Below are positions 1 through 64,000 of a DNA stretch of 64,000 nucleotides, piece by piece (the stretch's first letter is position 1; the number at the start of each line of letters is the position of its first letter). The stretch covers positions 1 to 64,000 of the IMG/VR virus record IMGVR_UViG_3300035670_000130; one strand, written 5' to 3'. Source of the stretch: a virus. Below the pieces are notes generated by a model. It ran no database searches. It had not been told where the DNA came from and was given only the letters and a program-made list of their open reading frames with translations. Position numbers and translations under genes: made by a program.

Positions 1-353
1 TCTGCTACTTTAGCTACAACATCCAGGTTAGCCATTGCTGTGGTCATAAAAGGTCTTCCTGGTAGTATAGCCTTGCCATTGGAGCCACCTTCGTGGACAA
101 GCTTAGAGTGATCTTCCTTGTTAAAAAAGATGATGCGATTACCCTCTATGCGATAGTCTTGTCCCCTCAGTAAATGACCAAGGTCAACAATATCCCTGGG
201 GCTAGTGACAACCTGCCTGTTTTTACGACGAGTTTCACGGGGCCACTCCCATTCAGGAGACTGTATTAGACGTAGAATCTCCTGATGCACCTCTTCCGCC
301 ACTTGCTCCAGTGCGGAAGTGACCATGGGATCGATGTCTATGTCAAGTGGCAT
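1..353 (-). CDS. Partial CDS (first 117 aa; continues past window start), possible HK97-gp10-like head-tail/tail-completion protein
   Basis: Not in the ORF track because it runs off the edge. ATG at 353-351, just downstream of the stop of the 358-1317 gene. My translation MPLDIDIDPMVTSALEQVAEEVHQEILRL...GGSNGKAILPGRPFMTTAMANLDVVAKVA stays open to nt 1. The LPGRPF-type motif recalls the HK97 gp10 family (from memory). Confidence 0.5.
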   Translation of the reverse strand, partial: MPLDIDIDPMVTSALEQVAEEVHQEILRLIQSPEWEWPRETRRKNRQVVTSPRDIVDLGHLLRGQDYRIEGNRIIFFNKEDHSKLVHEGGSNGKAILPGRPFMTTAMANLDVVAKVA

Positions 354-357
354 GGCG

Positions 358-1317
358 TTAACCCATGGAAGAATAACAGCGCATCAACAACGTCTTTGAT
401 GCGAACGTCCCTACTGGTAAATACCAGGGACTTCCAGCATCTGGTGTCACACCAATAAGTCTAACTGGTTTCAAATAAGTATATGTGCCGATACCTAAAA
501 GCATATTAGGCACTCTGCCGATTACAGGGTAGCCTAGCGTAGCATTGTCGTCATAAACCCACATATCTGTAGCCCATTGTGCGCCGGGGGTTTGTCCATC
601 GGAGCAGGCTATTGTGTAAGCGGCTCTACCTGTTTCTAATGACTGCTTGAAACTATTGCCAATATAATGTCCACCCCGGAGGTCAACAGAAGAATAGCCA
701 TTGTGTGCCATAAGAAAACTCTTAGTGGACTCTGAAGCACCGTAATAGTTAAAGTTCTGGTTAACATTTTGCAACCTACAGGCAAACCGGAACATGGTTT
801 TAATAGCCCCAGTAGAGAGGTTTGTTTGATGCCAGAGCATTGCTAATCCCTGATCGGAGGCAGTGATTACAAAATTAAGGAGAGTATATCCAACTCCAGA
901 ATCCCATACGTCATGTCCCACATAACCCAAATAACCGAGCAAATTAGACGTAGCAACATTTAAGTCGGTAGTACCGGGGAAGCCATTATTATTCCAGAGT
1001 GTTATACCTTCATAGGTAAAAGCCAAGTTGTCAATACCAAATACAAATCTGTCGTCTATATCACCAGCGGAACCAAAGGCAAAGTAAAGTGGGAATCCCG
1101 AAACCGAATTAACGACCCATCCATTGATGACAGATTGAGAGACAACGTTTCTGTATAGCAAACCAGAAGCAGATAAAAGAGAGGACGCATCAGCGGAAAA
1201 ACTGGTATAGTCTACGGACTTGAGAAAGTTTCTAGTCGGATAATTAATATCATGATTACCCCAGCGGCAGTCGCCTAGGTATTTATTGCCAGCACCGTCA
1301 GTATAAATTGTACTCAT
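358..1317 (-). CDS. Receptor-binding / tail-fibre-like protein, paralog A
   Basis: 319-aa ORF with an AGGAGG Shine-Dalgarno before the ATG at 1317. N-terminus MSTIYTD..GNK.LG.C.WGNHDINYP and C-terminus QWATDMWV.D.NATLGYP.IGRVPNMLLG.GT.TYLKPV are shared with the adjacent 328-aa ORF. It sits at the distal end of the tail module. Function is inferred from context. Confidence 0.7.
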   Translation of the reverse strand: MSTIYTDGAGNKYLGDCRWGNHDINYPTRNFLKSVDYTSFSADASSLLSASGLLYRNVVSQSVINGWVVNSVSGFPLYFAFGSAGDIDDRFVFGIDNLAFTYEGITLWNNNGFPGTTDLNVATSNLLGYLGYVGHDVWDSGVGYTLLNFVITASDQGLAMLWHQTNLSTGAIKTMFRFACRLQNVNQNFNYYGASESTKSFLMAHNGYSSVDLRGGHYIGNSFKQSLETGRAAYTIACSDGQTPGAQWATDMWVYDDNATLGYPVIGRVPNMLLGIGTYTYLKPVRLIGVTPDAGSPWYLPVGTFASKTLLMRCYSSMG

Positions 1318-1327
1318 AGCAAACCTC

Positions 1328-2314
1328 CTATTGGGAATAACAGCGCATTAGCAGAGTCCTGGTACCATAAGTACCTACAGGCAACCATAGGTTGCTACCT
1401 GCATCAGGAGCAGTAATTAACTGCACGGGCTTAAGGTAAGTAAAAGTTCCGACCCCTAATAACATATTAGGTACTCTACCTATACAGGGGTAACCGAGGG
1501 TAGCGTTATTGTCGAACACCCACATATCCGTCGCCCACTGCCCGGTGGGTGTAGCACCGTTAGAGCAGGCTATAGGGTACATTGCGTCGCCTGTTTGTAG
1601 CAGAGTCTTTACAGCATCTACAATATAATGTGATTTATAGTTATACTTTGCAGACAGAGAAGAAGTAACAGTATTAAAAGTAGTTCCACTGTCATACGAT
1701 ATTCTGAGATGAATTTGGTAAGTGAAAGGACTCTGGGTATAATAGCCAAAGTTTGGGTTTACGTCTTCAAGAAGTCCCCAGTACAAGAAGATAGGGTTTA
1801 CATTAAAGCTCGTGTGGGCAGTTACGTCGTTAAAGGTCATAAGACCAAAGGATTGTGTTCCGGCACAAGCAACGTATCGAACCCAGTTCCATACATATTG
1901 TGTATAACTAGGTTCTGCACCATAAGCTAAATAGGCAAAAGTATCGCCCCATTGCGCACTCCCCGCTTCTGAATAAACCACTGTATTTAACCACCTGCTT
2001 CGGTACGGCCAATTTATGTTGCCATAGTTTTCGGATGAGTCTAGTCCCCAGTTAGCTTGAGTGGTAGAAGTTATAACAGTAGGACTAAATAGAAACAGAT
2101 TTTGTCTAATAGTTGTATTGGTAGTGGGTCTAACATAAACATTGTTGTAAGAGGCAGCAGAAAAGAGAGAGGATAAATCTGACGACATCGTTACCCAGTT
2201 TGACTTATCAGTAGGGTAAAGCCAATTAGTAGACGGATAATTAATATCATGATTACCCCACTTGCAGTTCCCCAAGAACTTATTCCCTAGTGCATCCGTA
2301 TAGATAGTAGACAT
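1328..2314 (-). CDS. Receptor-binding / tail-fibre-like protein, paralog B
   Basis: 328-aa ORF, ATG at 2314. Conserved N- and C-termini with the 358-1317 product; the central part is divergent. Confidence 0.7.
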   Translation of the reverse strand: MSTIYTDALGNKFLGNCKWGNHDINYPSTNWLYPTDKSNWVTMSSDLSSLFSAASYNNVYVRPTTNTTIRQNLFLFSPTVITSTTQANWGLDSSENYGNINWPYRSRWLNTVVYSEAGSAQWGDTFAYLAYGAEPSYTQYVWNWVRYVACAGTQSFGLMTFNDVTAHTSFNVNPIFLYWGLLEDVNPNFGYYTQSPFTYQIHLRISYDSGTTFNTVTSSLSAKYNYKSHYIVDAVKTLLQTGDAMYPIACSNGATPTGQWATDMWVFDNNATLGYPCIGRVPNMLLGVGTFTYLKPVQLITAPDAGSNLWLPVGTYGTRTLLMRCYSQ

Positions 2315-2326
2315 GATTGAATCCCC

Positions 2327-3226
2327 CTAAATAAGATTATCTGTCCAAACTCGCATACCTATCTTATCCGTGCCCCAGGTTCCGACGCACATCCAATAGG
2401 CTTTTTGGTCTGTCTCTACTTGTCCTGTGTCTGGGTCTATGCCCGTGTTGCGGTAGATTTTGCCGACAACGGCTGTAGAAGGGAGTATCATCATGTTCCA
2501 CAGCTTGCCTATGTAATTATTGGGGGCGGTAGAATCTCTAATAATTACGTCTGTAGAATTTGCGCTAGGGGTGGCGACAGAACAAGAAAGGGTGGGGTTT
2601 TGCCTACTCACATTAGTTGCTGTCGTTAAATTCTCTTGAGCAACACGTTGAGAAGCCGTCAAGTCCCAGAAGACATAGTTCCTAGGATACTGTAAACCAG
2701 AGTATACACCCTCTTTTAACCAGCCCTGATACCCCATGGTATAAGGCTCACTTGTATCTACTTGGTTGTTCGCAAATGCTTTTATGCAGATTGAATAGTT
2801 GTTTACTACTCCAAATATCATTTGATAAGAGCTTGGGGCGTTTGCGTAATTCCCCCAGCTTGACGTAGACGTAGTTATATATGAAGCATTAATACCATTG
2901 CCAGTACCTATCCTTGCTGTGGTGGTAACGTAGTAGGGGGCTAACACACTCCTTGCGTTACCAACTCCATCTACACCGGCGAACCCAGCCCTGGATGGTG
3001 CGGCTATGGTTCCTGTCTTGGTTTCCCAAGGAACAGGCCATCGTATAGCCCAAGCGTAATCACCTCCATCTTGCGTCCATTTAGTTCTGTCATCACCAAA
3101 GTGTGCAGTTAGTAACTGCGTTATTCCGGCTCGACCAGGGACTTCCCCCTTTACGACTGGATCAATATAATTCAGAAACGTAGTAGTCTCGCCGTTAATA
3201 GAGATTTGATTGATTAAGTTTGTCAT
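2327..3226 (-). CDS. Tail-associated structural protein (unknown family)
   Basis: 299-aa ORF. Its ATG (3226-3224) overlaps the upstream stop as ATGA, which suggests translational coupling inside the tail operon. Confidence 0.65.
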   Translation of the reverse strand: MTNLINQISINGETTTFLNYIDPVVKGEVPGRAGITQLLTAHFGDDRTKWTQDGGDYAWAIRWPVPWETKTGTIAAPSRAGFAGVDGVGNARSVLAPYYVTTTARIGTGNGINASYITTSTSSWGNYANAPSSYQMIFGVVNNYSICIKAFANNQVDTSEPYTMGYQGWLKEGVYSGLQYPRNYVFWDLTASQRVAQENLTTATNVSRQNPTLSCSVATPSANSTDVIIRDSTAPNNYIGKLWNMMILPSTAVVGKIYRNTGIDPDTGQVETDQKAYWMCVGTWGTDKIGMRVWTDNLI

Positions 3227-4425
3227 GGTGTTGGTAATCCTGATGTATCTTGTTGACAGTAAACAATAGTGCCATCAGCAGGGATAGGGCTATAGGGATT
3301 GGGAAGACTGGACGTATCCTGTTGACAGTAGAGAACAGTTCCATCGGCAGGAATAGGACTATAGGGATTGGGGAGGCTGGACGTATCTTGGGCACAATAC
3401 GTTATTGGCTGTACATAAAAGTCACTAGCATCCTGTGGGCAATATCCAGTATCCGTCTGTGTACTGGTAACAATCGTAAAGTCAATATTAAAGAAATTAG
3501 AGGTATTCTGCGGGCAGTAATTGGTGTCAACCTGTTTCTGATCCTGATTCCCAATTGCATAATCGGGAATAGTTTGTGGACAGTAGCTGCTGTCGGTTCC
3601 ACTGTAAACAATAGTGAAATTAATTGCGTAATCAGGTACGACCTGTGGACAGTAGTACAACCAGTTGGGATCTGGGATGATAGTGTAATCAGGTAAAACC
3701 TGTTGACAGTAGTAAGGCCAATCAACCTCAACTCTCCGTGCTGGGCCATTCGGATAAATGTCTTCCCATTTGCCAGTGACAATAATTTTGTAGTCAAGAT
3801 TAGTGAATTGGTTAACTGCACGACCTCGGTTTAACCCGAAGAATGCCTGTGCCCATTGACCTCCACGACCATAGGCATCTAAAACCTGGATTTTACACAT
3901 CAACCCATTCTTAATAGCCTTTCGTACCGCCGCATAACCTGGGTCGGTATGAACCCATGCGCCACTAGCTGTTCCACTTGCCGTAATACCGGACACACGA
4001 CCTGCGATTTTCCTATTAGAAAAACCCTGATCAGAGAAAAAGTTCATCGCATTGTCGGCATTGACGACCTTTGCGGAGAACAACGGGATCGGGGTGTCCA
4101 GTGTGCATCTACTGCCAGGATAAATACCAGCGGTGGAAGGGAGAATGGGAATTGTCGTCTCCCCAGGTTCCACTACGTCAGCTAAAAATACAGAGAGTGG
4201 ATTTGCTTCAGTCCCAAAATTAAGCCTGGTGCCCTCATAAAGCCGGTAGGTAGAACCAGACTGGAGGATAATCTCTTCATCGCCAGGCTGGACAAACCAG
4301 TCCAAGACGAGCGTTTCTGAAGGGATAGGGCTACCAAACCGATATGGTTCCGACAGGAAAACCTTGGTCTGCTGACCAATGTTGTACCTGCTGGTATCAT
4401 TCAGTTCGGAGTATTGCCTAGACAT
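3223..4425 (-). CDS. Tail tube-like structural protein, long paralog with C-terminal YC(P/Q)Q repeat extension
   Basis: 400-aa ORF. The N-terminal ~230 aa are clearly homologous to the 4435-5133 product (MSRQ...RYNIGQQTK.FLSEPYR.G...LNFGTE...SGAW..DPG.A...AIK.G..CKIQVLD..GRGGQ). The C-terminal ~170 aa carry about 9 YCPQ/YCQQ/YCAQ units. The tube-like assignment is inference. Confidence 0.65.
   Translation of the reverse strand: MSRQYSELNDTSRYNIGQQTKVFLSEPYRFGSPIPSETLVLDWFVQPGDEEIILQSGSTYRLYEGTRLNFGTEANPLSVFLADVVEPGETTIPILPSTAGIYPGSRCTLDTPIPLFSAKVVNADNAMNFFSDQGFSNRKIAGRVSGITASGTASGAWVHTDPGYAAVRKAIKNGLMCKIQVLDAYGRGGQWAQAFFGLNRGRAVNQFTNLDYKIIVTGKWEDIYPNGPARRVEVDWPYYCQQVLPDYTIIPDPNWLYYCPQVVPDYAINFTIVYSGTDSSYCPQTIPDYAIGNQDQKQVDTNYCPQNTSNFFNIDFTIVTSTQTDTGYCPQDASDFYVQPITYCAQDTSSLPNPYSPIPADGTVLYCQQDTSSLPNPYSPIPADGTIVYCQQDTSGLPTP
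3251..3388 (-). repeat. 69-bp tandem repeat (2 near-identical copies plus degenerate copies upstream) inside the 3223-4425 CDS
   Basis: tgttgacagt recurs at 3251 and 3320, with tgggcacaat at 3389. Each unit encodes YCQQDTSSLPNPYSPIPADGT(V/I)(L/V). Confidence 0.9.
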
Positions 4426-4434
4426 TAATTACCC

Positions 4435-5133
4435 CTAGATGTCTTGAAGCGGATTAGGCTTGTATGTCTTCCAAGATCCGGTCACGATTATATTGTAAGC
4501 GACCTGGGTGAATTGATTTTGCGTCCGAGTCTTATTGGATCCAAAAAACACGCTGGCATATTGACCACCTCTGCCAAAGGGATCCAAAACCTGGATTTTG
4601 CATAGGTAGCCAATTTTGATTGCCCTTTGAACAATAGCGTGACCAGGGTCGTCTTTAATCCAGGCACCACTACTAGAACCCTTTGCTTCAATACCAGGAA
4701 TAGCACCAGCGGTGTAGTACATGGCACTAAAGTTTTGATCGTTGAACATCGTCGGACTGTTGTCAGTCTCGAACACCTTAGCCGAAAACAACGGATAGGG
4801 TGTGTCCAGAATAGCCGTAGCATTATCTGGAGCATCGCAAGTGGACTTGTTGATATTGATTACCGTGTCGCCGGGATCTGCTAGTCCAGCAACAATAACG
4901 GTAGCCGGGTCGTCCTCGGTTCCAAAGTTCAATCTAGTACCTTCATGCAATGTTTTGGCTGAAGGGGTACTGAGTGTAATAGTCTCATCGCCAAAGACGA
5001 TAGGCGCATCTAAAACTAAGGTTTCAAAAACAGGGCTTTTGCCGTAACGGTATGGTTCCGAGAGGAAGATTTTGGTCTGTTGACCGATGTTATAACGAGC
5101 AGTATTAGAGAGTTTAGTGAACTGTCTGGACAT
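4435..5133 (-). CDS. Tail tube-like structural protein, short paralog
   Basis: The ORF track starts at 5163. I prefer the ATG at 5133 (MSRQFTKL...), which has GGAGGC 5 nt upstream and aligns with the start of the paralog MSRQYSEL. Confidence 0.65.
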   Translation of the reverse strand: MSRQFTKLSNTARYNIGQQTKIFLSEPYRYGKSPVFETLVLDAPIVFGDETITLSTPSAKTLHEGTRLNFGTEDDPATVIVAGLADPGDTVININKSTCDAPDNATAILDTPYPLFSAKVFETDNSPTMFNDQNFSAMYYTAGAIPGIEAKGSSSGAWIKDDPGHAIVQRAIKIGYLCKIQVLDPFGRGGQYASVFFGSNKTRTQNQFTQVAYNIIVTGSWKTYKPNPLQDI

Positions 5134-5144
5134 GGTAGCCTCCG

Positions 5145-8100
5145 TTAAATAATTCCACCACAAGAAATAGACATGGCATTTTCATTATCAGTTATTTCTT
5201 GAGTCGTAAGCACACGATCCCAGATCGCTACTTTGCCAATATTTCCCCGAAAATTCCATGTTGATGATGTTACCGTTTGTGGGCCTATTGCCAACGGAAA
5301 CGTAGAGGGTTGAGTAATTCCACTGCCAGACTGAGAAGTGGTCAGCGACTGTAAAACTCCGTCGATCCTAACCTTTTGCCTATCAGTATTAATAACTTCG
5401 GCTTGATCTACAATTACTGTAATAATATTTCCTGTCGTGTCACTTAGGATCAACGTCGGAGTTGACTGCCTTAATCGATCAGTTGTTGTTCCTGTTCCGG
5501 TAGATACGTCTATTCCCCCGCTGTTGCCCCTAATGTAAATACCACCCTCGGTAGTAGAAGACGGATCGCCTTTAGATAACAAGTCGCCTATTGGATACTG
5601 TGAATTAACAGGGCCGACTGCGATCATGATTGTATATTGAGCCGATGCCCCAGAAAAGACATCGTCTAATATGTCGCCAAAACTCAGTCCGTTTCTGTTT
5701 GCATAAACAAACTTAAACGACGGAGTGTTATTTAATTCCGTCAACGTATGCAACAAGTTTTGCTGGGAATCGGTTGTGTAATTAATCGTACTTCCAGGAG
5801 CGGTAAATGGAGCAACAACGGTCGCCCCTTGGGTTCCTGAATATTGCGCCGCATCCAAAAATGCAACAAGCCCACTTCCGGTTGGGGTATAAATACCACC
5901 CAAGACAGTAAACGTGCCAGCAGCAACATCTCCAACCGGATAAGGCGGAGATGTATTGCCAACAACAGTAATCGTTCCCGTACTGGCACCAGTAGGAATA
6001 GTTGCAGTAATCTCGGTATCGCTAACAACAGTAAAGTTCGTCAAGTTTATAGTGCCAATTTTTACCCCTGTTGCATTAGTCGTAAAGTTAGTACCAGTAA
6101 TCGTAATAGAGGTGAGGGAATAACCTGTATTTGGGCTAAGTCCAGACACCGTCATAACAGAAGCATTAACCGTAAATGTTCCTGCGTTTACATTTGCCGG
6201 TGGAACAGAATATGAAGTGTTACCAAGCACTGTCAATGTCCCAGTCTCGGTATTAGATGGAACCGTGGCCGTAATTTGACTACTGGAAACAATAGTGAAA
6301 TTGGTCAGCGCAACCGCTCCAATCGTGACCCCCATCGCATAATTAAGCCCTGTACCATTAATGGTAATAGAAGTAGACTGTCCGTAGGTGTGTGATGTCG
6401 GAGTAAAGTCACTAACCGTCATAACAGGAGCATTGACACTAAACACCCCAGCTACAACATCATCCGGTGTAGACGGCAACCCTGTATCTCCCAAAACAGT
6501 AAGATTACCGGTAACTGCATTAGCTGGAACAGTGGCGGTTACATGGGTGCTGGAGACAACGGTAAAGTCAGTTAAAGCAATAGCTCCAATCGTGACCCCC
6601 ATGGCATAATTCAATCCGGTTCCGTAGATATTGACGGTAGTGGTCTGTCCAGAGGTGTGGAATGTCGGGTTGTAACTAGTTACAGTCATCTCAGGAACAC
6701 CAAAGGTAAAAGTTCCTGCGTTGATGTCACTAGCTGGATTCGGCAACTGATCGTTAGCCAGAATGATAATATCGCCTGTCCCAGCTAAATAAGACACCCT
6801 TGCCGTGACCTGAGTTGGCGAGACGATGACGTAATTGGTCAGGAAGTAATTATTTATTCTCGCCCCTTCCGACTTGTCTAGGTTAGTGCCGGTAATGACC
6901 ACGTCTTGAGATTGTCCAACTACTCCAAAATTGGGAACGATACTTGTTACCGTCATGACTGGAGCGACCACTAGGTCAGGCGACGAGTCAATGGTGCGCC
7001 CCCATCCCCTGCCAACAGTAGCGTTCATCTGATAAACCGTAACGTTAACATCCTCCTGGACAACTCCGAAATCCATGATCTGCCTTGTGGCAGTATAGTT
7101 AACAAAATTCTGATTGGAGGTAAGCGTTCCACCGCCGAGAATAGCAACCTCATATTGCTCTGAAGTCTCACTCATTGGCAATCCAGTGAACGCACTGGCG
7201 TACCCAGATCGTCGATCTCTCCGCACCCAGGAAATAGTCATGTCCCCATCTTGATTTTTCACCACTTCTACACTGGCTGGTGAGTAAGGTTTGTTGCAAT
7301 AAAAAGCAAGCTGGGGAATCGTATAGTAATCGGTAATAGAAGACTCTATTGCCCCAGTGCCAACAGCTTTAAACCGAATCTCCCTACCAAGATCATTTGG
7401 GAGCATATCTACCCGCAGAAGTGGACTAGACAGGCAAACAACGTCACTATCAATAGCATGACTACCCATAGCCCACTCCGTCCCACGAACACCCCGACGG
7501 AGGTAACTAATGGTATAAGTCCCCTCTCCGGTCAGCGTGGCATCTCTGGCCATAATAAACTCGTCTCCAACCAGGAAGAGAAGACCCCTGTTGTCATCAA
7601 ATTTTTGCTGGGTAACCGAAGATAGCTGACCATTTACCCCATAGACAACAAAACTCTGGGATGTCTGCAAGCTCGACAACCCAGACACGTCCATAGGCGG
7701 TGGAGCAGTACCAAGCTTACCAACAACAGTAGAACCGGACACACCACCTACCGAGTCGTAACTAGCACCTCCATCACGACTCATGACAATAGTGCCACCC
7801 CGCCAGCCCTCACTGCCAACTACAGCCACATATACGGAATTGTCGGGATCCGTATCGTTGATCAAATGAATGTCAAGTGGGATAAGGGTTGCCGTTCCAG
7901 GCGTTCTAACGACAGGCGGGGCATAAGATGTCGCAATTTCGGTAACAGGCACTGGGGCTGCGTTTAAATCTGGGAAAGAGGGAATGATGGACGGATCTGG
8001 TGGCGGAGGGACTAATGCCATTGTGCTTGTACAAACACCTTTAACCACAACACGGTAGTCATTTGCAATTAAGACTTCGGTCAACCTATAAACACGACAG

Positions 8101-9326
8101 GTTTCTTTCTCATAAACAGCCAGTGGATCGCCCACCTGGAGGAACCCCCAGTATGGCATCAACGACAGTTCTTCTATCGTATTTGCCTCCCACCTGGCCT
8201 GTTGAACAAGATAGGCTGCGGTATTCACCATGTCGTACTCATTCGTGACAATCCTAGTTCCTATCCTGACCGAAGAGTAATGAGATGCAGATGGATCCCT
8301 GTAATTACAATTGACCTTCGACCACTCCTTGGAACGACTAATAAAGTCTATCGAAACGTCGGACGGAACCGATATTGGGTCTGCCTTTATCTTCCTGTAC
8401 GGATCGGGAATATCATCCCCATACCTTCGGGCACATAAGTCTCCTATCGGCACGAAATGAGTCCATGTTGGGGCAGAACGCTTAACAAAATTGATCTTCC
8501 CCCCAGACTCAAAATAGTCTATTCCATGTATAGTGCATAGGTCTTCCAGGAATGTTGCGTAACTCTCTCCGGTGTTCTCAAAAATTGCTCCATACATTAC
8601 AACTCCGGCACTCGCATTCCAGACGATCTTGTCCGAGGGAATTCCCGCCTTGTTGAATATATGGGTAACAGTCGTAGCTAGGTCGAGTCTATCTGCGCCA
8701 GGATCCCAGTACAATCCCTTGACCTGAACATCCAGTTTTGGGAACCCACTGCCTCGATAAAGCTCAATTGGATAGTTATTGAAAACGATATAGCTACAGC
8801 CCCTAAGTGCTGGGGTGTCCCCGCCGATAACAGACGAGCGTGATTGGTTGTTAGTGCCGGTGTAAATCTCGGTATAGGCTCGAAACTGGTCGTACCATCC
8901 ATCACTGGAATTGGCATCAAAAATGAGTATGCCGTTTGCCCATACTTTTTCTACTGCTGCAATTTGTCCACCTATCAAAAAGGCACAGGTCATGTAGTAA
9001 CTGGCGACCTCGGTTTCCGTAATAGTGGTCGTGGTGCTTCCTCCTGCGCCACCCTTTCCTCCGCCAGCACGGGTAACACTAGTTGAACTGGTCGTTGTAA
9101 TAACTTCCTTTAGTGGTTTAGCCCAAATCAGGGAGCATCCATCTACCTTGCACTCGCCAAACAGATCACGAATAGGATAGCCGTAACTGGAATCAGGGGC
9201 GTTAACATTATCAAGACGGGTCGCTTCGTTCTTCACCCGGTTGACAGTCTTTTGTCCCCGATTTAGCATCCGGCTCAACAAGCTGACACCGGCACCGACC
9301 GCTATAGGAGTAAACGGATCACCCAT
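5145..9326 (-). CDS. Host-specificity / central tail-fibre protein (lambda J / GTA g15-like) with 4 IPT/TIG-like repeats and a C-terminal LamG-like domain
   Basis: 1393 aa. The N-terminal region (GGGKGGAGG..., VWANG..IFD, GCSYIVF) resembles the Phage-tail_3 / GTA ORFg15 family. There are four ~88-aa repeats (PVMTVTS...TGTNL...VTATVP...AGTFTV, about nt 5898-6965). The last 250 aa end in NFRGNIGKVAIWDRVLTTQEI, typical of LamG/concanavalin-like domains. Confidence 0.8.
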   Translation of the reverse strand: MGDPFTPIAVGAGVSLLSRMLNRGQKTVNRVKNEATRLDNVNAPDSSYGYPIRDLFGECKVDGCSLIWAKPLKEVITTTSSTSVTRAGGGKGGAGGSTTTTITETEVASYYMTCAFLIGGQIAAVEKVWANGILIFDANSSDGWYDQFRAYTEIYTGTNNQSRSSVIGGDTPALRGCSYIVFNNYPIELYRGSGFPKLDVQVKGLYWDPGADRLDLATTVTHIFNKAGIPSDKIVWNASAGVVMYGAIFENTGESYATFLEDLCTIHGIDYFESGGKINFVKRSAPTWTHFVPIGDLCARRYGDDIPDPYRKIKADPISVPSDVSIDFISRSKEWSKVNCNYRDPSASHYSSVRIGTRIVTNEYDMVNTAAYLVQQARWEANTIEELSLMPYWGFLQVGDPLAVYEKETCRVYRLTEVLIANDYRVVVKGVCTSTMALVPPPPDPSIIPSFPDLNAAPVPVTEIATSYAPPVVRTPGTATLIPLDIHLINDTDPDNSVYVAVVGSEGWRGGTIVMSRDGGASYDSVGGVSGSTVVGKLGTAPPPMDVSGLSSLQTSQSFVVYGVNGQLSSVTQQKFDDNRGLLFLVGDEFIMARDATLTGEGTYTISYLRRGVRGTEWAMGSHAIDSDVVCLSSPLLRVDMLPNDLGREIRFKAVGTGAIESSITDYYTIPQLAFYCNKPYSPASVEVVKNQDGDMTISWVRRDRRSGYASAFTGLPMSETSEQYEVAILGGGTLTSNQNFVNYTATRQIMDFGVVQEDVNVTVYQMNATVGRGWGRTIDSSPDLVVAPVMTVTSIVPNFGVVGQSQDVVITGTNLDKSEGARINNYFLTNYVIVSPTQVTARVSYLAGTGDIIILANDQLPNPASDINAGTFTFGVPEMTVTSYNPTFHTSGQTTTVNIYGTGLNYAMGVTIGAIALTDFTVVSSTHVTATVPANAVTGNLTVLGDTGLPSTPDDVVAGVFSVNAPVMTVSDFTPTSHTYGQSTSITINGTGLNYAMGVTIGAVALTNFTIVSSSQITATVPSNTETGTLTVLGNTSYSVPPANVNAGTFTVNASVMTVSGLSPNTGYSLTSITITGTNFTTNATGVKIGTINLTNFTVVSDTEITATIPTGASTGTITVVGNTSPPYPVGDVAAGTFTVLGGIYTPTGSGLVAFLDAAQYSGTQGATVVAPFTAPGSTINYTTDSQQNLLHTLTELNNTPSFKFVYANRNGLSFGDILDDVFSGASAQYTIMIAVGPVNSQYPIGDLLSKGDPSSTTEGGIYIRGNSGGIDVSTGTGTTTDRLRQSTPTLILSDTTGNIITVIVDQAEVINTDRQKVRIDGVLQSLTTSQSGSGITQPSTFPLAIGPQTVTSSTWNFRGNIGKVAIWDRVLTTQEITDNENAMSISCGGII

Positions 9327-9744
9327 CTAGAACCCCAGGTATATCATAGATTTTACGTAAATTAGACCGTTGAAAGTCTCCGATTGGAGAGATCACAACC
9401 CTTCCGTCCACATGAGATGCGTGGATATACTCATACTCGTCTATTGCAATACCAACATGGGTTAGCAATCCGCCGACATGAAAAAGTAAAACAGATCCAG
9501 GTTTGATTTGCTCAGCCTCGTTTAGCCACTTGTCGAGATGACGTACCAGAAAGGAACCCCTTGCCAAAGGCTCATAATTTTCGATCACATAATCCGAGGG
9601 AATAAACCCGACAGATCGTCCAATCCCGTACAGAAGCTGAACGCAATCAACCCCGAATCCCTTGCAACACTGATGATGATGCCATGGGGTATCAAGCCAA
9701 TCCAGAGCCTCTATTACTACACTAGACCGCTTAATCTCTTTCAC
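9319..9744 (-). CDS. NlpC/P60-family tail peptidase (lambda K / GTA g14-like)
   Basis: 141 aa, GTG start. Catalytic-type motifs GFGVDCVQLL (Cys) and THVGIAI / IHASH (His). Its stop overlaps the start of the J-like gene. Confidence 0.75.
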   Translation of the reverse strand: MKEIKRSSVVIEALDWLDTPWHHHQCCKGFGVDCVQLLYGIGRSVGFIPSDYVIENYEPLARGSFLVRHLDKWLNEAEQIKPGSVLLFHVGGLLTHVGIAIDEYEYIHASHVDGRVVISPIGDFQRSNLRKIYDIPGVLDG

Positions 9745-9783
9745 GACAATTAAAATTAATTAAGACACTATCATCCTAGCACC

Positions 9784-10233
9784 ATGAACCTGGATAACCT
9801 AATCTCGAAAGCCGGACAAATAATCAACGATCCGACTATAACCGCCAATGCGGTCATAGAATTCCAAAGAATATTAACACCAGCGGGGGTGGAAAGGGAC
9901 GCAGCAGGCAGATATGTGCCGACCGCAGCTACAACCGAAACCGTTACCCTGTCTTGCTACTTAAGGCAATCGAGGCGTAACAACGCCCAAGAGAAGCTAC
10001 AACTAGGCATAGATGTCAACGCTGTTCCATTCACAGGAAGACTAGTCGATCCCAAGACCTACCAGTTTCCCCTCCGTGCCAATGGGGCGATTAGCGTCAC
10101 CATCAATGGTCGGAAAGGAACGATGATTCTAGACAGTAAACACTTTGCATCTCCAACCGACGAGCAGTACGACATCAAAGGCGACCTCGGACAACGCATC
10201 TCATTCTATGTTCAGTTCAAACAAGGAGAGTAA
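9784..10233 (+). CDS. Hypothetical protein
   Basis: 149-aa ORF with ATG at 9784. It lies on the opposite strand to the surrounding structural operon. Confidence 0.55.
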   Translation: MNLDNLISKAGQIINDPTITANAVIEFQRILTPAGVERDAAGRYVPTAATTETVTLSCYLRQSRRNNAQEKLQLGIDVNAVPFTGRLVDPKTYQFPLRANGAISVTINGRKGTMILDSKHFASPTDEQYDIKGDLGQRISFYVQFKQGE

Positions 10234-10287
10234 GACAAATAGAAATAAATATGCTAGGATGTTTTTAGTTGTTGGATTCAGCCTACT

Positions 10288-10665
10288 ATGATCAGAAAGA
10301 GAAAGACTGGAGTAAAAAAGCTGGAGCATTCCGAGCAGGTGTCATTTGTTAAATGGTTTCGGGCTAAGTATCCCCATGTTTTGATTTTTGCGATTCCCAA
10401 CGGAGCTAAATTCGCCAATGGCCCAACCCAGTGGGCGATCCTGAAAGCGGAAGGTGCCGTAGCCGGAATACCAGACTTAATGGTGCCAGAATGGAAGCTT
10501 GTCATTGAGATGAAAAGACCAGTCGGCGGAGTAGTTAGCGAGGAGCAATTGCACATCCTGCAACACTTTAACTCCATCGGTTGGTGTGGAGTGGTTTGCG
10601 ACGGATTCGACAAAGCACGTTCATTTATCGAAGAGTTTGTTAAGAGGATGCCACCATCCGCTTAG
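10288..10665 (+). CDS. VRR-NUC domain nuclease
   Basis: EHSEQVSFVKWF...IPNG...GIPDLMV...VIEMKRP.G.VSEEQ...GW.GVVCDGFD.A matches the VRR-NUC PD-(D/E)XK pattern (E..Q...PNGG...G.PD...E.K...Q). Confidence 0.85.
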   Translation: MIRKRKTGVKKLEHSEQVSFVKWFRAKYPHVLIFAIPNGAKFANGPTQWAILKAEGAVAGIPDLMVPEWKLVIEMKRPVGGVVSEEQLHILQHFNSIGWCGVVCDGFDKARSFIEEFVKRMPPSA

Positions 10666-11360
10666 TGGATGCCCCTGCGACGGAGTGCCTTAAAGGGCAA
10701 TAACATATCCTCTGGAATGCGACCAACCAACTGAGGGTTGGTATTATATTTGATCCTAAACTCATCAAAGGGGACATCGAGTTCCTGAACCCCCTTGAAA
10801 GCCCCTGATTGGGTCAGATAGGTCAAAATAGTACCGGCCGCACCTTTTAATTTATTAACCTCGACATCATCGAGAGAAAAGTCATAGCCAGCCCAATAGG
10901 TAGCCTGATATGTTGAAAAGCCTGGACGAGCAGATCGATAAGATGTGTCAAGACCGACGGAGCCGTAGTAATTCCAACCGGAATTTAGAAACCCGATACT
11001 GGCGTAGTCCAAGAAGACACGATTGTCTACGTCAAGGACATAGTCTCCACCTTCAAGAAGAACCCACTGCCCTACGGGGAGTGGTCTTCTAAAAACGTCT
11101 TGAATGTTGCCACCGGAACGGACTTTTATTTCGATAGGGTGGTCAACATCGATCACTATCGGAAAGTGACACAAAAAAAATGACTGGGGGCCAAGTTGAA
11201 TATCCCCAGTCTCGACCCGTTGTGATAACTCAATAGGACGACCAGCCCCTGCGTCACCTTCGAGAATTGACTGTAGGTAGTACAATGCGCCGGTTAGCGC
11301 ATCCCCGGTGATATTGACACCGGGGGCGTAGAAGGGCAAATCAGCTTCTTCGAGAATCAT
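10662..11360 (-). CDS. Hypothetical virion protein (head-tail region)
   Basis: 232-aa ORF. ATG at 11360 overlaps the upstream stop (ATGA). It lies downstream of the capsid gene. Confidence 0.6.
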   Translation of the reverse strand: MILEEADLPFYAPGVNITGDALTGALYYLQSILEGDAGAGRPIELSQRVETGDIQLGPQSFFLCHFPIVIDVDHPIEIKVRSGGNIQDVFRRPLPVGQWVLLEGGDYVLDVDNRVFLDYASIGFLNSGWNYYGSVGLDTSYRSARPGFSTYQATYWAGYDFSLDDVEVNKLKGAAGTILTYLTQSGAFKGVQELDVPFDEFRIKYNTNPQLVGRIPEDMLLPFKALRRRGIH

Positions 11361-11584
11361 GATGTTGCGATTTTGACGAAAGCACAGTCTTTCTTATTGG
11401 CAGGACAAAAAATTTCAGCCTTGCCGTCAGCACCCTGTCGGGTACACAGTTTCTCCCCGCACTCCCCGCAGACCTTGACCCCAGATGCTTTAAGCCAAGG
11501 AGAGGAAGTAGAAGAGAGGTCGATAGACTCAACCTTTGCCCTGCTGGTGCTTTTACGAGTACCAGTAGTAGTTTCTTCAGTCAT
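11357..11584 (-). CDS. Small Cys-rich (zinc-ribbon-like) protein
   Basis: 75 aa with a GAGG SD. Contains VCGECGEKLC....FCPANKKDC. Confidence 0.55.
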   Translation of the reverse strand: MTEETTTGTRKSTSRAKVESIDLSSTSSPWLKASGVKVCGECGEKLCTRQGADGKAEIFCPANKKDCAFVKIATS

Positions 11585-11593
11585 GGCTTACCT

Positions 11594-13477
11594 CTATACA
11601 GGTTTGTCGAGAGTGCGAACTTCGATTACCCGTAACTGCTGAGGAACAGCACTGGCATCGGAATACCCAACCGGATCAACGTCGAGAGCCGCATAGCTTT
11701 CATGGGAGATCCAAATCCATTTTTGGGCACGGTTCCAAAGGATTTCACCGGATTGAGACCGAAGCTCCATGGGCATACCAATACCACGACCAATGGTATT
11801 AGCACCAAAAGCGTAGGCAGAGCGGGCGACTTGGTTAGCCGTAGTAGCACCGGTTACAACGGTTTGAACACCAGGAGTACCGGAAGCCCCCATCCCAAAG
11901 GTATTTTGCTCAAAGATATGGAAGTTGCCCCATTTGCCTCGGTAGCCAGTGATCCGGTCAACGTCAGTAATAGCAGGAAGCATATTAACCAAGGTAGCCA
12001 AATCACCGGCATTGCTGGGCTGAGTGAATCCGTCACGCTCCACCGGAGTCATGGATTTCCGTAGTTGCTGTAGCTGATAGCTGTTGATAGCTAAGCCGTA
12101 GCAACCATCCATGTAAGTGGGAATGTAAGCCGCAGCCATGTAAGTATACAAGGAATGTAGAAACTCGGCGGTCAGGGTTCCATCACTGGTATCAACCACG
12201 TTACCCACCGTGGTCTCAACCTCGTTGGCATTGTTATAAACAACCCGACTGGTAGGAGTCCACAGCGCACGAATATAACGATCCTCAAACTGCATATAGT
12301 TCCGCATGATATTCACTTGGAAGCTTTCTAAGACCGAAAGCATGGAATACATTTGGACGAAGTTTGGAACCATATAAGGACGGTTGGCGTTAACACCGAC
12401 CTTACCCATCCCGTACTCTTTGATAACGGCATCAACAACGCCAGTTTGAGTGCCTTGAGAATCCGTGGTCAGATCCGCAAATGCACCACCACCGCTGAGT
12501 TCCCAGTCGGAATTGTTAGCAGGTTCTTCGTTTAATGCGTATCTGGCAATCTTGATCGTGTCGCCTCTATTACGACCATGGTCAATTACCACATTGGGGA
12601 ATTGCCAAAAAATATAGGCACCACGGTGGGTATAACGGAGCATCGAAGACAGGGTAGGCAAAAAGCCACCAACCATATCAGCAGATGTCACTGGAGCCTG
12701 GGTAATGGGAACACCACCACGATCCCCACGGAACAGACCCTGGTTTTTAGCCCAGGACTCAAGCTCTTTATAAAGAGGAAGATGCTGTAACTCGGTTACG
12801 GTATTAAAAGAACGACCATATTTCGCTTTAGCTTCATTGATGTGATGCTGCAAATGCTGGTCAATGACACGACTGTCCGGCATGGAGAAGAACTGATCTT
12901 CGTAATTTTTTTCATGCTGGGGGGCAGACTCGATTGTCTCGAAAAGTTCTTTAACTAGAGGGGGTTGATAATCCGTGCGACTGGTCAACTGAGATAGGAC
13001 ATTAGGGTTGTAACCAGCCTCAGTGCTAACCCGTCCAGAGATCCCCGTAACAGATTCAATGTTGTTCATTTGTTGCTCGATTGATTCAGCTTTAGCTTTT
13101 AGGGTTTCGTTTTCCGAGCGAAGCTGTTCTAGTTCAGAATGCAACTTTGCTTCTTCTTCTGCCTTAACTCGTTCAGCTTCCTTTTGCTCAAGAAGTTTCT
13201 GGAGCTTGGATTCAAGCATCGCCTCGATTTCCTCCGCCGAAATGACATGAGCAGGCTCGGGGGGAGCTACGGGAGGGCTAGACTCTAAAGACTTTTTCTC
13301 CGACTCGGTACTAACAGTTGGCAAAGATTCAACTTTCTGTTTGGCGATGGTATCTAATGCTTCGGAAGCATCTTGAATAGAAACCCCTTCATCCTCAACA
13401 CCATCAAACGGGGGGATGACGATTTCTTTTACCTGGGTCGTCGGGACGGCCCGTTTGCTGGATTTAGGAATAGCCAT
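11594..13477 (-). CDS. Major capsid protein (HK97-fold, tentative) with a long N-terminal coiled-coil scaffold-like domain
   Basis: 627 aa. Residues ~80-140 form an E/K/L-rich coiled coil (EEIEAMLESKLQKLLEQKEAERVKAEEEAKLHSELEQLRSENETLKAKAESIEQQ). The large C-terminal globular part lies downstream of protease-like and Mu-F-like genes. Confidence 0.6.
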   Translation of the reverse strand: MAIPKSSKRAVPTTQVKEIVIPPFDGVEDEGVSIQDASEALDTIAKQKVESLPTVSTESEKKSLESSPPVAPPEPAHVISAEEIEAMLESKLQKLLEQKEAERVKAEEEAKLHSELEQLRSENETLKAKAESIEQQMNNIESVTGISGRVSTEAGYNPNVLSQLTSRTDYQPPLVKELFETIESAPQHEKNYEDQFFSMPDSRVIDQHLQHHINEAKAKYGRSFNTVTELQHLPLYKELESWAKNQGLFRGDRGGVPITQAPVTSADMVGGFLPTLSSMLRYTHRGAYIFWQFPNVVIDHGRNRGDTIKIARYALNEEPANNSDWELSGGGAFADLTTDSQGTQTGVVDAVIKEYGMGKVGVNANRPYMVPNFVQMYSMLSVLESFQVNIMRNYMQFEDRYIRALWTPTSRVVYNNANEVETTVGNVVDTSDGTLTAEFLHSLYTYMAAAYIPTYMDGCYGLAINSYQLQQLRKSMTPVERDGFTQPSNAGDLATLVNMLPAITDVDRITGYRGKWGNFHIFEQNTFGMGASGTPGVQTVVTGATTANQVARSAYAFGANTIGRGIGMPMELRSQSGEILWNRAQKWIWISHESYAALDVDPVGYSDASAVPQQLRVIEVRTLDKPV

Positions 13478-13520
13478 AATAGTTCTTCGATAAAAAACCG
13501 CACTCTTGATTAATTATATG

Positions 13521-14249
13521 TTACAGCCAGATAAGCTTAATTAACTCTTCAGTAAAAATAGTTGCCTGTGGGACATTGCCAACTGTAACGAAACTGAGTT
13601 CATGGGATTGATGCCATCCGTCTACCCAAGCAAAAGGGGCTACGTCTTCACTGGAAATTTTTCCAGACTGAACAAGAGATTGAGAGTAGTACCCGGGAGG
13701 ATAATGTGGATCGTCCTCGCCAAAGTCACCACCGCACAATGGACAAATATATTTTCTGCCAAGAAACATTCCACCAGTTGAGACATCAGCCAACTGCCTA
13801 TAGCGAATAGCACCAGCGGCGGAAGATTCAGATGGAATAGCCGCATAAGCGACAACACCGAGAAAACCCTGTTTATCGAAGATGCTGGAGTCAACATCTG
13901 AATTAACGGATATATCCAAGAGGGCTTCCTTCGTCGCATCCGAACCGGGGATCTTAATTATTTCAGAATCATAAACAAACCCAAGTGACGAACCAACATT
14001 TTCCCAATCGTGATCGGTAATCAGCGACTGACCTGGAAATGTAGCCGACATAGACTGTAAAGCCCTTTGAGTCCAAGCAGTCAAGTCCCAACGCATCATA
14101 TTAGTAGAGGCTAAGATTGGGACAGACAACACCTCTCGTTGATCGTAATCACCCTGTCCGTAGGGCTTGAATTTATTGATTGCCGCCATTTGATCATCAG
14201 TGGGATGGTCAAATCGCAGTCTTCTGTCCAAGTCGCTCCTGATGTCCAT
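13521..14249 (-). CDS. Putative prohead protease (HK97/U35-like); start uncertain
   Basis: ORF open from 14402, but 14209-14402 overlaps the Mu-F-like gene. Candidate starts are ATG 14249 (MDIRSDL) or 14189 (MAAINKF). LITDHDWENVGSSLGFVYD and ADVSTGGMF resemble prohead-protease His and Ser blocks (memory-based). Confidence 0.4.
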   Translation of the reverse strand: MDIRSDLDRRLRFDHPTDDQMAAINKFKPYGQGDYDQREVLSVPILASTNMMRWDLTAWTQRALQSMSATFPGQSLITDHDWENVGSSLGFVYDSEIIKIPGSDATKEALLDISVNSDVDSSIFDKQGFLGVVAYAAIPSESSAAGAIRYRQLADVSTGGMFLGRKYICPLCGGDFGEDDPHYPPGYYSQSLVQSGKISSEDVAPFAWVDGWHQSHELSFVTVGNVPQATIFTEELIKLIWL

Positions 14250-14898
14250 CGATCCAACCAAATTTTTGATGTAGTAATAGCTGAGACTGCGGTCGAGATT
14301 GGGCAAAGCTGTAAATAAGCGTACATTTGCAGTTAGATTGGCATTCGCAGTTTTCGCCAATATTGGGCAAAAACCCTGCGGGAACCCAGCCTGCATAAGC
14401 ATAACCAGGGCAGTCCTTACAGGGAACTTTACTATTCAATAATCTCTTCTCCCATCTTATACCAGCCCTAGTAAAGCCCTCTCTTTTTCCTCTTTGATAG
14501 CTTCCCCATGCGGCATTAGCATACTGAGCTAATCGTGCCCTTATTTGATTTTCGGAAAGACGACCAAATGCTATATCGGCACTAAAATTACGAAGAAAAC
14601 GATATTCGGATCTAAGCTTATTACCAACAATTCCGTAATCACGCTGGGTCATATTTCCGACACCAAGTTTGTGCTGTTGAATGTGTAACGTCTTGAGTAA
14701 ACCAGCAACGGTTTTTTCCCAAGTCCCCAGAGAGATGTCATCTTTAAACAATCCTGCGGTGACATCCATCAGTCTTTGCTTGAACCTATCAATCTGTGTT
14801 AAGGCAAGATTATCGACAGTAGCACCAGAAACAAGTCGTCCTGTCTCCAGATTGCGATAGCGTCGGGTAGCTGGGTCAAAACTAAAGCGGTCTGGCAT
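14209..14898 (-). CDS. Head morphogenesis protein (SPP1 gp7 / Mu F-like)
   Basis: 229 aa. C-terminal KVPCKDCPGYA..GW.....LPNIGENCECQSNCKC matches the Cys/His-rich end of the Phage_Mu_F family. It lies in the head module. Confidence 0.6.
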   Translation of the reverse strand: MPDRFSFDPATRRYRNLETGRLVSGATVDNLALTQIDRFKQRLMDVTAGLFKDDISLGTWEKTVAGLLKTLHIQQHKLGVGNMTQRDYGIVGNKLRSEYRFLRNFSADIAFGRLSENQIRARLAQYANAAWGSYQRGKREGFTRAGIRWEKRLLNSKVPCKDCPGYAYAGWVPAGFLPNIGENCECQSNCKCTLIYSFAQSRPQSQLLLHQKFGWIDGHQERLGQKTAI

Positions 14899-14936
14899 AC
14901 AATTAAGTCAATCTGTTTATCTTAATTTTAGATAAA

Positions 14937-15353
14937 ATGTCATCAACATTTACGACCCCGCCACCAACGTTAAAAGGACTAGTGCTGGACTTTACGGGAG
15001 AAGGCCCGTTAACCTACAAGTACCTCGCCATTGTCGGCGACGATTTTAGCAGACAATATACGCTTCGACAGTCAGAGTACGATTACACCGGAACCACGAT
15101 TGAGTATTGGCTTTCGGACAGCAAACCGCCAAAACCGGGACAAATCTTGTATAGCAACACCAAACCAGTAACAGATATTGTCTTGCCCTCGGGAACAACC
15201 CCAGGTTCATGCAAATTCATCATAGATATTCCAGATACAATCACCGACACATTTGATCCAGGCACCATATATGGGGCTTGTCGTGCCACATACGGAGACG
15301 GAAGCAAGGACACACTATTCAAAATAGAAATGAAAGTAGAGGTTGTATTTTAA
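14937..15353 (+). CDS. Hypothetical (possibly structural) protein
   Basis: 138-aa ORF, first of three co-oriented plus-strand genes. Its stop overlaps the next start (TAATG). Confidence 0.55.
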   Translation: MSSTFTTPPPTLKGLVLDFTGEGPLTYKYLAIVGDDFSRQYTLRQSEYDYTGTTIEYWLSDSKPPKPGQILYSNTKPVTDIVLPSGTTPGSCKFIIDIPDTITDTFDPGTIYGACRATYGDGSKDTLFKIEMKVEVVF

Positions 15354-15970
15354 TGTCGAGCATTATCATTCAAGCACCATCCAGCGAAGTAGTATTAGAC
15401 AAAAACCAAGGGAAAATAGAAGTCCCTTTACTGAAATCAAGTATAGAGTCGGAGATCCAATACTCTGGGGCACTGGGAGGATTTGCGCCAAGCCCAACCA
15501 TAGAAATGCAAGTGAGTACCTATGGAATAGAGGTCAAAAAAAACGATGTAACCATAATTGGTGGACATCCAGATATAACTATGAACGTTTCGGCAGCAAT
15601 CCTGTCGGGCGGAGGTGACCCAAACCCATACGCATTTATACCAGCGGGGGAGGACATTCCCCCCTACAGGGTTTGTCATGTCGTAAACGGAAAGGCGTAC
15701 CTCTCTTCAGCGTCGATGGATCCATCTTTGGCGTTATCGATCAAAGGAGTGTCCGTCAGCAGTGCAGTACAAGACTCGGTCGTACAGATCCAAATGGGAC
15801 TAGCCATCCAAAATCCAGCATGGAACTTTTCGATAGGAGGAGTGGTTTATCTAGGGGAAAACGGAGAGGCAACCCAGTCGATTCCATCGGATGGACTATT
15901 GGTCGAAATTGGCACAGCCATGTCTAGTTCCAGGTTATTCTTAGATGTAGAAGAACCTATTTCCTTGTAA
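15353..15970 (+). CDS. Hypothetical (possibly structural) protein
   Basis: The track ORF starts at 15278. I prefer ATG 15353 (MSSIIIQAPSS...), coupled to the upstream stop. Confidence 0.55.
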   Translation: MSSIIIQAPSSEVVLDKNQGKIEVPLLKSSIESEIQYSGALGGFAPSPTIEMQVSTYGIEVKKNDVTIIGGHPDITMNVSAAILSGGGDPNPYAFIPAGEDIPPYRVCHVVNGKAYLSSASMDPSLALSIKGVSVSSAVQDSVVQIQMGLAIQNPAWNFSIGGVVYLGENGEATQSIPSDGLLVEIGTAMSSSRLFLDVEEPISL

Positions 15971-15976
15971 CCACCC

Positions 15977-16495
15977 ATGTCTGCTTTAAGCTTTCTGACC
16001 AAAGTAACCGGCTTGACCACCCTGGTTGAAGCCTTGACCACCTCCGCTGGTGTTGCCGACGCAAACAAAATTGTTGCAACCAACTCCGCCGGAACTATTG
16101 ATGCAACCCTACTACCTTCCGGGGTAGAGTTATCCGTAATTTCTGTCGCCACTAGCGAGGATCTAGCCGCCGGGGATTTTGTGAACATCTACAACAACAC
16201 CGGAACCCCTACGGCTCGTCTTGCGGATGGTGGAAGCGACAAGCCAGCCCACGGTTTCGTTTTAGCTGGTACGACCTCGCCTGCCAACGCTTCTGTCTAC
16301 ATTGGCAAAGGTAAAAACAATCAGTTGACTGGACTAACCCCCGGCAGTCGTTATTTTCTGAGTACCACCACTCCCGGTGCGGTTGTTGCCACTGCGCCGA
16401 TCTACGCCAGCGGCGACATTTGCCAGATCGTAGGTTTCGCCAACAGTGCAACCGAGTTAATTTTCGAGTATGACGATCCCGTGTATATTGCCTAG
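15977..16495 (+). CDS. Fibre-like protein
   Basis: 172 aa. The N-terminal motif AGVADANKIVATNSAGTIDATLLP is a recurrent phage fibre/appendage N-terminal signature (memory-based). Confidence 0.5.
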   Translation: MSALSFLTKVTGLTTLVEALTTSAGVADANKIVATNSAGTIDATLLPSGVELSVISVATSEDLAAGDFVNIYNNTGTPTARLADGGSDKPAHGFVLAGTTSPANASVYIGKGKNNQLTGLTPGSRYFLSTTTPGAVVATAPIYASGDICQIVGFANSATELIFEYDDPVYIA

Positions 16496-17025
16496 GTGAA
16501 AACACTCTCACAGTCCTCTGGAGTAATAGGCGCACTCAGTCCTGCTGATTTCCACCTTTCAACCCCACCAAGCTCTATTCCCAAAAGGGATAGAGTTTTT
16601 TGTTCAAGTATTTCATCGCATCCAAGGCAGACGAGAAAATAGAAGGCGGTAGACTGGGTCTTGCGAGAAAACATCTCAGTAATCAGACTTTGCATACTGT
16701 GTTCAATCAGTCCATAGCCAAGTAAATCGGTCAGTAACCTGGACGAAAACAACTTTACTTCATCGACAGAAAACCCCATAACTGGCACCCCACCCCCATT
16801 ATGCAAATTAAGGTTGAACTGAGAATACCAGTCTTGGAAATTGACATAGGAAAAAAACTTTGCCCTATCGAGAAGAGAAAGATAACCTATTATTTCTGAC
16901 AGCTTGGGATCTGGAACCTCATTGAACCAATCCACAATCAGATCCCAGCTTTCGCTAGACCAAAGAATAGTTAGCGCAGGGTGCCCAACAAAAGAGGACA
17001 GAATTGCAGCATCTTGCTCCGTCAT
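16492..17025 (-). CDS. Hypothetical protein
   Basis: 177-aa ORF. ATG 17025 overlaps the upstream stop (TAATG). Confidence 0.55.
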   Translation of the reverse strand: MTEQDAAILSSFVGHPALTILWSSESWDLIVDWFNEVPDPKLSEIIGYLSLLDRAKFFSYVNFQDWYSQFNLNLHNGGGVPVMGFSVDEVKLFSSRLLTDLLGYGLIEHSMQSLITEMFSRKTQSTAFYFLVCLGCDEILEQKTLSLLGIELGGVERWKSAGLSAPITPEDCESVFT

Positions 17026-18293
17026 TACAGTTGCTCCCAGAATTTCGCTATAGCCGATCTGATGTTAACGTTTCCCGTATCACACTGAACAACTAGTGCC
17101 CAAATCTCCGGCTGGTAATTGTAATCACTACCTAAAAAATCCAGGTTACTTGAAATAGATCCGCCGAGATTAAACTGATTCCCCCTGGCTGAACTGGTAG
17201 TCAACGTTTCACCGGAGAGTGCATTGGTTACAGTCACAGTATTGGGAATAGCATTGTCGTATTGAATAGATGAATCTTCCCTGTCAGTCCAGGCTGGCGT
17301 ATAGGCAGTGCCGAAAACTGGATTCCGAACCAAATAAATATGGAAGTTACTGGTCGTGATAACCAAAACTTCCACCTCGGATACTTTTACCCTTGCATTT
17401 ATTTTACTTGGATTTAACCTGAATAACAAAAGCGGATAATACAACCCACTAGTGTTTGCATTAAAGGTACTTGTTATCCCCCTAGAAACAGAATATGTTG
17501 CACCTAGGCTATTCTCCTGACCTTCTGTTAATAGAGAAGCGCAGATCGCCTCAAGGCTTGCGCCGCTAGACCCAGTGACAGTGCGTTCTATCTCGTAACA
17601 GGGAAAAAGGTTTGCTGTTCGCATATAGACAGCGTCTCGCAGATTTGGATGCTGAAAAACATGAGCGAGAACAGGCACACGATTATAAACAAATCCAACT
17701 GCCACATCACCTACACCGAGCCATTCCAACGCAACAAATCCGATGTGACACTGAGTCTCATCGAAGTCATAACCAGTGCCGCTACCGTCAAAATTGTCGG
17801 CATTCCACCCTGATTGCAAAACACGTTCCGTCTCAACAACAGAGCCAGAAGAGGAAGACCGAATAACCCAACTCAGACCAGACTCAGATTGTTCTAGAAA
17901 TACCCCATCACTTGCGTCAAAATAACCAACCCTTTTTACAACACCAGTCTGACTAGTCCCCAGATTAAAAGTGAAAAAATACAGGAGAGACTTCCCCGGT
18001 TGATACAACCCAGGAATGTAAGACTTGAGTCGGCGAAGTCCAACCCCTGTTCCCACTGAAAGAAGGGTAGAAGCCCGCTCCTGGGAATAGCTACTAGATG
18101 TCCCAGACCCACTCGATTCACCCTCAGACACCAGTCTGTTCCTCAACCCAGACGACTGATTGATGACTATCTGAGTAGTCGGCTCCGATGTTCTCAACCG
18201 AGAAAACATGTCAATCAAATTAGGAGGAAGGTTTACATTAACGTCCTCTAAAGCAACCACAACACCTCCCGAAAGACTCAATAATCTACCCAT
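17025..18293 (-). CDS. Hypothetical structural-like protein (beta-rich)
   Basis: 422-aa ORF with ATG at 18293. Ser/Gly/Thr-rich and contains a WNADNFDGSGTGYDFDETQ..ALEWLGVGDV block. No family recognised. Confidence 0.55.
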   Translation of the reverse strand: MGRLLSLSGGVVVALEDVNVNLPPNLIDMFSRLRTSEPTTQIVINQSSGLRNRLVSEGESSGSGTSSSYSQERASTLLSVGTGVGLRRLKSYIPGLYQPGKSLLYFFTFNLGTSQTGVVKRVGYFDASDGVFLEQSESGLSWVIRSSSSGSVVETERVLQSGWNADNFDGSGTGYDFDETQCHIGFVALEWLGVGDVAVGFVYNRVPVLAHVFQHPNLRDAVYMRTANLFPCYEIERTVTGSSGASLEAICASLLTEGQENSLGATYSVSRGITSTFNANTSGLYYPLLLFRLNPSKINARVKVSEVEVLVITTSNFHIYLVRNPVFGTAYTPAWTDREDSSIQYDNAIPNTVTVTNALSGETLTTSSARGNQFNLGGSISSNLDFLGSDYNYQPEIWALVVQCDTGNVNIRSAIAKFWEQL

Positions 18294-18352
18294 TGTTTTT
18301 ATTTGTTAATAATGTTATTGTTATCTTAGTTTAACCCAGTCCATTAAACACT

Positions 18353-19246
18353 ATGCACATCTATAAAAATAGTAGCGGAGATTTACTCCCATCAGTCACT
18401 GAAATCATACAGAAAACAAAACCGGAAGAGGATGTGAGAAAGCTCGAAGATGCGATAGAGAAAAAGAAATCCAGGGAAGGCATGAGCGAGGGTGATTGGT
18501 CTGCTCACATGAAAAAAGCCCAGGATCGAGGAACGAAAACCCATCTCTTTATGGAGTCGTACCTGCCGCTTGTGGAGATTGGGAACAAAGAGATATTGGA
18601 GGACGGGAAATGTTCAAAGGCAACCCACGATTTAATTGTGGAATGCAGAAATCAGTTTGAGTCGGATCCGTTGTGCGGAGATTATTGCAAGTCAATCACT
18701 GAATTCGTTCGTGACTTGAACAAAAGAACACGCAAATGGACAGTAATAACAACGGAAGCGGAAGTTATCAATGAAACATGTGGATATGGTGGCAGAACTG
18801 ATAGCGTAATCCACCTCGACGGAAATGACCACTTGCTTGATCTGAAGACAAACGGAGGATACTGGAGCAATTGGCAGCAAAAGCAAATCTATAAATGGGA
18901 AGAATGGGTCAGGGGCTTTAAGGGCACCTACATCGAAACGGAGACAGTATCTCACTGGGACTACGTAGACGACAAGCTTAAAGACAAATTCATCCAACTG
19001 GCGTTGTACATAATGGCAATGCGGGATATGCGTTCAAGAGAGGAGTTCAACCATCAAATATCGGCAGCATCCATTCTGGTCGCATTTCCTTCCAAATATC
19101 AACATATAGAGATGGAAAATAAAGTGTGGGCTGGATGCTTTGAAGAAGCGGAAAGAAGAGTAAAGGAATACATGGAAAAGCACCTGGAGGACTGGAAGAA
19201 AAGAGCAAAGGTGTTCTTGTCTGAAAACCCTGACATACAAGTTTAA
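18353..19246 (+). CDS. PD-(D/E)XK family nuclease (RecB/YqaJ-like exonuclease fold)
   Basis: 297 aa. GTKTHLFMESY, GGRTDSVIHLDGNDHLLDLKTNGG (D...D.K core) and QLALYIMA match the PDDEXK_1 pattern. Confidence 0.6.
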   Translation: MHIYKNSSGDLLPSVTEIIQKTKPEEDVRKLEDAIEKKKSREGMSEGDWSAHMKKAQDRGTKTHLFMESYLPLVEIGNKEILEDGKCSKATHDLIVECRNQFESDPLCGDYCKSITEFVRDLNKRTRKWTVITTEAEVINETCGYGGRTDSVIHLDGNDHLLDLKTNGGYWSNWQQKQIYKWEEWVRGFKGTYIETETVSHWDYVDDKLKDKFIQLALYIMAMRDMRSREEFNHQISAASILVAFPSKYQHIEMENKVWAGCFEEAERRVKEYMEKHLEDWKKRAKVFLSENPDIQV

Positions 19247-19336
19247 CTGGAAGACAAACAGGGTTAAATTAAGCATGAACACCAGCGAGGAAGACAATGT
19301 CTCAGTCCATCGAAGTCCTGATCTGCCTGTTGACCT

Positions 19337-19600
19337 TTATTTATCCAGTTGCGCTAATCCTCCGGTTGGCTGAGCCAGTTTCGACAGATCCCGATCAATA
19401 GCCTTAGCCCGTTTCGCCCAGGTATCTCCCCCTTCCATCCCACGACAAGGATTGATACAGGGTCGATCACCGGCAATGTTGTTACAGACCAAACCAGCGA
19501 GATCCCGCTGGTTTCCTTTTTTGCCGGTTCCAGACCAGTAGTGAACGTTGTTAATGAACTTGGTGCCACAGGTAGGGCAAGACTTGATTGAATCAGACAT
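19337..19600 (-). CDS. Small zinc-ribbon protein
   Basis: I prefer ATG 19600 (MSDSIKSCPTCGTKF...CNNIAGDRPCINPC). The track ORF starts upstream at 19636. Confidence 0.5.
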   Translation of the reverse strand: MSDSIKSCPTCGTKFINNVHYWSGTGKKGNQRDLAGLVCNNIAGDRPCINPCRGMEGGDTWAKRAKAIDRDLSKLAQPTGGLAQLDK

Positions 19601-19641
19601 GGTTGTGACCAAATAAGTTTGCCCAAGTATAACCAAAAAAA

Positions 19642-19890
19642 TCAGTTTTGATCGTAGTCAATTAAACTGTTTGACAAATCTGATCGAAGCAACTCGTTTT
19701 CTTTCTCTAGTTGTTCAACCTTACTTGCCAGTTTGTTGCGAGACATGTAACCAGCCACTGCGGCCAGTCCAGACTGGACAACATCAGCGGCAATAGAAGG
19801 GGAATTGCCACCGGCAAACACAGACGTAATCCATATAATTATGCAGGCTGCGATCAGGGATAACGGAACAAAATCCTCGTCAATGTTCAT
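19642..19890 (-). CDS. Holin-like membrane protein
   Basis: 82 aa with GGAGG SD. Hydrophobic segments LSLIAACIIIWITSVFAG and AADVVQSGLAAVAGYM are followed by a coiled coil. It lies immediately downstream of the endolysin. Confidence 0.45.
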   Translation of the reverse strand: MNIDEDFVPLSLIAACIIIWITSVFAGGNSPSIAADVVQSGLAAVAGYMSRNKLASKVEQLEKENELLRSDLSNSLIDYDQN

Positions 19891-21210
19891 TTAAACCTCC
19901 TTGAGCCAGTCTCGCCATAACAGGATGAAATCATAATCTTTTTTGCGTTTTTGTCCATCAATCAACTCCATTGCACGCTTGAATTTAGAGGGATTGAGGG
20001 TAACACAGCAACCAGCAGACCACTGACCAATAGAACTAAAATGAGACAACGTGCCATTAGTGGTGTGCCAGTTAACCCCCCGCCAATTTTCAGCGGTAAC
20101 TTTGTCATCTCGCATAAAATTGCGATTCCGATCTCTGACCAATCGTGCAGTTCCAACCTGAACCATAGCGGATTGGCTTTTGTGCAAACCCCTCGCCCAG
20201 AGTCCTTTGTGATAGCCAACATCTAGTCGTGCGGCCCCGCCAGGAACCATTGGTCTATCCGTATAATATCGGCCCGGCTCCGTCGTTGATTGAGCAATCC
20301 AGGAGATTATGGGCTGCCCACCGCTGAACTTCAGTAGCACCATGCAATCATTCCATTGATCCGGGGTATCATTATTAGCAGTTCCATCGGGATTGACCCC
20401 CTCAAGACCGATGATGTTATAAGTGCCATCGGTCAACAATGGATAACCCCTCTTTTGACATACTGCTACAATACGTTCCGCCAACGTGGCTGGTAATTGA
20501 TCTGCATCCTTCTTTACCAGAACCTTTTTGCCTTTTGATAGAAGACGGAGTGAACCCTCTCCTACTAAATTGGGAAATTCTAGATAATTACTGCGTTTGA
20601 ACTCAATCCACGCAGATGACGTAAGCGCACCAGGAATACCGTCTACGGTCAGACTCGTCCCCATCACGTTATTTAACTCACGTTGAATAACCTGTACATG
20701 AGTTACGTTTTTAATATCAAGAATAGAAACAGGGCACTTATAGCAAAAAGCAAAATCATCAATGCTAGAAACGGGATTAATTGACTCATAAAAACGATGC
20801 CTTCCGACGGAGCCAATGATATGAAAAGAGCGATTAAACCGATCAACAACAGAAGGAGATGCTGTCGTTGGATTTAGATAGTGATCGGCACCCGCCATCG
20901 GGGTATTGATGCGAAAAGATAGGTACTCTTCTAGGATAGAAAGATAGTGAGAAAGATGCTCACGGGGATTTTCCATCCATTGCTGAATGAGATCGTAGTT
21001 GGGATCATCTTTATTCAAGCAGCTAAATTGCTGGGCCTGTTGGACAACCATAGCTGGATTTGCCGACCAACCATAACGGGGAGATCGTAAAGCACGTGTA
21101 ACAATGACACCCAAGACCGCAATGCGACCCTCTTCCGATTCTCCCCGAGACTCAGCCTTTACGACTGCGGCGATTAAAATTTTTTCTGATTCAGTTAAGT
21201 CAAACTGCAT
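19891..21210 (-). CDS. Multidomain endolysin (SleB-like cell-wall hydrolase + peptidoglycan-binding domain + C-terminal domain)
   Basis: 439 aa. N-terminal AESRGESEEGRIAVLGVIVTRA...QQFSC resembles Hydrolase_2/SleB. A central LTVDGIPGALTSSAW resembles PG_binding_1. The C-terminal part carries a SAGCCV motif. Confidence 0.75.
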   Translation of the reverse strand: MQFDLTESEKILIAAVVKAESRGESEEGRIAVLGVIVTRALRSPRYGWSANPAMVVQQAQQFSCLNKDDPNYDLIQQWMENPREHLSHYLSILEEYLSFRINTPMAGADHYLNPTTASPSVVDRFNRSFHIIGSVGRHRFYESINPVSSIDDFAFCYKCPVSILDIKNVTHVQVIQRELNNVMGTSLTVDGIPGALTSSAWIEFKRSNYLEFPNLVGEGSLRLLSKGKKVLVKKDADQLPATLAERIVAVCQKRGYPLLTDGTYNIIGLEGVNPDGTANNDTPDQWNDCMVLLKFSGGQPIISWIAQSTTEPGRYYTDRPMVPGGAARLDVGYHKGLWARGLHKSQSAMVQVGTARLVRDRNRNFMRDDKVTAENWRGVNWHTTNGTLSHFSSIGQWSAGCCVTLNPSKFKRAMELIDGQKRKKDYDFILLWRDWLKEV

Positions 21211-21235
21211 AAGTTACAACCATAATTGGCTGTCC

Positions 21236-21535
21236 TTATTCTAATTTGATTAACTGACCAACGGAAATGCCTTTGGTGTGACTTTGAACAACTACCCCAG
21301 CACCAAGGCGGGGATCGTTGCAGGCAACCCACTTGGCAGGATGCAACTCATGAGCGAGAGCGCAAAAAAGCCAGATGGGGCCACGACCACTAAGCACAAG
21401 ACCCTGGTCAAAGGAGAGTCCCAGTTCAGCCAACTGGGAAACAGCACCAGCGAGGGAAGAAGGTTCGATGACTCCACCGGGAATAGAAAAGTCAATCACC
21501 GCAAAACCATCAAACTGCTCAAGACTGAAGTCCAT
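21236..21535 (-). CDS. csx3: Csx3/Crn3-family protein (CRISPR ring nuclease homolog)
   Basis: 99 aa. GLVLSGRGPIWLFCALAHELHPAKWVACNDPRLGAGVVVQSH aligns almost residue for residue with my recollection of A. fulgidus Csx3: GVVISGRGPIWLHCFLAHKYAHTPFVAVYDPRLGAVVVQSH. Confidence 0.8.
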   Translation of the reverse strand: MDFSLEQFDGFAVIDFSIPGGVIEPSSLAGAVSQLAELGLSFDQGLVLSGRGPIWLFCALAHELHPAKWVACNDPRLGAGVVVQSHTKGISVGQLIKLE

Positions 21536-21563
21536 AAAGTTCCTTTCAAATCAACACCCCTAT

Positions 21564-21845
21564 TTAACAACAGGGGTGGAAAAGGGGTTTTCCGAATTCC
21601 GAAAGAATAGTATCAACTTGTTTTGGGTCAAGCTGAAACCATTCTCCGACCGAGCAACGATAATGAAAACCCTTGTGAACAGAGGACTCCAGCAGACGGG
21701 CTTTCTGTGGTGAAAATGGGCCGGCAAAAGCCACTAAAGACAGGGAGGTAGGAGAACCAGTCTGAAGCTGTTTAATCCGTCGTCCCACATCCTTTGCTAT
21801 CCCGACCTTATAATGTGTTCCGTTGCTCAGGAGGTAAACATACAT
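21564..21845 (-). CDS. T5orf172 / MUG113 (GIY-YIG-like) domain protein
   Basis: MYVYLLSNGTHYKVGIAKDVGRRIKQLQTGSP..L......E..VH..F...R..GEWF matches the T5orf172 pattern. ATG 21845 overlaps the KilA-N stop as TGATG. Confidence 0.75.
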   Translation of the reverse strand: MYVYLLSNGTHYKVGIAKDVGRRIKQLQTGSPTSLSLVAFAGPFSPQKARLLESSVHKGFHYRCSVGEWFQLDPKQVDTILSEFGKPLFHPCC

Positions 21846-22594
21846 CAATTGATCCAATTCATTTCACGGTGGTAAAACGACTTAGAAACGCAATAATCCC
21901 TGACAGCATTTTCAACACCTGGGTGCCTTGCAGGGTACATATTTGCACCAATTTGTTTTGAGCTTGACGTAGAATAGCGTTTGTCTTGCCCGATCATCAA
22001 ATCCCCATACAGAGCTTTAACGTGACGGCCTAGGGCAGACTCATAATTAGATGGAACATTAAATCCAAGACGAATTGCGACATCAACAACCCCCTCGTAT
22101 TCTGGAATACCAGTAGGTTTTAATAGTTTTTGCTGACTGGCTAAATAACGATTCCCCAAATGGACTTTAGCCAATTGAGCCAATTGCAGATCGCCATTTT
22201 CAACAAAAAACTTGATGGCTTCCATTTCAGTTTGAATGACCAGCGGCTCAATAAAATTAGATACTGGTTCGTTTAATGTTGTGACCCCAGACTGCATCAA
22301 GTTAAAAATATGGGCATCGCACCACACGGCAAACGAAGGACTAATCCATCGTGCAAGATTGATTGCTAAGCTTGGATGCCCCCAGGTTCCACCGTTTCCC
22401 CCTTCCTCTGAGTTAACTACCTCAGATGTGAGGGAGTTAGATAAAGCCTCCAGGTATTCTTGAGTTTGCTTGAGTCGCATCCAGTTATCAATTCGCTTCC
22501 CATTGGCTTGGCACATCTGGGTCAGGTTCACAAACCCATCAGTCCGACGTTGGATAACTGTGCCGTTGTAGTTAAAATTCTGTAAACTGTCCAT
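21845..22594 (-). CDS. KilA-N domain DNA-binding protein
   Basis: 249 aa with AGGAGG SD. NGTVIQRRTDGFVNLTQMCQANGKRIDNWMRL...GGTWGHPSLAINLARWISPSFAVW is the canonical KilA-N pattern. Confidence 0.8.
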   Translation of the reverse strand: MDSLQNFNYNGTVIQRRTDGFVNLTQMCQANGKRIDNWMRLKQTQEYLEALSNSLTSEVVNSEEGGNGGTWGHPSLAINLARWISPSFAVWCDAHIFNLMQSGVTTLNEPVSNFIEPLVIQTEMEAIKFFVENGDLQLAQLAKVHLGNRYLASQQKLLKPTGIPEYEGVVDVAIRLGFNVPSNYESALGRHVKALYGDLMIGQDKRYSTSSSKQIGANMYPARHPGVENAVRDYCVSKSFYHREMNWIN

Positions 22595-22855
22595 AGACTC
22601 TTTGCCTCCTTTTCAGGCTTGGGGTTAAAATCCTCCGGCTAGCACCGGGGGTATCCAATTTTAACACAGGCAAGCTTGTCTACAGGCAGACGCTGATGCG
22701 CCTAGATCCCCAGGTGGGACTAAGACACAACCTTATTTAATAGTTTGTTCTTCCTGGGGATAATCAGATCCTATCAGACTTCCTCTATCTCGGCATCCAA
22801 TAAGAGAGCAAATGCGGAATCCGGGGGGTCTGATCGCCATTGGCTTATTGCATCT

Positions 22856-24247
22856 TCAATATCTTGATCCGTGATTATTGCCATTTGCAATAAAGCTTCC
22901 ACTGGAGACAAGTCGTCGATAGTCTTGGGAGTCACTGCTTCCAGATGAGGTGGGTTTACGGGGGGTGGTAGTTGATGATCCATTTTCCGATCCTGATTTT
23001 TTATTGTTAGCACCGGCAGCAGACATGTCATCTTGCTGTGCGCCATTACCATCTTGACCCAATTCCCATTTAGGCCAGACAATCCGATAGAAACGTCCCT
23101 TCTCCCGCCAAAAATCTTCACCTTTTTTTAACTTGATCTCAGTGTCGATCACTTGATGGATTATCTGCGCTAACATACCGCACCATTCGTTTCGCAACCG
23201 TGCATGCTGGAAGGCCGGTTGCGCCGATAGTTCTCTAGCGGAACCGTTCATTACACCAGCGAAGAAGTAAAGAGGCAAACCGGGAAGCATCATGCGATAA
23301 CGCCATTCAACCATAATGTCAATCAGTGTCTGTAGATTGGGATTTTGACTACTCAGCTTACTGATTTTCATCCCCGGCAAAGGGTACAAATCGGTTGGAG
23401 CCATCCCAGACTGTTTTGCCGCTTCAGAACTTTTGATATAGCTGTCCCGATTGTCCCGGTTGGTGTTTTCCGGGAATTCGTGGATATTGGGATTAAAACC
23501 AAGGTCACGACAAGCATTAGCCAAATTATTGGTCGATTCCTTTAGCTTTGCCCAAATTCCGGTAGCAATCGAAGACTTCCAGGCAGACTGACCATAAAGG
23601 GCGGATTGATTATAACGAAGATGACAGATTTTCCATGGAGGAAAAAAGATCGCATCTGGGTCATCCAGTTGCGATCTCTGCTCAAATCCCTTTAGGTTGC
23701 CATGGTCATCTTCTAGTCTAAACATTTCAAAAGGCGGCAGGAACATCGTTCGAGAAACAACCCAATCATTACGACCAATCCCTTCTCGTTCCAGCCCCAA
23801 TTCCAAGAAGCTATCCCCCAGTCCGAGGGATTGCTTTAACGACTTTTCTAGCTTCCGTCCCCCGATAACGTATTCTCCCACCCAAGACTGTCTCCGAATC
23901 ACTTCTAGGGCAATAGAATAGACATCTGGATCAATATTTACAAGATCAGGTGACTGATCGGTTCCAAAGTTATAATCAGGCGCAACTGTAAAACCCTGGT
24001 CATCGCCATCAGTTGAACAGAAAACGGCATTTACAGCCAGGTTAAGAGTATGAACTACCTCATAGCAATATTCGTATGCCTCGCAAATTTCATGCACCAT
24101 TCCACGGCTATCATTCCGAACAATATTCTCCTGGATCTCCAGGTCATATCGCCGAGCAACATCCATGGGCGCATACCCCACGACAGATAGAGGTCGCTGA
24201 CTGCCGCCAATAGACTTTCCGTTGCTAGTCCTGCGTGATTTAGGCAT
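22856..24247 (-). CDS. Portal protein (putative)
   Basis: 463 aa from ATG 24247; the track starts at a TTG at 24271. A large ORF in the packaging region with no antisense alternative. The assignment rests on size and position. Confidence 0.55.
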   Translation of the reverse strand: MPKSRRTSNGKSIGGSQRPLSVVGYAPMDVARRYDLEIQENIVRNDSRGMVHEICEAYEYCYEVVHTLNLAVNAVFCSTDGDDQGFTVAPDYNFGTDQSPDLVNIDPDVYSIALEVIRRQSWVGEYVIGGRKLEKSLKQSLGLGDSFLELGLEREGIGRNDWVVSRTMFLPPFEMFRLEDDHGNLKGFEQRSQLDDPDAIFFPPWKICHLRYNQSALYGQSAWKSSIATGIWAKLKESTNNLANACRDLGFNPNIHEFPENTNRDNRDSYIKSSEAAKQSGMAPTDLYPLPGMKISKLSSQNPNLQTLIDIMVEWRYRMMLPGLPLYFFAGVMNGSARELSAQPAFQHARLRNEWCGMLAQIIHQVIDTEIKLKKGEDFWREKGRFYRIVWPKWELGQDGNGAQQDDMSAAGANNKKSGSENGSSTTTPRKPTSSGSSDSQDYRRLVSSGSFIANGNNHGSRY

Positions 24248-24305
24248 ACAATTAAATATATTTACGGGCAATTAACTAATCCTAACACCTGCAAATCCCT
24301 GTTAT

Positions 24306-24977
24306 ATGGAAGTCAAATTAATTTCAATCACAAAGCCAGTAAAAACAGATATTACGGCAGAGGCATTGATAGCTTACTGCGCTAGGGTATCCAGTCCACA
24401 CCAGACCAACCCACAATACGCCAAGCTTCTTCGATACTGCATCGACAAAGGACATTGGAGCATTTTCGAGATGGCACACATGTGTGTTGAAATCACCACA
24501 ACACGGATGATAGCCGCTCAACTGTTACGACATAAATCGTTCTCGTTCCAGGAGTACAGCCAAAGGTACGCCAATGCACTTGGATATGAACCATGCGAAG
24601 CACGACGACAGGATGAGAAAAACCGGCAAAATAGTATTGACGACCTACCGAAGTCGATAAAGGAACAGTTTCTCTTAGACCAACAGAAAATCTGGGAGAT
24701 GTGCGAGGCTTACTATCAAAATGCTATAGAACAAGGGATAGCAAAAGAGTGTGCCCGTTCCGTGCTACCACTGAACACGAAGACCCAGCTTTACATGAAT
24801 GGCTCGGTGCGTAGTTGGATACACTACTTGGGCGTTCGGACAGATGAATCAACACAGCTTGAACATCGGGTAATAGCAGAGAGGATCAAGGATATTTTCA
24901 CCGAACAATTTCCTGTCATTGCCGAAGCAGCATTTAGTCAAGATTCGGAATCCTCCGGTTCATCGCCTTTGTCATAG
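24306..24977 (+). CDS. thyX: FAD-dependent thymidylate synthase ThyX
   Basis: 223 aa. [17 protein letters not shown] matches the ThyX signature RHRxxSxxxxSxR. Confidence 0.9.
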
Positions 24978-25528
24978 AACAGATTCTTTATTAAGCTTGG
25001 ATGTCCGGTATCCGCTGAGAGAATTACGCTGATTTTTTCTTCGGCTCTGGACAGCCAAGATTTTTGCATTTTTTCCACTAGCTCAACTTTTCGCAATGCG
25101 GTTTGACTGGTAGATTCAGTCCGTTCTACCCTAGCACGAAGATCGTCAAGTGTATCGTCGATCTGGGAAAAGCGAGGTTGTATTTGATTGTAAAGACCAA
25201 TTAGTCCCTCCTGGACTGCCTGTTTCGTGGATTCGTGATTTTCCTGCTTAAATCGCAACCTGCCTAACTCGACCGACTCTTCCTTTCGCCTTTCCGATTC
25301 CATCCTGGCTCGATTAACGAAAAATCCAACAACACCAGCGAGGATGAGGGCTAAGACCTCTCCACTGAACAATCCGTCGATCAATCTCTCTAAAATATTC
25401 TGACTGTTTGGAGTAGCCGTAACCGAAACAGCATAAGCCATGACAAAGATAAAGGCGAGAAGCACCCTTGTCGCAAAACTAGAGATAAACAGAATGATTT
25501 GTTTTAACTGTTCCACTGGAATATCCAA
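24938..25528 (-). CDS. Membrane / coiled-coil protein; start uncertain
   Basis: 196 aa. Two hydrophobic helices ([24 protein letters not shown] and [14 protein letters not shown]) are followed by a coiled coil. The start is TTG or GTG. It overlaps the terL 3' end and, convergently, the thyX 3' end. Confidence 0.5.
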
Positions 25529-28271
25529 CTAAAGGTGCATCACCATCAACAATAATTGTATTTCGTGGATTAGTCACTTGCTCAAAAGCCCCAGTGGCTG
25601 CGTCAACAATATCGTTTACCCTTGGCCGGCGCATACCATCGAAGGACTCTACTGCCGACAGGAATTCACCATTCCAGTCGCCTCTAATCAGAAAAACATA
25701 GCCGAGTCTCGCCTGAGTTGCGAGCGGCAAAGCCCTTTGCAACTTAGACTTATCTGGTTTAATTGCCTTGACATCGTAGCGAACATCAAGCTTTTCAATC
25801 TCCTTGGCAAAGGACTCTTCAACGATCTTGCCAGATGCTCCACCTTCCAATTCAAACCTGATCTTTGTCCTGACTCCATCAGCGATTGCACATCCCCTGA
25901 TCGGGCCGATCACTTCACCTCCTTTTACCTGCATAACTTGCAAGTCGAAGATGTAAATATTGGTGCCAATCATGCCCATCAGGCAACCTGCCGTAGAGCA
26001 ACTATCACTGCCTGCGTCCTCTCTTGCGGTGGCCGCCAAATCCCAAAATCTAATTTTAATGAGGGGTTCTCTCGGCAACTCTTCATAGTCAATAATCTGA
26101 AACCAGTTTCGATCAAAGACGATCCCAGCATCATGTCGGATTTTCCAGTTACCAAACAATAACCGTTGCTTCTCAACCTCCTCCAGGGAATTGAGATTGG
26201 ACAGATACTGCGGGTTGACCCGTAGCAACGCTGGGTTATCAAAAATACTAGCGGCAATAAAACTAAAGCTTTTGACCATATCGTCAAAAGTCACAAGTCC
26301 ATTAGATGCCTCGACCACCGGGGCTAAACTGTCGTAATGCTCCTCGATCAAAGCCTCCTTGGTGTCATCCCAATGAACCTGATTATTCAATCGCACGAAA
26401 TATCTTGTGACACCGCTTCTCTCTGGAATTGGATAACCAGTCTCCGGGTTCCACCACCATTGAATAAAATTAGCAACCCAAGAGTCTGCATCTGGGTTCA
26501 TCGTCGCCCGCACCTGGGGTTTTACTCCGCAACCAGAACGATTCCGGGAAAGCATATAAAAAAAACTCTCTTCACTAAAATGACACAATTCGTCAAAACC
26601 AATCCGTGCGAACTGCGCTCCCTGATATTCGTAAACCGTGTCTTCATGTCTAATATGACGAAAGGCTATCTGACTGTTGTATTTCTCCCAACGCCAAGTA
26701 GGGGGCTTACTCACGAACCTCCCACCAATATTGCGATACAAGTTCTTTGACTCATCCACCAACCCACCAGGATTAGTCAACTCGGGATAACTCTTCCTGA
26801 AAATTACGCAATTATATCCTATGGACTTAATATACTTTTGTTTAGCACTATCCAACAATAGAAATAGGCTGTTATGCGTTGTGTTGTAGCCGTCGCAAAC
26901 ATAAAGCCTGTTTGGATTGCTGACGACAATACATCTTGCGAAGTCAACATCGGTCGGCTCAATACTGACAAGTCCTTTTCCCGGCCATGAATTACCACCA
27001 TTGAACTGACCATGCGCCAACGCCTTCTCTCTTTTTCTTGGAAGAGAGAATAGCAGTTCAAGATGGTTTCCCTGAACAAACACAGTATAGGCAAGTTTTC
27101 CTTCTCTTTTTTCGCCGCAGTGGGTATAACACGGAGTTCGACTACCAATCCTTGCCATATAGCCAAGGCTTCTCACAAGATCCGAGACCTGCTCCGCAAG
27201 TCTAGGGCTTGTTGTAGTGTAAGAAACCTCTCGTTTTCCAACATCACCAACGGTTCCATCGGTGTCAAACAACCCTTGTGCAAGGTTATAGCGAAACTCA
27301 AGCGGAGCGGATAGGTAACCTTCGCTGAATTCCTTATCCCAGCACCTAACACCACGGTATCTATTGTTATGAACCCAAGCCTTAAACCATGGAACCCTCG
27401 TCAAATGAACCTGGGTAATCGGCAGATAGCCGTCTTGAACCGGCGGAATAGTTTTTTGAGCAGCCCCCTCTCCGGCAATTTCCTTGACCTTTTCAGCTAT
27501 AAAGTCATCAGTGGTAGTCAGTATAAAACTGCCGCCCCTCTCTTCCCCAAAATGACCATCACCAATCATCGCACCATAGACATAGGCTCTTTCGTTGTCC
27601 CTAAACGATCTTGCGGTAAATTGCAACGGAGCGTTTATCGGAAAAATAAACCTTCGTCCTTTTTTTGTTTCATTGATCAACCACTTGGTATCCCGGACTC
27701 TGGCTCTGGTAATGTAATTCTTGTTCCAGCCACGGGGGTCGAGATTTGAATAAACAAAATTCTCGCCATTGCAGGTTTTCCGTCTACTATTACACCGAGC
27801 TTCCCAAAACGACCACAGGTGATCCTCTGTAGCCTCTACCGACGTACCATCTTCAAATGTAAGCAAATAAAATTGCATCATTCCCCGATCTTGTATTTGC
27901 AATACCTCTTGGTATTGCCCGTCGGGATTCATTATTTTTTCGCCAACAGTTAAGTCAGAAAAGTCGATCCATTTACCATCCCAGCGCAAAACCTTAGTAT
28001 CCAAACCGGCAACGACATCTGGCACGGAGGACAATTCGACACCATGTCTTATGGCGTAGCCAAGCTTGGCACACCTATTTGCCTTACCGCTACCCGCAGC
28101 CCCGCCCACAAAAAGAACATCCGCCTCATGATGATACATCTGCTCTTGCTTGCCGGGTTGAGGCGGAGGCAGAGTCCAGTCGGCACCGGATCGGGAATCC
28201 GCCTTTGACTTATTGGCTGCCCCGATCCGCCGCTGGTTTTTAAGATTGAGTCGGCTGGTTAATGCGTTCAT
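25479..28271 (-). CDS. terL: Terminase large subunit, interrupted by an intein
   Basis: ATG 28271 (MNALTSRL). The Walker A FVGGAAGSGK is split from SLFLLLDSAKQKY...VIFRKSYPEL by about 404 aa. The C-terminal nuclease half includes IRFWDLAAT and GDWN. Confidence 0.85.
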   Translation of the reverse strand: MNALTSRLNLKNQRRIGAANKSKADSRSGADWTLPPPQPGKQEQMYHHEADVLFVGGAAGSGKANRCAKLGYAIRHGVELSSVPDVVAGLDTKVLRWDGKWIDFSDLTVGEKIMNPDGQYQEVLQIQDRGMMQFYLLTFEDGTSVEATEDHLWSFWEARCNSRRKTCNGENFVYSNLDPRGWNKNYITRARVRDTKWLINETKKGRRFIFPINAPLQFTARSFRDNERAYVYGAMIGDGHFGEERGGSFILTTTDDFIAEKVKEIAGEGAAQKTIPPVQDGYLPITQVHLTRVPWFKAWVHNNRYRGVRCWDKEFSEGYLSAPLEFRYNLAQGLFDTDGTVGDVGKREVSYTTTSPRLAEQVSDLVRSLGYMARIGSRTPCYTHCGEKREGKLAYTVFVQGNHLELLFSLPRKREKALAHGQFNGGNSWPGKGLVSIEPTDVDFARCIVVSNPNRLYVCDGYNTTHNSLFLLLDSAKQKYIKSIGYNCVIFRKSYPELTNPGGLVDESKNLYRNIGGRFVSKPPTWRWEKYNSQIAFRHIRHEDTVYEYQGAQFARIGFDELCHFSEESFFYMLSRNRSGCGVKPQVRATMNPDADSWVANFIQWWWNPETGYPIPERSGVTRYFVRLNNQVHWDDTKEALIEEHYDSLAPVVEASNGLVTFDDMVKSFSFIAASIFDNPALLRVNPQYLSNLNSLEEVEKQRLLFGNWKIRHDAGIVFDRNWFQIIDYEELPREPLIKIRFWDLAATAREDAGSDSCSTAGCLMGMIGTNIYIFDLQVMQVKGGEVIGPIRGCAIADGVRTKIRFELEGGASGKIVEESFAKEIEKLDVRYDVKAIKPDKSKLQRALPLATQARLGYVFLIRGDWNGEFLSAVESFDGMRRPRVNDIVDAATGAFEQVTNPRNTIIVDGDAPLVGYSSGTVKTNHSVYL
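26871..28082 (-). mobile_element. Intein with LAGLIDADG homing endonuclease in the terL P-loop (candidate class 3)
   Basis: Removing A78-N481 restores GGAAGSGK|SLFLLL. Block B is ATEDHLW and the C-terminus is YVCDGYNTTHN|S. LAGLIDADG motifs are YVYGAMIGDGHF and LAQGLFDTDGTV. The Trp (B12), Cys (ARCIVV, F4) and Thr (TTHN, G5) fit the class-3 WCT triad. The exact N-junction is uncertain: a block-A-like AGLDTKVL occurs 24 aa further in. Confidence 0.75.
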
Positions 28272-28545
28272 CTGGAATAGTGGACACAAAGGCACATAGG
28301 CTCTGCGTATCAAAAGGATCTGTTACGGGGGCTTGCAGTCCCAGTAGTTCCTCAATCAGTTTATTTACGGATGCGACTACACGCTCAAAAGACTCGACCG
28401 CAGAAATAGCTGAAACATGCAAAACCGCATTGTCTAACGACTCCAACGCAGTCTTGGTGGCAGATACAGCTTTAATTAACTCGGATCGAAGCGGTTCATC
28501 AACAACTGACAGGTTTTCAATCAAACGCTGATACTCTTCTTGCAC
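28240..28545 (-). CDS. Hypothetical protein upstream of terL (small terminase candidate by position only)
   Basis: 101 aa, GTG start with a GGGGGGA SD. It overlaps the terL start. Confidence 0.5.
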   Translation of the reverse strand: MQEEYQRLIENLSVVDEPLRSELIKAVSATKTALESLDNAVLHVSAISAVESFERVVASVNKLIEELLGLQAPVTDPFDTQSLCAFVSTIPDERINQPTQS

Positions 28546-28584
28546 AAATCCCCCCTAGACAAATAGAAATTACATATAAGATAA

Positions 28585-28613
28585 ATAATAGACAGATCAA
28601 GCTTGTTTGTCAA
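28585..28613 (-). promoter_or_regulatory. Sigma70-type promoter (TTGACA-17-TATTAT)
   Basis: The reverse complement reads TTGACAaacaagcttgatctgtcTATTAT, about 40 nt upstream of the 28545 start. Confidence 0.55.
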
Positions 28614-28652
28614 TATTTTGTTGTAGGATGAAAAAAAGCTATATTGATCGTC

Positions 28653-29408
28653 ATGACCAAGAACGTCAAATCAAGTGGATGGGCACCTCCCCAGCATTTC
28701 AAGCAAATAACCGCCAACCACCACAGGCTGATCAAATCAATAATCAATTCTCCCATAACAATAGTCAACGGGCCACCAGGAAGCCTAAAGACGTACCTAG
28801 CGGTAGAGACTGGAATCCGCTTAATTAAAAATAGGCAGTATGAGAAATTCCTGTATGTCAGGCAAAATATCCAGCGACCAAACGAAAAAGGTCTAGGATT
28901 CAGGCCGGGAGAAGAAGCGGAGAAGCTATCCCCCTTGCTAAAGCCCATCGAGGATAACCTTAACGCAATTATGCCACCTTCGGAGCTTGAGTACGAGTTG
29001 CGAATAAGACGAATAGAGGGGAGCGACATGGAAATGCTGCGTGGTAGATCCCCGCTGAACACGGTGATTTTTGCCGACGAGTGCCAAAACATGGACTTAA
29101 ACGCACTCAAGTGTGTAATGACCAGGCTAAGCGAGTCAAGCAAGCTGATTTTAGCGGGGGACTTCAGGGGTCAACGGGATCTGCTAGGCAGGGAATTTGA
29201 CGCATTTGAGCTTGTTTGTCGGCATTTCAGTAATACCAGCGGGGTGAATGTGATTACTTTGGGCGAACACGACATCCTAAGAAATCCGCTAATTATAGAC
29301 ATCATTCGTGGCTTTGAATCAATAGAGAGCAAATATTACCCCAGTCACTACGGACAGGCAGACAACAATAGTTGCGAAAGCACAACAGAGGGACTAGAAT
29401 CTTTCTAA
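28653..29408 (+). CDS. phoH: PhoH-like ATPase (atypical P-loop)
   Basis: ATG 28653. NGPPGSLKTYLAV compares with canonical GPAGTGKTYLA. Walker B is VIFADECQNM. The overall PhoH layout is present. Confidence 0.8.
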   Translation: MTKNVKSSGWAPPQHFKQITANHHRLIKSIINSPITIVNGPPGSLKTYLAVETGIRLIKNRQYEKFLYVRQNIQRPNEKGLGFRPGEEAEKLSPLLKPIEDNLNAIMPPSELEYELRIRRIEGSDMEMLRGRSPLNTVIFADECQNMDLNALKCVMTRLSESSKLILAGDFRGQRDLLGREFDAFELVCRHFSNTSGVNVITLGEHDILRNPLIIDIIRGFESIESKYYPSHYGQADNNSCESTTEGLESF

Positions 29409-29448
29409 TGCTTTAAATCCAAAATACAAATACAAAATTTAAGAAAAC

Positions 29449-30468
29449 ATGAAAAAAGCGGCACTCTTTAACCCCAACGCCACCGATGACAACTTGAAAC
29501 TGTGGAACGGCGAGACAACCAATCTTATGTTGCTCGACAAGCCGCAATTTGGCTGGGCACTACAGGTCTACAACCAGATGCGAGAGTGTTTTTGGATCCC
29601 ACAACGCACGGACTTAACCGCAGACATCAACGACTACAATAACCTACTGGAGCAAGAGCAAAAGGCGTTCAACGGAATCCTTTCATATCTTATCTACCTA
29701 GACAGTATTCAGGAGACGATGTTGCCCAATATTGGGGACATTATGAGTGCGCCAGCGGTACGACATTGTATAGCCGAGCAGACTTTTTTCGAGGGCATCC
29801 ATAGCGAGTCTTATAAATATATCGTTGAGTCCCTATTACCAGTAGAAGACCGCAATATAATTTACGACTTTTGGCGCACGGACGAGACGCTTAAAAAGCG
29901 TTGCATCAACATCTTGGACTACTATCAAACCTACCTAGACAGTCGAAGCGACGAGGACTATTTCTATGCTCTATTCGCCGATTATCTGCTAGAAGGACTC
30001 TATTTTTACAACGGCTTTATCTACTTCTACACCCTATCCACCCGTCAGTTGATGAACGGCAGTGCCGATATTATCAAACTTATTAACAGGGACGAACGTA
30101 TCCACGTCTATTTGTTCCAGAAGATATTAACTGAGGGTATTAAGGAGTTTCCGCACTCGAAGGACAAATTGTTGGAGATGGTAAACAGTGCGGTGGAGCA
30201 AGAGATTGAATGGACAAACCATATTACCGACGACAGTATCCTTGGCATCACCGCTGATAGCACTGAGCAATATACCAAGTACCTGGCTGATTTGAGGTTA
30301 CGGGCTATTGGTTTGGAACCGATTTATGGACAGGCTAGGAACCCGTATAAGCATTTGGAGAAAGTGGCTGACGTAGATGGCGAAGCTGGAACGAAGGCTA
30401 ACTTTTTTGAAACCACCGTTTCCAGCTATCAGATGAGCAGTGTTATTGAGGGTTGGGACGAAATCTAG
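29449..30468 (+). CDS. nrdB: Ribonucleotide reductase class I beta (R2) subunit
   Basis: 339 aa. Di-iron/tyrosyl motifs are FFEGIHSESYKYI, LEGLYFYNGF and NRDERIHV. Confidence 0.85.
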   Translation: MKKAALFNPNATDDNLKLWNGETTNLMLLDKPQFGWALQVYNQMRECFWIPQRTDLTADINDYNNLLEQEQKAFNGILSYLIYLDSIQETMLPNIGDIMSAPAVRHCIAEQTFFEGIHSESYKYIVESLLPVEDRNIIYDFWRTDETLKKRCINILDYYQTYLDSRSDEDYFYALFADYLLEGLYFYNGFIYFYTLSTRQLMNGSADIIKLINRDERIHVYLFQKILTEGIKEFPHSKDKLLEMVNSAVEQEIEWTNHITDDSILGITADSTEQYTKYLADLRLRAIGLEPIYGQARNPYKHLEKVADVDGEAGTKANFFETTVSSYQMSSVIEGWDEI

Positions 30469-30473
30469 CCGTT

Positions 30474-30929
30474 GTTTCAGTCCCGATCACCGGGATTAAC
30501 CTTTTGATCGACTTGATCGCTTTCCCAAAAAATGGGTTTTTTTACAAGTTTCAGTCCTGATCACCGGGATTACCCTTTTGATCGGATTACTCTCTAATGT
30601 TTCAGTCCCGATCACCGGGATTAACCTTTTGATCGTTGCCTCTGGACTTCTTATCTTGTTTTCTAATCCACGGTTTCAGTCCCGATCACCGGGATTACCA
30701 TTTTGATCGGATGAATTACTGGATTAAGCCGATTTAATAGAGGCAGTTTCAGTCCAGATCACCGGGATTACCATTTTGATCGGCGACTAAAACTTCGGGG
30801 CTGATGCCCGGAAACTCAGTGTTTCAGTCCCGATCACCGGGATTACCCTTTTGATCGCCACAGTAATTGCTCGGTTCTGCCTGTGTTTAAACGTTTCAGT
30901 CCAGATCACCGGGATTACCCTTTTGATCG
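30474..30929 (-). CRISPR. CRISPR array, 7 repeats of 37 nt and 6 spacers (37, 14, 37, 36, 38, 35 nt)
   Basis: Repeats GTTTCAGTCCCGATCACCGGGATTA(A/C)C(C/A)TTTTGATCG occur at 30474, 30548, 30599, 30673, 30746, 30821 and 30893. There is an internal 5-bp hairpin TCCCG-ATCAC-CGGGA. The strand is inferred: the minus-strand reading ends ...GGGACTGAAAC and is co-directional with the nuclease gene. Confidence 0.93.
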
Positions 30930-31026
30930 TCTGGCTTCCCTATCCTTTGCTAGGCAATGATTTGGGATATGATTTTGGCAAACCCCAGCAATATGCAGTT
31001 TTCAAGGTTCAGAGTCGGCAATCAAG

Positions 31027-32706
31027 TTATCCTGTTAAATCCCACAAGCTAAGCTGTATGGATGTTTCGGGGTCTTGGCAAAGGGGGGAGGGTTTTTGCC
31101 CCCGCTTTGATTTGCCAATTTTTGCCGATTCAAAAAACTCCGGTGATCGGGACTCGCTAGTAATCTCTAGCGGTGGGGATGAATCCCCTTCCTGCTGACC
31201 CCCAATGCTATTACTAGACTTATGCGAGGCAGAGGCAGGCTTTTGACTTTCGTCGATTCCCCCAACGAAACTGGGGTATCTTTCCATATTGGAAACCTGT
31301 AAACGGTGCGGATGGAGATTGTGTTTCAGTCCCGATCTTATGGGATGAATTTTATAAGCATTACTCCAATCGGCACGGTTATGAATGTTGATCGCCGCAT
31401 TAATATCAGCATTCATTGAATGCCCGCAGGCGACACAACTAAAACTTGATTGACTTTTGCGGTTCTCCTTTGCAACGTGACCGCAATTAGAACAGGTTTG
31501 GCTGTTGTGGTGAGATCGTACAAGGTGAACTTCATTGTTGATGGTTTTGGCCTTTGCTTCCACCATCACCTTTAATCGTCCACAGGCAACGTCTTTTAGG
31601 GAACGATTTAGCCCCCGCTTCTGTGCTTGATTATTACGGGCATAGCCTTTGCCATCCTCACGGAGTTTGGCTTTAGCTTTGCGTCCCATGTTATTGAAGC
31701 TGTTATCTTCAATGGCAATGCCGCCAAAAGAGGTAACAAAGTAGGTACTTTCCTTGTGCCAGAAAGCATTCCGTTGACGAGCTACCGTTTCGTGGAGTCT
31801 GGCAACTTTTGCTTTTTGCTTCTGATAGTTTTTCCCCTTGACACCTCCGCCTTCCCTTAATCGGCGGGACATTTTTCGCTGTTCCCGGCGTAGCTTTTTA
31901 ATTTGCTTGGATAGGAATTTAGGAGCATCAACTTGCCTACCGTAATCGGTGGAAGTAGCAAACCGAACGCCAGGGTCAATAGCAACAGCAACATCAGGCA
32001 TTTTGACATTAGGAACCGGCCAATCATGGCGAATCGCTAACTGCAAATACCAACCAGTAGCCTTGCGGCAAATTCTGGCAGTGCAAATTTTTGAGTCCTT
32101 GGGGACTCTTTCTAACCCCTTTGTTCTGATATTACCCAGCAAAGGGAATCTGATTCTTGTGTTGCCAGATATTTTTGCCGTGCATTCTCCGTTGCTTAGG
32201 GATGTCAACGGAAATCGCTCGCCCTTGAACTTGGGACATTTGGCGTTAACCCGTTTTTTATCCTTGTAAGCTTTCCATGACTCTAGCAAATCATCTCCGA
32301 TCCCACCCTTGAACCGAGTACAGAAATTATCTAGCTGGGTTGCTCGATAAATTACAGACCGTGGCGCACCGTCCACATTTTGCGGATGGCGAATTGAGCA
32401 GGCTGGGTAATGTTCGTTGTGACGACGGTTGTAAGCAGTAATTGCACAACAGGCACCAAACACAGCTTTTCCGTCAACTTTATTTGGAAACCACTGCCAA
32501 GCCTCGTTGCCCTCCATCGGGTCAAATCCTGCTTTTTTCCGCCAGTCCTGTTGGTCTTTCTCCAACAAAACCGCCAAGCCATTATTCCAAACCCTACGCC
32601 CCCGGTCTAACCAGTCCGTCAGCGTTCTAGCTTGAGACTGGTTTGGATAAAGCTTGAACTCCAAGGTCTTGATTGGTCGCTTGTCGCCTGATTCCTTGCG
32701 GGGCAT
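31027..32706 (-). CDS. tnpB: TnpB/Cas12-family RNA-guided nuclease (RuvC D-E-D intact, zinc ribbon), CRISPR-adjacent
   Basis: 559 aa from ATG 32706 (MPRKESGDKRPIKTLEFKLYPNQSQARTL). RuvC-I is VAVAIDPGV and RuvC-II is GGIAIEDNSFNNM. The zinc ribbon is CSNCGH...FSCVACGH and RuvC-III is NADINAAINI. The track ORF extends to 32823, but that extension lacks family signal. The last ~120 aa are low complexity and overlap repeat-like RNA elements. Confidence 0.88.
   Translation of the reverse strand: MPRKESGDKRPIKTLEFKLYPNQSQARTLTDWLDRGRRVWNNGLAVLLEKDQQDWRKKAGFDPMEGNEAWQWFPNKVDGKAVFGACCAITAYNRRHNEHYPACSIRHPQNVDGAPRSVIYRATQLDNFCTRFKGGIGDDLLESWKAYKDKKRVNAKCPKFKGERFPLTSLSNGECTAKISGNTRIRFPLLGNIRTKGLERVPKDSKICTARICRKATGWYLQLAIRHDWPVPNVKMPDVAVAIDPGVRFATSTDYGRQVDAPKFLSKQIKKLRREQRKMSRRLREGGGVKGKNYQKQKAKVARLHETVARQRNAFWHKESTYFVTSFGGIAIEDNSFNNMGRKAKAKLREDGKGYARNNQAQKRGLNRSLKDVACGRLKVMVEAKAKTINNEVHLVRSHHNSQTCSNCGHVAKENRKSQSSFSCVACGHSMNADINAAINIHNRADWSNAYKIHPIRSGLKHNLHPHRLQVSNMERYPSFVGGIDESQKPASASHKSSNSIGGQQEGDSSPPLEITSESRSPEFFESAKIGKSKRGQKPSPLCQDPETSIQLSLWDLTG
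31126..31154 (-). ncRNA. Inverted degenerate copy of the CRISPR repeat (candidate tracrRNA/omega-RNA anti-repeat)
   Basis: The plus strand cgattcaaaaaactCCGGTGATCGGGACT compares with the reverse-complement repeat cgatcaaaaggttaatcCCGGTGATCGGGACTgaaac. There is a 15-nt perfect core (31140-31154) plus a flanking CGAT.CAAAA match. The loop sequence (GTGAT versus ATCAC) shows that the copy is truly inverted. Confidence 0.6.
31323..31359 (-). repeat. Degenerate direct copy of the CRISPR repeat inside the nuclease CDS
   Basis: The plus strand GTTTCAGTCCCGATCttatGGGATgaaTTTTaTaag shares its first 15 nt with the array repeats and is in the same orientation. It encodes ...IRSGLKHN... on the other strand. 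Confidence 0.6.
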
Positions 32707-32756
32707 GGCAGAGAGCCGGTAAAATGAACGTAAACACACAATAGCATACCGGCAAT

Positions 32757-32903
32757 ATGAACGGCAAGCCCAAACGAGAAAAAAGGGTAGAGATAAGGTT
32801 GAATGACGCTGAATACAAGGCACTCAGCGATTACGCTCAATCCAAGAACATGGCGATTGCCGAAGTGTTGCGGGATTTTGTAAAGAGGTTGATCAATGAT
32901 TGA
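32757..32903 (+). CDS. Ribbon-helix-helix (CopG/MobC-like) protein, 48 aa
   Basis: Below the track size cut-off. My translation is MNGKPKREKRVEIRLNDAEYKALSDYAQSKNMAIAEVLRDFVKRLIND, a beta-strand followed by two helices in the RHH pattern. It is divergent from the nuclease gene, 50 bp away. Its stop overlaps the next ATG. Confidence 0.65.
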   Translation: MNGKPKREKRVEIRLNDAEYKALSDYAQSKNMAIAEVLRDFVKRLIND

Positions 32904-33108
32904 ATCTGACATTCAAGAAATCAAGAAACTGGCGAAGGACATTACTACTCAGCTAGACCGCATAGAATCGTCCCTGGAAGCGACCAAGGACACAAAGACG
33001 ACAAAACCTACCTGGAGCAAATTTAAACACCTCGCAAACAGCTACATCTTCCCAGCAGTCATCGGGCTGGGACTCGGAATAATCTTTGTTACCCTACTGT
33101 TCCAATAA
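32896..33108 (+). CDS. Small tail-anchored membrane protein
   Basis: 70 aa with a coiled-coil N-terminus and a C-terminal TM segment, YIFPAVIGLGLGIIFVTLLF. It is translationally coupled to the RHH gene. Confidence 0.6.
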   Translation: MIESDIQEIKKLAKDITTQLDRIESSLEATKDTKTTKPTWSKFKHLANSYIFPAVIGLGLGIIFVTLLFQ

Positions 33109-33139
33109 GCACCAGCGGGAAAGTGGCATAATCAACCCG

Positions 33140-33165
33140 GCGTACCACCAAAGGTACGCTTTTTT
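33140..33165 (+). terminator. Rho-independent terminator
   Basis: GCGTACC-accaaa-GGTACGC followed by TTTTTT, 32 nt after the stop at 33108. Confidence 0.75.
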
Positions 33166-33220
33166 AACGACTAGACTAAGTCAATACATCAACCCACTCA
33201 GTACCCATAGTCTCCTTAAA

Positions 33221-33712
33221 GCTAATAAATATAATATATTTATTATATTATTAGTAATATAACTATTATATTTATTATTAATATATTACTTTTTATTCTA
33301 CTTCTCTCTTTTCTCTTTCCCGTACTCTTTTTTGTACGTTCGCATCTGTTATCTTTTCCTTGGGGCTTGTATCCCGCTCTCCGTCTACTTTTCAGCCATA
33401 CTATGTTGGTAGTACGTTAGCAGTTTATATCTTCTGTATCCCTTACTGTGTCTACTTTTCAGCCTTTTACTGTGTTTTTTCACCCTTGGGGTAATTTTTT
33501 TCTGAAAGGGTACTTTTTAGGGTGTACTACGAGTTCGACGATACCGATATTTACACAAGAATACTATACTGTTTAATACAGTACCCGACATGGTACAACC
33601 CCCTCCGTTCAAAAAAATATATCAGGGGGTCGTTTTTTTGACGATTTTGCCTCAAAGCTTTACGGGGAAAGGGTTCCAGGTGCTACAAATCTGCTAACGT
33701 ATTACCAACATA
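33221..33712. repeat. Non-coding element, copy A (AT-rich block + 22-bp inverted repeats), paralogous to 43351-43795
   Basis: AT-only low-complexity block at 33221-33298. TATGTTGGTAGTACGTTAGCAG at 33402-33423 has its inverse at 33691-33712 (21/22). A 30-bp imperfect direct repeat tgtatccc...gtctacttttcagcc occurs at 33368-33397 and 33435-33464. Confidence 0.8.
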
Positions 33713-33759
33713 CGCCTACAAGACATAGTAGAAATTGATACTTGAACTACTTTGGGTCT

Positions 33760-33786
33760 AAAAAACCCCGCAATCGCTTACGGGGT
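33760..33786 (-). terminator. Rho-independent terminator
   Basis: The minus strand reads CCCCG-taagcgattg-CGGGG followed by TTTTTT, about 40 nt after the stop at 33826. Confidence 0.65.
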
Positions 33787-33825
33787 GGTTACTTTGATTA
33801 TGTACCGGGCTTATTCTAGCCGAGA

Positions 33826-34563
33826 TTACTCGTCTTCGTCGTCGTAGTTTTCGTCTTCCCCCGCTGGTGCTAATAGATTTTTTGGGGTCGAACCGGGAAG
33901 TACATCGGATTCAGTAACTTCAAACCCATGGTCGGTCAAGAACTTGACGTACCTGTTTGCTTTTCCGACTACTCCGTAGTCCTCCAGGATGGACTGTCCG
34001 GCTTTTAGGAGTTCGACTGCGTCTCGGTAGTCCCGGCTTTGTCTTGGTTGCAAGATAATCACCAGCGGATTGCCATTTTCGTCCAACTGCGTAATCTGCC
34101 TTTCCGTTGACGGCATGTTCATAATCTCCTCAGCCCTGTCGATACTGGCATCGATGATGTTGGCGATTCGACTCATCTGGATCGATTGCCTTCTTTCCAT
34201 CTTTTCCAGGTCTTGTCCTCCCTTCCAGAGGTGATACGACTGGTGACGCTTCTTCCACTGGTACTTCTTCTCCCAGTGATACCAGTTGCCCAGTGTGTCA
34301 GCATCGACCCCCTTCACCAACATCAACTCCTCTTTACTTAAAGCATTAATACCTCCGTTCTTTTTTTGTTTTTTTTGCTTTTCAAGGTATTCATCGATTT
34401 CGTTGAAGTCCTGTTTGTGCAAGGCTTTGTACCTCTTGAATGCTCTTGTTGCTCCGCCAAGTCCGAACGGCAGATAGTACCTGGCAAACAGCAGGTAGTG
34501 TTCCCCAGATTCGTCCTCCTGCTTCTCCCATATCGGATCGGCTAACTCGATTTGCTCAGCCAT
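33826..34563 (-). CDS. Hypothetical protein with acidic C-terminus
   Basis: I prefer ATG 34563 (MAEQIELADPIWEKQEDESGEHY...), which has GGAG 6 nt upstream. The track ORF runs to 34734. The protein ends in ...GEDENYDDEDE. Confidence 0.6.
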   Translation of the reverse strand: MAEQIELADPIWEKQEDESGEHYLLFARYYLPFGLGGATRAFKRYKALHKQDFNEIDEYLEKQKKQKKNGGINALSKEELMLVKGVDADTLGNWYHWEKKYQWKKRHQSYHLWKGGQDLEKMERRQSIQMSRIANIIDASIDRAEEIMNMPSTERQITQLDENGNPLVIILQPRQSRDYRDAVELLKAGQSILEDYGVVGKANRYVKFLTDHGFEVTESDVLPGSTPKNLLAPAGEDENYDDEDE

Positions 34564-34898
34564 AAGTAACTCCAAACTCTTCATACTCAGTCTAGTCAAG
34601 CTCAGTGCCGATTTTTTTAAAAAAAATTTTTTTGCATCTCCCTCCCGAGATTGGGTTTGAGGATAACCCACCCCCGCTCTCTGGCTGCGCCCTGCTTTAG
34701 CCACCGCCCCATAGCACCAGCCAGCTTTAAACACCCCTAGAAGCGACGATAAACCTGATTAGGCATAATCCGTCATCTGAACACCGGACAGCCCTTACAG
34801 GTCATTCTAGTGTCAATTGAGAGCGTACTAAGCAAGGTATTTATTCATCTACTAGCAGGATACACACTCTGTACTGTTATTAAAACTTTCTGAAATCG

Positions 34899-34992
34899 TA
34901 CGATACAGAGTACACTGCCTACTATTGGATTTGATACGGTACAGGGTACACTGCCTAATATCTGTTCTGATACTATTGATGGTACAGTGCGA
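34899..34992. repeat. Iteron-like direct repeats with 36-bp phasing
   Basis: GTACACTGCCTA occurs at 34910 and 34946, with GTACAGTGCGA at 34982. Each is preceded by GATAC (34902, 34933, 34969). They sit inside a ~620-bp non-coding region. Confidence 0.7.
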
Positions 34993-35173
34993 TTTATGGT
35001 TTGTGGGAAGTCAACCCCCCCAACCCAGCCACGTCTAATACTCTAGGATTGACTAAGTTTAATTCTGGCTAGCTAGCTTTATATATAGGGGACAGTGGCA
35101 GGACGATCAAAAGTCTAGAAACTATACAGGAAAAGACTTGCAGAGCAGTTTAGAAAAAAGTTTATAGAAAGTG

Positions 35174-35203
35174 TTGACAAACTTAATTAAGCTTAGCTAT
35201 GAT
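35174..35203 (+). promoter_or_regulatory. Putative sigma70-type promoter (TTGACA-18-TATGAT)
   Basis: gtgTTGACAaacttaattaagcttagcTATGATtg, about 150 nt upstream of the 35354 gene. Confidence 0.4.
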
Positions 35204-35353
35204 TGTTTACATCAGGACGGGATAAGCCAACCGGCACCCGGTCTTGATGAGTACCTTGACAACTAAATATAGACAAGCTTGGGTTGCAGCCAAGGTTAGG
35301 AATGCTTCACGCAAACCTAATCTGTTTACCTACTATTTATTGAGGATAAAATC

Positions 35354-36139
35354 ATGGCTAAACAAGCAACCAATCAAACTAACACTGTCGTTGACACTAC
35401 CCCAAAGCCTACTGGCAAATTGGGGGGGCAAGGTGAGTTTTATCACTTCCCGTCACTCGGCGTTTATGCGCCACTAGTTAACGGGGATGCTGCTCAACCG
35501 CAGTTTGACGAGCAAACGTGGCAAGTTATCTCGGCGGCTCTGCCGTCGGTTGATATAGCTAAAGCCAGTGTGATTACTGCGCTTAAGAAAGCTGAAGTTA
35601 AGCAGGTCATCGGTCATTCTGTGACGTTCAAGCTTAATGCCATAACGGCAAGCTTGGAAGCGTCTGAAGACTTATCCGGCAGTTATACGGTCGGAGACTT
35701 CGTGGAATTGCTTGATCGTCTAGAAAATGATCAAGACGTTAATGATGCATTGTTAGCGGTAAAATCCGCTTATGTAATGGTCGAAGTTAAATCTCGCAAG
35801 CGTTCTAACAGTACCGGCACTATTGTCCGGCACGGCAATGGCAGTTCAACGTTTATTGCCGCCAGCCAGGATCAGCTTAAGACGCTAGCTGAGGGATCTA
35901 ACCCCAAGCTAGATTTATGGCTATCACTGGCATCAGTCAATGGATTCAACCCCGATGACTGGGAGGACTACAATTTAGAGCTTCCCCCCAATGCCCATTT
36001 CACAAGCCGCAAGAATGCGGCTCATATCGACATAGTCGCTAAGAAAAGAGGCATCGCTACCCAGACTCTCGGCGGAGTCCAATTTGTAGACTACTCCAAA
36101 ATGTATGACGGATTCGACATAGATCATCTTTACGTCTAA
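35354..36139 (+). CDS. Hypothetical early protein
   Basis: 261-aa ORF with GAGGA SD 7 nt before the ATG. Confidence 0.65.
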   Translation: MAKQATNQTNTVVDTTPKPTGKLGGQGEFYHFPSLGVYAPLVNGDAAQPQFDEQTWQVISAALPSVDIAKASVITALKKAEVKQVIGHSVTFKLNAITASLEASEDLSGSYTVGDFVELLDRLENDQDVNDALLAVKSAYVMVEVKSRKRSNSTGTIVRHGNGSSTFIAASQDQLKTLAEGSNPKLDLWLSLASVNGFNPDDWEDYNLELPPNAHFTSRKNAAHIDIVAKKRGIATQTLGGVQFVDYSKMYDGFDIDHLYV

Positions 36140-36238
36140 TGTCATCCCCAAGGCTCCTAGCCTTGGCTGCGACCCAAGCAAAATTGTAAGCCCCTACACA
36201 AGGCTTTATGCCAAGGGTAGGGATACCTAACTAATACA

Positions 36239-36475
36239 ATGCAAGCAAAGTTACCTGTTATGCGTAAAGGCAGTAACCTGATTTACTGCCCCAAGCCTGC
36301 AAGCTGTGTCCCCACTGCCGATATGTGGGCTAAGCACAATGCCTTAATAGCTAAACGGCGGCAGGCTGTCATAGCCTACCAAAGCCAGCACCAGCAAACC
36401 ATGCCAGAGCCTGCCAAAGGCAATGGCTGGGGGCTGGGTCTGATCGCCATTTTAGGGTTACTGCTCCATGCCTAA
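36239..36475 (+). CDS. Small protein with C-terminal TM segment
   Basis: 78 aa, ending in GWGLGLIAILGLLLHA. Confidence 0.5.
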   Translation: MQAKLPVMRKGSNLIYCPKPASCVPTADMWAKHNALIAKRRQAVIAYQSQHQQTMPEPAKGNGWGLGLIAILGLLLHA

Positions 36476-36611
36476 GACATACAAAGAGGGCTGCAATTAC
36501 TACGCTATCGCCTATGTAGGCGGGCATAGCTTCTATATTGGCCCATTCTCCAACCGTTCTACTGCCCGCCGTCGGGCAATAAAGGCGGCATCTGAATTAA
36601 ACTGCCGCTAA
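36468..36611 (+). CDS. Small hypothetical protein (47 aa)
   Basis: Own translation MPKTYKEGCNYYAIAYVGGHSFYIGPFSNRSTARRRAIKAASELNCR. The ATG overlaps the upstream stop. A CCCCTGCTGG...CCAGCGGGG hairpin follows at 36619-36650. Confidence 0.4.
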   Translation: MPKTYKEGCNYYAIAYVGGHSFYIGPFSNRSTARRRAIKAASELNCR

Positions 36612-36677
36612 TCACTTTCCCCTGCTGGTATTATCCTAATGCCAGCGGGGCTGTAAACCATACAAAACTACACTGCA

Positions 36678-36893
36678 ATGATTGATACAATTTTGTCTGA
36701 ATCCCAAAAAATTTACGACTATGCCAAGCAAAAAACCCCTGCCGGGTTTGAGCGGCTATGGCACAATGACACGCTTACATATCCGTCAGGGACTGGTTAC
36801 TACGATATTCCTACCAAATGGGTAAAGACCGCATTGAGTGCCTATGAGGAAGACGAAGAAGGGATGCTATACCGCAATTTTGAGCGGCTATAG
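36678..36893 (+). CDS. Hypothetical protein
   Basis: 71-aa ORF, co-oriented in the early operon. Confidence 0.5.
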   Translation: MIDTILSESQKIYDYAKQKTPAGFERLWHNDTLTYPSGTGYYDIPTKWVKTALSAYEEDEEGMLYRNFERL

Positions 36894-36983
36894 TAACAAC
36901 CCTGCCCCTAGCAACGCCATCTAGCTAGGGGCACTACCAAGATGGCAGTAACATAAACAATACAATACAAAAGGGAAACCAAA

Positions 36984-37214
36984 ATGACACTGCAAGAATT
37001 CAAATCTCAAATATTAGCCATTTTCCCGAAAGAAAATTGGCATTTCAATGAGCCTCATTTAGAGGCAAAGTCGGAGTGGCTGAGTGCCACGGTGATCGGT
37101 GACCAGTGGATCTACAGCAATGCCGCCGGTGTTCATGGCACTGGCAATACATTAAGGGAAGCAATCTTAGACAGTGAGTTAAAACAACGCCAGTTTTTAC
37201 TGACTGTCGGCTAA
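36984..37214 (+). CDS. Hypothetical protein
   Basis: 76-aa ORF with AAGGGA before the ATG. A terminator follows. Confidence 0.5.
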   Translation: MTLQEFKSQILAIFPKENWHFNEPHLEAKSEWLSATVIGDQWIYSNAAGVHGTGNTLREAILDSELKQRQFLLTVG

Positions 37215-37237
37215 CACAGCCCCATCTCCCACACCAA

Positions 37238-37262
37238 GCCCCCGCCTAGGGGGCTTTTTTTG
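37238..37262 (+). terminator. Rho-independent terminator
   Basis: AGCCCCC-gccta-GGGGGCT followed by TTTTTTT. Confidence 0.75.
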
Positions 37263-37284
37263 TGCCTAAATTTAGTGCTAGGCA

Positions 37285-38676
37285 CTATTCCCGGTAAATT
37301 AATTGTGCTGTCTCCCCAGTCTGCCCCTCCCATCTTTCTAGGCTGATAGAACAATAATCAGGAGACGATTCTAAGCCATACACAGTAAGCCCCAGAGCCT
37401 CCCCAGCCAGGATACTGATACCAGAGCCAAGGAAAGGGTCTAGGACGGTTCTAGGACTATCGTTAGTGCCAGCACCAGCGGGGAGGAAAAGGTTAAATCC
37501 CTCTATGGCTAGTGCCACAGGTTTTTGGGTAGGATGGCATCTTTTTTGACCATGTTCACTATCTTTAATCATGCCGTTCCAGGTGTGCTTAAACAGCCTA
37601 GCGGCATTAGGTTTATTAACCCACGCAAGCTCACAATCGGCATAGTCCCCAGTATTGTTTTTATCCCATACAAACCAGCAGGGGGAAGGGGGCAATACAT
37701 TGGCATAGTGGTTGGCTCCCCACCATAGATGCACAGCCCTTGGGAATAATTCTAGGTAGAGCTTAGATGCCTTAACTGCCGTATCGGTAGTATCGTCGCC
37801 CATCACTGGAGCATATTTATTAACTGCACAGACGTTACTGCTCCCAAGGGTATTATCACTTTTGACGATATTGATGCCATAGGGGGGGTCAGCCCAGATA
37901 AAATCAATAACGGCATTTTTGGTTAGTGCTTTGATATTTTGCTCGGATAGGCTATCGCCACACATCAAGTAGTGCCTACCAAGTTGCCATATATCACCTA
38001 CCTGTACTCTACCCGTAGCACCGCTTTCACCATCAAAGTCATCTAAGTCATCATCGGCATCCCCTTCATCATCATCGGCATCATATTCATCATCTTCATC
38101 TAAATCCATATCGCCGTCCCTTTGTGCCATCAACATATTGGCTATGGTATCCATATCAATATCAAAGGCAGTTATGGACTCTCCCTCTGATAGCAGTTCG
38201 TCTACTTGATTAAACAAGTCGCCGCTATTGAATAGGGACATCAAGGCATCATCACCCAGGGCTGCGGCGGTGGTAGCGTTATGGTCAATACTATATGCGA
38301 CAGCTTTTGCCCTAGTCTCAGAACGGGCTACAGTGGCGGGAATCAGCCAGTCAATAACCTTGCCTGCCTTGTTTTTTACAACGTCGATGTTACCAGGCGG
38401 ATTATTGGCATCTTGCTTAAACAGGGTTTTACAAACATTTAGTGTACGGTCGTGCCCCTCGACCAATGTCAATTTGATGCTGTCGTCAGCCAAGATGGCA
38501 TCAACTTCCCACCGCTGGTATTCCTCTGGCAGAAATACCAGATCGACCTGAACAGGGTCACGGAAGTTATGAGCAAGTACACTGGCAGTTGTTTTACTGG
38601 TGCTGTGTTTTTTACTGTTGCCGTCCAATCCAATTAAGCGGCTTAATTTTATTTGTGCGTATGTAAGCATGATCAT
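37285..38676 (-). CDS. DNA methyltransferase (N6/N4, DPPY type) with ParB-like N-terminal domain and poly-acidic linker
   Basis: 463 aa. Motif IV is FIWADPPYGI and motif I is VLDPFLGSGISILAGE. The linker is DEDDEYDADDDEGDADDDLDDFDGE. Confidence 0.8.
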   Translation of the reverse strand: MIMLTYAQIKLSRLIGLDGNSKKHSTSKTTASVLAHNFRDPVQVDLVFLPEEYQRWEVDAILADDSIKLTLVEGHDRTLNVCKTLFKQDANNPPGNIDVVKNKAGKVIDWLIPATVARSETRAKAVAYSIDHNATTAAALGDDALMSLFNSGDLFNQVDELLSEGESITAFDIDMDTIANMLMAQRDGDMDLDEDDEYDADDDEGDADDDLDDFDGESGATGRVQVGDIWQLGRHYLMCGDSLSEQNIKALTKNAVIDFIWADPPYGINIVKSDNTLGSSNVCAVNKYAPVMGDDTTDTAVKASKLYLELFPRAVHLWWGANHYANVLPPSPCWFVWDKNNTGDYADCELAWVNKPNAARLFKHTWNGMIKDSEHGQKRCHPTQKPVALAIEGFNLFLPAGAGTNDSPRTVLDPFLGSGISILAGEALGLTVYGLESSPDYCSISLERWEGQTGETAQLIYRE

Positions 38677-39194
38677 CCTAGAAGGTAATAGTCTATTGCT
38701 GCCAATACTCCATCAGTGATTGATGGGTGCTTACTAGCCAGCCATTTTTTATCTGAAGACGGCAAGACAACAGAAGTTTGCTTTGATTGCTTCTGGGGCA
38801 TCTTGAGGTAATCCCTGTTAGGCAGCCTAATCTCTCCAGATTCCCTGTATTTTCCGACTATATCTCTTATTGCTCTGCCCAGATTCCTTTTGTTGCCGAA
38901 GCGTCGCACAAGGTAATGATGATATTGAAAAGGAATGGCAATACTAACTAGAGTGCCATCTGGCACCTTTACTTTTTTTTGGTGATTCTTGTTTCGACAT
39001 TCACGGCATTGGGTACTACTTCCATCCAGTAGGGAAGCGGTTGTCACCTCACAGATATTGCCGCATTCACACATGCAGGAATGGAAGGAATACCGTCTTT
39101 TCCCCTCCTTGCTGGGAACGGCAACCTTACCTAGCACAGTCCAACGTCCAAACTGATCGCCTTGCTGAATTATCCTTTCAGGAGTTCTTGGCAT
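38673..39194 (-). CDS. Zinc-finger DNA-binding-like protein
   Basis: ATG 39194 (MPRTPERI...). Contains FGRWTVLGK....CMCECGNICEV....L.DGSSTQCRECR. Its stop overlaps the MTase start. Confidence 0.55.
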   Translation of the reverse strand: MPRTPERIIQQGDQFGRWTVLGKVAVPSKEGKRRYSFHSCMCECGNICEVTTASLLDGSSTQCRECRNKNHQKKVKVPDGTLVSIAIPFQYHHYLVRRFGNKRNLGRAIRDIVGKYRESGEIRLPNRDYLKMPQKQSKQTSVVLPSSDKKWLASKHPSITDGVLAAIDYYLLG

Positions 39195-39262
39195 AGACAA
39201 ATAAAAACGACTGTTGACATTTTAACATCAACAGCCGTCTTGTGCTATACAGATTTATTTGT

Positions 39263-39628
39263 TTATGTCAGGTACAGTAATCCGTCATCCCCAACGTACA
39301 ACAACTGCTCACCCATGCTGTGGGCGATGTCAGTTAGTTGGTCTCCTAGCGGTTGGGGATAGTCCCCATCCCAGAAGCCTGACCCGTGCCAATTTCTGGT
39401 TAGCCACAGGTCGTGCCCTATGGTTGCCAAGTCATATTCGTTTTCTTCTATGCCCAGGCTCAGCCCTTGTTTTTCGCACCGATCAGTAAACTCGATTACG
39501 TCGGTGCAAGCCTTACTGAACGCCTGTTCAGACAGTAAAGCATCTCCGACTATTTCTTCTTCTGTCCCGACTGCGGCCGAGATATAGCCGTCAATTATGT
39601 AACCAGTTTGCCCGTAAACGTTTGACAT
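39263..39628 (-). CDS. Conserved hypothetical (GHDLWLTRNWHGSGFWD motif)
   Basis: 121 aa with GAGGA SD. I recall the motif recurring in phage and plasmid proteins of unknown function. Confidence 0.6.
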   Translation of the reverse strand: MSNVYGQTGYIIDGYISAAVGTEEEIVGDALLSEQAFSKACTDVIEFTDRCEKQGLSLGIEENEYDLATIGHDLWLTRNWHGSGFWDGDYPQPLGDQLTDIAHSMGEQLLYVGDDGLLYLT

Positions 39629-39697
39629 CTTTTAATCCTCAAATAATTTATTTACCTGCCCAGTCAAGCTTGTGATCGGGCAGGTAAGGTTAGCTGT

Positions 39698-40450
39698 CTA
39701 TGCGGTCACAGGACAGGCTTTTTGGGTGCTGGTCTTGCGTGACTTCCACGCCAACCCATGGTCGTGGCACCAGATGTCGCCCGTCCGCCCATCACACATA
39801 CGGCAATCAATACACTTGATGCCGTCGGTTTGAGCGGGACACTGAATGCCCGAGAACCCCACCGGGTGGTGGACATCGAGGGGCAGGTTAACGTAAACGT
39901 TCCAGCCCAATTGCTTAGCCTGGGCAACTTCACCCATGCTGGAGCAGGACGCTTGCAAGAATTTGTAGTCTTGAGCTACTTTGCGTCGCCATTGATGCGT
40001 GTAGCCAGTGTGTCCCTGGCTATGTTCAATGATGCGAGTCCACACTTCAACTGGTACTGCTACGGGGTCGCCATAAGAGCCAATGCGAACGTAACGGTAG
40101 CTAAACAACTGTGCCCACTCTTCAGGCTGAATGTCACGCACCCGACCACTGCTCCAGCTATTCCAAGAGCTATCAATGCCCCCTTGGGCAGTTGTGACAT
40201 AGCACACTCCGCTCTCACGGGTTCCGCTGGTGGGGCGGAGGGGGCAGTTGCCGCAGATGGACAAGTCCATCCCATTGTTTTGAGCGGTGCTGGGGTTAAC
40301 ATCCTGACGCAGGATGTAGGTCTGCACCATGTTGCCTGTTTTTTGGTTTGTGCTGTAATTGAACCCGGTAGCCAATAGCATGATCGGCTCGTTATCTAAC
40401 TGCGATAAACCTTTCCAGAGTACACGTGCGTTATGATTGACTTTAGCCAT
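39698..40450 (-). CDS. Cys-rich conserved hypothetical protein
   Basis: 250 aa. A consensus promoter lies 70 nt upstream. Contains ICGNCPL, CYV, YGDP, TGYTHQW and CIDCRMC motifs. Confidence 0.65.
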   Translation of the reverse strand: MAKVNHNARVLWKGLSQLDNEPIMLLATGFNYSTNQKTGNMVQTYILRQDVNPSTAQNNGMDLSICGNCPLRPTSGTRESGVCYVTTAQGGIDSSWNSWSSGRVRDIQPEEWAQLFSYRYVRIGSYGDPVAVPVEVWTRIIEHSQGHTGYTHQWRRKVAQDYKFLQASCSSMGEVAQAKQLGWNVYVNLPLDVHHPVGFSGIQCPAQTDGIKCIDCRMCDGRTGDIWCHDHGLAWKSRKTSTQKACPVTA

Positions 40451-40518
40451 GATTAATTGCCTTGTATTGTATGGTTTGGGGTTGACTTGGGTAGAACCCT
40501 TACCAACCGATTGATACT

Positions 40519-40547
40519 ATTATAACAGATTTAATTTTGTTTGTCAA
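40519..40547 (-). promoter_or_regulatory. Consensus sigma70 promoter (TTGACA-17-TATAAT)
   Basis: The reverse complement reads TTGACAaacaaaattaaatctgtTATAAT. Confidence 0.75.
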
Positions 40548-40624
40548 CAAATTAAATGCTGCTGTGTCCCTTACAGCCTACGGGTTATGCTGTAGGGGTA
40601 CTTTATCGAGAACGGTAGAGTGCT

Positions 40625-40783
40625 TTAGTTAACCGACCCGACCCCGGCAGCCCCGTCGGGGATTTTTTCTTGGTCGCATTCATCGTCCCATTCGATCCAG
40701 CCGTCTTGGTCTACATAATCCCACCAGTCTCCCGGTGGGCAGTTGGTTGGCTCTTCGTACATAATTCCAGCACATTCAATCAT
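40625..40783 (-). CDS. Small acidic protein (52 aa)
   Basis: ATG 40783 with GAGGA SD (MIECAGIMYEEPTNCPPGDWWDYVDQDGWIEWDDECDQE...). The upstream extension in the track ORF overlaps the DUF932-like gene. Confidence 0.45.
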   Translation of the reverse strand: MIECAGIMYEEPTNCPPGDWWDYVDQDGWIEWDDECDQEKIPDGAAGVGSVN

Positions 40784-40812
40784 TTTTGTATCCTCGTGTT
40801 TAAGGTTATTTG

Positions 40813-40844
40813 CCCCGCTGGTTTTTAAAAAAGCACCAGCGGGG
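40813..40844. terminator. Hairpin built from the inverted ACCAGCGGGG motif (possible bidirectional terminator)
   Basis: CCCCGCTGGT-ttttaaaaaagc-ACCAGCGGGG, 10 nt after the stop at 40854. Confidence 0.4.
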
Positions 40845-40853
40845 AGGATGTAA

Positions 40854-41855
40854 CTACCGCAAGCCGACGCTAACGGGGATGTGAACAGCACCGGTGCGTT
40901 CACGCTGAGCGTACGCAAAGCCAGAGATGCTTTCTAAAAATTTGGATTGACTGCGATTAACAGCGGAGGTGCTGTCGATAAGCCGCTCAACCACGGCATT
41001 GGACTCAGCACTACGCCCATAACGGTGGTTATAGTATTCGGTCACCAGATTATATAAACCCCAGGCAGTCTCACCGGTCAGATCGGAACCGATAAAGTTA
41101 CCGGCATCCCACCGGTCGAGCATTTCGCCAACGATTTTGGGTTGGTCGTTGGCAGGACGGTTAACGTCGCCGAAGTGGTCAACGAGCAGACCCACAGCGG
41201 CTTTCTGGCTGATGCTGGTTTCGGTGAGAACTTTGATGTCCTCTTCCTGTTGCTGATGCTTTTCGAGAATCATTGCCATTGTATTCTCGATTTTTTGGTT
41301 GACATTGCTCGACGTGTGCCGAATGATACTGCCGTTACTCCGAACCTTGGTCGTTTGACCATTGGTGCAGGCCAGTCGCAATTTATTCAAGGCTACGTCG
41401 ATGCCGCTACCGTAACGGTAGGGATAACGCAGAATCAAGCTGGTTTCGATAATGTCGCCAAGCAACCATTCACTGCGGGCTTTTGTTATTTTATCGAGGC
41501 TGGCTACTGCGTAGATGTCCAAGGATAGACGGCCATCCTGCCCAGCCTTGCCGACAATTCGCTGGGTTTTGCCGACTTTGTCGATCTCTAGACCGTAGGC
41601 ATCAGCAAAGCCTTTAAATGTCTCCAGGATGCCTTTAAAGCTGTTTTGCTCTTGGTCGTGCCATCCGTCAGGAATGATGTCGATAAACATGCCGTCCTCT
41701 GGGCGATAAAGCACCTTTTGGACATCCAAGACATTTTCAAAAACTCCACCATACCGAATGGAGCTTACGGCAGGACTCCAGTCAAGCCCAAGTGCCTCCA
41801 GGGACTCATCAATGCCATCAAATTTAACAGCAGTGCCACGGAAAAAGTCAGACAT
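40854..41855 (-). CDS. DUF932-like protein
   Basis: 333 aa with GAGG SD. YRYGSGIDVALNKLRLACTNGQT resembles the DUF932 core (S......RLvC.NG). Confidence 0.6.
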   Translation of the reverse strand: MSDFFRGTAVKFDGIDESLEALGLDWSPAVSSIRYGGVFENVLDVQKVLYRPEDGMFIDIIPDGWHDQEQNSFKGILETFKGFADAYGLEIDKVGKTQRIVGKAGQDGRLSLDIYAVASLDKITKARSEWLLGDIIETSLILRYPYRYGSGIDVALNKLRLACTNGQTTKVRSNGSIIRHTSSNVNQKIENTMAMILEKHQQQEEDIKVLTETSISQKAAVGLLVDHFGDVNRPANDQPKIVGEMLDRWDAGNFIGSDLTGETAWGLYNLVTEYYNHRYGRSAESNAVVERLIDSTSAVNRSQSKFLESISGFAYAQRERTGAVHIPVSVGLR

Positions 41856-41886
41856 GATTTAAACCTCAATCGTTGATTACATAATC

Positions 41887-41915
41887 ATATTAAAACGATT
41901 AAGTTTGTTTGTCAA
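41887..41915 (-). promoter_or_regulatory. Sigma70-type promoter (TTGACA-17-TAATAT)
   Basis: The reverse complement reads TTGACAaacaaacttaatcgtttTAATAT. Confidence 0.6.
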
Positions 41916-41949
41916 GGTAAGTCTGTATTGTTTCAGTATGATTTTCTAT

Positions 41950-42669
41950 CTATATTATTGGCGATATTTTGACTGGTTTATTTTTGGCAATTGCACTTGG
42001 TCTGTCGATCCAATCGTCGGATGAACCCGGCACCTTCTCTTGGATTAGTGCCATATTTATAAACTTGTCCATGTTGTAATTGTTGGACTTGCAATGCAAG
42101 TAAACAATCTCGTAGATTGGCTCAAAAAAATAAACGGTGCCAGCTTTTGCAATATCCATGTGCCAGTCTCGTCTCACTGGAATCTTGGAGTCTACTGCCC
42201 GGTAGACAAGCCTGTTCAGTCGATGGGTGCTGTAGTTGTTGAGTGACACCGCCTTGCATTTTTGCAGTTTGTACTCGATCATCTTCGGTCGGCAAGTCTT
42301 TTTGCGTGGTGCTTTGCCCTTGATGTGGTCGATGTAAACTTGCGACTTACTGATGGATCGGTGAACATTCTGCTCTCCGCCATAGTTGAAGATGATGGCT
42401 ATAATGGCATAGCTATAGCCTGTGCAGAGGTAGTAATCAAGCAGGTAGGGGCTATTGTCTATCTGGAGCAGTTTAGCTTCCTTCGCTGTTCTAACGTGTA
42501 ACTTAAATCCGGCAGGGATAGCTTTCTCCCGTATCCACATGCAAAGCTCAAAATAATCCCAGCCAAATAACTGCGCTACCTCTAGTAAGCTGACCGGCCT
42601 CGCCCTAACCCGATGATACTCCTGCTCAATCCTGGTCATTGGCACGTTGTTAAAAGATGGAATATCCAT
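41950..42669 (-). CDS. Hypothetical protein
   Basis: I prefer ATG 42669 (MDIPSFNN...), because the ATG at 42681 lies inside the upstream terminator hairpin. Confidence 0.55.
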   Translation of the reverse strand: MDIPSFNNVPMTRIEQEYHRVRARPVSLLEVAQLFGWDYFELCMWIREKAIPAGFKLHVRTAKEAKLLQIDNSPYLLDYYLCTGYSYAIIAIIFNYGGEQNVHRSISKSQVYIDHIKGKAPRKKTCRPKMIEYKLQKCKAVSLNNYSTHRLNRLVYRAVDSKIPVRRDWHMDIAKAGTVYFFEPIYEIVYLHCKSNNYNMDKFINMALIQEKVPGSSDDWIDRPSAIAKNKPVKISPII

Positions 42670-42673
42670 AAAA

Positions 42674-42712
42674 AATAGCATCTACAGTATTAATTTAACT
42701 GTAGATGCTATT
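42674..42712 (-). terminator. Rho-independent terminator (14-bp perfect stem)
   Basis: AATAGCATCTACAG-11 nt-CTGTAGATGCTATT, flanked by a T-run on the minus strand (TTTTT) and TTTT on the plus strand. Confidence 0.75.
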
Positions 42713-42726
42713 TTGCCTGTTGGCAA

Positions 42727-43026
42727 TTAAAACTGGATTCGCCTGTACCCGACCTCGTCTGGGTACTTCTCTAGCATCTCCTTTTCGATTTTGCGCTGGC
42801 ACTCTCGAACCATCTCTTTTGCGATGCCGTCGTAGCCGGTATATTCCGGCGGAGCCTGACGTTTGTAATCTTGTCCTACACCAAAGCATGTGTAGTAGCT
42901 ATACACAGACTCATGGCGAGTGCTGTATTTTTCGTATCGAGGAACTATCTGGTTTATCGCTCCCCCAAATAACATGGCACAGCTAAATGCCATAGCCAGG
43001 TAATGCACGATCTGATCTTTTGCCAT
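42727..43026 (-). CDS. Hypothetical protein
   Basis: 99-aa ORF with ATG at 43026. Confidence 0.5.
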   Translation of the reverse strand: MAKDQIVHYLAMAFSCAMLFGGAINQIVPRYEKYSTRHESVYSYYTCFGVGQDYKRQAPPEYTGYDGIAKEMVRECQRKIEKEMLEKYPDEVGYRRIQF

Positions 43027-43267
43027 TGGAATTGTATAGGTAGGGATCTCGCCCCTTTAGCTTGGTGCCGCTCGGTAAGTACTCAAGCCTACCCAAAAAC
43101 ACATCCCCCGTCCATCGCATAGACTCCAGCCTTACCTGGATAGAAATACCAGCGGAAAGGGTAACAGGGCACCAAGGGGCAACTTTGTACAGCCCTGCAC
43201 CAAGAACCGACTTTACAACCCAGTGTCTAGGTGCCACGGATAATTTGGGTCTGCGTTTTTTAATCAC
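42983..43267 (-). CDS. Hypothetical basic protein
   Basis: 94 aa, GTG start with GAGG SD. A promoter lies about 30 nt upstream. Confidence 0.5.
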   Translation of the reverse strand: MIKKRRPKLSVAPRHWVVKSVLGAGLYKVAPWCPVTLSAGISIQVRLESMRWTGDVFLGRLEYLPSGTKLKGRDPYLYNSNGKRSDRALPGYGI

Positions 43268-43293
43268 GGTAACCTCACTAAACAGACAAAAAT

Positions 43294-43322
43294 AAACTAC
43301 CAGATTTATTTTTGTTTGTCAA
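43294..43322 (-). promoter_or_regulatory. Sigma70-type promoter (TTGACA-17-TAGTTT)
   Basis: The reverse complement reads TTGACAaacaaaaataaatctggTAGTTT. Confidence 0.55.
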
Positions 43323-43350
43323 TGTGGGTTTATATGTACTTGGTAGGGGT

Positions 43351-43795
43351 AGATTATATTATTATTAATAATATAAATAGTATTATTAATAATATATCTA
43401 AAGATATTGTTTTTACGTTATCTCTCTTTTTTCTATGTTGTCATGTGTTATCTTTCCCGACATCCCTCTATCCCTTGCACGGCAACGGTTCCGGGTGTAT
43501 TATGTTGGTAGTATGTTAGCAGTTACCAGCCCCCTGTGTCCCTTACTACGACTATCTTCTGGCGTTTTCTCTCCTTTTTCCTCCACTACCCCATATTTCC
43601 CTAAATACCTATACTTATTAATGTTCTAGATACATTGATACGGTCTATCTCTTGGGATGAAAAATATATTAGGGGAGCGTCAAAAAAAAGCGATGGTACA
43701 GTCAAAACCCTTTCCCGCTGGTATTTGTACCCGCTAACAAACTGCTAACAGTATTACCACAGACCCCTGATTTTTGCTAACATACTACCAACATA
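43351..43795. repeat. Non-coding element, copy B (AT-rich block + 22-bp inverted repeats), paralogous to 33221-33712
   Basis: AT-only block at 43351-43412. TATGTTGGTAGTATGTTAGCAG at 43501-43522 has its inverse at 43774-43795 (21/22). Shared blocks with copy A include tgttatctttcc and tgt(a/g)tcccttact. Confidence 0.8.
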
Positions 43796-43820
43796 GTACA
43801 GCCACCAAGTATCGGGTTGA

Positions 43821-43849
43821 TTGACAACTAGAAATAAATTAACTAGAAT
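43821..43849 (+). promoter_or_regulatory. Sigma70-type promoter (TTGACA-17-TAGAAT)
   Basis: TTGACAactagaaataaattaacTAGAAT. Confidence 0.6.
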
Positions 43850-43855
43850 TTAGGT

Positions 43856-43925
43856 GGTGAGTGCAACCTTGCCGTCAATGCCCTCAATTTTGATTACTAA
43901 TGGGTCGGACTGCCGGCCTTTTTTT
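43856..43925 (+). ncRNA. Candidate ~70-nt small RNA (promoter to terminator, no ORF)
   Basis: It starts about 7 nt after the TAGAAT -10 element. It ends at GGTCGG-actg-CCGGCC plus T7 (43903-43925). A second promoter follows for the next gene. Confidence 0.4.
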
Positions 43926-43950
43926 GTATGATTCTAGATAAACTGGAATG

Positions 43951-43979
43951 TTGACAAATAAAAATAAATCTGTTACTAT
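43951..43979 (+). promoter_or_regulatory. Sigma70-type promoter (TTGACA-17-TACTAT)
   Basis: TTGACAaataaaaataaatctgtTACTAT, 30 nt upstream of ATG 44009. Confidence 0.6.
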
Positions 43980-44008
43980 TGGTTTAGTCAAATTTGAGGA
44001 CAGCTTTT

Positions 44009-44662
44009 ATGGAGTTGGAAGGAGTAAACATAGTCGCATCCAGTTCGTCTGGGGTGTCTATTAAGACAATGGACGACCTCAGCAGGGTCGCCAAGATACT
44101 AACGGCATCTACCTATTTTTCTGATACGACCAGTACCGCACAAGCCGGTGTAAAAGTTCTAGCTGGGCTAGAGATGGGTTTTCCTCCCATTGCGGCCATG
44201 ACTGGCATTCACATCGTCAAAGGGAAAGTTCAGATTGGTGCAATCCTGCTTGCTGCCGCCATCCGGCAGAGTCCACGGTATAAATACACTTTCGCTAAGG
44301 ATGAAAGCGGAAAACAGCGATTCAATAACAACGAGTGCGTATTAGTCTTCTGGGAAAAAGAGGATGGTCAATGGCAGGAAATTGGCGAAAGTTCTTTCAC
44401 CATTGAAGACGCACGGGCCGCAGGGACTCAAAACCTCCAGAAATTTGCTCGGAATATGCTGTTTTCTCGGGCTATTAGCAACGGAGTTCGGTGGTATTGC
44501 CCTGACATCTTCCTCGGTGTCGCACCCTATACGGAGGGTGAGATTGAGGAAGTTGAACAACAAGGCATTCCTATGATTCCTGCTGAAGATTTGGGTCTTG
44601 TTGTTGACGTACAGGAGCAAACCAATGAAACGAGTGAATCTACCGAAGGTGCCGATTTTTAA
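44009..44662 (+). CDS. RecT-like single-strand annealing protein (tentative)
   Basis: ATG 44009 with GAGGA SD. VKVLAGLEMGFPPIAAMTGIHIVKGK and NMLFSRAISNGVRWYCPD resemble RecT-family blocks. Confidence 0.55.
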   Translation: MELEGVNIVASSSSGVSIKTMDDLSRVAKILTASTYFSDTTSTAQAGVKVLAGLEMGFPPIAAMTGIHIVKGKVQIGAILLAAAIRQSPRYKYTFAKDESGKQRFNNNECVLVFWEKEDGQWQEIGESSFTIEDARAAGTQNLQKFARNMLFSRAISNGVRWYCPDIFLGVAPYTEGEIEEVEQQGIPMIPAEDLGLVVDVQEQTNETSESTEGADF

Positions 44663-44824
44663 GCCGAAGTATCCGCCCCTGCGGTTAAAAAAATGGCAAG
44701 TTCGCACCATTGACAGGACTGCCGAAACAAAAATCTTCTTAATTCCGATTATTTCGGTAGAAGACAGATTTTGATTGCAATAACGGGCAGGCAAGCTTGT
44801 CTGCCTACTACCAAACCTAAAACG

Positions 44825-45157
44825 ATGAAAAGATTACTGTCGGCTATCACAATCCTTTTGACCCTTTCCCCCGCTGGTGCTGCTTTTGCTCAAAGCGCAA
44901 CCTACTACCACAGCAGTCTAGCCGGTCGCAAGATGGCTAATGGTCGTCCTTATAACCCCTATGCCATGACAGCGGCTTCCAACCATTACCGGCTCGGAAG
45001 CCGGGTAAGGGTAACTAATCGGCGTACCGGAAAGTCCGTGGTGGTCACCATAACTGACCGCTGTGGGAACTGCTCAATCGACCTGTCTAAAGCGGCTTTT
45101 CGTCGCATCGCTCCTCTAAAGCAGGGTCGGGTATCTGTCAAAATTACCAAACTATGA
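44825..45157 (+). CDS. RlpA-like double-psi beta-barrel (DPBB) secreted protein
   Basis: ATG 44825. The signal peptide is MKRLLSAITILLTLSPAGAAFA. ATYYHSSLAGRKMANGRPYNP...AASNHYRLGSRVRVTN..TGKSVVVTITDR matches the RlpA pattern. Confidence 0.75.
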   Translation: MKRLLSAITILLTLSPAGAAFAQSATYYHSSLAGRKMANGRPYNPYAMTAASNHYRLGSRVRVTNRRTGKSVVVTITDRCGNCSIDLSKAAFRRIAPLKQGRVSVKITKL

Positions 45158-45501
45158 TTTATCAGCACAAAGTCGAATGGGGTAATCCTTTCACCGAGCC
45201 ACCGAATAACTTACCCAAGGTACTGGTCGCATTAGATTCTGATCAGCACCGTCCTCCAGAATGGTTTCAGCGAAAGCGAGAAGCCATCATTGATCGACTT
45301 CGACTGCGTGGCATCTATTCCTATTGCATGACATTTGATTGGATTGATGACAAGCCTAAGAAGAGGTGGTCTGAGGAAGCTAAAAAACGCAATAGATTGC
45401 GCCGATTAAAGTCACGGTTGAGCAAAAAATACTCAATTCCTGAGCTACTAGAATCGGCAATCCAAGAACAAATTGACAAAAAACCAGAATATTACCAATG
45501 A
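45154..45501 (+). CDS. Hypothetical protein
   Basis: 115-aa ORF with an ATGA overlap with the upstream stop. Confidence 0.55.
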   Translation: MIYQHKVEWGNPFTEPPNNLPKVLVALDSDQHRPPEWFQRKREAIIDRLRLRGIYSYCMTFDWIDDKPKKRWSEEAKKRNRLRRLKSRLSKKYSIPELLESAIQEQIDKKPEYYQ

Positions 45502-45511
45502 GGCTTTAATT

Positions 45512-45727
45512 ATGGCATCTGGAATTTACTGGCGTACTGCCACTGGACAACAAATTGACGTAGACGACATGACCGAAAGCCATGTCCGAAACACCCTAAA
45601 GTTTCTTATCCGCAAGGGGCGTATTGCTCCTTTCAAGCAGGAAAAAAACGACAAATGGAGTCATCTTTATTCCGATCACCTGGAGGAAATAGACCAACTA
45701 AAAGATTGCTGGGATGATTACACATAA
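45512..45727 (+). CDS. Hypothetical protein
   Basis: ATG 45512 (MASGIYWRTATGQQ...). Confidence 0.5.
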   Translation: MASGIYWRTATGQQIDVDDMTESHVRNTLKFLIRKGRIAPFKQEKNDKWSHLYSDHLEEIDQLKDCWDDYT

Positions 45728-45860
45728 GCACCAATTAGAAGAATTCGACTCTTTTTATGCTTCTTATTACGAGGTAGAGGAAGTAGACGAATTCTAGCCA
45801 CCTCCCCCCGCTGGTGCCCCTTGGCATCAGCATTCCGTTAACAATACACCAACAATTACC

Positions 45861-46055
45861 ATGACTTACTTTCCTTCTGATCTAGCATTGGCCCGAGCCG
45901 ATAACAACACCATTCTCGCCGCTCAGATTGAACTAGGGGCAACGGAAGCTTGTAAAAAGGCTTCCGAGATCCGTGGGTATGACGGCAGTGTTTATGACAA
46001 AGAAATTCAAGAAATCGTCGAGTTTATTAAGGAGTACGAGAAAAATGCGGTTTGA
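45861..46055 (+). CDS. Small acidic protein (64 aa)
   Basis: ORF with ATG at 45861, first gene of a 3-gene unit that ends in an HTH gene. Confidence 0.5.
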   Translation: MTYFPSDLALARADNNTILAAQIELGATEACKKASEIRGYDGSVYDKEIQEIVEFIKEYEKNAV

Positions 46056-46206
46056 GTTTGAGGTATTTGTGACTAAGTCCGAAACCTATGTCATCGATGC
46101 CGACAATCTATTAGAGGCGGATGACAAATTGGCGGAAGAGGTGCTTGCATCCAATCACGATTTTGTTGATTGGGATTACGTTCTTGTGGAGCCAGAAAAG
46201 CAATGA
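46045..46206 (+). CDS. Small acidic protein (53 aa)
   Basis: ATG 46045 with an AAGGAG SD (MRFEFEVFVTKSETYVIDADNLLEADDKLAEEVL...). Its stop overlaps the HTH gene start (ATGA). Confidence 0.5.
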   Translation: MRFEFEVFVTKSETYVIDADNLLEADDKLAEEVLASNHDFVDWDYVLVEPEKQ

Positions 46207-46553
46207 GAAAAAAAAGAGAGCGGGGCTACGTTCTCGATAACAAAATCAAAATAGCGAAAACAGTCATCCGTTGCCGCAAGTTGGCTGGATTGGATGAAAA
46301 GGGATTGGCTGAAGCATCTGGATTAAGCATATCCTACGTCCGAAATCTGGAAGGCAAGTGCCTAGTTCAGCCAAGCCTGAACACCTTATTGGAGATAGCG
46401 GAAGCACTTAACTTGTGCTTGTGGCAGTTCTTTTGGATGATAGATAATTGTCACACAAAAGCCCAGACCGAAGAAGCTTACCAACATTTTCAGTCAATGC
46501 TCAAAAAACAAATCCAGGAGATACCAAGTGATTTTAGTCGATCATCAAATTGA
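46203..46553 (+). CDS. XRE-family helix-turn-helix regulator
   Basis: ATG 46203. CRKLAGLDEKGLAEASGLSISYVRNLEGK...PSLNTLLEIAEAL is the HTH_XRE pattern. Confidence 0.7.
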   Translation: MRKKRERGYVLDNKIKIAKTVIRCRKLAGLDEKGLAEASGLSISYVRNLEGKCLVQPSLNTLLEIAEALNLCLWQFFWMIDNCHTKAQTEEAYQHFQSMLKKQIQEIPSDFSRSSN

Positions 46554-47100
46554 TAGCCTTTGCCTTGGCATTGTGCCAGATGACCTGCGATATTTCTACT
46601 TCAATATGTTCAACATCCCTTTGCCTTGCAAGATTAGTCCATTGGTCGAACCTTATGACGCTGAACTGGTAAATCCTGCCAGCTTAGATATTCGGATTGG
46701 GGAGACCGCAAGGTGGAAAGTCAGTGACGGAATAATATGCGTTGACTTGAGGGAATACGTCGAAGCGGAACCCCGCTGGCTAAATCCGGGGGATCTGTAT
46801 TTAATTGCCAGCATGGAAACTATCAATCTACCAAGTTTTTTAACGGCTCAATTCAAGCTGAAAAGCTCAAGGGCACGGGAATATTACGGTCATCAATTTG
46901 CGGGTTTTTGTGATCCGGGTTGGCATGGTTCCAAGTTGACCATGGAATTAGTAAACGACAGTCCCGACCTACTGCCGATTTATCCAGGATTGAAAATGGG
47001 ACAGTTGATTTTTTCCTTGGCTCTTGGAAGACCCAGTCGTTCCTATGCCGTGACAGGACGGTACAACGGCGATCAAACGGTTATGGAGAGTAAAGGCTAA
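46528..47100 (+). CDS. dcd: dCTP deaminase / dUTPase-superfamily enzyme
   Basis: GTG start (MILVDHQI). Contains PASLDIRIG and FCDPGWHGSKLTMELVNDSPDLLPIYPGLKMGQLIF. Confidence 0.8.
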   Translation: MILVDHQIDSLCLGIVPDDLRYFYFNMFNIPLPCKISPLVEPYDAELVNPASLDIRIGETARWKVSDGIICVDLREYVEAEPRWLNPGDLYLIASMETINLPSFLTAQFKLKSSRAREYYGHQFAGFCDPGWHGSKLTMELVNDSPDLLPIYPGLKMGQLIFSLALGRPSRSYAVTGRYNGDQTVMESKG

Positions 47101-47570
47101 TGAGAAAAAATATTGACGATTGGTGCAGCAAACTGCGTTATCGAATCCGTCTGTTTAACTTTGGGCATTCGGTTTTCTTTAAGTCTATTGCCGCATGGAT
47201 TATCCATTTGCAATGCGACAATCTTGATGACCTCCACGACTTCTGGCTATCACTAGATCACGGGCCGGGATGCGTAAATTATCAAGTATTTGCCGTTTTC
47301 TCGAAAGTGGTCTGCTTTAATACCAAGCAAACTATTAGTACGCTTCCATCTATGCAAGATGTACCAAAAGACCAGATGGGAATTATGGATGCCTTGCTGA
47401 TGATGGTCAGCCAATACCTTGCCTGTGACATTGACGGGGAACGGGTGCTTGATCATGTCTTTATGTCTGCCGGGGAATTTACCCTCGACTTATTAGAGAA
47501 CATGGGCTACGTCAAACCATGGGAGAAAAATCCTAATTATTACGTTTTCACGGAGAAAGCCAATGACTGA
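47100..47570 (+). CDS. Hypothetical protein
   Basis: 156-aa ORF with a TAATG overlap with dcd. Confidence 0.55.
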   Translation: MRKNIDDWCSKLRYRIRLFNFGHSVFFKSIAAWIIHLQCDNLDDLHDFWLSLDHGPGCVNYQVFAVFSKVVCFNTKQTISTLPSMQDVPKDQMGIMDALLMMVSQYLACDIDGERVLDHVFMSAGEFTLDLLENMGYVKPWEKNPNYYVFTEKAND

Positions 47571-48195
47571 GCAAAGCATTAACTACAACCTTCCTGAACC
47601 TACCCCTATTTCCAATAACTCTCCGAGCATCCATGACTTGGTAGTCGCCGATTTATCTGAACGAAAGCAGTTTGGCTTGCAGAAATACGGCACTTTATTG
47701 CAAGCCAATAATGGACGCACTGGCTTGGTTGATGCCTACCAGGAAATATTAGACCTGTCAGTTTATTTACGGCAGTGTTTAGAGGAATCTAAGCCTGTTG
47801 ACACCGCCGATCCTTTTACTGAATTAGTAGAACTAAAGCGGCAAGAACGGGATCTGGCAGACAAAATCAAGCTGGCTCAGGAAAAGGCTATTGATGCCGC
47901 CATGGAGCTAGGTAAAGTAGGTCAAATTGCAGTAGTCAATGGCGCAAAAGTTGCCTTTAAGTTGGTGACAGTTAAGCCCAAGTCGCCAATGATTACAGCA
48001 CTACATGAAGACATTACGGAAATGAAGATGGACTTAGAGGTTCTTCATGCCAAACGTTTAGCAGAGCTTCGAGCAGAAATAGATTCTTTATTGACCAGTG
48101 AGGTCATTGAAGAGCTAGAAGAAAAACTGCAAGAAGAAACAGAAAAATTGGTTGGTGAGAAAAAGCCTCAGATTGCAGTTACTCTACCAAAGTAG
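47563..48195 (+). CDS. Hypothetical protein, N-terminal nucleotide-pyrophosphohydrolase-like segment + coiled coil
   Basis: 210 aa. DLSERKQFGLQKYGTLL...LVDAYQEILDLSVYL resembles phage dATP/dGTP pyrophosphohydrolase N-domains (weak, memory-based). Confidence 0.5.
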   Translation: MTEQSINYNLPEPTPISNNSPSIHDLVVADLSERKQFGLQKYGTLLQANNGRTGLVDAYQEILDLSVYLRQCLEESKPVDTADPFTELVELKRQERDLADKIKLAQEKAIDAAMELGKVGQIAVVNGAKVAFKLVTVKPKSPMITALHEDITEMKMDLEVLHAKRLAELRAEIDSLLTSEVIEELEEKLQEETEKLVGEKKPQIAVTLPK

Positions 48196-49249
48196 CCTTT
48201 ATCCTTTCCCACTCCCGCTGGTGTACCTCGTCGCCAATCCACTGGTTATAAACACTGGTATGCACAGCGTGGGAGTGCCGCATTTGCTTAGCCGCAAGCC
48301 TACTATCAAGTCCTAATGTGATAACCCTTCGTGCCCAACAGTGTCTCAGACTGTACGCATTGAAGGGTATTTTGTTGCGACCAAAGAATTTACTTACCTT
48401 TTGTCCATACTCGATATGAGATCGACCCTCTCGGATATTTGGCAGTTGAATGTTACCCAGGTCAAACAAGTCAAACCAGTGCGGATAATAAGGCCAGACT
48501 TTACCATCGACTGACTTGCCCTCTTTGACGTAACAAATACCAGCGGCGGCAAGGTAGTCATGATCAACGAAAAAGACTTCATGGTTCCTAAGTCCAAAAC
48601 TAGCCAGCATCCCATACACCCACCGCCAACCGGGGTTAGATATGGCTAGTCCAATCTCCAAGATGGTCTGGTCGTCCGGTAGCGTTCTCTCCCTCTTGTT
48701 GCCAGCATACTTACCACGAATATCAGATAGGTCTAATGTGATTCCAGCGTGTTTAGCCAACGCTCCGATCACCGTGCAATACTTTTTTCTGGTTCTACTA
48801 TTAGGCTCTGTCGTTTCCAGGATATGTGACCGTAATGCGACTGGGTCGAGTGTCAAGTCAGATGGCAGTCGTCGGATGACAGCATGGTAGTCTTTCTCCC
48901 ATGTGCCTTCTCGTTTATTGTCGTTTCCGTAAATATCCAGCCAGTATGATCGAAAACTGGCACAAATCGATAATAAGTCACTGGATGCTTGCTTAACTTC
49001 TATCCAGTCAGACCACTGGAATGTACCCAGCGTAAGGTCACTGCCTAGCTTGATTGCCAGTTTATATGCTTGATTGAATCCATCCCTTGAAGCCCGCAGT
49101 CCTAGCGACACCCTCTGCTGGTGCTTATCCTTTCGCCTAGCGTTTGGCTTTGGCGGCATAGTCGCAACAAGATACAGTCGGTCGCCTATTTGAGCAATGG
49201 ACACACCGATCCGTGCGGCTTTAAGCCGACTATTTAATTCTTCCAGCAT
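48179..49249 (-). CDS. int: Tyrosine recombinase / phage integrase
   Basis: 356 aa. Catalytic pattern is GLRNHEV (R), LRHCWARRVI (HxxR) and HTSVYNQW (Y). Confidence 0.85.
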   Translation of the reverse strand: MLEELNSRLKAARIGVSIAQIGDRLYLVATMPPKPNARRKDKHQQRVSLGLRASRDGFNQAYKLAIKLGSDLTLGTFQWSDWIEVKQASSDLLSICASFRSYWLDIYGNDNKREGTWEKDYHAVIRRLPSDLTLDPVALRSHILETTEPNSRTRKKYCTVIGALAKHAGITLDLSDIRGKYAGNKRERTLPDDQTILEIGLAISNPGWRWVYGMLASFGLRNHEVFFVDHDYLAAAGICYVKEGKSVDGKVWPYYPHWFDLFDLGNIQLPNIREGRSHIEYGQKVSKFFGRNKIPFNAYSLRHCWARRVITLGLDSRLAAKQMRHSHAVHTSVYNQWIGDEVHQREWERIKATLVE

Positions 49250-49253
49250 TTTT

Positions 49254-49443
49254 CTTGCTTAAAATTTGCTTAAATAATTTCGTCCAACTGCCCTGGGGTA
49301 AGGCAGACGGTCGAAAAATCTTCTATTTTTAAAGGCGGCACCCAGACTCGAACTGGGGGTAAAGATTTTGCAGACCTCTGCTGTTGTCCGTAAAACCACC
49401 AGCGGGAAAAGGGTTGTCGCCAATCTTGCTTAAAATTTGCTTA
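49254..49443. repeat. 19-bp perfect direct repeats flanking the tRNA-like core (attP-region arms?)
   Basis: CTTGCTTAAAATTTGCTTA occurs at 49254-49272 and at 49425-49443. Confidence 0.85.
49333..49378 (-). other. 3' fragment of a tRNA gene (anticodon arm GCA to acceptor end); candidate attP core
   Basis: The minus strand reads GAGGT-CTGCAAA-ATCTT tacc CCCAG-TTCGAGT-CTGGG TGCCGCC T. The anticodon and T arms are well formed, but there is no matching 5' acceptor strand or D-arm upstream. Confidence 0.6.
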
Positions 49444-49908
49444 GACATCAACAACGTTTAATGCCTTAAACGCCTGAGTAATCTTCTCTGCCTTCTGGAT
49501 TTGCTCGTCAATTGACTCAACCCCGGACTCTACCAGAGACAAACCTATCCGCAGCACCTCCTTAGGCGAAAAATTGTTTACGATTGCATATTCGGCTTCC
49601 TTGATCGAAGCTGCTACGTCCTCGGCAATCCGCTTGTATGATTTAGACACTTCCTGGATGTCGATGATGTCGTCGTTTTCTAAGTAGAAATCCAGTTCGT
49701 CCAAAGTGACTCCACACATCTTTGCAATCCCCTTCATGTTCTGATACTCGGGGATACTGCTTTTTCTTGGGTTTGCCAGTGATTGCACAAATCCATAAGT
49801 GACCTGATTGCCAGCAATCTTGCTGAAGTATTCAGCAAACTGCTCCTGGGTCATGCCTAACTCAGTCATCTTGTCCGATACAAGCTTGGATAATTTAGCC
49901 CTGTTCAT
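49441..49908 (-). CDS. CI-like HTH repressor
   Basis: ATG 49908 with GAGG SD (MNRAKLSKLVSDKMTELGMTQEQFAEYF...). It is divergent from the plus-strand early operon and adjacent to int. Confidence 0.65.
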   Translation of the reverse strand: MNRAKLSKLVSDKMTELGMTQEQFAEYFSKIAGNQVTYGFVQSLANPRKSSIPEYQNMKGIAKMCGVTLDELDFYLENDDIIDIQEVSKSYKRIAEDVAASIKEAEYAIVNNFSPKEVLRIGLSLVESGVESIDEQIQKAEKITQAFKALNVVDV

Positions 49909-50095
49909 TCTATCTACCTCTCGATTGTAAATACCACATATATTATTAATAACATTGACAAAGAGAAATGACAAGGCACTTCAATCCGTTGACAGTGCCT
50001 ATTGTTTCCAAAAGTAAAAAATAGGAGTAGCATCCTAACCATAGAGATACGTCTTTTTATGTCTCCATTACGCTCAAGACACCAGAATGTGGGTG

Positions 50096-50124
50096 TTGAC
50101 AATTAGAAATAATAGTGGTATCAT
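50096..50124 (+). promoter_or_regulatory. Sigma70-type promoter (TTGACA-17-TATCAT)
   Basis: TTGACAattagaaataatagtggTATCAT, 24 nt upstream of ATG 50148. A 7-bp inverted repeat AGGCACT..13..AGTGCCT at 49974-50000 is a possible operator. Confidence 0.6.
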
Positions 50125-50147
50125 GGATATGTTGAATAGGTTAAGAA

Positions 50148-50780
50148 ATGGAGAGGTTAAACAACGACCAATACTTTACCGATAGAAGGCTGGTTGACTC
50201 CCTAGGGAATCATCTCGACATTATCGGGGACTGTCCCGATTACGTCAGGGTGCTAGAGCCGTGTTGTGGGAATGGATTGATGTCAGATGCCTTGATTGAC
50301 ATGGGCTGCGAAGTCCTTTCTGCTGACATCGACGAAAACCTAGATTATCCAGACTGCTATCTGGATGCCACGGTTCCCTATAATCTACCCAGGGGTTGGG
50401 ATCGTCCAGACTGGGTGATTACCAATCCACCTTACAGTCAGCCTACATGCCAAAAGATAATCGAAAATGCCTACGACCGATGCCAGATAGGGATAGCGAT
50501 GCTTCTTCGCTTAAGTTATCTCGAACCGTGTAGGGGTAGGGCTGAATTCCTTAATTCGGCTTGGTTATCTCATTTAATTATTTTCAATCCCCGTCCCCGA
50601 TTCCGTCTTGATACCAAGGGATCCGACAATTGCACAGTTGCCTGGTTTGTTTGGCGAAAGGGAAAAGGGCACGGAACTCAAGTAATAAACTGCACTAATT
50701 GGAACAATGAACGAAATCTTAGACCATATCCAGTCGGAGCGACTGGAGTTACTCAAAGAGCAGTCAGTCATGCTGTCTGA
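50148..50780 (+). CDS. SAM-dependent DNA N6-adenine methyltransferase (NPPY)
   Basis: Motif I is VLEPCCGNG and motif IV is VITNPPYSQ. Confidence 0.75.
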   Translation: MERLNNDQYFTDRRLVDSLGNHLDIIGDCPDYVRVLEPCCGNGLMSDALIDMGCEVLSADIDENLDYPDCYLDATVPYNLPRGWDRPDWVITNPPYSQPTCQKIIENAYDRCQIGIAMLLRLSYLEPCRGRAEFLNSAWLSHLIIFNPRPRFRLDTKGSDNCTVAWFVWRKGKGHGTQVINCTNWNNERNLRPYPVGATGVTQRAVSHAV

Positions 50781-51069
50781 GCTTCGGGATATTAATGACC
50801 AGATCACGGAATACGAGGAGTCCGGCACGGTTCACCTCAGCCCCGTCAAGGATCCGTCTTGGATTATCCGGGTTCGGGACGCAAGGAATCATCACTTGCG
50901 GAAACTACGGGATATTAGCATCGAGTTGGATCGGCTAAAGTTTCGACAGAAGCAGCTAACTCGGGCTGTCGATACCAGCCTAGCGGCGGTATTTTTTAAG
51001 GTCGCCAAAGACCAGCTTCCAGAAGACTTGTTCAATCGGCTTCTTGAATGCGCTGTCCAAACCAAGTAA
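50707..51069 (+). CDS. Hypothetical coiled-coil protein
   Basis: 120-aa ORF that overlaps the MTase 3' end by 74 nt. Confidence 0.5.
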   Translation: MNEILDHIQSERLELLKEQSVMLSELRDINDQITEYEESGTVHLSPVKDPSWIIRVRDARNHHLRKLRDISIELDRLKFRQKQLTRAVDTSLAAVFFKVAKDQLPEDLFNRLLECAVQTK

Positions 51070-51100
51070 TTTTTTTATTTACCAACACAACCAAAACTGT

Positions 51101-51466
51101 ATGCAAGTCAACAACTTCTCTTTGATCGGACGACTGGGACAAGACCCCGAAATTAAGTATTTCGAGTCCGGTGTTTGCCTAGCATCCTTCTCCGTCGCTG
51201 TCACTCGTAGCAAAGATGTCTCCGACTGGTTCGACTGCGTAGCCTGGGAAAAATCCGCTGAGATTATCGGCAAGTATGTTACGAAAGGTCGGGAGGTCGG
51301 TCTTTCTGGCACGATTTATCACGATGTCTGGACTGATAAGAGCAACGGAGAGGTGCGCTCAAAGCCCATGTTCCGGGTCGATCGTGTCACCCTTATCGGC
51401 AGCAAAAAGGACGAAGGATCTTCGCAGCCGGCCGCCCAGGTCGAATACGACCTTTCCGATTTTTAG
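51101..51466 (+). CDS. ssb: Single-stranded DNA-binding protein
   Basis: ATG 51101 (MQVNNFSLIGRLGQDPEIKYFESG...). OB-fold pattern with an acidic tip ...EYDLSDF. Confidence 0.85.
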   Translation: MQVNNFSLIGRLGQDPEIKYFESGVCLASFSVAVTRSKDVSDWFDCVAWEKSAEIIGKYVTKGREVGLSGTIYHDVWTDKSNGEVRSKPMFRVDRVTLIGSKKDEGSSQPAAQVEYDLSDF

Positions 51467-51489
51467 TCAACACAACACCAACAAAAAAA

Positions 51490-51792
51490 ATGAACAACGT
51501 TACCATTTCCTGCAAATTGACCGAGCATATCAAAACAGAAACCGTTGACGGCAAACCTCTGACAAAGCGTATTGCCGACTACGAATACTACGATGGCAAG
51601 CTAAAAGGCATGGCTAAAGCCAATTTCACTATTCTTGGATGGGGGAAAATGGCTGATACTCTAGCTAAGGCTCCGGCAAAAGAAGTTGTCTGTGAAGGAC
51701 AGATGCAGATTCTGGTTAAAGATCGTCCAGGGAATCTGCCCGGTAAAGACCGTCGGCTAGAGGTATCCCTTTCCAGATTGCATCTTTCGTAG
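51490..51792 (+). CDS. Small OB-fold-like protein (possible second SSB-like factor)
   Basis: 100 aa. The N-terminus MNNVTISCKLTE... and alternating beta-pattern are weakly SSB-like. It lies directly after ssb. Confidence 0.45.
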   Translation: MNNVTISCKLTEHIKTETVDGKPLTKRIADYEYYDGKLKGMAKANFTILGWGKMADTLAKAPAKEVVCEGQMQILVKDRPGNLPGKDRRLEVSLSRLHLS

Positions 51793-51812
51793 TTGATCGC
51801 AAATTAAGCTAA

Positions 51813-51838
51813 AGACAGGGATCCCCCTGTCTTTTTTT
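51813..51838 (+). terminator. Rho-independent terminator
   Basis: AGACAGGG-atcc-CCCTGTCT followed by TTTTTT. Confidence 0.75.
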
Positions 51839-51860
51839 GTCCCCTCTCCCCTCTTCAGTC

Positions 51861-54746
51861 ATGAATACAGAATTGATTGCGGCATTATCAGTCTTGCATA
51901 AGTACCTACCGGAAGCGTGGCTGATCCCATGCGACAATAAAAAAAGACCGGCGGGAAACCACCTTGGAGCAAACGAGCGTCATATAACTCCAGATGCGCT
52001 CAGAAAAGCCCTAAAGTCCGAAAGCCTTGAACTTCCCTGCTGGTATGACTACACAACTAAGGACAAGAAAATTGTTAAGGATGTGTCTGAGCATGTGTCA
52101 GGGTATAAACTACTAACCGGGAAGGTGTTCACTTATCGGTGCCAGCAGGTGGTACTTGTGGCCGTTGATCTAGACGGTGAATCGGCAGATGATGAGTTGA
52201 AAAAAATCCTAAATGGAGAGGATTTGCCGAGAACAGTTTCTTGGTCATCCGGGAAGCCTGGTCGGAGGACTCACCTCTTCTATCTTCCCGAACAGAAGTC
52301 AAAAAATATTCAAAGCAAATTCTCCGTTGGAAAACTAGAGATAATCGCAGGATGGCCGGGGGTCGTAGTTCCGCCATCAGCCCACCCGGAAACTGGTAAG
52401 TATGTCTTTCTGGATGGTTGCAGTTTTGAGGACGTGGCAATTGGCGAGCTACCGAGCAGTATTTTCTCTAAACTTGCGACTGTTCCACGATTCAAATCCC
52501 TTGACGAAATCCCCATCCCGACAGAATCAAGTGTTCCGTTAATTGAATGCTGTAGCCGAGAGGTACGAGGTCTCGTCTCCACTGGAGTGCCCGAAGGTTC
52601 TGGGCACAATGACGCAGCCCTCCGTGTTGCACTAGAATTGGTCGGAGTTGAGCGTTATCTACAGCAGATTGGACAACCCTACGACTCAAATGCCGACGAT
52701 CTTTTCCGTGATTTTTTAGTAGCTTCCTCTGTTAACGAAAACCGACGATCCCTTGAGCGACTGGAATGGGCGCACAAGAAAAATTACATAGAACCGAGTT
52801 GCAAGCCCGAAGGGGTAAACAATTGCATCAGGGGATGGTATTGGACAAACGTCCTCAGGCAACCTGGAGCAATACTCAAGCAGGGAAACCTAAATCTAAT
52901 AACACCACAGATGAGAGAGGACATTTGGAGTGAGTTGACTAACATCCACAGCGGCAATATGCAGGCAAAGGATGTGGAGATTAAACTTACTTCTATATGC
53001 GAAAGGTATAACCTGGACATCAAACAAGTTGATCGATTATACAGAAAAGTAGAAAATGAAATAAACGCAAAGACAGAAGACGAATTAGCGAAAGAAGATT
53101 TTTTTCAATACATAAAAATCAAGTCCACCAAGCTTGATATATCTAAAATACTTCCACCATCTTTGGCTGATGACCTAAAGCTAAATGCTAAGTCAAAATA
53201 TCATCCCGTCAGGTGTTTAGCATACATTTGGCCGGCTGTTGCCACACTAACAGGAGCAAAGGTGAAAGTCTGGGCTAACAAGCCATCGGGCTGGTCAAGT
53301 GATCTCGTCTTTTACTGCGTTGATATTGGACGCAAAGGGTCAGGAAAAACACCAGCGGGGAAGGACACTCTGCATTACATATTTGAGCGGGATCGTCAGT
53401 CCCGTGCAGACTGGGAGCGAGAGGAGTCACACCTTGCTCAAATGAGAGCCAGGTGGGATGCGATGACTTCTCACGAAAAAAGCGCAGCCGCTGAAAACGC
53501 TGAACTTAATCCTGCACTCTACGAACAACAAATGACCCCGGAGAGGAAATACAAGTTTGACTCTCCTACGGTGCCAGCGGTCGTAAAATACCTCGGACTA
53601 CAGCCTAAGTGGCATAGCGGAATACTGTATAACGATGAACTGGCTAGTCTATTCGCAGGTTTTAATCAGTTCACAAAGGGAGGGAATGATCGACAGTTCT
53701 GGCTTGAATTTTTCAATGGACGTTCATGGAAGGTTCTCGAACGGGTAACGGATACGCCAGGGACTTGCCGACGACTGAATGGACAATTAATGCAAGTCGT
53801 CGGTGGGATGCAGTTAGATGCGTTCAAGAAATATCTTGCACTCTCCACCAGCCAGGATGGCTTAACAGATCGTTTTTTGATTAGTGATCCGCCGGAGATA
53901 GCTCCTCCTACCGAATTACCGAAATCAGGGACTGGCAGTTCAGCAATCCTGGAAAAAATCTATCGCCTAATTGAGCGGATCGAATTACGACTGGACGACA
54001 ATGGCGATCCTTTGCCAACAATGATTGACTGGGAACCAGATGCGGCTGGCTACTGGGAGCAATGCTACCTCGGACTCAATGACCTATCCTACCGATTACG
54101 GAAAGAGAACTGCGACTTTGCGGGATATTGCTCGAAGCTAATAACCTATTTCCCCCGCCTCGCTGGTGCCCTTTCTCTAATCTGGCAGGCTTCTGAGCTT
54201 GGAGAAGAAGATTTTTTGATTCCGTCCAATATACCACTGCATATTGCAGAAAAGACATGGGATCTAATTAAATACTACGCTTGTCAATACCTGGCTATTC
54301 AACACAGCGGAGATGAAGCCAGGGAGCCGATCCTGTCAGAAATCTGGGACATTGTGGAAGCAGAAGGGTCAATAACGCCACGCACTGTAGTCCACCGGTT
54401 TGGTCGTCGCAAAATAAACGACAAAAAGATGGACACTAAAACCGCAATTAAATTACTGCATCAACTTGAAGAATCTGGCTTTGGGGCTATAGAGATGTCC
54501 AGGACATCGATCAAGCTGATATTCAAAGCACCAGCGGAAGAGTTGTTCAAAGAAAATCTGTTTAAGCTCAAGCCAGCATCAAAGACTCCAGGCATTGCCG
54601 ATATAGTAAGACTTAATGGGGCTAGCAATATACCCGATGGCTTACTCGGAGTCATTGGAATCGTCAACGGAGATGGCACGTATGTGGTCGCTACCGAACT
54701 CGGCGATCTTGTCGTTAATTCTACTCAATTCAGCATACAGTCTTAA
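51861..54746 (+). CDS. Bifunctional primase-polymerase (AEP) fused to a P-loop helicase (DUF3987/D5-like)
   Basis: ATG 51861. AEP motifs are LVAVDLDGES, PGRRTHLFY and VVPPSAHPETGKYVF. Walker A is DIGRKGSGKT. YNDELASLF is a DUF3987-like block. Confidence 0.8.
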   Translation: MNTELIAALSVLHKYLPEAWLIPCDNKKRPAGNHLGANERHITPDALRKALKSESLELPCWYDYTTKDKKIVKDVSEHVSGYKLLTGKVFTYRCQQVVLVAVDLDGESADDELKKILNGEDLPRTVSWSSGKPGRRTHLFYLPEQKSKNIQSKFSVGKLEIIAGWPGVVVPPSAHPETGKYVFLDGCSFEDVAIGELPSSIFSKLATVPRFKSLDEIPIPTESSVPLIECCSREVRGLVSTGVPEGSGHNDAALRVALELVGVERYLQQIGQPYDSNADDLFRDFLVASSVNENRRSLERLEWAHKKNYIEPSCKPEGVNNCIRGWYWTNVLRQPGAILKQGNLNLITPQMREDIWSELTNIHSGNMQAKDVEIKLTSICERYNLDIKQVDRLYRKVENEINAKTEDELAKEDFFQYIKIKSTKLDISKILPPSLADDLKLNAKSKYHPVRCLAYIWPAVATLTGAKVKVWANKPSGWSSDLVFYCVDIGRKGSGKTPAGKDTLHYIFERDRQSRADWEREESHLAQMRARWDAMTSHEKSAAAENAELNPALYEQQMTPERKYKFDSPTVPAVVKYLGLQPKWHSGILYNDELASLFAGFNQFTKGGNDRQFWLEFFNGRSWKVLERVTDTPGTCRRLNGQLMQVVGGMQLDAFKKYLALSTSQDGLTDRFLISDPPEIAPPTELPKSGTGSSAILEKIYRLIERIELRLDDNGDPLPTMIDWEPDAAGYWEQCYLGLNDLSYRLRKENCDFAGYCSKLITYFPRLAGALSLIWQASELGEEDFLIPSNIPLHIAEKTWDLIKYYACQYLAIQHSGDEAREPILSEIWDIVEAEGSITPRTVVHRFGRRKINDKKMDTKTAIKLLHQLEESGFGAIEMSRTSIKLIFKAPAEELFKENLFKLKPASKTPGIADIVRLNGASNIPDGLLGVIGIVNGDGTYVVATELGDLVVNSTQFSIQS

Positions 54747-54770
54747 TCGTAAACAGACAGAAGTTTTCGT

Positions 54771-55004
54771 ATGACAAAACACCAGATTACTATTCCCGGT
54801 TTAGACCGGGAATTTTGTTCAATTTGCGGAAAATGGGTCTGTAGGGACTCCGAAATTCAGCGGTTGAACAAACTATTAGAGAAGGAGTCTAACAAGACTC
54901 AGAGACGATCCCAGAAGCGTGTGGACGACCTACGACTAGAGATCCAACGGGAGGTCTCCCTACAGAAAAACTGTCAACCCAATAAGATTGACAGACAGAA
55001 ATAA
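54771..55004 (+). CDS. Small zinc-finger / coiled-coil protein
   Basis: 77 aa with a CSICGKWVC motif. Confidence 0.5.
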   Translation: MTKHQITIPGLDREFCSICGKWVCRDSEIQRLNKLLEKESNKTQRRSQKRVDDLRLEIQREVSLQKNCQPNKIDRQK

Positions 55005-55016
55005 ATGTGGTAAACT
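54988..55016 (+). promoter_or_regulatory. Sigma70-type promoter (TTGACA-17-TAAACT)
   Basis: TTGACAgacagaaataaatgtggTAAACT, 32 nt upstream of ATG 55048. Confidence 0.5.
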
Positions 55017-55047
55017 TATCTTAAATCAAATCACCAAGAGGGCATAA

Positions 55048-55416
55048 ATGGAGATAGTGACGACGGAAGATTGGTGTACGAATATGTTGCAAAAACTGTC
55101 GCTCTCGGCGGTCTGCGACTCGGAAGTGTATAAATTCCCCCCGGAGGTTGGCATCTGTTTATTGAGCATTTGTTTGGATGCAATTGTTAACGACATGCCA
55201 GAGAATTTCTTTGAGTTCAATGTTCGATCTGTTCTCGATTATTTTTGCGAGAATGATCGACAAAGAAAGGACTTCTACAGCCTTTTCCTAGGAATTATCG
55301 ATTCATGTCGGTTGTTCATTCAGTACGTCAAGAATACCGACGCAGAAGACTGGCTGAGGCAGCATAGCTTCCTGAAAGCCTGGATGTCCATGAATCAAAA
55401 GATCCAACTGATCTAG
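55048..55416 (+). CDS. Hypothetical protein
   Basis: 122-aa ORF. Confidence 0.55.
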   Translation: MEIVTTEDWCTNMLQKLSLSAVCDSEVYKFPPEVGICLLSICLDAIVNDMPENFFEFNVRSVLDYFCENDRQRKDFYSLFLGIIDSCRLFIQYVKNTDAEDWLRQHSFLKAWMSMNQKIQLI

Positions 55417-55426
55417 GAGAATTGCC

Positions 55427-57364
55427 GTGACAACCGCAATAGTAACAAAACCCGGAATACCGAGTTTACTTAATAAAAAGCTGGATTCGATAGAGTTGCG
55501 ACCAGCACAAAAGCAATTCAAAAAGCAGATTTACGATCAGATCCGGGATGGACATCGGCGGATTCTTGCCGTAGCTCCCTGCGGGTTTGGCAAAACAGTC
55601 ATCAGCGCAAGTCTGGTTTATGACATGACAATTCGGCGAGACTACAAAGTTCTATTCTTGGTTCATGCCAAGTGTCTTGTAGAGCAAACATTGGAAGCAT
55701 TTGCCAGTTATGGTATCTGGGCTGGGGCGATTGCGGGCGGAATGGCTGAACATCGAACCAAGTCGGTTCAAGTTGCGATGATTCAAACCCTGCGTGGTCG
55801 TCGTGACGTAAGTTGGTTTAAGCCCGATTTTGTGATTGCAGACGAGTGCCACGAAACGCTTTGGGATAACTGGTCATTATCCCAGTTCCCTCGACTAAAG
55901 GATGGACTGGAGATTCACTCAGTTCATGCCCTCGACCAAGAGTTACGTGTTTTGGGTGTCGATGTTGACAAGCTTGCGCTAGAGGGGGGTGGTCGCTATC
56001 CGAGCTTCGAGGAAGTTCGTTCCATTCACCGGGAAGCCTCCAAACGGTATCACCCGGATCTGACCGGCGGAGACTCAACCATGCAAAAGCAAATCAATGC
56101 AGCATGGGATGTCATCAGGCAGCACAAAGACCTATTTGAGAGTGATAGGCCAGACAAGACCCCTCTCCTGATTGGACTAACTGCAACTCCCTGGAGGCTG
56201 TCTAAGCGACAGTCCATGGGCGACATATTTCCAGTTCAGGTACTGGGGCCAACACCGGCAGAACAAATTGAAGCTGGCAATCTAGTGCCATTTGTTTATT
56301 GGCGGATTACCGGTGCGAGTACAAAGCAAATTCGTATTACAGCAGGAGATTTTAATGAAGCGGATCTTGGTCAAGCGTTTGCTGTCCCTGAAGTTGTTCA
56401 ATGTGCGGTTGACAATTACCTCAGTAAGGCTAAGGGTCGTCGCTTTGCGTGTTTTCCGACAACGGTTCGACATGCTCAGTTGTTGGTTCATGCTTTTGAC
56501 CAAGCCGGAGTAAAATGCGCATTGATAACTGGCGAAACATCCAATAAACGAAGGCAGCAAATCTACCAAGAGGTACGAGACAATCACCTCGCTGGTATTG
56601 TTTCCGTCGGGTGCATTGGAATTGGTTTTAATTTACCAGAAATCAGTTGTGTTATCGACTGCTGTCCAACCCTTTCCAGAAACCGCTACGTCCAAGCCGC
56701 TGGTCGTGGACAACGACTTGCTCCGTGGATCGGCAAAGAAGACTGCATTTATCTTGATCAAGCTGGGAATGTAGAACGACATGGCATGATCGAAAGCCTC
56801 ACCTATGGAAGCCTACAGGAATCAGACGATTCTCCCGTTGGGGTAGCTCCAGTCAAGGAATGCCCGGAATGTGGACATATTCTACTTGCTACACAGATGG
56901 AATGTGTAGTGTGTGGATACGAATTTCCTCCACCTAAAAAAGAGATGTCTGTCGGAGACATGGTGCTACTGGTTCGTAGCGATGAACTAGACCTTTTTCA
57001 CGCTTTTCAGGGAAAACTAAGAGAAGCATACCAGCGGAGAAAAAAACCCCTTTGGGCGGCCGCAGAAGTTGCCAGAGTCCACAAGAGTCATCCTAGGGTA
57101 TCCAGTCGAGAAAAAAAAGGCTGGTATCCGAAAAAAGAATGGTACTATCACGCAATCTTTCCAAACCCTGTCAAGGCAGACACACAAGCTTATATGCAAT
57201 ATTTGATAGAAGCAACCGCCAACGATCTTGAACCCAAAAAGCAATGGTGGTACGACGGCTTCATGAACAAGGAATTCGGAGACGATTGGCGTAATTTGCC
57301 CGAAGGTGAACCATCAATTGCGCCTAAACAGCAAAGCCCACTACTACCAAAATACGAGTTTTAA
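55427..57364 (+). CDS. SF2 (DEAD/DEAH-like) helicase with an internal J-domain and a C-terminal zinc ribbon
   Basis: GTG start with AGGAG SD. Motif I is APCGFGKT, motif II is IADECHE and motif III is LTATPWR. ELRVLGVDV...EEVRSIHREASKRYHPDLTGGD...QINAAWDVI is inserted between motifs II and III. The zinc ribbon is CPECGH...CVVCGY. Confidence 0.85.
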   Translation: MTTAIVTKPGIPSLLNKKLDSIELRPAQKQFKKQIYDQIRDGHRRILAVAPCGFGKTVISASLVYDMTIRRDYKVLFLVHAKCLVEQTLEAFASYGIWAGAIAGGMAEHRTKSVQVAMIQTLRGRRDVSWFKPDFVIADECHETLWDNWSLSQFPRLKDGLEIHSVHALDQELRVLGVDVDKLALEGGGRYPSFEEVRSIHREASKRYHPDLTGGDSTMQKQINAAWDVIRQHKDLFESDRPDKTPLLIGLTATPWRLSKRQSMGDIFPVQVLGPTPAEQIEAGNLVPFVYWRITGASTKQIRITAGDFNEADLGQAFAVPEVVQCAVDNYLSKAKGRRFACFPTTVRHAQLLVHAFDQAGVKCALITGETSNKRRQQIYQEVRDNHLAGIVSVGCIGIGFNLPEISCVIDCCPTLSRNRYVQAAGRGQRLAPWIGKEDCIYLDQAGNVERHGMIESLTYGSLQESDDSPVGVAPVKECPECGHILLATQMECVVCGYEFPPPKKEMSVGDMVLLVRSDELDLFHAFQGKLREAYQRRKKPLWAAAEVARVHKSHPRVSSREKKGWYPKKEWYYHAIFPNPVKADTQAYMQYLIEATANDLEPKKQWWYDGFMNKEFGDDWRNLPEGEPSIAPKQQSPLLPKYEF

Positions 57365-57365
57365 G

Positions 57366-58460
57366 ATGTCATTAACTTTTACCGAATCTCTTCCAATCCA
57401 GACATCAGTTTCCTTTCCGGGCAACAGGATTTTAATCGATGCCCTGGGAAGGGAGCAGAGAGTAGTTCCCCATCAATCTCCAGTTAGAGAGTATGTGATT
57501 GAAAAACAGACCCTAACACCCGTGGAAGCCAACTCAATTCAACAAGTCTTTGAATCGACAAAAGGGGGTCGTTATTACTTCTTCTACACAGACAAGAGTG
57601 ACTATATCGCCACCCACGCAGAAAGACACGTTGGCGGCACAGCCTACACCCAGGGGTTGGTCGTCTACAGCAATGGCTTCCATATCCTAACAAAACGCTA
57701 CTCATGGGCGGGAGGACATCATTTCCGCATTATCGGAGCCGCAAGAAATATCACTATCTACGATTACACCAACAACAATGCCATAATGGGCAACTGGGGC
57801 TATCAATACCACACTGGACTTGTCACCGGACTACCCGGAGAACACTGGTATCTAGCCGACTTTGAATTCGATGTTCCAGTTCGGTTCGCAGAAGATACTG
57901 TTGATTTGATCGTTAAAACCAAGCAGGTCTACCCTCTTTACTCAAGCCAGATAAAGTTAATTGAACAGAAATTGTCGTGGCCGACCGTATTTAATGACAC
58001 GTTCCAGGATTACTACGGGCAAGAGCTTTTAGTTGATATGCTGTTTAATTCAACTATCACGAGAAAGTTTAACACTGTCGTCTTGGATCTATCGAGTGGT
58101 TTTACGAAAACAGATAGCTATCAGCCAACCGCTATCAGTGAAGTTACTTTAGGCGAAAGGCAGGCGTTATCATCCGACAATTTAGAGTACCTTTTGTGCC
58201 TTTGGTTGAATGTCAAGGGAAGCGGGGCATTCTGGCTATTTCGAGATGTATCGACCATCAACAATCCAAATGGAAGCCCGGAGTGGGCAGCATTCCGGGA
58301 TAATGCACTTTCTTACACTTTGAAGTCGCCAGTCCCTAAACAGTATGCTGTATCTAGTTTAACGGCCAGGGTATTCTACGAAGGAATACACATTTCAGAC
58401 AAGTACGGGTGGAATGGGTCTGTTTTGACCTTGGCTGACTGTGTCTTTTTTCAGGTATAA
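57366..58460 (+). CDS. Distal tail protein, DUF2460 / GTA g12-like N-terminal half
   Basis: ATG 57366, 1 nt after the helicase stop. MSLTFTESLPIQTSVSFPG...GGRYYFFYTDKSDY...FEFDVPVRFAEDTVDL matches the TIGR02217/DUF2460 pattern (memory-based). Confidence 0.6.
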   Translation: MSLTFTESLPIQTSVSFPGNRILIDALGREQRVVPHQSPVREYVIEKQTLTPVEANSIQQVFESTKGGRYYFFYTDKSDYIATHAERHVGGTAYTQGLVVYSNGFHILTKRYSWAGGHHFRIIGAARNITIYDYTNNNAIMGNWGYQYHTGLVTGLPGEHWYLADFEFDVPVRFAEDTVDLIVKTKQVYPLYSSQIKLIEQKLSWPTVFNDTFQDYYGQELLVDMLFNSTITRKFNTVVLDLSSGFTKTDSYQPTAISEVTLGERQALSSDNLEYLLCLWLNVKGSGAFWLFRDVSTINNPNGSPEWAAFRDNALSYTLKSPVPKQYAVSSLTARVFYEGIHISDKYGWNGSVLTLADCVFFQV

Positions 58461-58465
58461 ACAAC

Positions 58466-59239
58466 ATGTTTGCAACAACGTCCCATGATAGACCAATTGT
58501 AATCAACGGCTACTTTTGCAATCCCGGCGAGGCCGTTGAACTAAAAGCTATAGAAAGAAACTCCTCCCTTGATCCGAACAATGTCGAACTGTCTGGCTCA
58601 CAAAGCCTAATTAATCAAAACACCATATTAACGCACCGACTTGCTTACAAGGACATCTATACGCTAAAAGGCATAAACTGGAGGAATCCTCCGTCGAATA
58701 TGGACGATCACCCTATCCAGTGGAGGCAATATGGAACATCTGGAGAGACCTCCATTCGTGGCACAATTGGGTGGACGATTCAAGAGCAGTCAATGTCGGA
58801 AAGACGTTTGGCGCAAACCCCGAATAAGCTGACATCTCCAGTTTGTCGTCACTCCTTCTGTGACTCAGGTTGCCAACTAAACCTGGCTGACCATACCTTC
58901 GATCCGTTGATTATCACTGAAGTATTCAGTCAAGTATCCTTCCGGGTCAATTACGCACCGCCTGATTATAGTTATGGTTATGTGGTATTTATTGGCGAAC
59001 CAAATGCAAATGCTAGTTTTCCTATTACGTCTGGAACTGGCGGCATAATCGTTCTAGGAGACATGCCGGAGTGGAAGCTGGAGGTCGGACATACCCTAAG
59101 AGCGTACCGTGGTTGTTCCAAAACAATTGGTTACTGTCGTTCTGTTTACAATAACAGCATCAATTTTGGCGGAATCCCGCCAGAGGGAGACTGGATTCCT
59201 GGCAACAACAAATACCAAGCACCAGCGGTGCAAAGGTAA
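58466..59239 (+). CDS. Tail protein, DUF2163 / Phage_BR0599 (GTA g13-like)
   Basis: The C-terminus YRGCSKTIGYCRSVYNNSINFGGIPPEGDWIPG matches the BR0599 signature GCDK....C...F.N..NF.GFP.iPG. Confidence 0.65.
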   Translation: MFATTSHDRPIVINGYFCNPGEAVELKAIERNSSLDPNNVELSGSQSLINQNTILTHRLAYKDIYTLKGINWRNPPSNMDDHPIQWRQYGTSGETSIRGTIGWTIQEQSMSERRLAQTPNKLTSPVCRHSFCDSGCQLNLADHTFDPLIITEVFSQVSFRVNYAPPDYSYGYVVFIGEPNANASFPITSGTGGIIVLGDMPEWKLEVGHTLRAYRGCSKTIGYCRSVYNNSINFGGIPPEGDWIPGNNKYQAPAVQR

Positions 59240-62200
59240 CTAAACTAACGCTTTCTCGGCACTGATTTTGCGTTGCCGTTCGATCTGCTTAGCTGACAAT
59301 CCAATGTCATTCGGGTCTTTGACTTGGATTGTTGTTTTGTTGTTGATAAACACGTTGCTTCCCCCGCTGGTATTTGTATTTGCCCAATTGACGTTTTTGC
59401 TATTATCCACAAAGCCACCGCCAGCAAAATTCTTGATTTTAACGTCTTGGCTCTTGATGCTTTGCCATGACTTGTACTGAAGATATTGAGTTGCTTCATT
59501 GGCAGGAATAACGTATTCGTCTTTGTTAAGGACAGCGAGAATAGGTTCTCGACCAGATTGCATCCGCTCTTTTTGCATGGCCTCCTGGACAGAGCCACCT
59601 TTTGCGAATCCAAATAATCCTAATGCGGCCCGTCCAATATCGCCAATCCAGTTGTTGGGGATGAAGCTTTTAGCTATCCCACCAGCTATGCCCATTAATC
59701 CAGCACCAATTCCACTCAAGGGGTTACTGTCAGCGGCTTTCGAGGCTACACCTCCTACGTGCGACTTTTGATTCCCGGACTGTGTTCCAGTTGCCGCAAG
59801 GGTTGATTTATTTCCTCCAAACAGATCAAAGATGGAGCCTGTTTTGCTAGTAACAGAACCCGATGAAGGGACGTAGCTAACATGGGTTTTTCCTTCTGTC
59901 GTACTGCTTACTATGGTTCCTCCACCGCTAACCCCGCTCTCTCCGAAATTGGTCACAATTTCGTCCAGCATTTCAGTTGCCATGTACAAGCTGTCGGTAA
60001 AGTCGCCAATCACTTTATCGGTAGCGATCTTGCCCTCCAGCATTGGTTCCATTAGTTTTTCGCCAAACGCCTTGAAAAAGTCACTGTCGATAGTAGAAGA
60101 TGCCGCTTCCGCCTGTTCGCCTAGTTCCGACAAGGATTGACTTGCACTTTCGGAAGCCAATCTAAACACATTACTTAAGATACTCGATTCTTGATTACCA
60201 CCAAATACAGAGGACTGATCAAAAGACCAATTTTGGTTCAGCGTTTTACCGTTAAACACCGCACCACTGCCAGTCAATTGTTTTTGGAAAGACTCTTGGA
60301 TTTTCTGGATAGAAGATTGGGTGACTCTTTCAAACCTATTGTCTGAACTGTATTCGCTGGTAGCAGGGGCTACCTCAATAACCCGTTGAATATCATCCCA
60401 GGCAGGAGAATCAATCAGTACCTGCATTACGCCACTTGATTGCATCAGTTGGCTTTCTGTCGCAGGAGACTGAAGCATATTTTGAAAGACAGAAGGAGTC
60501 TGCGTAGACTGTTGAACTTGCTTAATTGCCTCCATCATCCGTGTGACAACGACCTCTTTCTTCTCGCCCAGGTCATAGGTCGGAACCACCTGCATAGCTG
60601 ACTGACTATTGTCCCACGGGGTTAACTGAACGGTAGAGGACTCAGTGGTAAGCAATTGCAGTAGTTTGCTTTCGGCAGTTCTATCTTGTACAAGTTGAGA
60701 CTGAGTGATTCGGCTTTGTTCCTTCTCTACCGTCATGCTGGTAGACTGAGTAGGCACCAGCGGGGTGGATTGTGCAGACTTTCTGGCTGTATCTTCTAAT
60801 AATCGCTGGAATATGATCTCTTTTCCAGGACGACTAGACTCGATGTCACTCTCGACTGGGGCTACTTGAATCGCCGACTGAACATCATCCCAAGAAAAGC
60901 GATTCAGTCCATCCATCATCTCTGAATATTTTTGGATCAACTGGCTTTCCGGGGTGCGATCTTGAAGCAATCCGCTTTCCTCTTGTTCTACCAAGATGGT
61001 TTCCAGTGCCTCAAGCACCTGTCTCGTTTCCGAAGACATTATGCTCTCACGTTTGGAGTCAACCACCCGTTGAGCTTCTTCCCACATCATGCGTTCAACG
61101 GATGAGCTAACCGCAGAATATTTCTCAAGTAGTCTGCTTTCCGGTGCCTGCGCTACTGGGTTGTTGAGATAGATGCTTCCTGCTGATGCTTGAATGGATT
61201 CCTGGGCAACGGGGAAGTTTAGCTTGTTGGGAGAACTGGCGACATTTGGACTACTGGCGTTCGACTGCTGAGCATTAAACAGGAAGCTAAACAGCGCATT
61301 TTCTTTATTGACAGATCCAGACTCCGACTGATCCTGTTGTCGATTTCGCCCGTTACCCTGTGACGGCGGAGGTATATCCTCGTACCATTGCTTGCCTTCC
61401 GTCGGTTGCTCTGCTGGCAACACGGGATCTGGTACCGTTGGGGTTGCTACGGGAGTAGTCTCGGACGGAGTTGCGCTTTGATCTTGCTTGATTATTAATA
61501 CGTTTGGAGGCTGAGACTGGTTAACCGCCCGAGCGTCCGGTACTTCCTCTGCTGGTGCTACCTGAACGGCACCCTGTACATCGTCCAAGGAAGGCTGTTC
61601 TAGTTTTATCTCCGAAACGTTCTTTTCGATCTGCTGGCTTTCTGGAGTGCGCTCTTGGATTACGGTTGCTGGTTGCTCATCTGGTTCGACCTCAACTACC
61701 GGTTCGATGTCATCCAGTCCAAACGCATTGTTTTTCAATGACTCCCCAAACACCATTTCACTGAATAGCTCAACTCGTTCATTGTTGGCTTCCTGATTGA
61801 AGCTGTTTGAGGTGCTACCAAATTGACTTCGTAGTTCCCTAGTAGCTTGTTCGCTCAGTCCTCCAACTTGATTCCCGATTCCACTATTGATATTGACTAC
61901 CCCAGCGGCGACCTCCATCGAACCAACCTGAGATGGTAGCATTCCCTGGCTAGTCTGGATTGGCTGATACTGAGGGCCGTCAAGCCCGAGGATAGGAGCA
62001 ATAGCTTGAGCAATGAAATTCTGAAGCGGCTTTATTGTCAGTTGCTCCAAGATTACCCCTAGCACCATATTGCCAAGCTTCTTGAACGCATCTCCAATAC
62101 TGGTGGTATTGAGGATTACGTCTCGTAACTCAGAACTGAATGCCGCTAAAAACGGAGTCGCCTCGACAAAAGCCCGTTTGATGTTGAGCTTGTTGGCTTC

Positions 62201-64000
62201 TTCCTGCATTCTCCGAAGCTCGTCTGCCTTGTCGGTAGGAACCGCACTCTCCCGAAGGGACTCTTCCAGTGCTTTTGTAGCCTCATCCGCATCCATCCTT
62301 GCCTTGATTATTGGAGCCGGGTTAATTAATACTCCAAAGCCAAGACTGTTCGTCGGACTTACGTCGTAGCGTGTTTGGTAATAGGATGCAGACTTCTCCG
62401 CAAACAGCTTTTGGGCGGCTAGTACCTTGGACTGTCTTTCTAGCTCAATAGTGCTAGCCTTGGTGCTATTTCTCTCCGCATCTTGAGCATTTGCTATTCC
62501 AGCAAGAGAGCTTCTGTATTTTTCTGTTACCCCAGTAACAGTCTTAATCAGTTCAATTCTTTCCCTGATTGCTTCTTTCTGCTCTGTCGTCAGATCCTCT
62601 TTCTGTAACTCTTCTTCCGCCAACCGAAGTCCTTCGGAAAGCTGCGCTAATTGTCTTCCGAGATCCTGGTCTTGATTAAACGCAGACATCAGCAGGTCAT
62701 CGAATGTTTTTTCCACCTGCATTCCGACCAAGTTTATCGACTCCATCGCCGTCCGGTAACCTTTGGCATCAGCGGTCATCTCGGTGTATTTCAGCGAAGC
62801 ATTGTGTACTTCTTGGTACAGCCTATTGTTCTGATCAGCCAAGTCATAGGTGACTCTGGATAGCTCGTTCAGCGTCTTCTTGTATTCAAGACTGGAGCTT
62901 GCGAATATCGACTCCCGTTTTGCTTCGAGTGCCTGCTTCTGGGTCTCGAACACCTGATGCGCTGTTCCTTCTATTCTCCTTGGGTCTTTAATCTGTATAG
63001 GGGCTGGATCCGTAACAAAGCCAGAAATACTATCTGGAGAGATTGCTTCCCTTGGCTTAATGTAATTTTCCTTGACTAACTCAGAGGTACTTGTGATGGG
63101 ATTAATCCCGTTAATCAGCAAGTCCTGGGTGATTGGTGCCCTGTATCCAGCCTGGTTAACGTAATCAGGGATATATCCCTCGGTGGCGGTTGCTTTTTGG
63201 GGTTGCGATTGCTGCGCCGGTTTGGATACAGAGGGAGGTGCCTGGGCTACGGTAGCCGACGACTGTTGGACTGGCTGGGACGACTGTTGGACTGGCTGAG
63301 ACGACTGTTGGGCTGGTTGGGGGATGACAGCACCAGGAACCTGGAATCCACGTTCGGCGGCAAATTTATTAAATTCTTGCTGAATATTATCAATGCTGCT
63401 ATTAGCATACTCGTTGTTAGCCAACCTGTTCCCTATATCGACCGTTAGCCCGGTAATACCACGACTCGTAAATGAGTCACGATCATTCTCAACAAACAAC
63501 CAGGCTAGCTCACGAATATTTTTTACCTTCGCTATCTCTTCATCTGCTGTTTTGTTATTTAGGGCATTGCCAAGTCTGGTCACGTTATCAAACAGCCATC
63601 TAGTTCCCATTTGAGCAGTATGTCCAAGCTTTATACTCTCTGGGATGCCAAAGTTCAAGCTCATCGGTACGCCATTTTGTTGCTCATAAACTCGACGGTT
63701 TATAGCTGGCATGTCTTTATTGATGCTGAATTTGTCCCGACCGAAAATATGATCCTTGATCTGGGTATGCTCACCTCTCCAAACACTGTCTTCTCTTCCG
63801 AGTTCCTTCCTGCGGAAGTTTGTTGAGTTGACAGCAATTTCATTTATGCCGAGTTGCTTCGCTAATTCGAGTTGACCTCCGTAGAGGATTTTCACTGCGT
63901 AGTCAAAGGCTTTCGCTGAATCCTCTAGGACTTTAGGACTGTATTGATTATAAAAACGTCCGTCCTTCAGCGGCGAAAACTCGTATCCGCCTTTAGCATT
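59240..64000 (-). CDS. Tape measure protein (5' end lies beyond the window)
   Basis: The track ORF has 1551 aa from GTG 63895, but the frame stays open to nt 64000 (...NAKGGYEFSPLKDGRFYNQYSPKVLEDSAKAFDYAV-KILYGG). It is coiled-coil and repeat-rich. The C-terminus has a Gly/hydrophobic segment (GIGAGLMGIAGGIAKSF) and a PILAVLNKDEYVIPA motif, both typical of TMPs. Confidence 0.7.
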   Translation of the reverse strand, partial: NAKGGYEFSPLKDGRFYNQYSPKVLEDSAKAFDYAVKILYGGQLELAKQLGINEIAVNSTNFRRKELGREDSVWRGEHTQIKDHIFGRDKFSINKDMPAINRRVYEQQNGVPMSLNFGIPESIKLGHTAQMGTRWLFDNVTRLGNALNNKTADEEIAKVKNIRELAWLFVENDRDSFTSRGITGLTVDIGNRLANNEYANSSIDNIQQEFNKFAAERGFQVPGAVIPQPAQQSSQPVQQSSQPVQQSSATVAQAPPSVSKPAQQSQPQKATATEGYIPDYVNQAGYRAPITQDLLINGINPITSTSELVKENYIKPREAISPDSISGFVTDPAPIQIKDPRRIEGTAHQVFETQKQALEAKRESIFASSSLEYKKTLNELSRVTYDLADQNNRLYQEVHNASLKYTEMTADAKGYRTAMESINLVGMQVEKTFDDLLMSAFNQDQDLGRQLAQLSEGLRLAEEELQKEDLTTEQKEAIRERIELIKTVTGVTEKYRSSLAGIANAQDAERNSTKASTIELERQSKVLAAQKLFAEKSASYYQTRYDVSPTNSLGFGVLINPAPIIKARMDADEATKALEESLRESAVPTDKADELRRMQEEANKLNIKRAFVEATPFLAAFSSELRDVILNTTSIGDAFKKLGNMVLGVILEQLTIKPLQNFIAQAIAPILGLDGPQYQPIQTSQGMLPSQVGSMEVAAGVVNINSGIGNQVGGLSEQATRELRSQFGSTSNSFNQEANNERVELFSEMVFGESLKNNAFGLDDIEPVVEVEPDEQPATVIQERTPESQQIEKNVSEIKLEQPSLDDVQGAVQVAPAEEVPDARAVNQSQPPNVLIIKQDQSATPSETTPVATPTVPDPVLPAEQPTEGKQWYEDIPPPSQGNGRNRQQDQSESGSVNKENALFSFLFNAQQSNASSPNVASSPNKLNFPVAQESIQASAGSIYLNNPVAQAPESRLLEKYSAVSSSVERMMWEEAQRVVDSKRESIMSSETRQVLEALETILVEQEESGLLQDRTPESQLIQKYSEMMDGLNRFSWDDVQSAIQVAPVESDIESSRPGKEIIFQRLLEDTARKSAQSTPLVPTQSTSMTVEKEQSRITQSQLVQDRTAESKLLQLLTTESSTVQLTPWDNSQSAMQVVPTYDLGEKKEVVVTRMMEAIKQVQQSTQTPSVFQNMLQSPATESQLMQSSGVMQVLIDSPAWDDIQRVIEVAPATSEYSSDNRFERVTQSSIQKIQESFQKQLTGSGAVFNGKTLNQNWSFDQSSVFGGNQESSILSNVFRLASESASQSLSELGEQAEAASSTIDSDFFKAFGEKLMEPMLEGKIATDKVIGDFTDSLYMATEMLDEIVTNFGESGVSGGGTIVSSTTEGKTHVSYVPSSGSVTSKTGSIFDLFGGNKSTLAATGTQSGNQKSHVGGVASKAADSNPLSGIGAGLMGIAGGIAKSFIPNNWIGDIGRAALGLFGFAKGGSVQEAMQKERMQSGREPILAVLNKDEYVIPANEATQYLQYKSWQSIKSQDVKIKNFAGGGFVDNSKNVNWANTNTSGGSNVFINNKTTIQVKDPNDIGLSAKQIERQRKISAEKALV
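63260..63322 (-). repeat. 21-bp tandem repeat x3 inside the TMP gene (encodes QPVQQSS repeats)
   Basis: cgactgttggactggctggga, cgactgttggactggctgaga and cgactgttgggctggttgggg. Confidence 0.9.

What the first reader, a model, noticed from the sequence alone, without database searches (positions are those of the whole stretch)
55937..56125. J-domain (HPD motif) inserted inside an SF2 replicative-module helicase
A roughly 60-aa segment lies between helicase motif II (IADECHE) and motif III (LTATPWR). It reads ELRVLGVDVDKL...SFEEVRSIHREASKRYHPDLTGGDSTMQKQINAAWDVIRQ. This follows the DnaJ J-domain consensus (LGV...eIkkaYrkla.kyHPD...ineAy.vL), including the invariant HPD.

An internal J-domain would let the helicase recruit host DnaK/Hsp70 directly. 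This is conceptually similar to the J-domain of polyomavirus large T antigen, or to the lambda P-DnaB-DnaK/DnaJ remodelling step. I am not aware that this architecture is characterised in phage SF2 helicases.
Basis: partly seen in the sequence, partly recalled or inferred. Interest (0 to 1): 0.62.

Follow-up and report, generated by a model that had tools for sequence, protein, structure and literature searches.

The report
Chaperone-recruiting J-domain inside phage helicase
An uncultured temperate phage, probably of a cyanobacterium, has a RadD-like DNA helicase with a genuine J-domain (the module that switches on the Hsp70/DnaK chaperone) spliced into its ATPase core, a conserved layout I found in no paper I could search that probably brings the host chaperone to phage DNA transactions.

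Summary
ORF 55427-57364 (+, 645 aa) is an SF2 helicase. Its spacer between motif II (DECH, aa 139-142) and motif III (LTATP, aa 251-255) is 106 aa, against 19-21 aa in insert-free relatives. About 72 aa of the insert (aa 166-237) is a J-domain, with HPD at aa 209-211.

- **Window's own score:** 21 bits against Pfam DnaJ, below the 27.8-bit cut-off.
- **Family-level evidence is strong:** 14 of 15 orthologous inserts hit DnaJ (best E 1.2e-10). One relative passes the cut-off. The insert profile finds only J-domains in the PDB (E 1e-8) and matches E. coli DnaJ (hhalign 95.8%).
- **Structure:** AlphaFold gives the helix I-II-HPD-III-IV pattern, and the seven best Foldseek matches are J-domains.
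- **Helicase identity:** RadD-like (Foldseek E 1e-19). It is probably an accessory enzyme, not the replicative helicase; the neighbouring Prim-Pol/DUF3987 protein is the likelier replicative one.
- **Distribution:** the internal J marks one well-supported clade of uncultured phages. A sister clade carries a C-terminal J instead.
- **Caveat:** HPD has been lost repeatedly, so DnaK coupling is not obligatory.
- **Function:** recruitment of host DnaK is inferred, not shown.

This scan reported the same architecture earlier on other DNA (e1-3670287, e1-3273343). I rate it a new variant of a known kind.

The parts
55427..57364 (+). RadD-like SF2 helicase gene (645 aa, GTG start) carrying the internal J-domain
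   Evidence: ORF. Pfam ResIII aa 22-146 (E 2.6e-20) and Helicase_C aa 328-430 (E 9e-15). phrog_16 'DNA helicase' E 4.9e-70. AF2 pLDDT 91.7. Foldseek top hits are E. coli RadD (7r7j, 6jde, 8h5y), E 1e-19. The N-terminus aligns with homologues.
55580..55597 (+). Motif I / Walker A (GFGKTV, aa 52-57)
   Evidence: G53, G55, K56 and T57 are nearly invariant in alignments A1 and A3.
55841..55852 (+). Motif II / Walker B (DECH, aa 139-142)
   Evidence: D139, E140 and H142 are invariant in 92 homologues.
55862..55921 (+). Linker part of the insert (aa 146-165: short helix plus two bridge residues)
   Evidence: Absent from insert-free relatives. AF2 secondary structure.
55922..56137 (+). J-domain (aa 166-237): helix I 166-175, extra short helix 180-185, helix II 194-207, HPD loop, helix III 217-232, short helix IV 234-237
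   Evidence: Pfam DnaJ 21.3 bits. Insert profile against the PDB, E 1e-8. hhalign against E. coli DnaJ, 95.8%. AF2 in full-length context has block pLDDT of 84-97 over aa 161-240. The isolated model's seven best Foldseek hits are all J-domains, TM 0.5-0.67.
56051..56059 (+). HPD tripeptide (cac ccg gat, aa 209-211)
   Evidence: Read directly. H43, P44 and D45 are invariant columns in alignment A2, whose 15 inserts were chosen for carrying HPD.
56177..56191 (+). Motif III (LTATP, aa 251-255)
   Evidence: A253, T254 and P255 are invariant in 92 homologues.
56408..56716 (+). RecA2 lobe (Helicase_C, aa 328-430, with motif VI Q423..G426 R427..R430)
56855..56932 (+). Zinc ribbon (C479, C482, C493, C496)
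   Evidence: Weak Pfam UPF0547 and Zn_Ribbon hits. The four Cys are invariant in 92 homologues. RadD also has a zinc-binding domain after RecA2 (my own knowledge of the RadD structure papers, not checked here).
56978..57277 (+). C-terminal helical domain (aa 518-617) shared with the whole family
   Evidence: AF2 helices 518-617. Conserved ...EFG end in alignment A1. A sister clade attaches its J-domain after this domain.
51837..54746 (+). Prim-Pol / DUF3987 primase-helicase, the likely replicative enzyme of the module and a candidate client or partner
   Evidence: Pfam Prim-Pol E 3e-17 and DUF3987 E 2e-28. Synteny with the J-helicase is conserved in L002, L007, L009, L012, L017, L082, L083 and L089.

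Best explanation
The gene encodes a RadD-like SF2 DNA translocase/helicase of a complete 79.6-kb temperate phage. A class-C (type III) J-domain has been inserted into a surface loop of its first RecA lobe, between Walker B and motif III.

**Shown:**
- The insert is a J-domain by sequence profile and predicted fold.
- It carries an intact HPD. It keeps basic or aromatic helix-II residues (R198, H201, R202) at the positions of E. coli DnaJ R22, Y25 and K26.
- It is conserved as a domain across a phage clade.
- The phage encodes no Hsp70 of its own.

**Inferred:**
- The J-domain docks ATP-bound host DnaK and triggers its ATP hydrolysis next to the helicase.
- DnaK then clamps onto a protein at the site where the helicase works. 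Candidates are the neighbouring Prim-Pol/DUF3987 primase-helicase, the helicase itself during assembly, or SSB/RecA-type nucleoprotein complexes that RadD-type enzymes act on.

This would build into one polypeptide what lambda achieves with P-DnaB plus free DnaJ/DnaK, and what polyomavirus large T antigen achieves with its N-terminal J-domain.
For: **J-domain identity**
- DnaJ is the only Pfam hit on the insert.
- all 28 PDB hits are J-domains.
- 14 of 15 orthologous inserts hit Pfam DnaJ, best E 1.2e-10.
- the insert of relative L009 scores 32.4 bits, above the cut-off.
- the insert profile finds 55 PDB chains, 52 of them annotated J-domain proteins; top hit E 1e-8.
- hhalign to E. coli DnaJ, 95.8%, covering helix I, helix II, HPD and helix III.
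- AF2 helices in the J pattern, with high confidence in the full-length context.
- the top seven Foldseek hits are J-domains (probability 0.93-1.0; rmsd 1.7-2.7 A for Sis1 6d6x, Tim14 and the polyomavirus T J-domain).

**Constraint**
- HPD, N58 and W61 are invariant in 15 HPD-bearing inserts that are only 27-77% identical.
- the J segment diverges at about the same rate as the C-terminal domain (for example P0009: core 53%, J 34%, C-terminus 36%).

**Recurrent helicase-J link**
- the internal J defines one clade (28 rows, SH-aLRT 100).
- a separate clade has the J-domain at the C-terminus.
- a search of 1.84 billion cluster representatives finds seven representatives of about 600 aa that carry the J match at the same internal position. 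Five are helicases from the first search and the other two were confirmed as helicases by Pfam.

**Partner must be the host's**
- no Hsp70 in the complete phage record.
- the helicase insert is the phage's only J-domain.

**Context**
- the gene lies in the replication module, downstream of Prim-Pol/DUF3987, and this synteny is conserved.

**Precedent**
- PMC3486835: the phage J-protein Rki acts through host DnaK, and an HPD mutation abolishes this.
Against: - No experiment exists. There is no cultured phage with this architecture and no cultured host genome carrying it.
- The window's own J-domain is below Pfam's gathering score (21.3 against 27.8 bits), and Y25 is replaced by His.
- HPD has been lost several times. 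A 5-aa deletion removes it in an abundant shallow subclade (P0015, P0017-P0025, P0027-P0030, L003-L018, L090, L092). P0014 reads PPD, and P0040 and most C-terminal-J relatives are degenerate.
- Two of those HPD-less phage genomes (CheckV completeness 100% and 91%) have no other J-domain. The helicase therefore works without canonical DnaK stimulation in those lineages.
- Foldseek E-values for the 78-aa model are not significant on their own (0.1-0.8).
- I could not inspect model coordinates, so exposure of the HPD face in the full-length protein is untested.
Confidence: 0.65

Rival explanations
1. The insert is a J-fold domain that no longer acts on Hsp70, or never needed to. It serves as a structural or interaction module of the helicase, for example contacting DNA, the Prim-Pol/DUF3987 protein or SSB. 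The HPD in this phage would be a not-yet-decayed relic.
For: - HPD is deleted or mutated in many relatives while helices I-III (ELxxLG, TFEE, INxAW) stay conserved.
- HPD-less phages with genomes of 100% and 91% estimated completeness carry no replacement J-protein.
- The insert is modelled with high confidence in the full-length protein. This is compatible with fixed packing against the helicase, but that was not examined.
Against: - HPD is present in every HPD-bearing lineage down to about 27% insert identity, including the deeply separated P0167 and P0172.
- The HPD-deleted group is one shallow subclade with branch lengths of 0.01-0.03, so the loss looks recent.
- Helix-II residues at the DnaJ R22, Y25 and K26 positions are retained in the family consensus.
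- An independent C-terminal J with intact HPD exists in three relatives.
Confidence: 0.2
2. The J-domain is a host-takeover or counter-defence device and does not serve the helicase's own reaction. It would titrate or redirect DnaK to reprogramme the host stress response, as Rki of phage RB43 does, or to blunt chaperone-dependent immune sensors. The helicase would merely be an abundant early-expressed carrier.
For: - Rki acts on DnaK to stabilise sigma32 (PMC3486835).
- By PMC13254874's summary of the Barriot et al. 2020 survey, 48 of 49 unique phage J-proteins have no other known domain, so stand-alone J modules are the norm.
Against: - The J-domain has been fixed to the same helicase family at least twice, at different positions. 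That argues for a link to this enzyme's function.
- A free small J-protein would do a titration job more cheaply.
- Insertion inside the ATPase lobe is a costly place for a mere passenger.
Confidence: 0.1
3. Chance resemblance or assembly artefact: an HPD tripeptide in a helical linker, not a J-domain.
For: The window's own Pfam score is sub-threshold. Foldseek E-values for the small model are weak.
Against: Profile-level E-values of 1e-8 to 1e-10. Hits are essentially only J-domains. The architecture recurs on dozens of independent contigs.
Confidence: 0.03

Closest known systems
Polyomavirus large T antigen (J-domain + origin-binding domain + SF3 helicase)
   Same: A viral DNA helicase carries its own J-domain with HPD in one polypeptide, so the host Hsp70 is recruited by the replication protein itself. 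The insert profile's best PDB hit is the murine polyomavirus T-antigen J-domain (1FAF, E 1e-8), with a shared HPDxGGS...MQxxNxxW pattern.
   Different: In T antigen the J-domain is N-terminal and the helicase is a hexameric SF3/AAA+ enzyme. Here the J-domain sits inside RecA lobe 1 of a RadD-like SF2 enzyme in a bacteriophage. Nothing beyond the J-domain is homologous. It is an analogue, not a member.
Rki (gp057w) of T4-like phage RB43, the first functional phage J-domain protein (PMC3486835)
   Same: A phage-encoded class C J-domain that depends on HPD and acts through the host's DnaK.
   Different: Rki is a stand-alone J-protein with an orphan C-terminal region. It stabilises sigma32 and is not fused to any DNA enzyme. 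By the summary in PMC13254874, 48 of the 49 unique phage J-proteins surveyed had no other known domain.
E. coli RadD (YejH), SF2 DNA-repair ATPase (PDB 6jde, 7r7j, 8h5y)
   Same: Best structural match of the whole protein (Foldseek E 1e-19, TM 0.40-0.48). Same order of RecA1, RecA2, zinc module and C-terminal domain, with a DExH motif.
   Different: About 21% identity. In this family, relatives without the insert have a 19-21-aa motif II-III spacer, and RadD has no J-domain to my knowledge (not checked here). RadD's known partners are SSB and RecA (PMC10238739, PMC8887467); no chaperone link is known.
Lambda O/P-DnaB pre-primosome remodelling by DnaK-DnaJ-GrpE
   Same: A phage replication step that needs Hsp70 to remodel a helicase complex. 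This is the mechanistic model for what an in-cis J-domain could do.
   Different: Lambda uses the host's free DnaJ, the helicase is host DnaB (SF4), and no J-domain is encoded by the phage. That part rests on established knowledge and was not tested here.
RadD-like helicases with a C-terminal J-domain (P0097, P0101, P0111; degenerate in Cylindrospermopsis phage Cr-LKS4 gp36, WHL30602.1, and in a Leptolyngbya sp. BL-A-14 chromosome)
   Same: Same helicase family (27-28% identity overall; 33-35% over the ATPase core). Same kind of short HPD J-domain and the same tendency to lose HPD.
   Different: The J-domain is appended after the C-terminal domain, not inserted in RecA1. These proteins form a separate clade.
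HMO-2011-type phage DNA polymerases with an inserted DnaJ central (CXXCXGXG zinc-finger) domain (PMC9038755, PMC8528129)
   Same: A piece of the DnaJ co-chaperone inserted in the middle of a phage replication enzyme.
   Different: That insert is the zinc-finger client-binding domain of DnaJ, not the J-domain. It has no HPD and cannot stimulate DnaK.

Membership tests
J-domain (Pfam PF00226; class C / type III J-domain protein) | HPD tripeptide in the loop between helix II and helix III | tested here: met
   HPD at aa 209-211 (56051-56059), between AF2 helices 194-207 and 217-232. It is aligned in one column in the 15 HPD-bearing orthologous inserts.
J-domain (Pfam PF00226; class C / type III J-domain protein) | Four-helix J fold with an antiparallel helix II / helix III hairpin | tested here: met
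   AF2 gives helices I-IV in order in the full-length model (block pLDDT 84-97 over aa 161-240) and in the isolated model (pLDDT 75.8). The seven best Foldseek PDB matches are all J-domains, TM 0.5-0.67, probability 0.93-1.0, although E is 0.1-0.8. There is an extra 9-aa loop with a short helix between helices I and II.
J-domain (Pfam PF00226; class C / type III J-domain protein) | Significant match to the DnaJ profile (Pfam gathering score 27.8 bits) | tested here: inconclusive
   The window's own insert scores 21.3-21.5 bits, E 2.5e-4, below the cut-off. Fourteen of 15 orthologous inserts hit DnaJ (best E 1.2e-10) and L009's insert scores 32.4 bits, above the cut-off. The family profile matches PDB J-domains at E 1e-8 and E. 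coli DnaJ at 95.8%.
J-domain (Pfam PF00226; class C / type III J-domain protein) | Basic/aromatic helix-II face that contacts Hsp70 (E. coli DnaJ R22, Y25, K26) | tested here: met
   The hhalign register puts R198 on R22, H201 on Y25, R202 on K26 and Y208 on Y32. The family consensus at these positions is K, Y, K. R27 is Glu here. Which residues matter in DnaJ comes from Genevaux et al. 2002, as cited in PMC3486835.
J-domain (Pfam PF00226; class C / type III J-domain protein) | HPD-dependent stimulation of Hsp70/DnaK ATPase | not testable with these tools
   Needs biochemistry or a domain-swap complementation assay.
RadD-like SF2 helicase (phrog_16; Pfam ResIII + Helicase_C) | SF2 motifs I, II (DExH), III (TAT) and VI (QxxGRxxR) in two RecA lobes | tested here: met
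   G53/G55/K56/T57, D139/E140/H142, A253/T254/P255 (T252 nearly invariant) and Q423/G426/R427/R430 are invariant or nearly so in 92 homologues. Pfam ResIII and Helicase_C are above cut-off.
RadD-like SF2 helicase (phrog_16; Pfam ResIII + Helicase_C) | Zinc module after RecA2 plus a C-terminal helical domain; overall fold closest to RadD | tested here: met
   Four invariant Cys (479, 482, 493, 496). The eight best Foldseek hits are RadD chains, E 1e-19 to 4e-17.
RadD-like SF2 helicase (phrog_16; Pfam ResIII + Helicase_C) | SSB-stimulated ATPase and acceleration of RecA strand exchange | not testable with these tools
   Biochemical properties of E. coli RadD (PMC10238739, PMC8887467); unknown for the phage enzyme.
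Polyomavirus large-T-antigen architecture | N-terminal J-domain followed by an origin-binding domain and an SF3 (AAA+) hexameric helicase | tested here: not met
   The helicase is SF2 and RadD-like, and the J-domain is internal (aa 166-237). This is a functional analogy only.

The most novel reading that the evidence does not exclude
The enzyme is a chaperone-coupled DNA motor. Because the J-domain sits between Walker B and motif III, its presentation to DnaK could change with the ATPase cycle or with DNA binding. The translocating helicase would then fire host DnaK onto whatever protein it meets on DNA: a stalled primase-helicase, RecA or SSB filaments, or repressors. It would work as a targeted protein-stripping machine. 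Repeated J-domain capture by this helicase family, internally and at the C-terminus, would mark a general and so far unrecognised Hsp70-helicase partnership in phage DNA metabolism.
Probability: 0.15. Interest if true: 0.85.

Novelty: new variant of a known kind. Interest (0 to 1): 0.62.

Why it matters
J-domains decide where Hsp70 works. Viral replication proteins that carry their own J-domain are so far represented by polyomavirus T antigens. In phages, the only characterised J-protein that the papers read here name (Rki) is a stand-alone factor.

This family puts a J-domain inside the motor core of a DNA helicase, in a defined clade of uncultured temperate phages whose nearest cellular relatives are cyanobacterial. 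A sister clade has captured a J-domain at a different position.

If the domain is active, it gives a compact one-protein system for asking how Hsp70 assists helicase loading, activation or roadblock removal. That question goes back to lambda replication. It would also extend the T-antigen principle to bacteria.

The natural series of HPD-intact, HPD-deleted and J-less orthologues is a ready-made comparative experiment. The motif II-III loop also emerges as a site in RadD-like helicases that tolerates insertions.

Tried and rejected
- **Word-based homologue search on the insert alone**: only 3 hits, not informative.
- **The search for related loci with the single protein**: nothing. The alignment query worked.
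- **Loci matched from query residue 194**: these looked like further J-bearing helicases. They have only a 26-aa spacer and no HPD, so this is an alignment-extension artefact.
- **Foldseek with the whole model**: this identifies the helicase class but cannot report on the J-domain. No BFVD viral model matched the query well over its whole length.
- **AU test of a single origin for all internal J-domains including P0031**: not finished within the time limit. Re-alignment restarted it, so I report only that the best tree puts P0031 outside the main clade and that no strongly supported branch forces a second origin.
- **Barriot et al. 2020 (J Mol Biol), the survey of bacterial and phage J-proteins:** not held. 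I rely on its summary in PMC13254874. The supplement of PMC10410713 is not held. I therefore cannot exclude that the architecture is listed in a table somewhere.
- **Literature searches for J-domain/DnaJ + helicase + phage or cyanophage**: no description of this fusion.
- **Intein remnant or other mobile insert:** considered and rejected. Real inteins in relatives sit in Walker A, not at this site.
- **Model coordinates:** not available in the Python box. I could not measure how the J-domain packs on RecA1 or whether HPD is exposed.
Full report
**1. The observation**

The window is the first 64 kb of a complete 79.6-kb IMG/VR virus record with direct terminal repeats. ORF 55427-57364 (+, GTG start, 645 aa) contains the quoted peptide. 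Coordinates 55937-56125 are aa 171-233 and the HPD codons are at 56051-56059.

Pfam places ResIII on aa 22-146 and Helicase_C on aa 328-430, with a weak zinc ribbon at aa 477-502. PHROGs gives phrog_16 'DNA helicase' at E 4.9e-70.

Motif II (DECH) is at aa 139-142 and motif III (LTATP) at aa 251-255. The spacer between them is 106 aa. In about 70 relatives without an insert it is 19-21 aa. The insert is therefore about 85 aa, not about 60. It consists of a 20-aa linker and a J-like domain of about 72 aa.

**2. Is it a J-domain?**

*Sequence.*
- The window's own segment hits only Pfam DnaJ, at 21.3 bits (E 3e-4). That is under the 27.8-bit gathering score.
- All 28 PDB phmmer hits are J-domains.
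- I aligned 15 HPD-bearing orthologous inserts (A2). HPD, N58 and W61 are invariant although identities to the window's insert are only 27-77%.
- Scanned one by one, 14 of 15 hit DnaJ, with best E 1.2e-10.
- The insert of relative L009 scores 32.4 bits, above the cut-off.
- The A2 profile finds 55 PDB chains at E <= 0.01. 52 are annotated J-domain proteins and the other 3 have listed names that do not say so. The best is the murine polyomavirus T-antigen J-domain (1FAF, E 1e-8), followed by DNAJA1, CSP, Tim14 and Sis1.
- hhalign of A2 against E. coli DnaJ 1-76 gives 95.8% probability, E 7.8e-9. It spans helix I (xxLGV), helix II, HPD and helix III, with a 9-residue extra loop between helices I and II.
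- In that register R198, H201, R202 and Y208 fall on DnaJ R22, Y25, K26 and Y32. The family consensus there is K, Y, K.

*Structure.*
- AlphaFold2 on a 92-sequence alignment gives pLDDT 91.7 and pTM 0.87. The insert is modelled confidently: 10-residue block means over aa 161-240 are 84-97.
- Its helices are 166-175, 180-185, 194-207, the HPD turn, 217-232 and 234-237.
- A model of the insert alone, built on an alignment of window and locus translations, has pLDDT 75.8.
- Its seven best Foldseek matches in the PDB are all J-domains: Sis1, dnj-12, DNAJA1, Tim14 and the polyomavirus T antigen. TM-scores are 0.5-0.67 and probabilities 0.93-1.0. E-values are only 0.1-0.8, as expected for so small a helical domain.

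I conclude with about 0.93 confidence that this is a true J-domain of the short 'HPDxGGS' class C type.

**3. The carrier protein and its context**

The whole model is closest to E. coli RadD. The eight top Foldseek hits are RadD chains, E 1e-19 to 4e-17. XPB, SauUSI and others follow. Four invariant cysteines form the zinc module, and a C-terminal helical domain follows.

The gene does lie in the replication module. However, the 969-aa Prim-Pol/DUF3987 protein upstream (51837-54746) is the likelier replicative primase-helicase, and a RadD-like enzyme is more probably an accessory translocase.

Other neighbours:
- a tyrosine-integrase-like gene (PHROGs integrase families only; no Pfam hit), a repressor-like gene and a methyltransferase upstream;
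- DUF2460 and BR0599 tail genes immediately downstream.

The order Prim-Pol/DUF3987 ... helicase ... DUF2460/BR0599 is conserved on independent contigs of up to 90 kb. The phage encodes no Hsp70 and no second J-domain. Any partner must therefore be the host's DnaK.

The host is probably a cyanobacterium. Apart from two phage-like contigs binned to a Crocinitomicaceae MAG, the 17 best-matching genome contigs (34-39% best-segment identity) are cyanobacterial, from Okeania, Lyngbya, Chroococcidiopsidaceae, Xenococcaceae, Gloeocapsa, Microcoleus, Waterburya and others. Weaker matches lie in many other phyla.

**4. Distribution and evolution**

*Internal J clade.* On a tree of the helicase core with the insert columns removed, all internal-J proteins but one form one clade of 28 rows with SH-aLRT 100. 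P0031 carries a more canonical J at the same site. It falls elsewhere in the best tree, but no well-supported branch forces a second origin. The AU test did not finish.

*Rarity.* An exhaustive HMM search of 1.84 billion cluster representatives with the insert profile gave 8,666 J-domain hits. Among the best 150 listed, seven are proteins of about 600 aa with the J match at the same internal position: P0007, P0009, P0012, P0014, P0031, P0167 and P0172. The first five are helicases from the first search; the last two were confirmed as helicases by Pfam. P0167 and P0172 have HPDHGG and a GLTGSP variant of motif III.

*Sister clade.* A separate clade carries the J-domain at the C-terminus. HPD is intact in P0097, P0101 and P0111. 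It is degenerate in P0080, P0082, P0085, P0095, in gp36 of the isolated Cylindrospermopsis phage Cr-LKS4, and in a Leptolyngbya MAG chromosome. The helicase family has therefore acquired a J-domain at least twice at different positions. This is the best argument that the link is functional.

*Other inserts at the site.* Okeania relatives have a low-complexity filler at the same motif II-III site, so that loop tolerates insertions.

*Absences.*
- No isolated phage among 50,697 GenBank records has the internal-J form.
- No BFVD viral model matches the query well over its whole length.
- The only genome-contig hits of this form are two phage-like contigs binned to a Crocinitomicaceae MAG.

**5. 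The main caveat**

HPD is not universally kept.
- An abundant, very shallow subclade has a 5-aa deletion that removes it (LIHHPDHGG becomes LIH-----AES). The rest of the domain is intact.
- P0014 reads PPD and P0040 is degenerate.
- Two such phage genomes (CheckV completeness 100% and 91%) have no other J-domain.

Canonical DnaK stimulation is therefore dispensable in some lineages, or the domain has a second role. The J segment diverges at about the rate of the C-terminal domain and faster than the ATPase core. That is consistent with a constrained but adaptable domain.

**6. Mechanism**

*Shown:* a conserved, HPD-bearing J-domain is built into RecA lobe 1 of a RadD-like helicase in a phage that has no Hsp70 of its own.

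*Inferred (about 0.65):* the domain recruits ATP-bound host DnaK and triggers hydrolysis at the helicase's site of action. DnaK would then remodel a partner or obstacle. Candidates are the Prim-Pol/DUF3987 complex, the helicase itself, or SSB/RecA nucleoprotein. The analogies are lambda P-DnaB release by DnaK/DnaJ/GrpE and the role of the T-antigen J-domain.

*Rivals:*
- a J-fold kept for structural or interaction reasons (0.2);
- a host-takeover or counter-defence role like Rki (0.1);
- chance or artefact (0.03).

**7. Novelty**

Searches of the held literature found no description of a J-domain fused to or inserted in an SF2 or RadD-like helicase. A 2026 review summarises the only phage-wide survey: 49 unique phage J-proteins, of which 48 are class C with no other known domain (PMC13254874). 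The original survey was not available.

The known analogues are T antigen (J + SF3), Rki (a stand-alone J-protein) and the HMO-2011 polymerases, which carry a DnaJ zinc-finger insert and not a J-domain.

This scan has already reported the same architecture on other DNA. e1-3670287 describes an internal J in a RadD-like phage helicase. e1-3273343 describes a cyanophage RadD-like helicase with a J-domain. Those are AI notes, not independent evidence, but my tests here agree with them.

I class this as a new variant of a known kind, with interest 0.62.

Noticed in passing
Homologues P0010, P0040, P0067; loci L009:7785-10799 and L013:1-2697: Three relatives of this helicase carry an insert of roughly 340-390 residues with Pfam intein and homing-endonuclease domains (Hint, Hom_end), inserted exactly inside Walker A (GK | C...HN | T). 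P0010, L009 and L013 carry both the intein and an intact internal J-domain.
   Followed up: partly
Loci L003-L018, L090, L092; proteins P0015, P0017-P0025, P0027-P0030: An abundant, very shallow freshwater subclade has a clean 5-aa deletion that removes HPD from an otherwise intact J-domain. P0016, with HPD, sits among these sequences. Two such phage genomes (CheckV completeness 100% and 91%) have no other J-domain. This is a natural loss-of-function series.
   Followed up: partly
L001 (Cylindrospermopsis phage Cr-LKS4, OQ625504.1) 4019-5752; L126; L145 (Leptolyngbya sp. BL-A-14 chromosome): The helicase of an isolated cyanophage (gp36) and some cyanobacterial chromosome copies end in a degenerate J-like domain (WWDILEV... 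or WYETLGV...) without HPD. In Cr-LKS4 the helicase also sits directly beside tail-tip genes (M, I, J).
   Followed up: partly
window 57366-59239 and the same position in L002, L007, L009, L012, L082-L085, L089: The DUF2460 and BR0599 (GTA g12/g13-like) distal-tail genes follow the helicase on the same strand. The first ATG comes one base after the helicase stop. This junction of replication and tail genes is conserved across the phage lineage.
   Followed up: partly
L082:13648-17968 (-): A relative's tape-measure-like gene is called at 4,300 aa. It has weak protein-kinase/ABC1 hits and a faint glucosaminidase hit alongside TMP_3, which is unusually large and composite.
   Followed up: no
Proteins P0033, P0035, P0036 (Okeania MAGs): These helicases have a 57-91-aa spacer filled with low-complexity, non-J sequence at the same motif II-III site. 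The loop is a general hotspot for insertions.
   Followed up: no
L090, L092 (JBIPMW010000308.1, JBIPMW010000344.1): Contigs of 86 kb and 27 kb carrying the HPD-deleted helicase are binned into a Crocinitomicaceae (Bacteroidota) MAG from Lake Mendota. Either the phage contigs were mis-binned or that subclade's host is not a cyanobacterium.
   Followed up: no
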